This document shows positions 1 through 24,123 of a stretch of DNA of 24,123 nt, in pieces. The notes beneath the pieces were generated by a model. That model was not told the origin of the DNA. It was given only the letters and a program-made list of their open reading frames with translations, and did not search any database. Source of the DNA: Trichormus sp. ATA11-4-KO1 (GTDB taxonomy: Bacteria > Cyanobacteriota > Cyanobacteriia > Cyanobacteriales > Nostocaceae); contig JAHHIM010000051.1 in assembly GCA_019358915.1 (NCBI GenBank), positions 1-24,123 on the forward strand, written 5' to 3'. Position numbers and translations under genes: made by a program. Each line of letters starts with the position of its first letter. Position 1 is the stretch's first letter.

Positions 1-128
1 GTAAATAATAATGAGTCTGTTTGCAATTAATGTGAGCCGAAGTCTTTTTCTGTTTGCAATTAATGTGAGCCAACAATTTTCTTGTTTGCAAGCCGGAGCG
101 TTTATGTTTGCGAGCCGCAACATATATA
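1..128 (+). repeat. Left terminal inverted repeat (pairs with 23992-24118), containing phased TGTTTGC motifs
   Basis: 1-128 matches the reverse complement of 23992-24118 except position 2 and the 39-50 spacer. TGTTTGC occurs at 18, 51, 83 and 105. Confidence 0.95.
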
Positions 129-196
129 CAGAAATCTCTATACCGAACCAGAGTTATTCTCTTCTGTCCGTTAAGGAACATGAACCACATCAATAG

Positions 197-220
197 CCCC
201 CATATTCTGGGGGTATTTTT
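197..220 (+). terminator. Probable intrinsic terminator (possibly bidirectional)
   Basis: CCCCCA-tattc-TGGGGG stem followed by TATTTTT; it also lies downstream of the minus-strand GNAT gene. Confidence 0.5.
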
Positions 221-283
221 ATGGCGTTAGTTGTCGGCATGAGCGCCCTTATATCAATGAATTGATAAGACTTTGAGGTTCTT

Positions 284-311
284 ATTACACGTAATAGCCC
301 CAACGTGTAAT
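284..311 (+). other. dif-like 11-6-11 tyrosine recombinase site (left of GNAT)
   Basis: ATTACACGTAA-TAGCCC-CAACGTGTAAT. The arms are inverted, and the left arm matches the E. coli XerD arm ATTTAACATAA at 8/11 positions. Confidence 0.6.
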
Positions 312-341
312 GTAGCCTAAATTAAGAGCGCCGCTGAAATG

Positions 342-851
342 CTACTGTACGTTAGCTCCATATTTCTTTTCAAGATAGTGAACTTCAGGATCATCTTCCC
401 GTTGCCCTAAATCAACCCATCCGTGCTTGAGATAAAATCTCATTGCCACTCGATTCGTAGGACTGACGTTCAAGCGGGCTGACTGACAACCCAGACGCTT
501 GAAAAAATGAGCTGCGTGTTGATCTAACTGCTGACCAAAACCCTGACCTCGAAACTCTGGAGTCAGGTAAAACAAATTGACGTAGCCAACGCTTGAATCG
601 TGTTTCCAACGCATCATCTCAATTTGCCCAATGATTTGCTCTTCTTTCCAAACGTGTACACAACTGTTCGGGATTTCTGTCATTCGCTGTCTCAGCCACT
701 GTAAATATTCCTCAGATCCGCTTCCATCCTCTTTATAAAACCGAGCGGCTGAACCAAAGCTGCAAATGAAAGAGTCTGCTCTGAACTGAACGCATAAATC
801 TTGATCTCGCTCTAGGTTGATAAGTTTGAACTCAAGCGTAGAAGATTGCAA
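342..851 (-). CDS. GNAT family N-acetyltransferase
   Basis: Acetyl-CoA motif YLTPEFRGQGFGQQL and C-terminal NRVAMRFYLKHGW; TTG start with GGAG upstream. Confidence 0.9.
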   Translation of the reverse strand: MQSSTLEFKLINLERDQDLCVQFRADSFICSFGSAARFYKEDGSGSEEYLQWLRQRMTEIPNSCVHVWKEEQIIGQIEMMRWKHDSSVGYVNLFYLTPEFRGQGFGQQLDQHAAHFFKRLGCQSARLNVSPTNRVAMRFYLKHGWVDLGQREDDPEVHYLEKKYGANVQ

Positions 852-907
852 TCTTGTTGCTCCAGGCTAAATTTGTGCGTTGTTTTTTGGTTCGTGATTC
901 ATGCAGC

Positions 908-935
908 ATTACACATTAGAGCCATTACGTGTAAC
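908..935 (-). other. dif-like 11-6-11 site (right of GNAT), inverted relative to 284-311
   Basis: Reverse complement reads GTTACACGTAA-TGGCTC-TAATGTGTAAT, 23/28 identical to the left site. Confidence 0.6.
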
Positions 936-1269
936 ACACGGTTCAAACTCTTCTGGCTTCATTCATGTCTAAGACGCGATCGCCTAGTCTAAGGAACGAC
1001 CGAGCAAGAGCATTGCGAAGCCGCACCCACCTCAAACCCTTATATATCAAACTTTTCTCTGAGTCAGTAAATAAATTTTCTTACTTTTTTCTTACCTACG
1101 CTAATAATCATAAGTAAATTTGCAAGTTAACAAGATAACTCATAGATATAAATCGATGTAAAAAACTCTCCTTTCAAATCACAACAGGCATTAGATCAGC
1201 TTGTAATTAATTTAGCTTTAGATTACTGAGATACCAAGACCGTGTAAAAGTGGTCAATTTCTAGCTATA

Positions 1270-1400
1270 AATGTATTTTTGTAATTAATTACATTTGTAT
1301 TAATACTCTTTTGTGCATTTGTAAATTTGTAATTTAGGGATTAAGCTTGGTATTGCGACCTTTTGAAATTTGTCATAACCTAATGAATTACATTTTTACA
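1270..1400. promoter_or_regulatory. parC-like centromere/operator upstream of parA
   Basis: TGTA at 1272, 1280, 1296, 1320 and 1328 (TGTG at 1312) in 8-bp phase, plus TACA at 1389 and 1397. Confidence 0.6.
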
Positions 1401-1411
1401 AAAACACATTT

Positions 1412-2062
1412 ATGAAAATTGCAGTTTTGAACCAAAAGGGAGGCAGTGGCAAGACTACAGTATCCATCCATTTGGCTCATGCTTTTTCTATGAAAGGGTA
1501 TCGAGTATTACTTGTTGATACTGACCCTCAAGGCTCAACCCGTGACTGGGCAGCAGCACGTAATGGTGAAGCTCCATTTAGCGTTATTGGTTTGGATCGT
1601 CCTATCTTGCATAAAGAATTGCCCAAACTAGCGCAGGGGTATGATTTTGTTTTCATTGATGGTGCGCCAAGAGTTTCTGACTTAACCAGATCAGCAATCA
1701 TGGCAGTGGATTTTGTGCTGGTTCCTGTGCAACCATCTCCCCTGGACGTGTGGGCGGTGCATGAGGTAGTAGAACTGGTACAAGAGGCCACTATATATAA
1801 ACCAGACTTAACAGCAGCATTTCTAATCAACAGAAAGATAGCGAACACTGCTCTTGGGCGAGAAGTAACTGAAGTTTTAGGAGAATACCCCTTTCCAGTG
1901 CTAAAAGCACAGATAAGTCAAAGGGTAGCATTTGCTGAGTGTTTGAACATTGGGAGTACTGTTTTGGAGGCTGCCCCGAAAAGTGCTGCCAGTGATGAAG
2001 TACGAGCTGTTGTTGAGGAAATATTAGAAGCAAGAAAGGAAACTAATCATGGCAGAAGTTAA
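1412..2062 (+). CDS. parA: ParA/ParF-type Walker-box partition ATPase (type Ib)
   Basis: NQKGGSGKTT deviant Walker A, LVDTDPQGS, FIDGAP, VPVQPSPLD; short, with no N-terminal HTH. Confidence 0.95.
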   Translation: MKIAVLNQKGGSGKTTVSIHLAHAFSMKGYRVLLVDTDPQGSTRDWAAARNGEAPFSVIGLDRPILHKELPKLAQGYDFVFIDGAPRVSDLTRSAIMAVDFVLVPVQPSPLDVWAVHEVVELVQEATIYKPDLTAAFLINRKIANTALGREVTEVLGEYPFPVLKAQISQRVAFAECLNIGSTVLEAAPKSAASDEVRAVVEEILEARKETNHGRS

Positions 2063-2324
2063 AAAATCACAAAAACTAAGCTTGAAGCCAGGTGTTCAGA
2101 AAACACCTGTTCAAGAAGAAGCAGCAGCATGGGTGGAAAGTCGCAATGGTGCTGAAGTGCCTAGTAATATCGTTCACGAAGAAGCTAACAACGGCAAAAG
2201 CAAGCGCGTTACTTTTGAAGTCACCTCAGCACAGCACCAGGAGATTAAAATCCGCGCTACCAAAAAGGGCATGACTATTAAGGAGTATATGATTGCTCTA
2301 GTTGAGGAGGAGCTAAAAAACTAA
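2049..2324 (+). CDS. ParG-like ribbon-helix-helix centromere-binding protein
   Basis: Overlaps the parA stop; flexible N-terminus followed by an RHH pattern KRVTFEV...HQEIKIRATKKGMTIKEYMIALVEEEL. Confidence 0.8.
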   Translation: MAEVKKSQKLSLKPGVQKTPVQEEAAAWVESRNGAEVPSNIVHEEANNGKSKRVTFEVTSAQHQEIKIRATKKGMTIKEYMIALVEEELKN

Positions 2325-2378
2325 TGTAATTTATTACATTATTACACTTGCATTTATTTACATAATTACATTATTACA
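2325..2378. repeat. Second parC-like repeat array downstream of the parG-like gene
   Basis: TACA at 2335, 2343, 2359, 2367 and 2375 (8-bp phase) with inverted TGTA at 2325; same motif as upstream of parA. Confidence 0.65.
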
Positions 2379-2422
2379 ACTGTTTGGAGATTTAAGATGC
2401 AGTTGGGCAAGGGGTTTGAGTT

Positions 2423-3439
2423 ATGAGTGATTTAACGGTTAATGATGGTTCATATCAGCAGTTGTTAGATCGCATTGGTGAGTGTTTGGCGTTGGGGCGA
2501 CAACGGGCTTTTGAGCAGGTTAATTCAGTTTTAGTAGAAACTTACTGGCAGATTGGGCGGTATATTGTCGAGTTTGAGCAAGCGGGCAAGGAACGGGCAG
2601 AATATGGCTCGAAGTTGTTACAGGTGCTTTCACGAGATTTGAAAGCTGCGTATGGTAAAGGGTTTAGCCGTTCTAATTTGCAGTATATGCGTCTGTTTTA
2701 TTTGAACTATGAGAATTGCCAAACACTGTCTGGCAAATTGAGTTGGTCACACTATACAGAGCTTTTGGCTATTTCGGATGATTTGGCGCGGTCATTTTAT
2801 GAGCAGCAGTGCATCCAAGATCGCTGGAGTGTGCGGGAGTTGAAACGCCAGAAGGATTCGGCTTTGTTTGAGCGGGTGGCGTTGAGTAAGGATCGGGCGG
2901 AGATTTTGGCACTGGCTAAGGATGGGCAACGCATCGAGTCGGCGCGGGATGTGGTCAAAGATCCTTATGTGTTCGAGTTTTTGGATTTACCAGACCGCAA
3001 TTATCGTGAGAGTGAGTTAGAAAATCGTTTAATTGCTGAGTTGGAGAAGTTTCTACTTGAGTTGGGCAAGGGGTTTGCATTTATTGGGCAGCAATACCGA
3101 ATTACGTTAAACAACACGCATTTTTTTGTGGATTTGGTGTTTTATCATCGCATTCTCAAGTGTTTTGTCTTAATCGATCTGAAGACGCGAGCGGTGAGTC
3201 ATCAGGATATTGGACAGATGAATATGTATCTAAATTATTTTCGCGCTGAGGAGAATATGGAGGATGACAACGAGCCGATAGGAATTGTGTTGGCGCGAGA
3301 TAAAGATGAGATTTTGGTTGAGTATGCGACGGGTGGTATTTCTAATCAGCTTTTCGTGTCGAGATATCAGCTTTATTTGCCAGATCCGGAGGTTTTAAAG
3401 CAGGAGTTAAGGCGGCTTTTGGAGGTAAATGATGGGTGA
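2423..3439 (+). CDS. DUF1016/YhcG family PD-(D/E)XK nuclease-domain protein
   Basis: Family motifs YWQIGRYIVEFEQ, LSWSHY, WSVRELKRQ, KDPYVFEFL, FLLELGKGFAFIGQQ, DLVFYHRILKCFVLIDLK, GQMNMYLNY. Confidence 0.93.
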   Translation: MSDLTVNDGSYQQLLDRIGECLALGRQRAFEQVNSVLVETYWQIGRYIVEFEQAGKERAEYGSKLLQVLSRDLKAAYGKGFSRSNLQYMRLFYLNYENCQTLSGKLSWSHYTELLAISDDLARSFYEQQCIQDRWSVRELKRQKDSALFERVALSKDRAEILALAKDGQRIESARDVVKDPYVFEFLDLPDRNYRESELENRLIAELEKFLLELGKGFAFIGQQYRITLNNTHFFVDLVFYHRILKCFVLIDLKTRAVSHQDIGQMNMYLNYFRAEENMEDDNEPIGIVLARDKDEILVEYATGGISNQLFVSRYQLYLPDPEVLKQELRRLLEVNDG

Positions 3440-3666
3440 GTTGAAATTTTTTGTTTTCGGAATTGCCGTAGATATAGCAAATTCAGTAAATGTTCTTTTA
3501 CTCGGATGATGGAGTTCTACAGCATTAAGAAACTTAGTAATTAATTTCTTACCAAGGGTTATAACGAGTCAAGATATAGCAAGGTGATTGAGAGCCAGTG
3601 CCGCGCAGGCGTATTGCTCTGTCGCACCAGCGAAGCCATTGTTCAAGCCAATACTGAGTTTATCGT

Positions 3667-3912
3667 TTATAAGCCCATTTTGGAACTTATATCGGCTTGA
3701 AGACATTTCAAGAAAACATCACAATCTTGACTACCCTCATGTTTGGGGATAAATATAATCTCTTTTACACAACAATCCAGAGATTCTTTTATATTGACGT
3801 TTTTAGAAATAAAATCACTAACTCTAGGTACAGCTACAAAATTTAATCTGTAAGCACTTAAATATTTAGTTAACTTTTCATCGGAATAAATCTTAACCAA
3901 AATATCAATCAT
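3667..3912 (-). CDS. Small hypothetical protein downstream of the TOPRIM gene
   Basis: 81-aa ATG ORF starting 13 nt after the 3926 stop on the same strand; no recognisable motif. Confidence 0.55.
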   Translation of the reverse strand: MIDILVKIYSDEKLTKYLSAYRLNFVAVPRVSDFISKNVNIKESLDCCVKEIIFIPKHEGSQDCDVFLKCLQADISSKMGL

Positions 3913-3925
3913 TTCTTCAGTATAT

Positions 3926-5053
3926 TCAGTAAATAACTTTGCCTAAATATTCTTTGATAATATCAACAATTATCTTAAAATCAACAAAATCGCCAGCTTG
4001 TTTTCTTTCTTCACATATCCATTTGCAAAATTTCATTTTTTGAAATTCTTGAATTTTGTTTTCTTCTCCATACTCCCCATATTTAACTTTTGGCAAATAA
4101 AAATCTTGAGTGAATAAATGATCAGGGAATAGATTTTCAATACCTTTCTTAACTTTTCGATTTTCTTGTTTAGGTATTTTTCTGATTTTTAGTTTTTCAT
4201 GGTCTTCATTAGGTTTATTAGTATCACAATCATAGAGCAGTAATACTTTTTTAGTTAGGAACTGAGGGTTAGAAATAAGAACATCTCTGGTATTATTTAA
4301 GCCACTATCACCAGTATTTATGCTTTTTCCTTTACCTATAGAAGCTCCTACCCATTCAATGTCAGCTTGTTCTAAAATTTCTGTTTCTCCTAGTAATTCT
4401 AAGGCAGTTTTAATATAAATTGGATCTGTTTCTCCTTCTGTCAAAACTAGAGGCTTAGAACCTTTTTCTACAGTTAATTTTACGTCATCCTTAATTGCAT
4501 TAATTTTCTTACAATAATCAAAAAACATCCATTGACCATGTTCAGACATTAGATAACTACAGTAGTCTTCCCATACATGAACAGTCCAATAATTTAGTCC
4601 TTTATGAAGAGCTTCATAAATAGGATGATTTTCTCTATAGCGATAATTTAGAAAGTCTTTAGGATAAGTTACTTCCGTATGAGCTGGTATATTATAACGG
4701 GACATCATTCTTAATAAACCAATTCCCTCAGCTTCCCACATTCTAAGGTGTTGAATTACATAAGATAAATGAGCGGGATTGGAAGAATCTGCAACAACAA
4801 TAATACAAAACCCTAAGTATAGAGGGTTGTCGTATCCTCCTTGAAAATAACCTTTTTCAAAAGCATTAATAATACTTTGTGCTTGATTGTCTTCTAAAAC
4901 ATTGTCAATCCACCAATTAGGAATTTTTTTATCCTCCAATCCATAACCACACATGACCCAAAAACTACCAACAATGTTTTGAGGATACTCTTGAAGTAAC
5001 GCATACGATATTGTACAATTTGTAACACCAATCCTAGGTAAAAGCACTGCCAT
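3926..5053 (-). CDS. Protein with C-terminal OLD-family-like TOPRIM nuclease domain and unknown N-terminal domain
   Basis: LVLTEGETDPIYIKTAL (TOPRIM Glu), LLLYDCDT (DxD), KGIENLF; no Walker A motif; AT-rich gene. Confidence 0.72.
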   Translation of the reverse strand: MAVLLPRIGVTNCTISYALLQEYPQNIVGSFWVMCGYGLEDKKIPNWWIDNVLEDNQAQSIINAFEKGYFQGGYDNPLYLGFCIIVVADSSNPAHLSYVIQHLRMWEAEGIGLLRMMSRYNIPAHTEVTYPKDFLNYRYRENHPIYEALHKGLNYWTVHVWEDYCSYLMSEHGQWMFFDYCKKINAIKDDVKLTVEKGSKPLVLTEGETDPIYIKTALELLGETEILEQADIEWVGASIGKGKSINTGDSGLNNTRDVLISNPQFLTKKVLLLYDCDTNKPNEDHEKLKIRKIPKQENRKVKKGIENLFPDHLFTQDFYLPKVKYGEYGEENKIQEFQKMKFCKWICEERKQAGDFVDFKIIVDIIKEYLGKVIY

Positions 5054-5103
5054 AGCAAAATTTATTATTAGTAAAAATAGAAGGCAGACAAGACATTAAA
5101 ATA

Positions 5104-5706
5104 CTATAAATCACCCCAATCAAAATTCAAGAAACGTCGAGCATTCAGCTTAGTATATTTTTCAGTGTGCTTGATATCGCGGTGTCCCAAAAAGTCCTGA
5201 ATCTCTCTAGTGCTGTAACCCTGGTTCACCAGATAATAACCGCAAGCATGGCGCATCATATGGCAGTGAACTTTGATATCAAGCCCCGCCTGTACCGCCA
5301 GCCGCCCCATTAACTTCCGTACCGCATCAGTGGACATCACTTCCCCACGCTCAGATACAAAAATATATTTGCTATTAGGGAATTGTTCTCTAAGTTTTTT
5401 GAGCAAAGTTATTTCATCATCTCTCAAGGGATGCACCCCAGAATCACTACCTTTCTCCCTGGTGATGTAAATCTGGCGTTCCCCCCACATCACTGCATCC
5501 CAGCGCAAACCGCAGGATTTACCTACAGCTTCCCCCACCCTCAGCCCGTGGCGGAACATAAGCAACATCAGTGTGTAGTCACGGTGAGCATAACGAGCTT
5601 TACGATTTAGCGCGGCATTGAGGAGAGATCGCACCTCGCTTGGTGTAAGGTATTCTCTAGACCTGTAATGCTTGTTAGGTTTACGTCCTGGCGGGGTGGT
5701 CGTCAT
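5104..5706 (-). CDS. FimB/FimE-like tyrosine recombinase (probable plasmid resolvase)
   Basis: REYLT, RHGLRVGE (R), EKGS (K), HMMRH (HxxR), LGHRDIKHTEKY (H, Y). The ORF extends to 5772, but ATG 5706 (MTTTPPG) gives a typical ~200-aa size. Confidence 0.9.
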   Translation of the reverse strand: MTTTPPGRKPNKHYRSREYLTPSEVRSLLNAALNRKARYAHRDYTLMLLMFRHGLRVGEAVGKSCGLRWDAVMWGERQIYITREKGSDSGVHPLRDDEITLLKKLREQFPNSKYIFVSERGEVMSTDAVRKLMGRLAVQAGLDIKVHCHMMRHACGYYLVNQGYSTREIQDFLGHRDIKHTEKYTKLNARRFLNFDWGDL

Positions 5707-5853
5707 TTGTTTGGGATAACTGTCCTCTTTACGCGACTTATTCTGGACACTATAACTCGCTGTGATCCCCATTATTTCGTCAACAAACGCGTCACGCCAA
5801 AGTTATTGCGAACAGTTATCAATTAATCAATACCTCCATCTTGGCTCAATGCT

Positions 5854-5893
5854 AAATAGTCAGTCTGCGATTGCGATCGCAGACTGACTATTT
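5854..5893. repeat. Perfect 18-bp inverted repeat with 4-nt loop overlapping a HIP1 site
   Basis: AAATAGTCAGTCTGCGAT-tgcg-ATCGCAGACTGACTATTT; GCGATCGC at 5873-5880. Confidence 0.9.
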
Positions 5894-6353
5894 GGCTATC
5901 ACTCCACTAGCTGAACAATTTTTCAACCACTGCGCCTTGTTACAGATCATCCAAAACAAGGGATATTGCGACTGCGGCGATCATTCTCACCAAAAGTATC
6001 CCTCTTTGCTTGGACACTTAAGTATCCAATAAAGTAAGCAAAGCCAAGAGCGATTGAATAGGCGGATAACCATAATTAGTGGCTCTACCTAGACCTACAA
6101 CCAGTAGACCGAAAAGTTTTCCAGAAGCCTTGCCAGTCTTTGATTTACGCTTGGGAATACCAGGAGCCGAAATCAGCTTGTAATCTGCGTTTTAAGAACT
6201 TTTGTTCTGGGTGGACTTCAGAGCGATCGCAACTGGCTATGATTGCCAGTCCCAAAAACGACGGCTAAAACCCTCATTGTTTCGTCAACTTCCAAAAGTT
6301 TTCGATCTACTGACAACAGCAATATAGTCGCTCTACAGTAGCTTTATTAAATG

Positions 6354-6372
6354 GTGATATATTGAATATCAC
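6354..6372. promoter_or_regulatory. Palindromic operator upstream of the toxin-antitoxin operon
   Basis: GTGATAT-attga-ATATCAC about 50 bp before the antitoxin start, typical of TA autoregulation. Confidence 0.55.
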
Positions 6373-6419
6373 TTAAATTTACTCAATAATAGAAATAAAC
6401 ATCTCTGGTAGGCACGCTT

Positions 6420-7121
6420 ATGACCGAGCTTTACGGAGAAACTGACCCTAGAGACATTCCCACCTACTCCATTAGCGATGCTGCCCGTTACTTGCGTATT
6501 CCAGTCGGCACTGTTCGATCTTGGACGATTGGGAGACACTATCCAATCTCAAACGGTTCCAGCTTCTTTAGACCCCTAATTCCAATTCGTGATCTTAAAC
6601 CACGACTCCTCTCATTCACCAATTTAGTTGAGGTTCATGTTCTAAGAGCAATTCGCAAACACCATCAAATTGATTTAGGCAATGTGCGAACCGCTCTTGA
6701 TTTTATTGATGAACAATTTCAAGCATCTCATCCGCTTGCTCGTGAACGTTTTCTTACCGATGGTGTTGACCTGTTCATTGAGCGATATGGCTCTTTGATT
6801 AATGCCTCTAAAAAGGTACAAACGGAGCTAAAAGAAGCTTTTGCTGCTCACCTTGAACGAATTGAACCAGACGATACAGGACTTGCAATTAAGCTTTACC
6901 CCTTTACCCGCTCTCACGAGGAAGACAACCCTCGCGTTGTTGTCATCGATCCTCGTATCGCCTTTGGTCGCCTTGTCATCGTTGGAACAGGGATTGCTAC
7001 CAGCGTCTTGGCAGAGCGCTATCAAGCAGGTGATTCAATTGACGAACTTGCTTATGATTACGACTGTGATCGGCTTATGATTGAAGAAGCTATCCGGTGT
7101 GAACTACCTGCTGTTGCATGA
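6420..7121 (+). CDS. DUF433-domain antitoxin (VapB45/Rv2018-like) with N-terminal HTH
   Basis: YSISDAARYLRIPVGTVRSW (HTH), LSFTNLVEVHVL, and C-terminal IDPRIAFGRLVIVGTGIATSVLAERYQAGDSIDELAYDY (DUF433). Confidence 0.9.
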   Translation: MTELYGETDPRDIPTYSISDAARYLRIPVGTVRSWTIGRHYPISNGSSFFRPLIPIRDLKPRLLSFTNLVEVHVLRAIRKHHQIDLGNVRTALDFIDEQFQASHPLARERFLTDGVDLFIERYGSLINASKKVQTELKEAFAAHLERIEPDDTGLAIKLYPFTRSHEEDNPRVVVIDPRIAFGRLVIVGTGIATSVLAERYQAGDSIDELAYDYDCDRLMIEEAIRCELPAVA

Positions 7122-7552
7122 CCCAGCCTCAATCGATTACGTTTTTCATAGATAGATGTCTAGGTAATAAGCGTATTGTACAAACACTTCGCGGTGCAGG
7201 TATCACTATTGAAATTCATGATGAACACTTTGAAAAAGGCGCTCAAGACGTAAACTGGTTGCCAGAGATTGGCAAAAGAGGCTGGGTTGTTTTGACCAAA
7301 GATGGCAGGATTAGCAACAACTTAATAGAAAGGATTGCCGTTGCACGCGCTCAGGTCAAGATGTTTATATTTGCTTCCCAAAGTGTATCAGGAGAAGAGA
7401 TGGCTTCAATCTTTCTAAAAGCGATCATCCCAATGCAAGAATTCGTTCGTAAACATCCTGCCCCATTCATCGCCAAAATCTACCGTGATAGCAGCATTAC
7501 CATGTGGAAGGACAGCGAAAAACTAGTGGAAGAATCACAGCAGTTTTTGTAA
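7118..7552 (+). CDS. VapC45-like PIN-domain toxin
   Basis: FFIDRCLG, DVNWL, GWVVLTKDGRI; ATGA overlap with the antitoxin gene. Confidence 0.88.
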   Translation: MTQPQSITFFIDRCLGNKRIVQTLRGAGITIEIHDEHFEKGAQDVNWLPEIGKRGWVVLTKDGRISNNLIERIAVARAQVKMFIFASQSVSGEEMASIFLKAIIPMQEFVRKHPAPFIAKIYRDSSITMWKDSEKLVEESQQFL

Positions 7553-7702
7553 ACATTTAGCCAAGACTAGCAAAAACTGTTCTCATCATTATACCTTCTC
7601 TATAAGACGCTATTGGTACAGGTTTATCCCTGGCGATCAGGATATTGAAAACGGCTCACCAATTCCTTAGCATAACTTTCTGCACGGTTGCTCATTTCAC
7701 CC

Positions 7703-9094
7703 CTATCCCGGCTGAACCCCTCCCCTCTTAGACATTAATTCTTTTAAAAATTTATATTCTGGACTGCGACATATTAATTCTTCACAAAGCTCAGATGAAC
7801 ATCCTAATTCTTGTAATAAACAAGCTTTTATCATGAAATCAAGTATTTGGTTAATCCGAAAAAGTGTCTCCCCATCATACATTTTTTGTTGAGAAGGGTC
7901 ATTATAATGAGTTAAGTAATTACGGATTGTTTTAACTTTTTTAGTAAAATCTTTAGAATCAATAACAAGAGGCTCAATAGTTTTACTTGTTAAGGATAAT
8001 AGTTCTTTTAATCTTTCTAAAAGCGATGGTTCATGACTAAATTGTAATTTTTCTTTTAACCAATCTCTATATTCTATAGGTATAGCTGCAAGTATATTGT
8101 TTAAACGCGTCTTATGTTCTTCTGTAAATGAATTATGCTTATCAATCTTTCTTCTATGATATGACTCTAATGTTTGAACTAGTGATAACAACTTATTCTC
8201 TTGATATAAATTAGGGTTATAAATAGTACTAAAATACAAATTAATTATGTCTTCTGCTTCGTCAAAAAGATTAAACCATCTTTGCATAACCAGACTAAAA
8301 TGTTCCTTAATATCATCTAAACATAGCAGGGCTTCATGTGTTCGTAAAATATCTGTTTTATTTATATAGTTTGGATTTTTAAATATAGCCTTTATTGTTT
8401 GAGGGTAATCATCAATATCCAGTATAAAAAGCAGTTTTGTTATATAATTTGCTCGATTAGCAGCCAATGTTATAAAGTTTTTTAATGGATTTATAAACTG
8501 GCTAAATATTTCATCTATTGACTTTTTTTCTTTGATATCTACAGTAATTAATGCAGATTTATTTACAGTAATTTCTTGGTTAGTTACTTGTTGGTCTATA
8601 AATTGATTTATTGATATATTGGCTTGGGTAATATTAGCTTTTAAATCTTTTAAAACATGATAGAAAACTTGATATTCTTGATAATTTTTATCACCATTAT
8701 AATTACTATTTAAATTAGTATCCCAGAATAAAGGAGACAAATATTTTAGGTCAGTAAAGCCTACTTGAAATTTATCAAATTTAATTTGCTCTAAGTTATT
8801 GAAATGGGAGCCTATAAGGGCAATTTTTACGTTATAGCTTTGAGTTAGAATGCCTGGAAAGGAACGTTTACTTGTATTCCGATGACAATTTAGCAAAGTA
8901 AATAATTGTCCGTGAGTCACTCCGATAATTATTTCTTGACTTTCCGAGTCAGAATTTAAAAAATCTTGCTCATTAAAGCTACCAACAACTTCAAGCGAGA
9001 TTCCTTTTTCAAAGGAGAATTTTACAGTTCCTGTAACTTCTTGCTGAGGATTAGAAGGGAGCCACCAAGACCCAAACAATTCAAATTCTTCCAT
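7703..9094 (-). CDS. ApeA-like HEPN-domain protein (putative anti-phage RNase)
   Basis: N-terminal GSWWLPSNP...GTVKFS (ApeA N-terminal-domain-like) and C-terminal QTLESYHR, SLLERLKEL, RNYLTH (HEPN Rx4H); AT-rich. Confidence 0.82.
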   Translation of the reverse strand: MEEFELFGSWWLPSNPQQEVTGTVKFSFEKGISLEVVGSFNEQDFLNSDSESQEIIIGVTHGQLFTLLNCHRNTSKRSFPGILTQSYNVKIALIGSHFNNLEQIKFDKFQVGFTDLKYLSPLFWDTNLNSNYNGDKNYQEYQVFYHVLKDLKANITQANISINQFIDQQVTNQEITVNKSALITVDIKEKKSIDEIFSQFINPLKNFITLAANRANYITKLLFILDIDDYPQTIKAIFKNPNYINKTDILRTHEALLCLDDIKEHFSLVMQRWFNLFDEAEDIINLYFSTIYNPNLYQENKLLSLVQTLESYHRRKIDKHNSFTEEHKTRLNNILAAIPIEYRDWLKEKLQFSHEPSLLERLKELLSLTSKTIEPLVIDSKDFTKKVKTIRNYLTHYNDPSQQKMYDGETLFRINQILDFMIKACLLQELGCSSELCEELICRSPEYKFLKELMSKRGGVQPG

Positions 9095-9279
9095 TTGAAA
9101 TTAAAAGATTACTAAATTTTTTTGCCGATTTTAACATAAAAAATTAAATCCCCGGAAAGCTAGCTAATGTCAAAATGAGCGCCTAACCGCTCCAAAAACC
9201 TTAATTATTCGTGGAAAGTGAGTAATGCTAACAAAGTATTGCGAATGCTTACTAAGGAATTTTGCTTTTTGACAGCGAA

Positions 9280-10713
9280 TCAATTCTCAAAATCAATAAG
9301 CTTGCCATTGAAGTGCTGGTAAATCTTGAAAGCTTCAAACCAGCTTGGCAAGGTATGCTCAACATCCTCCAATTTGTTGCCAATAGCATCGACTAAACCA
9401 TGTTTCACAACAACTCTGGATAATGGTTTTTCACCATCAGCTGTAAACTTCTCAATCAAGATGCTGCCAGCTTTTCTCATAGCAGCTGTACCATCCCCAA
9501 ACGCCTCATTAGTACCCAGATGGGTGACACCAATAAACCGTTCTTTAGCCTTCCTGGTATCACTAAAGGTTGATTTAATAAACTTTTTGACAGTCTCTGA
9601 ATCCATATCTTTCAAGTGAGTGAATTCATCTAAGAGAAATTGTTCAGCCTGATTATCATCTAAATCTAGTCCAATCCGCTCTAATCTCCGCTCGTAGGTA
9701 TCCTGCAAGACTTCAATAATTGCTGAGTCATTGTCAGCTTTCTCTTTTGCTTCTAAAAGCTTCCAGACTTTGCTATTTGCACCGTTTAAATGTCTGTCAG
9801 CTATTCTAAATACCGTCACACCTAAACAATATTTTCTGACCAGTCCAACGGCGACAGATGTATTAGTCTTACCTGTGCCTTGTTCCCCAATTATCCATAG
9901 TGGCTTAACTGCCTTAATGACAGTCCATAACCAGCCCGATTCATGACTTTTAAGAGCATCTATCAAACTATTTTTAAGTACTTCGCTGGGTGATTCCTGG
10001 CTAGTACCTCTGGCATCGTTAGCAGGCTTGGAAATCTTCTCTAGCTTGCGGTTGTTTTCAGCAGTGGATAGCCTATTGTCAGCAATCTGCTTATCCATGT
10101 CGCTCAAAGTTAGCTCGTGGTGCTTGAGTGCCAATTCACCTTGAAGTTGCCCGCTAATATGGTCAAGCTGCTTCTCACCTTCGGTTTTCATCTGTTCGAT
10201 TGTGTCTGTCGCATCACGGGCGAGCGCCTGCTTTGTGACCTCTGATTGCTTGGCTTTGGTGAACTGGGTCAGGTCTAGATGGTTAGAAACAACTATGTCA
10301 TTCTCTAAAGCCCTAGCTTTGAGCAATGATAATTGACTATGAATAGCTTTCTCTTGAGATTTTGTCAGTGACTTACTAACACCATAGGCAGCTAATAAGG
10401 CAACTGTACCCAGTACACCATACATCGTGGCTGAATCGTCTTCTGGAGGCAATACCCTCAAAAAAGTTACTTTGCTATCAAAAGTAAAATTCCTACGTTC
10501 CCTATCCACAATCCAGCTAATACCGCGCTTGATTTGTTCACGGGAGCAAGGCTGATTAGGAGAGAAACAATACAAAGTTTCAGACCATTTCACTGAATCA
10601 TTCCACAATGGAATTGTGAGACTTAAACCAGCAATAGTTAAACTGCCTACAATGACTGTGGCAGTCCGACGTTGAGATTTTAATCGCTGGTTAAATGCTT
10701 CAATCTCTTGCAT
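9280..10713 (-). CDS. Membrane-anchored FtsK/HerA-superfamily P-loop ATPase with central coiled coil
   Basis: Two hydrophobic segments (ATVIVGSLTIAGLSLTIPLW, MYGVLGTVALLAAYGV), a coiled-coil-like middle, Walker A GEQGTGKT, Walker B FLLDE, and an RK-strand-H motif (DTRKAKERFIGVTH); GGAGG RBS. Confidence 0.75.
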   Translation of the reverse strand: MQEIEAFNQRLKSQRRTATVIVGSLTIAGLSLTIPLWNDSVKWSETLYCFSPNQPCSREQIKRGISWIVDRERRNFTFDSKVTFLRVLPPEDDSATMYGVLGTVALLAAYGVSKSLTKSQEKAIHSQLSLLKARALENDIVVSNHLDLTQFTKAKQSEVTKQALARDATDTIEQMKTEGEKQLDHISGQLQGELALKHHELTLSDMDKQIADNRLSTAENNRKLEKISKPANDARGTSQESPSEVLKNSLIDALKSHESGWLWTVIKAVKPLWIIGEQGTGKTNTSVAVGLVRKYCLGVTVFRIADRHLNGANSKVWKLLEAKEKADNDSAIIEVLQDTYERRLERIGLDLDDNQAEQFLLDEFTHLKDMDSETVKKFIKSTFSDTRKAKERFIGVTHLGTNEAFGDGTAAMRKAGSILIEKFTADGEKPLSRVVVKHGLVDAIGNKLEDVEHTLPSWFEAFKIYQHFNGKLIDFEN

Positions 10714-10716
10714 TGC

Positions 10717-10962
10717 TTACCTCCGATAAACCAGCACTGCCAACACTGCCAAAAATACAAAAAATCCGTATGCTTGTAGCCAAGTTTCAAGATAAGTTTG
10801 CAAGGTACTTGCAAACTTATCTAAGCCAAGAGATTGTGACAAATTCCACAAAAGAGCAAGGTTATGAGCAGTACTAAGGGCATCCATTATAAAGGCGTTA
10901 AAAGCAATCACAAACCCAATGAAACCAAATATTCCTAGTAAGAAGTTGTTTGTCCTATACAT
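10717..10962 (-). CDS. Small two-TM membrane protein
   Basis: Hydrophobic N- and C-terminal helices; overlaps the upstream gene by 8 nt and ends 3 nt before the ATPase start. Confidence 0.75.
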   Translation of the reverse strand: MYRTNNFLLGIFGFIGFVIAFNAFIMDALSTAHNLALLWNLSQSLGLDKFASTLQTYLETWLQAYGFFVFLAVLAVLVYRR

Positions 10963-11527
10963 CTACATTCTTTTGATTCATATTTAAGACAGCAAGTAAA
11001 CTGAATAACAAGAGTACTGCTGCCAAAACTAAACTCATACTTGGAAGTTGAAAACCGCTTAATCCTTCAGCAGTTTTTATCTCGGTATAGGTGCTTTTAA
11101 TTGCCTGATGAGTGTTGTAAATTTCTTCACTTATCCTTTTGGTGCTAGTCCAACCAACTGCTACACCAATACTCAATTTAGTAAGAGTTTGCATCGGTCG
11201 AACGTGCTTTAGTTCCCATCTTTCACTAGATAGTTCAAAACTGAAACTCTCTGATAAATCAACTAATCCAGGCATCATCGCTAGTGTGAAGCTAGCTACT
11301 TGGATAATGATTAATGTCACTTGAAGATTGAACAGCAGCCAAGATAGACTTGCACTACCAACCTGACAGGCTAGAAATAATAAACCAAAATCAAAGCGCT
11401 TTCTCATCTGGATATCTGCATATAATTGGCTTTCAATATGCTGTAAATATCTTGCTGTATCCTGGTTTATACTCGTGCTGGCATCCGAGTTAGTTAGTAG
11501 TTCATCAAGTTGGTCTGGTGGTAACAT
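10955..11527 (-). CDS. Multi-pass membrane protein, hypothetical
   Basis: Three to four hydrophobic segments (FGLLFLACQVGSASLSWLLFNL, LIIIQVASFTLAMM, LVLAAVLLLFSLLAVL). Confidence 0.8.
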   Translation of the reverse strand: MLPPDQLDELLTNSDASTSINQDTARYLQHIESQLYADIQMRKRFDFGLLFLACQVGSASLSWLLFNLQVTLIIIQVASFTLAMMPGLVDLSESFSFELSSERWELKHVRPMQTLTKLSIGVAVGWTSTKRISEEIYNTHQAIKSTYTEIKTAEGLSGFQLPSMSLVLAAVLLLFSLLAVLNMNQKNVDV

Positions 11528-11550
11528 GAGAATATCTTTAAGTTCGTTTG

Positions 11551-11581
11551 ATGCCCAAGTAATTAACAGTTACCTGGGCAT
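11551..11581 (-). promoter_or_regulatory. Intercistronic stem-loop within the membrane/ATPase operon
   Basis: Minus strand reads ATGCCCAGGTAAC-tgtta-ATTACTTGGGCAT just after the 216-aa gene stop, with no long U tract. Confidence 0.55.
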
Positions 11582-11587
11582 TGAATT

Positions 11588-12238
11588 TTAAAAACCAAGT
11601 GCTGATTTGACCTTGAGGAATGTTTCTTTAATTCCATTAGTCAGATATTGTTTTTCAGGAATTAGGTCAACACGGCTGTTATCACCCTTATCTAGTACAT
11701 GATTAAGTACTTTAGTCTGATATTGTTCATCACTCTGAATTTGCTTAATTTCCGGTCGATAACTTTGCTCAAGTAATGATGTTTTGTTGTCAACACCTGC
11801 CAAGTAAACATCAATGTATCCTTTAATTTGTTGGTAATTCATCTGGTAGTGGTGACGCTCATTTTCAGCATTTCGAGCATTGATGAACTCACTGGCTAGT
11901 TCACTTCGACGATGGGTATATTGAGTGTTGGCTAAAGTTGCATTCATCACTGCCTTATCTATCTCAATTGCAGATTTACCAGCGTTTACCAGCACTTCTG
12001 AAAATGCTTTATTTTGGGCAGTAGTTCCATTGATTATTTCGTGATATGCAGCAGCCAGTTTGGGAGCCAATTCAGCGCTTAATCGCCCTTGCCGCGCTAA
12101 TTCCCCAATTTTTTGAGCGCTGGTGACATCCCCTTGCATGGCGGCGGTGAAGTCATCTAAAGTTACCCCAAATTTCTGTTTTATAACTTGGTTGATTCGC
12201 TTGGCTTTTGGTGTTACGTGGTTTTTGAGCTTCACCAT
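11588..12238 (-). CDS. Hypothetical alpha-helical/coiled-coil protein
   Basis: 216-aa Ala-rich helical ORF overlapping the upstream gene by 7 nt; amphipathic-looking C-terminus IKETFLKVKSALGF. Confidence 0.8.
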   Translation of the reverse strand: MVKLKNHVTPKAKRINQVIKQKFGVTLDDFTAAMQGDVTSAQKIGELARQGRLSAELAPKLAAAYHEIINGTTAQNKAFSEVLVNAGKSAIEIDKAVMNATLANTQYTHRRSELASEFINARNAENERHHYQMNYQQIKGYIDVYLAGVDNKTSLLEQSYRPEIKQIQSDEQYQTKVLNHVLDKGDNSRVDLIPEKQYLTNGIKETFLKVKSALGF

Positions 12239-12435
12239 GAAAAATATTCCTTGCTTAGTGGATTGGTAAAATCTCGATACTCTGGCTTGTATACCCTGCT
12301 TTGGGAAAAGCGGTAATTATCCCATGCCAGAAGCACCATTAGCAGGCTTAAAGCTATCAGAATAATGAATAAGGCTTTGTGTGGATTGAAGGCTATTAAA
12401 AGACTTTTATTCTGCTTTGATAAGTGGGATTGCAA
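12232..12435 (-). CDS. Small single-TM protein
   Basis: ALFIILIALSLLMVLLAW; fills the gap and overlaps both neighbours; start codon uncertain. Confidence 0.6.
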   Translation of the reverse strand: MQSHLSKQNKSLLIAFNPHKALFIILIALSLLMVLLAWDNYRFSQSRVYKPEYRDFTNPLSKEYFSW

Positions 12436-13132
12436 AGGCTTTGAGTGCCGTTCGGATACTACTTTTAAAATCAGTATTCTGCTGAATTATCCGCTTGTTT
12501 ATTGTTCGCAGTCCATCGGTTAATTGTTGGCTGTTCTCGTTGAACTTAGCTTCGGCATACTCCGTTACTTCACTCACCATTGAGGCTATCTTATGGGTAT
12601 TGCTTGCCGCTTTATGCTCTATAAATTGGGTAATGGCTGATTGAATATCGTCGATAGCTTCATCCAGTGACTCAGCCGAGTAGTTGATATTTTCAGCAAT
12701 GTTTTCAACTTCCTGGATATCCAGCACAATGCCCATATTGTAAGCAGTGCTGGCAACTAATTCTGACTTCTCTTGCAGTGCAAGCGTGTGATGAACATAA
12801 TTCTGTGTTGTTTGCTGTGTAATGGTTTCAGGCTCTTCCGAATGTGCGTTCGGATGCACTTCTAAGGTGGCATCTGAAACTAACTCAGTATCATCTTTGC
12901 GTAAGTCACTTGCATTGCTGTTTCCAGGGTTTACAGTTGCTAATTCAGTAGGTTGTAGTTCATTCACTAATGACTTAATTACCTCGCTACGAATATCAGG
13001 ACACCAATCATCGGGATAATCCGGGCAAAGTTCTAATATTCTGTTTTCAATTTGTGCGCTAGTTACTTCAATCCCCTTGTTTTTAATTGTCCGTCTGATT
13101 GAATCAACTTTGTTCTTTAGTTCTTTAGACAT
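12407..13132 (-). CDS. Hypothetical coiled-coil protein
   Basis: 241 aa with a small helical N-domain, an acidic linker and a long heptad-like C-terminus; its ATG abuts the upstream stop. Confidence 0.8.
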   Translation of the reverse strand: MSKELKNKVDSIRRTIKNKGIEVTSAQIENRILELCPDYPDDWCPDIRSEVIKSLVNELQPTELATVNPGNSNASDLRKDDTELVSDATLEVHPNAHSEEPETITQQTTQNYVHHTLALQEKSELVASTAYNMGIVLDIQEVENIAENINYSAESLDEAIDDIQSAITQFIEHKAASNTHKIASMVSEVTEYAEAKFNENSQQLTDGLRTINKRIIQQNTDFKSSIRTALKAFAIPLIKAE

Positions 13133-13549
13133 TTATTTGCTCCGTGTGATTGTAGTGAAAAATACGACTTTACAGGCTTCTGAATAGCTGTATATTTTTT
13201 GTTTACTAAAATGTAAACAGCTTTTGTAAAAAGCATTTATCAGCATTCTGTCTGTTACGTTAGGCTTAATTTTCCTCAGAATTTCTAATAATTCATTGCC
13301 AGAAAATTCTTGAGTATCTTGGTAGTCTTGCTGGAATCTTTCATAAGTTTTAAGCGCTTGTTTAGTAATAGGTGTTCTAGGGAATTGGTTTTTGAACTTT
13401 GCAAACATCCGCAAAGTCGAGACTGTAATAGTCATTCCCGAACGCTCTAACTCACCTCGCAAGTTACGCCACCTACGGTTACTAACCTCTCCAGCTACCG
13501 CTTGATAAGTTTGTCGGTAGTAGGCTTCCGTCGATTGCTTCATAGGCAT
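13133..13549 (-). CDS. Basic hypothetical protein, possibly DNA-binding (HTH-like)
   Basis: First gene of the operon; Arg/Lys-rich; C-terminal FSGNELLEILRKIKPNVTDRMLINAF...IYSYSEA resembles a winged HTH (inference). Confidence 0.7.
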   Translation of the reverse strand: MPMKQSTEAYYRQTYQAVAGEVSNRRWRNLRGELERSGMTITVSTLRMFAKFKNQFPRTPITKQALKTYERFQQDYQDTQEFSGNELLEILRKIKPNVTDRMLINAFYKSCLHFSKQKIYSYSEACKVVFFTTITRSK

Positions 13550-13587
13550 ATCTGCAATTAATTACTTATGAAGTTCAATTGCATAGC

Positions 13588-13631
13588 ATCGTAAACCATC
13601 TATAGACAGTTGTCAACTATCTATGTACAAT
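13588..13631. promoter_or_regulatory. Overlapping divergent sigma70-type promoters with a palindromic operator
   Basis: Minus strand: TTGACA (13616-13611)-N17-TACGAT (13593-13588). Plus strand: TAGACA (13603-13608)-N17-TACAAT (13626-13631). Palindrome ATAGACAGTTG-t-CAACTATCTAT (13602-13624) covers both -35 boxes. Confidence 0.75.
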
Positions 13632-13663
13632 TTACAGTAAGATGAATTACGAATTTTATAAAA

Positions 13664-13909
13664 ATGCTTAGAGTGCAAGTAAAAAGGTCAATTGTTATAG
13701 TTAGAGACTTTCCAGGATTGGGGGAACGAATAAAGAAGGCTAGGGAAGGCGATAAACGCTCATTAACCCAGATATGTAAGGATTCTGGAGTATCTAGAAC
13801 TTACTGGCATCAAATTGAGAATGAGGCTACTTTATCCCCAATCACAGAAGATATTGTTCGCAAAATCGAGGTGACGCTAGGCATTGACTTGGGGGTGAGC
13901 TTTGACTGA
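13664..13909 (+). CDS. XRE-family HTH transcriptional regulator
   Basis: LGERIKKARE...SLTQICKDSGVSRTYWHQIENE...IVRKIEVTLGI. Confidence 0.9.
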   Translation: MLRVQVKRSIVIVRDFPGLGERIKKAREGDKRSLTQICKDSGVSRTYWHQIENEATLSPITEDIVRKIEVTLGIDLGVSFD

Positions 13910-14405
13910 TTTGAAATCCATCTGTACCATTTTTCCGGAAAAGCGAATGCTCTATCGTTCTCGCAACCAACGGAGTAATAAAGCTTTCAGAAGTGCGATC
14001 GCACTGCGATACCCCGAAAATTCTGTCGCATGGGACTAAAATTCGTGAAATACATCTGTACTGCGACAGCTGCGACACCTACCAAGCAAGGGTTCCAGGC
14101 TTTGAAATATATTTGCAAGGGTATTTTTGAGCTTTACAACTAAGAATTTTCTTAGTCTTTAGCCTAGTTCGCAGTCAGTTATAAACTTGATATGTCAACT
14201 TTCGCACAAAGCCACTGTCAGAGTAAAATCGATTATCAGAGTAAAATATAGTTACAAATAAGCGACCCCCGCAGTTCTCCGCGACCAAACTTTGAACTAC
14301 AGGGATCTACAAATATCTTGTTTTATCTTATCTACTTTTTGCCATGTCAACAAGTAGTCAGGTAAACGGGGGTTGCTTCCTATTCACTTCAAGGAGGCAT
14401 TCCCA

Positions 14406-17400
14406 ATGATTTCATCTTCTTCTCGTATTCATTCCCCAAATAATTCGCCTAGCAAACATTCAGCACAAGAACAATCCCACAATCCAGCTGATAAGTTACT
14501 GACTGGATTAGAGGTATTACCTCAAGAGTGGGCATTAACCCCAGTGAATGGGAATAAACAGCCATACCGTGAGAATTGGCAGAATGAGCAGCCAATTACC
14601 CGTGAGAAATTGATAGCCATGATTAAAAGTGGCTTGCCTCAAGGCTACGGCTTGAGAACTGGTAAATGGTCTGTTGGAATTTTGGCAATTGACGCTGATG
14701 GCCAGGCAGCGCACGAAAAATTAAACCAGCTTGGGGAGTTGCCTAAAACAGTTGCCTTCACATCTGGCAAGCCTGGACGATGCCAATATCTTGTGCGAGT
14801 ACCCAAAGAATATTGGTCAGTAGTCAAAACTCAAAAAATTAATACTGGGGTCAAGGGTGAAAATGGTAAAGACCAGTTGTTAGAGTTCCGTTGGACTGGT
14901 TGCCAGAGTGTATTACCTCCATCAGTTCACCCTGAAACTGGCCAGTACAACTGGGTAAACTCTCCTGAAGATTGTGAGATTGCCCAATGTCCCACATGGG
15001 TAATTGAATTGTTTCAGACCACGGCTAAAGCGACAGAAACATTCAGCCATTCATACTCAACGGGTGATATACCTCTTTATGAGTGCCTCAGCAAAGATGA
15101 CCGAGCGCTGATTGATAATGGAACCGGGGAAGGAGAACGGGATGATAAAGGAGCCAAGCTAGCTCGTAACTTAATTGGTACAGCTATTAGGCTCAACCAT
15201 TTAGGGCATCGCTTTGAAGGCGAACCACGCACTTTACTAGATATTTATTGCTCACGCTGTACGCCACCGCTTTCTAACCTAGATGCTGACCGAATTTGGA
15301 AGTCAGCCGAAAAAAGTAATCCTACTGCCACTTTGAGCGATGATTACCTTAACAACTGCATCAAAGCATGGCACAGGCAACAAACTCAAGAAAAAAGTTC
15401 AAAAGGCAATCCGGCGAACGCCAATAATTCTAATGTTATCCCTCACCCCGCGGCGAGATTAACTAGTGATGAATTGGTCAAAGAAATTAACGCGCTGATT
15501 GACAGTGAATGCAGTCAATCTGAGGTCAAGGTGAAGCTGGGAGAATTATCCGCTAGGTCTAATAACCGCAAGGTAGTAGACATCTACAATGCACGGTTAA
15601 AGGAACGAGAACAGGCTTTTGAGAGGGAGATGGCTACCAAACAATTACCAACACTCCTAGAAGCACAAAAGGCGCGGTTAAACCCAAATCAAGTACTTTG
15701 GGGTGATGGTGGCAAGCTTGCAAGCCTCATGGATTCTGTTGCTGAAGCTATGCCCGTATCGCCGGAATTATTATTAACTACTTTGTTCCCAGTCGCAGCC
15801 TCAACAATCGGTACATCTTCTCGATTAGTTGTCAATCCCGCTACTGGATACACAGTAACTCCGATTTTTTGGACGTGCGTAGTAGCTAACAGCGGTAGCC
15901 TGAAAACTCCAGCGCAACAGGTAATTATCAAACCATTAAACAAACTTGAGGCTCTGGAATACGACAAATGGCAGCAAGCTAAAGATGATTACAAACAACA
16001 ATTAAAGCGGTGTGCCAAGGGCGATGAATTACCAGATGAACCAGCACCGCGTAAACGTTTTATTATCCAAGGTTGCACAGCTGAAGCTCGGATGAAGATA
16101 CACGGTGAGAACCGCAAAGGAATACTCTATCACCGCGATGAATGGGCAGGATTTATCACGGGACGGAACAAATACCGCGCTGGTAAAGGTGACGATAGCC
16201 AGCTTGATTTGAGCGAGTTTAACGGTGAAGCACTGTTTAAAGATGTTGTAGATAGTGATAAATGTATTTACCTTGAACGCTCTGCCATTAGCCGCACAGG
16301 TAACACTCAACCAGAGGTTTTAAAACAGTTTCAGTCTCAACAAAACTTTGCGGATTTCGCTGGTGAATTTGCCCGTTGGTTATTCTGTTTAAGAGAAAGC
16401 CCTGTGGCATACATTGATTTGTTCAAAGACAACGATGGAACAGGTCAGCAACTAGAACAGGAATTTATCAGACTTTATAAAGCACTTGGTAGCCTGCCAG
16501 AACATGATTATTTCCTCTCTGATAAAGCAAAGGAAATTTATCAAGCATACCAACATAAATTAATGCACTGGTTGCAAGCAGAAGAACACCCAGGCTTAAA
16601 AAACACTTACCCAAAATTCCAAACGTATTTGGGTAGATTCGCACTCTGGTTACACCTAGTTAATGCAGTTTTAGCTGGTGAATCCACACCACAACAATTC
16701 ATCAACGGTCAAATCATGGCTGTGGCCTGCCGTGTAATTGACTTCTACTTGGCACAAGCAAGGCTGCTTTATGCCCTCAACAGCGACCAACAAGCGCTAG
16801 CAGGCAACTTATTAAAAATCAAAGAATATATCGATAAGCATCCAGAGGGTGTTGCTGTTCGGCAGATTAAAGCGGGCATTAAAGCAATGCAAAAAGTACC
16901 ATCTTCTGAGATTGAACAGGATTGTCAATCACTTGTCCGTACTGGTGTTATTAAACAGGTAGCTAAACAGTATATTCCCAATCCCAGTACGAACGTTGAC
17001 TTGGGTGGCCAAACGTTAACTCCTGGCCAACACTCTCAAAGCCCTAATTTATATGGATTAAAAGAAACTGTTGACTTTGTTGACCAATTTCAAAACAATT
17101 CTGAAAACCAAAACTATTTAGAAGAACATCTAAATAAAAATGAAAAAACTGATTCTATAGAGATTTTGGTCAATACTGGTCAACAAAATTCTGAAACTAC
17201 CTCACAGCAAGAAGTTGACCCTGTTGTCCCAGAGTCAACAACCGGTCAACAATCGGTCAACACTGGTGAGAGGTTTAAAAAAGGCGATCGTGTAGTATTT
17301 CATGAGGGTGATAAAAATTGGCACAAAGGAACCATCAAGAATTGCATCTATGAGTCTGGGTATTTTGTCCAAGCCACAATTGAGTACTACGCTTTCAAGA

Positions 17401-17474
17401 AAAATCGTACCGTTGTTATCTGCCGAGAAGATTGGTTAAGGTTTGGAGGCAAAGCCGCTTATATTGCAAAATAA
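14406..17474 (+). CDS. Replication protein: N-terminal bifunctional primase-polymerase (AEP) domain plus DUF3987-like helicase domain
   Basis: WALTPVNGNKQPY, YGLRTG, LAIDADG (DxD), QSVLPPSVHPETGQYNW, then VVANSGSLKT (Walker A-like), HRDEWAGF (Walker B-like) and GEFARWLF. AAGGAGG at 14391 supports ATG 14406; the ORF is open from 14373. Confidence 0.88.
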   Translation: MISSSSRIHSPNNSPSKHSAQEQSHNPADKLLTGLEVLPQEWALTPVNGNKQPYRENWQNEQPITREKLIAMIKSGLPQGYGLRTGKWSVGILAIDADGQAAHEKLNQLGELPKTVAFTSGKPGRCQYLVRVPKEYWSVVKTQKINTGVKGENGKDQLLEFRWTGCQSVLPPSVHPETGQYNWVNSPEDCEIAQCPTWVIELFQTTAKATETFSHSYSTGDIPLYECLSKDDRALIDNGTGEGERDDKGAKLARNLIGTAIRLNHLGHRFEGEPRTLLDIYCSRCTPPLSNLDADRIWKSAEKSNPTATLSDDYLNNCIKAWHRQQTQEKSSKGNPANANNSNVIPHPAARLTSDELVKEINALIDSECSQSEVKVKLGELSARSNNRKVVDIYNARLKEREQAFEREMATKQLPTLLEAQKARLNPNQVLWGDGGKLASLMDSVAEAMPVSPELLLTTLFPVAASTIGTSSRLVVNPATGYTVTPIFWTCVVANSGSLKTPAQQVIIKPLNKLEALEYDKWQQAKDDYKQQLKRCAKGDELPDEPAPRKRFIIQGCTAEARMKIHGENRKGILYHRDEWAGFITGRNKYRAGKGDDSQLDLSEFNGEALFKDVVDSDKCIYLERSAISRTGNTQPEVLKQFQSQQNFADFAGEFARWLFCLRESPVAYIDLFKDNDGTGQQLEQEFIRLYKALGSLPEHDYFLSDKAKEIYQAYQHKLMHWLQAEEHPGLKNTYPKFQTYLGRFALWLHLVNAVLAGESTPQQFINGQIMAVACRVIDFYLAQARLLYALNSDQQALAGNLLKIKEYIDKHPEGVAVRQIKAGIKAMQKVPSSEIEQDCQSLVRTGVIKQVAKQYIPNPSTNVDLGGQTLTPGQHSQSPNLYGLKETVDFVDQFQNNSENQNYLEEHLNKNEKTDSIEILVNTGQQNSETTSQQEVDPVVPESTTGQQSVNTGERFKKGDRVVFHEGDKNWHKGTIKNCIYESGYFVQATIEYYAFKKNRTVVICREDWLRFGGKAAYIAK
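16995..17261. repeat. Iteron-like GTTGAC/GTCAAC cluster inside the rep gene 3' end; candidate origin
   Basis: GTTGAC at 16995, 17070, 17079, 17214 (GTTGTC at 17223); GTCAA(C) at 17169, 17179, 17234, 17245, 17256; A-rich stretch 17086-17167 between opposed pairs. Confidence 0.6.
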
Positions 17475-17494
17475 CTTGGACTAACCTCACCGGA

Positions 17495-18247
17495 TTACCT
17501 TGCACCTCGTTTTTGATTGGGGTCAGTGCCCAGACGCTTTTCTACCCGCTGTAATTTGACATTGGTATAACCAGTACGCTGCCAAATCGCTCTCAAATAT
17601 GTATCGATATCGTCCGAGATTTTTACCGGAATCAATTGATTGAATAGAAAGAAAATCGACAAAGTAAATAACGCGGTAAACATCCCCATCGTTCCATATT
17701 TTGCTACTGGTTCAGAGCGATAAACCTCTTTTTCTATCGTGATGGGTTTCGGGGGGTTCTTCTTCAACTCCTGAATAGCCGTAGTCAAGTTCTTCGTGTG
17801 AATCAACAGGTCGTTCCAGTTCGACTTTAACTGCAATACTTCGCTCTTTAGCCCTTTTAACTCTAAGCTCTCTAACGTCGTTGAGGGTTTGCTGATACTC
17901 TGTAACTGCTCCTTTAAGTGAGTCAATTGCTGCATCAAATCGGCGTTGTTCTGCTCGTACTCGTTCGAGGAGAGATTCTGATTCTTCAATTCCCCCGTCA
18001 GCATCTCGATAGTCACCATCGCTTTGCTCAGGAGTTGATTCTGAATTAAATTCGTTTGCGCCCATGCTTGTAACTCCGCCCTATCTTTTTCACGTTCAGT
18101 TCTCTGTGATTGCTTAACATTTTCAAATTCTTTATACAATCTGCCCAGGGCTATCTTCACCTCGCCTAGTTCCGTGGGTTCAACTAAATTGGTAGTTGAG
18201 TCAGGGCTATCGTTGTGATTACCGTTGCTGTTACTGTTGTTGCTCAT
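17495..18247 (-). CDS. Coiled-coil protein with C-terminal TM helix (TraM/StbC-position gene)
   Basis: Long heptad region followed by MGMFTALFTLSIFFLF; third gene of the operon, overlapping the ATPase gene. Confidence 0.75.
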   Translation of the reverse strand: MSNNSNSNGNHNDSPDSTTNLVEPTELGEVKIALGRLYKEFENVKQSQRTEREKDRAELQAWAQTNLIQNQLLSKAMVTIEMLTGELKNQNLSSNEYEQNNADLMQQLTHLKEQLQSISKPSTTLESLELKGLKSEVLQLKSNWNDLLIHTKNLTTAIQELKKNPPKPITIEKEVYRSEPVAKYGTMGMFTALFTLSIFFLFNQLIPVKISDDIDTYLRAIWQRTGYTNVKLQRVEKRLGTDPNQKRGAR

Positions 18248-19052
18248 TGGTTTTCTTCTGACCCCGGCGAGAAGTAGATGCAGTAATGGATGCTTTCTTT
18301 GAAGTCGTAGTGCTTGAAGATGCAGCTGGTTTTACTGATGGTTGTTGCAACCCCAAATAAGGAGCAGCCTTTTCAAGCTCTGGTTTCGCTTGATCTAAAA
18401 ACCCACTCACTAGTAGATAATCCCCAAAAGGAAATCCATTCTCTTCAGTTGCAGCCGAGTAAGGCAGACCTTTCTCTATCAACGTGTCAAAGGTCGAGTA
18501 GTCTAGCTCTGGCATTTCTATTTCTATACCTTTTAATTCAGAAATCGCCGTCCTAGTTTTGCTCTGATCCCAGCGCTGAAAACCTGAACCTTTATCCCAG
18601 CAAAGATTTTTCACCACCACATAATCAACTTTAGCGTCACAAAAATCAGCCATTGTTTTTAAGCTAGTGATCACCGAATACCCAAGGTTTAATACAGTCA
18701 CTAGCGTTACCCGATACCCCAAATCACCTGCAATCTTGAATAGCCCAAATTTACTAATAATCTCCCTAGTTTTGTTGCTTGATGCCCCTGGCATATCTAC
18801 TATTACTGAATCTGGTGATTCCGCCTTCATCTCGGTAAAGAAGCGTTTCGCCTCTGCCACTTCCAGAAAGTTCAATAGTCTGACTCCATTACCAAAGTTT
18901 TGATAATACTCATACAGTTCTGGATTTTCTGTATCGGCATCATAAGCTAGATAATTAATTCCCTTCGAGTGAATTACATCCAACAACAAACGAGTAAAGG
19001 CAGTTTTACCTGTACCGCCCTTACCCCCCAAAATCATCACGATACGTTTCAT
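18231..19052 (-). CDS. TraL/StbB/MobD-like P-loop ATPase
   Basis: ILGGKGGTGKT, YDADTEN, IVDMPG, YVVVKN; second gene of an operon divergent from oriT/mobC. Confidence 0.82.
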   Translation of the reverse strand: MKRIVMILGGKGGTGKTAFTRLLLDVIHSKGINYLAYDADTENPELYEYYQNFGNGVRLLNFLEVAEAKRFFTEMKAESPDSVIVDMPGASSNKTREIISKFGLFKIAGDLGYRVTLVTVLNLGYSVITSLKTMADFCDAKVDYVVVKNLCWDKGSGFQRWDQSKTRTAISELKGIEIEMPELDYSTFDTLIEKGLPYSAATEENGFPFGDYLLVSGFLDQAKPELEKAAPYLGLQQPSVKPAASSSTTTSKKASITASTSRRGQKKTNEQQQ

Positions 19053-19516
19053 AATTCACTCCTATCAGTGACATTGAATTGGGAATTAGTCTTAGTGGCC
19101 GCTTTCCGTCCCTTTGCAGTTGTCGCTGGTGGTGTCGATGATTCTTCACCAGTATCTACTGGTGAATTTGATGGTTCTACTGCTGGGGTATCATCACTAG
19201 TTGCGGTGGCTGATTCGGTAGATGCCGATTCATCAACTACTAATAATTCATTACTATCCTGATTGGCATTTGTAACTAAAGCCTTTTTATAAAAACTCTT
19301 AATTCCACTAGCAGCTAGTTCTACACCATGTCCCTTAAAGACCTCGGCAATATCCGAATAATCGTAGCCAGCATCCAACATATCCTGAATTGGTTTAGCT
19401 AAACTTTTGATTAAATCTGACAGACTAATAGTTTTAGGAGTTGCCGCTTTTTGTTTAAGAGTTGCCTGAATATCTTCGACTTTTGATAAAGGAACAGCTT
19501 TCGGTTTACGAGGCAT
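19049..19516 (-). CDS. TraK/StbA-like oriT-associated DNA-binding protein
   Basis: LAKPIQDMLDAGYDYSDIAEVFKGHGVELAASGIKSFYKK helical core plus a disordered tail; ATGA-coupled to the TraL-like ATPase. Confidence 0.7.
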   Translation of the reverse strand: MPRKPKAVPLSKVEDIQATLKQKAATPKTISLSDLIKSLAKPIQDMLDAGYDYSDIAEVFKGHGVELAASGIKSFYKKALVTNANQDSNELLVVDESASTESATATSDDTPAVEPSNSPVDTGEESSTPPATTAKGRKAATKTNSQFNVTDRSEL

Positions 19517-19524
19517 ACATAAGA

Positions 19525-19674
19525 AGGGTGTAGGGTATGGGGTGTTGGGTGTAGGGAATTCACATCGATTAACCGTTGAGGTTTAAACCATGAAAGTGAC
19601 GGAGCAGGGTGTACGAAAAAATAAATGATTTTCTGCACTTTTCACTACACCCCACACCCTACCCCCAACACCCT
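19525..19674. repeat. Inverted pair of STRR-like heptamer tandem arrays
   Basis: AGGGTGT AGGGTAT GGGGTGT TGGGTGT AGGG (19525-19556) and the complementary ACACCCC ACACCCT ACCCCCA ACACCCT (19647-19674). Confidence 0.85.
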
Positions 19675-19799
19675 AGTTTTGAGTGGTAACAAATTAATCC
19701 ATTGTAAAAAAGTTGTGGCCGCATAAACTTTAAGTTTTTTGTCTTGATGTGACGAATATCAAAAAAAAAGAGTTTGTAACCTCGTGAGGTAGACTAGTC

Positions 19800-20190
19800 T
19801 AAAAAAGTGATAACGGCTTGAATCACGCCCTTAGTACAAAGGGCATGAGCAGCATTACCAAGTAGACCCAGCCCTCGGTTACCCCGAGATAATTACAGAG
19901 GGTCATTCGTGGGTCGCCTGAGTCTCGCACTCTCCCATCTCCTCGTGATGCTCCGTGGTTCATGTTGCCCCTATCCTGTCGCGTGGGACTAGGACAAGCA
20001 ATACGCCGTAACGCGCCTGACGGCGCTCTTTACCTGCGGTAAAGCGGCGTGATTGCTTGTTGGGGGTGTCCCCCAAACCCCCTTTTAACAGGTATTTTCG
20101 AGGGGTAAATGAGTCAGTAAGTTCCGACTTATTCGCCTACCTGCTCGGCGCAAAGCGCCATTGCAGCTACAGCGAATAAGTCGGTGATAA
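19800..20190. other. Probable oriT region with multiple hairpins
   Basis: Intergenic between divergent traKL-like and mobC/relaxase operons; GC-rich inverted repeats; CCTATCCTG (19970-19978) resembles the RP4 nic motif. Confidence 0.65.
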
Positions 20191-20224
20191 ATAAAGAGTT
20201 ACATAATTAAACACCTTATTATTT

Positions 20225-20650
20225 ATGCAACCAGACCCCCGCACCAATCTAAGTAATGAACTAGCGCTAGCCTTAAATAATCGCTCAGTGTCACCAGATG
20301 AAAAGCGGGAGATAACTATTACATTTAGGTGTAGCTCTGCCGAGAAAGCTAGGCTAGAGCAGCGGTGCAGTGGGGTAGTGCAAAGTGACTATATAAGAGC
20401 AAGATTATTTGATTACCCTTTACCACATCCTAAGTTAATCATTCCCGAAGTCAACCGACAGGCTATCTACGAGCTAAAGAAGATTGGTAACAACCTGAAT
20501 CAGCAAACTAAAGCCATTAACGAAGCTGTGAAAATTGGTAGCCAACCGTTGACTAACGAGGTGAAATCATATCTGAGAACTATTGAAGAACTGACAGCCC
20601 TTTTAGAACAGACTCGCCAATCACTCACTCAAGCATCGGTAGAGGGTTAG
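20225..20650 (+). CDS. mobC: MobC-family relaxosome accessory protein (RHH)
   Basis: ITFRCSSAEKARLEQR...SDYIR and ELKKIGNNLNQ signature; directly upstream of the relaxase. Confidence 0.92.
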   Translation: MQPDPRTNLSNELALALNNRSVSPDEKREITITFRCSSAEKARLEQRCSGVVQSDYIRARLFDYPLPHPKLIIPEVNRQAIYELKKIGNNLNQQTKAINEAVKIGSQPLTNEVKSYLRTIEELTALLEQTRQSLTQASVEG

Positions 20651-20654
20651 CTAA

Positions 20655-22328
20655 ATGATTACCAAAATCAAAGCTAACAAATCATTTCGCGGCACTACTA
20701 AATATGTGCTTGAGAAAGAGAAAGCCCAAATTATTGGCGGGAATATGTACGGGAGAAGTGCTAATGAACTGGTAGAGCAGTTTACCCTATCAGCCCATCT
20801 TAACCCCCAACTAAAAGACCCCTGTTATCACCTAATGCTATCAGTACCGAAAACTGATAGAACACTAAATGATGATGAATTGGCTAATCTATCCCAGCGC
20901 CATTTGGCATCGGTCATTGTATTATCGCGGCTTCAAGGTGATGAATCCCAAGTCAAACAACCATCAAAAAGGATAACTGACACCAAACTAAACCAGCTAG
21001 TTGATGAATTTATAGAATCAGAACTACCAGCTTATGACTTCTTTATAGCCCGACATTCTGATAAAGAACATGACCACACCCACATCGTTTCATCTAGAGT
21101 TAATAACCTCGATGGTAAATCCATTCGTACCTGGAATAATTATGCCTACTCTGAACACTCTGCCCGACTACTAGAGCGAGAGTTTCAGCTAACCCAAGTC
21201 CTCTCCAGTTGGGAGAGTAAACGCAAGGCTATGACCCGTAATCAACTGGAACGGGTCGAGCGCGATGGACTTCCAGGCGAAGAAATAATGCGCCGAGCTA
21301 TTGAGCAAGTGGCAGCAGTTCAACCCACAATGCCCCAACTAATTGAGCGTTTATGGAGAGAGCATCAAGTCAAAGCTATCGTCAGTTATTACGGTCACGG
21401 TGGAGTAAGGGGCGTTAAGTTTGGTATTGATATTGGCTCAGTTAATGAAGATGGTTCGCCCCGACTCCTATGGAAACAGGGAGGTAATCTCAATAAATAT
21501 AAGTGTTCTTTCAGCAAACTTCAGACAGAATTAGGCGTAAGCTATGACCCCAAACGAGATGATGCTGAAATTCAACGCCTGACTAAAATGTTAGAAACTG
21601 CTCAACTTATGGCAAATAATCAGCAGATACTCAACTATACATTATCCACTAAAGCTATAGATAATCTCCAAAACTCTGCTAATAAATCTGAATCAATATC
21701 TGAAATGAAATCTTCCCTAACCTCTGAGCAAGCATTGGAATTATACAGGCACTACAGTACTGGCTCCGAACGTGAATTAGTCACAGATCGAGATAAATCA
21801 GTTGCAGCCAAAGCTCTCACCGATGGTCAACCTGCCCATGAGGTTGAAGAAATTTTAAAAGCCAGTCCTGCCTTGTGGAGCGAATCAGAAGCTAGAGCAT
21901 TGGTGTTAATTGCTGAATCAAACCTGGGACTACAACAACTGAAATCTCAATTATCACCCACAGAACAACAGCAACTCAGGCAGGAATTGTTAACTGTAGC
22001 TGTGCCTATCGCTGTGGGAATAACTAATAATATTCTCAAAGATAGTGGTGAAGATAGTTTGAGATTTAAACAATCTACTCTGATAAAACAGGGTAAAGAA
22101 TTAGTGTATACACATGATACAAGGGGTGAAATATTTCGTGTAGAGGTTAATAAAATTCATCAAAATAAGTTAGAGTATTCACCAATTCATGTAGGAGAAG
22201 TATTGAGAGAAGATATTGACCTTTGGCACAAAGCATCAGAGGTATTATCAGAATACCTCCAGGAGACACAACCACTTCAACAGACACAGCACGTGAGTGA
22301 AACAAGGAGTAGAGGATTGTCTTTGTAG
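20655..22328 (+). CDS. MOBP-type relaxase/mobilization nuclease
   Basis: Motif I SFRGTTKYVL, motif II CYHLMLS, motif III RHSDKEHDHTHIVSSRV (HUH); tail SRGLSL. Confidence 0.93.
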   Translation: MITKIKANKSFRGTTKYVLEKEKAQIIGGNMYGRSANELVEQFTLSAHLNPQLKDPCYHLMLSVPKTDRTLNDDELANLSQRHLASVIVLSRLQGDESQVKQPSKRITDTKLNQLVDEFIESELPAYDFFIARHSDKEHDHTHIVSSRVNNLDGKSIRTWNNYAYSEHSARLLEREFQLTQVLSSWESKRKAMTRNQLERVERDGLPGEEIMRRAIEQVAAVQPTMPQLIERLWREHQVKAIVSYYGHGGVRGVKFGIDIGSVNEDGSPRLLWKQGGNLNKYKCSFSKLQTELGVSYDPKRDDAEIQRLTKMLETAQLMANNQQILNYTLSTKAIDNLQNSANKSESISEMKSSLTSEQALELYRHYSTGSERELVTDRDKSVAAKALTDGQPAHEVEEILKASPALWSESEARALVLIAESNLGLQQLKSQLSPTEQQQLRQELLTVAVPIAVGITNNILKDSGEDSLRFKQSTLIKQGKELVYTHDTRGEIFRVEVNKIHQNKLEYSPIHVGEVLREDIDLWHKASEVLSEYLQETQPLQQTQHVSETRSRGLSL

Positions 22329-22460
22329 ATATTGCAGGAGAATTACTTGAGTTGTGGTAATAGTAGTCTAGATGAATTATTGAGGTTTGATTTAGAAAAT
22401 ATCACCAAAATATTTTTTAGTTTCACGACAGATGTCAACTACATATTGAAGAATTTCAGC

Positions 22461-23138
22461 ATGAAGATTACTACCGATACACAGCATTTATCATCAAATA
22501 ATCAACCTATAACGCCGACGGATTCTCTACAATATCGTGCAATTGGGCGGCTATGGGGAAGATATGTTCCTTCCCAGGAGCTGATTTATAAAGGTCAGCT
22601 GATAACTGTTGACGGTGTAATACTGAATGCTACTCTCAAAAAAAGAGCATCGAAAGTAGTTCAAGCTCAACTTGATTTATCACAAAATTACTTGTGGACT
22701 GTTTACCCTAGAACATTATTAGAAACCTCTGGCATAGGACTAGATGTCAGTTTAATAAGTGTGAGGAAACTATCGGAGTCTACCGAATCAGTTCAGGCGG
22801 AATTTCAGTCACTAGCTGATAATTTTTCCGTTCAAGGTCTTGTCGTATATCAGGATTTTAACTCAGGAATAGTAGAAGTCAAGATTCAACAAATGCCTCG
22901 GAGTATATGTGATACTCCCAAGGTTTTTAAACTAAGGCTCTTCGGATTTTTACCGCCCAATTCGGTGAAGTGTTTCTGGAATTTTCAGGTGCGCCGTGTG
23001 GGGACTGACTTAGTAATTCAATCAGGAGAATGCATTAAATATATGGGTGCTAGGCAAGCAAAAACTGAAAATTTATCAACAACTACACCATCAAATACCT
23101 ACGAGCAAGCCGAAGTTAATTTAACACAACAGGCGTAA
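22461..23138 (+). CDS. Conserved cyanobacterial-type hypothetical protein (beta-rich, two-repeat)
   Basis: QYRAIG, LWTVYPRT, FSVQG, VKIQQ, FKLRLFG and FWNFQV motifs recall a cyanobacterial hypothetical family (from memory). ATG 22461 preferred; the ORF is open from 22332. Confidence 0.7.
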   Translation: MKITTDTQHLSSNNQPITPTDSLQYRAIGRLWGRYVPSQELIYKGQLITVDGVILNATLKKRASKVVQAQLDLSQNYLWTVYPRTLLETSGIGLDVSLISVRKLSESTESVQAEFQSLADNFSVQGLVVYQDFNSGIVEVKIQQMPRSICDTPKVFKLRLFGFLPPNSVKCFWNFQVRRVGTDLVIQSGECIKYMGARQAKTENLSTTTPSNTYEQAEVNLTQQA

Positions 23139-23223
23139 TCATCACCAAATCAAGCCCAAATTCTGAATCTGTTATTGCTCATTTCCTTAATTCCAAAGAG
23201 TGTATCCCTGCAAAGAATCAGTT

Positions 23224-23892
23224 ATGCCCAAACGTAAATCCAATCAAACGAATAGTTCACCATCACAAGAAGTAGTCACGCCTCAAAAACCAGCTATTGT
23301 ACGTGTCGTCAAGCAAGAGACTACTGCCACATATACTAATACCCCTGCACCATCTGAATCATCATCAACCACCGCACCAAAAGAAAATCAAAATAGTGTA
23401 CCTGAGTTGCACGTAAATAATAACCAGAGTCAAAGCAAAGAAGAGGAATCATCAAACAGTACCTCTGTCTCTACTCCTGATCCTCTGTCCCCACAAACGA
23501 ACGCAGCAATAGACTCGTCTGACTTGACATTAACAGCAGAAATGGCAACAGTTAATGTAGAAGAATTAACTCAAAACTCTTCAAGCGAAGCAATAGAATT
23601 AGCACAACCAGAACGAGAAAATAAACAACCGCAACTAGAGAAACGAATACCACCATATAAAAAATTAGAGGCAGTAACTAACTGTGAAGGACAGACTTTT
23701 ACTGTTGGGGATGAGATCCAAGTGAGTACCTCTAACTTTGGCTCACAACAGGCTGTAATTACGTTCTTATATTCAGTCCCAGATGGAAGTATTTGGGCTA
23801 GTTATTATCCTTTGATTAAAGACCAATGGCGGCGTGGTTGCTGCCGGATTGAACATTTGAACAAGCTTTCGGAAAATATAAGCAATAGTTAA
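23224..23892 (+). CDS. Hypothetical protein: disordered S/T/P/E-rich N-terminus and small SH3/KOW-like C-terminal domain
   Basis: Low-complexity region followed by FTVGDEIQV...QAVITFLY...DGSIWASY. ATG 23224 preferred; the ORF is open from 23200. Confidence 0.7.
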   Translation: MPKRKSNQTNSSPSQEVVTPQKPAIVRVVKQETTATYTNTPAPSESSSTTAPKENQNSVPELHVNNNQSQSKEEESSNSTSVSTPDPLSPQTNAAIDSSDLTLTAEMATVNVEELTQNSSSEAIELAQPERENKQPQLEKRIPPYKKLEAVTNCEGQTFTVGDEIQVSTSNFGSQQAVITFLYSVPDGSIWASYYPLIKDQWRRGCCRIEHLNKLSENISNS

Positions 23893-23991
23893 CGGTGTAA
23901 ATAGCGATTTTATTCATAAGTTGTTGTGAAGCGATTTTGAAGAATCAGCGATCACTGAAGGCATCAAGATTTGCTCATTGTAATATGGGCA

Positions 23992-24118
23992 TATATATGT
24001 TGCGGCTCGCAAACATAAACGCTCCGGCTTGCAAACAAGAAAATTGTTGGCTCACATTAATTGCAAACAAGAAAATTGTTGGCTCACATTAATTGCAAAC
24101 AGACTCATTATTATTTGC
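23992..24118 (-). repeat. Right terminal inverted repeat containing two perfect 32-bp tandem repeats
   Basis: TTGCAAACAAGAAAATTGTTGGCTCACATTAA at 24029-24060 and 24061-24092; reverse complement of 1-128. Confidence 0.95.
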
Positions 24119-24123
24119 AATGG

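Follow-up and report, generated by a model that had tools for sequence, protein, structure and literature searches.

Shuffling of dif modules is known from Acinetobacter, where it is run by the host XerCD recombinases (PMC13141974, PMC11705084, PMC6449649), and a two-step route has been proposed for single modules (PMC13141974, PMC11705084). In these modules, cargo lies between inverted 28-bp 11-6-11 sites with unlike spacers, single modules are replaced with their left and right spacers kept, cointegrates are described, and sites may alternate in arrays. The Nostocaceae loci analyzed here, bounded by sites with spacer TAGCCC (A) or TGGCTC (B), share these features, the alternating array being found in L092. 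Compared with these modules, the arms of the Nostocaceae sites are near-symmetric instead of being divided into an XerC and an XerD arm, two spacers are fixed across genera where the modules have many, and a res-like accessory motif lies outside each site; no XerC or XerD was found among the 12 recombinases scanned, and the arms track a plasmid-borne 183-aa enzyme instead. In PMC11705084, two Acinetobacter sites were examined for accessory sequences and none were found nearby. We found no description of such sites in cyanobacteria in the literature covered, with subscription papers, older pDU1 work and supplements (e.g., that of PMC3025954) largely outside its scope. What appears to be new is a dif-module-like swap in Nostocaceae with plasmid-resolvase-type sites; the dif-module architecture as such is known from Acinetobacter.

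Integrons also move variable gene cargo by means of a tyrosine recombinase acting at defined boundaries. They differ from the loci described here, where no intact close copy of the gene for the 183-aa enzyme lies beside the A/B slot (72 loci; IntI was outside that search), a symmetric site of the double-stranded type is present at both ends of a cargo that may hold several genes, and replacement rather than tandem accumulation is mostly seen. In engineered recombinase-mediated cassette exchange, one recombinase acts on heterospecific lox or FRT pairs, and a double crossover swaps the bracketed cargo. The A/B system likewise appears to combine one recombinase with two mutually mismatched spacers around the cargo, but it is natural, and its orthogonality, as judged from sequence counts, is visibly leaky. 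With the pDU1-type resolvase and its res site, the window sites share an identical arm consensus and upstream flank motif; in contrast to gene-linked sites, which have private spacers, they are paired, have common spacers and lack a recombinase gene. We take the pDU1 enzyme to act in resolution; no support for this role was found in the literature covered, older pDU1 work being outside its scope.

Paired sites on a mobilizable plasmid

The window, i.e., the whole 24,123-nt stretch of DNA analyzed, is contig C51 of its genome and represents a mobilizable plasmid with parA, a parG-like gene, a primase, mobC and a relaxase. The partition genes (1412..2324, + strand) belong to the backbone beside the slot, outside the cassette, and ATTACA-rich, parC-like direct repeats are located before parA (1260-1400) and after parG (2322-2375). 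Further along, positions 2423-9094 hold accessory genes for a YhcG/DUF1016 nuclease, a DUF433 and PIN toxin-antitoxin-like pair, and an ApeA-type HEPN protein, without any A or B site bounding them.

An earlier note on this DNA had described inverted 11-6-11 sites around a single gene, and both observations hold. Site A occupies 284..311 (+ strand; spacer TAGCCC) and site B occupies 908..935 (- strand, read 935-908; spacer TGGCTC). They are identical at 23 of 28 positions, their spacers differ at 2 of 6, and controls exclude chance. The 596-bp segment between them has one ORF only (342..851, - strand), encoding a 169-aa GNAT acetyltransferase (Pfam PF00583, Acetyltransf_1, E 1.3e-15). Elsewhere in the window, a single weak match at 3827 was found at up to 6 arm mismatches. 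Across the genome, four sites score at least 30 bits; the next 11-6-11 match scores 18.7 and the reversed control reaches a maximum of 15.5, a gap that is partly circular since the matrix was trained on these very sites. Scores of at least 30 bits arise solely at 6-bp spacing between the arms. The two further strong sites are C39:29774 and C10:65211, the latter with spacer B, chromosomal-type gene surroundings and no partner within 10 kb. The site A 28-mer recurs identically in another genome (G279:C134), between unrelated flanks.

The motif ATTACA is common to the sites and to the repeats near parA and parG, and it had been suggested that the sites could be bound by the ParG-like protein, as its operator or as parC repeats. 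A ParG homolog is encoded in only 4 of 72 site-bearing loci, and sites also occur on chromosomes and ahead of a recombinase gene. This explanation is rejected, its probability being next to negligible.

Site family and cargo exchange

The earlier note had proposed a matrix scan for sites at cargo boundaries; pattern searches revealed a widespread family. With the spacer left free, the site pattern was found in 106 of 389 genomes of the family, with 5 matches in 4 genomes for the reversed control. A pattern with eight spacers identified 138 sites in 71 of 127 Nostoc-genus genomes, with none in the reversed control; by hand count, 79 have TGGCTC, 56 TAGCCC, 2 TAGCTC and 1 TAGCCA. About ten of the 138 are near-identical rows and probably orthologous, and two that were checked scored below the matrix threshold. 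Spacers are thus not variable in the manner of pdif sites, as the earlier note had supposed, but fixed to two types (135/138 in Nostoc-genus genomes). In a sample of the phylum, the A/B pattern was found in 7 of 35 other genomes of the family and in none of 265 genomes from other families, and no viral contig contained a match. These counts place a dif-module architecture in heterocyst-forming cyanobacteria, where it extends to more than half of the Nostoc-genus genomes covered and apparently uses the site of a plasmid resolvase.

Neighboring sites are of unlike type. All 27 neighboring pairs are A+B, and 25 of them face inward, enclosing 596-5,593 bp; the 72 fetched loci were chosen from match lists and are enriched for pairs. 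In the unselected list, a strict-pattern neighbor is present within 10 kb for 38 of the 138 sites, giving 20 adjacencies, each of them A-B. By that pattern the remaining 100 sites are solo, some of them with weaker or decayed partners (e.g., L053, L055, L240 and L242), and decayed sites are seen in L006 and L171-L190. Matrices built separately for left and right arms (46 sites) converge on one consensus. Minor orphan spacer classes were also observed, namely TTAGGA/TCCTAA, GACTAA/TTAGTC and ATGCCC (L027, L032, L035, L044, L123, L244, L268 and L269); the first two also precede recombinase genes, which suggests further site lineages.

The cargo is diverse. Scanning of 34 proteins, covering 33 of 47 cargo ORFs, identified GNATs, SnoaL, GFA, GMC oxidoreductase, CHAT, RRM and P-II proteins, NB-ARC/TPR proteins with a small partner gene, and an ECF sigma/anti-sigma/cupredoxin cluster, and some cassettes have no long ORF. 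One recurring arrangement, usually beginning beside site A, has a gene of 132-152 aa (no Pfam match in the three copies scanned) and, after it, one for an NB-ARC or TPR protein (L050, L051, L069, L072, L085, L086, L091, L097, L099 and L100); it is reminiscent of NLR-like defense or signaling modules. In a shared chromosomal slot of L105 (4195-6624), two genes lie beside a B site that occupies A's usual place; from their starts we presume them to encode a membrane effector and a nucleotide cyclase, in a Pycsar-like arrangement.

If cargo is exchanged at the sites, one slot should be found with different contents, and one cargo in different slots. Both were observed. L055, a 39-kb contig, tracks the window's backbone to position 310 and then continues into a different 1.3-kb cassette, and L240 likewise leaves the window backbone for other cargo at the site. 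In plasmid8 of Nostoc commune HK-02, A and B occur in the same order ahead of parA and enclose 863 bp without an annotated gene. L094 and L100 diverge only at the final one or two bases of A, and identity returns just past B. On the chromosome, L086, L095, L099 and L229 represent one slot whose contents differ, similarity breaking off at A and B; related TPR repeats are common to L099 and L086. Conversely, the cassette of L055 is shared with L092, part of the 7.9-Mb chromosome of G207, over its site-to-site length of 1,361 bp (97.4% identity), with unrelated outer flanks, and L094 and L096 have a common 4.7-kb cassette with identical A-to-B polarity. Among 594 internal alignment ends (82 sites), 168 fall within 5 nt of a site where about 19 would be expected if uniform, in pairs that are not independent, from related genomes, and with the conserved site itself pulling alignments to its far edge. 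A clean empty chromosomal slot was not seen among 30 loci, in which slots were filled, sites had decayed or the site region was lost; the query contained a genomic repeat that confounded this search. These comparisons show that each socket has an A site at one boundary and a B site at the other, and that cargo and flanks are reshuffled at them. The pdif-style cassette of the earlier note thus stands in that sites of the tyrosine-recombinase type bound exchangeable cargo; it does not stand with respect to the enzyme or the variable spacers.

Arms, accessory motifs and a candidate recombinase

In the window's own genome, the site on C39 is located 19 nt ahead of the ATG of a 183-aa tyrosine recombinase that is 79% identical to the pDU1 integrase (NC_008440) and consists of a catalytic domain only. 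Its R43, K68, H131, R134, H157 and Y166 are intact and, we assume, represent the usual catalytic residues. A site 17-19 nt upstream was found in 15 of 15 protein-search rows at 87% identity or more, and in 25 of 25 when pattern-found and duplicate rows are included. Three rows at 76% and pDU1 itself have a diverged site 26-28 nt upstream (28 nt in pDU1), and none of 12 rows at 64% identity or less has one. For this scoring, only A and B sites had been used to train the matrix, and rows without a gene start were dropped. This comparison shows that the arms of A and B are those found before the 183-aa pDU1-type recombinase, and that they change as the recombinase diverges. The spacers of gene-linked sites are private: by hand count, 34 different spacers occur in 42 rows, and neither A nor B is among them.

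The similarity extends to the outer flanks, which in A and B sites resemble DNA upstream of gene-linked sites (36 vs 74 dereplicated flanks, Mann-Whitney P 4e-6). With a matrix made from the upstream flanks of res sites, the outer flank of site A (262..283, +) scores +9.0 and its inner flank -27, and the outer flank of site B (936..957, -) scores +11.4 and its inner flank -25. The GA.TTTGA motifs reported earlier were confirmed at 269-276, within the outer flank of A, and at 950-943, and this resemblance explains them. Every site is thereby shown to bear a res-like accessory motif on its outer side, which would be a candidate for binding or another function. Mosaic loci link the A/B and gene-linked site classes: in L054 the initial 58 nt of the recombinase gene come after a B site, and in L094, L100 and L101 A sites have the res upstream flank. 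The possibility that A and B enclose an intact recombinase gene, as in an autonomous element, was considered and rejected: no such element was found, L054 retains just those 58 nt, and no gene-linked site has an A or B spacer.

Nostoc edaphicum pNe_4 (NZ_CP054696, L249) consists of two 87%-identical plasmids joined head to head. It has replication and relaxase genes in two copies each, and two sites, at record positions 27752 and 52354, form its points of symmetry. One site lies between diverging recombinase genes, the other between two upstream flanks. Taking the assembly as deposited, pNe_4 is the footprint of a fusion at res sites. Its junction spacers have 3 of 6 bases in common.

A host Xer-like enzyme, the plasmid's FimB-like recombinase, both named in the earlier note, or another recombinase might act on the sites instead. 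The arm has 8 of the 11 bases of the XerD arm in Table 1 of PMC13141974, the closest likeness to that arm. Neither the 12 tyrosine recombinases scanned from the window's own genome nor the plasmid's FimB-like enzyme reach the XerC or XerD cut-off (best XerC score, 142 vs 335 bits); these are 12 of 20 PF00589 matches in a genome that is 99.9% complete, and the other 8 are short FimB-like, pDU1-like, integron-like or fragmentary frames. Because distinct XerC and XerD arms and a host XerCD are both lacking, we do not place the cyanobacterial sockets in the Xer/pdif family. Prediction of dif was unsuccessful for cyanobacteria according to PMC3025954, and the A/B sites are not that missing dif: unlike a chromosomal dif, they are patchy, with no match in 283 of 389 genomes of the family or in any of the 265 from other families, and several copies per genome where present.

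The FimB-like gene (5104..5706, - strand), for a 200-aa tyrosine recombinase, is on the same plasmid as the window sites and has the full catalytic motif set. It is only 24% identical to the 183-aa enzyme and probably does not act on A and B: it occurs in 8 of 72 site-bearing loci, and its homologs have their own, different conserved upstream motif. Ahead of the gene, in window positions 5707-5796, there is a dyad at 5733-5760 (8/11 matched), and a related motif of the form TGTCC...GGACA, common to seven FimB-like homolog copies, is a candidate cognate site. Co-occurrence of the A/B sites with the 183-aa clade is itself weak, which could speak for a further enzyme. Even so, arms that track the 183-aa enzyme make a host Xer, FimB-like or other recombinase distinctly improbable, and a small plasmid recombinase rather than the host's own most likely swaps the cassettes.

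That weak co-occurrence is seen as follows. A close recombinase was found in 20 of 127 Nostoc-genus genomes, and by hand count A/B sites occur in 13 of these 20 vs 58 of the 107 without one, in a comparison where plasmids are transient and may be absent from draft assemblies. In the 72 site-bearing loci, the 183-aa gene is represented by two fragments and five distant homologs, with no close copy that is intact. The 13/20 and 58/107 counts suggest that most sockets are idle at any time, are served by a visiting plasmid, or that another enzyme exists.

The many site-bearing genomes without a close recombinase would also fit inert scars, i.e., res sites spread by old plasmid fusions, with cargo differences resulting from ordinary insertion and deletion nearby. 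The decayed sites, and a breakpoint 22 nt from a site at the B side of the GNAT cassette, point in the same direction. We consider this improbable, since arms and two spacers are conserved across genera, A and B are strictly paired, breakpoints coincide with sites, and the 97.4%-identical cassette extends from site to site in two replicon types.

In the sister clade of the 183-aa enzyme at 51% identity (L130-L139), the gene is preceded by a separate conserved dyad, TTACATTGT...ACAATGTA, and the clade may have orphan sites of its own.

Proposed cassette exchange and the GNAT cassette

We favor, as rather probable, the explanation that the window's GNAT gene is one cargo in a two-site socket whose contents are swapped by A×A and then B×B recombination, catalyzed in trans by a plasmid resolvase. 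The recombinase, supplied from a co-resident plasmid (here C39), would bind all four arms, and spacer identity would pick the recombination partners. A×A recombination between two replicons would form a cointegrate, and B×B recombination would then resolve it with the contents between the sites swapped. A and B of one molecule, differing at 2 of 6 spacer bases, would rarely recombine, so that the cargo stays put, and rarer mismatched A×B events that leave spacers intact would flip or drop cassettes, giving rise to solo sites. In its usual role, the enzyme probably resolves dimers of the plasmid that encodes it, at a site with a private spacer. What the comparison of loci shows is exchange at the sites; for the enzyme, the order of the two steps and the role of the outer motif, we infer the above from the distribution of arms, spacers and flanks.

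Exchange by this route is expected to keep each flank with its spacer and side. Among 157 clustered half-flanks (of 218), 127 keep their family's spacer and side, and 30 break the strict A×A/B×B rule. Of the latter, 15 switch spacer only and 13 switch spacer and side, and in either register 4 of 6 bases agree between A and B; 7 of the 15 spacer-only switches stem from the merging of two distant families via the common outer motif. A switch of side only, the register in which A and B match at 2 of 6, was seen in 2 half-flanks. These 30 exceptions, together with the 3/6 match of the pNe_4 junction spacers, indicate that spacer matching is not absolute. Crossover inside the 4-bp AGCC core was considered and rejected, hybrid spacers being nearly absent (TAGCCA in 1/138 and GAGCCC in 0/150 listed rows).

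The same enzyme and sites could act mainly by excision and insertion, with A(+) and B(-) recombining at the directly oriented AGCC despite the mismatched spacer; a cassette would leave as a circle and a solo site would remain, into which circles could insert. Most sites are indeed solo, and L076, which has the backbone of HK-02 plasmid8, one A site and then a flank resembling the usual outer-B flank, looks like an emptied slot. The excess of spacer-and-side over side-only switches (13 vs 2) and the pNe_4 exchange between spacers matching at 3 of 6 bases are consistent with this route as well. Against it, AGCC-crossover hybrids are scarce (a spacer-preserving route stays compatible), 127 of the 157 flanks retain their class, replaced cargo leaves both A and B in place, and no excision joint was found in run X1, in contigs that drop rare forms. 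Excision and insertion as the main route is therefore unlikely.

The inverted orientation of the sites had also raised the possibility of an invertible segment, i.e., a phase-variable switch for the GNAT gene. Because of the 15 spacer-only switches, and because L091 looks flipped relative to its spacers, occasional inversion is likely. As for a simple switch, the spacers mismatch at 2 of 6, most cargos have long leaders or several genes in mixed directions, and neither inversion nor excision joints were detected in contigs of runs X1-X4 (searched at a 1% share; contigs cannot show rare forms, and X1 may be the window's source). Such a switch is very improbable.

Returning to stepwise A×A and B×B exchange, it may, more tentatively, form part of a natural cassette-exchange standard across the Nostocaceae, in which one small plasmid resolvase and two orthogonal spacers allow any cargo with A and B at its ends to enter any socket. 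If so, A and B spacers would be kept apart from the resolvases' private spacers, and sockets would reside on plasmids or at fixed chromosomal positions. Such a standard would be a naturally occurring equivalent of engineered heterospecific exchange and would not depend on host Xer; NB-ARC/TPR, acetyltransferase, oxidoreductase and sigma-factor modules would move by it, and it could be used directly for knock-in. A 183-aa candidate enzyme, only two spacers and natural examples in the hundreds should make the debated two-step cointegrate model for single modules simple to test, and the enzyme and site pair could serve as a native cassette-exchange tool for Nostoc.

The GNAT cassette itself has a composite structure. 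The earlier note had asked whether GNAT homology ends at the sites, and it does so at site A: L006 and contigs of metagenome runs X2 and X4 align with the window from about 305-312 onward, and at the site A position a related site with spacer ATGCCC is present in both L006 and X4. The metagenome search gave four matching contigs, one apparently the window's own. The cassette end from site A to the GNAT stop codon (312..341) is common to other GNAT copies. At the B side, homology ends near the site rather than at it. Nine protein-found relatives at 81-96% identity carry no site detectable at up to 5 arm mismatches, and their homology stops at 885 in six and at 881 in one, two copies being truncated. 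Position 885 is 22 nt inside site B and closes a native GNAT leader (852..885, - strand) that is common to the site-less relatives. The adjoining 22 nt (886..907, - strand), joined to this leader, match the inner flanks of site B in HK-02 plasmid8 and of site A in L240, and are a remnant of a family of cassette-end flanks that also adjoins other A and B sites. We infer that the GNAT cassette arose by a deletion that joined a cassette end to the GNAT leader, probably fusing the two at a short AAAC overlap. None of 12 DNA-found GNAT-related loci has a detectable site, and the GNAT cassette was seen in no second slot.

The window's plasmid was opened at a multi-copy transposon, the ends of which form the terminal repeats of the window (1..122 and 23998-24123). 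An identical end is found on 10 contigs, which it breaks, and besides C51 it terminates C32, C39, C45, C52, C56, C59, C61, C67 and C68; it begins with TGT and has internal repeats of 32-33 nt. The transposon is flanked by 6-bp target duplications in C51, C39 and C45, so each of these is probably a circular plasmid with one insertion. Tn552-like elements have a preference for res sites, and by analogy a similar preference is possible for this transposon, which lies 161 nt from a site in C51, about 80 nt in C45 and 12 kb in C39. The site in C45 (G000:C45:207-235) also belongs to this family, scores 25.6 bits and has a 7-bp spacer; it lies close to the replication gene of that plasmid contig.
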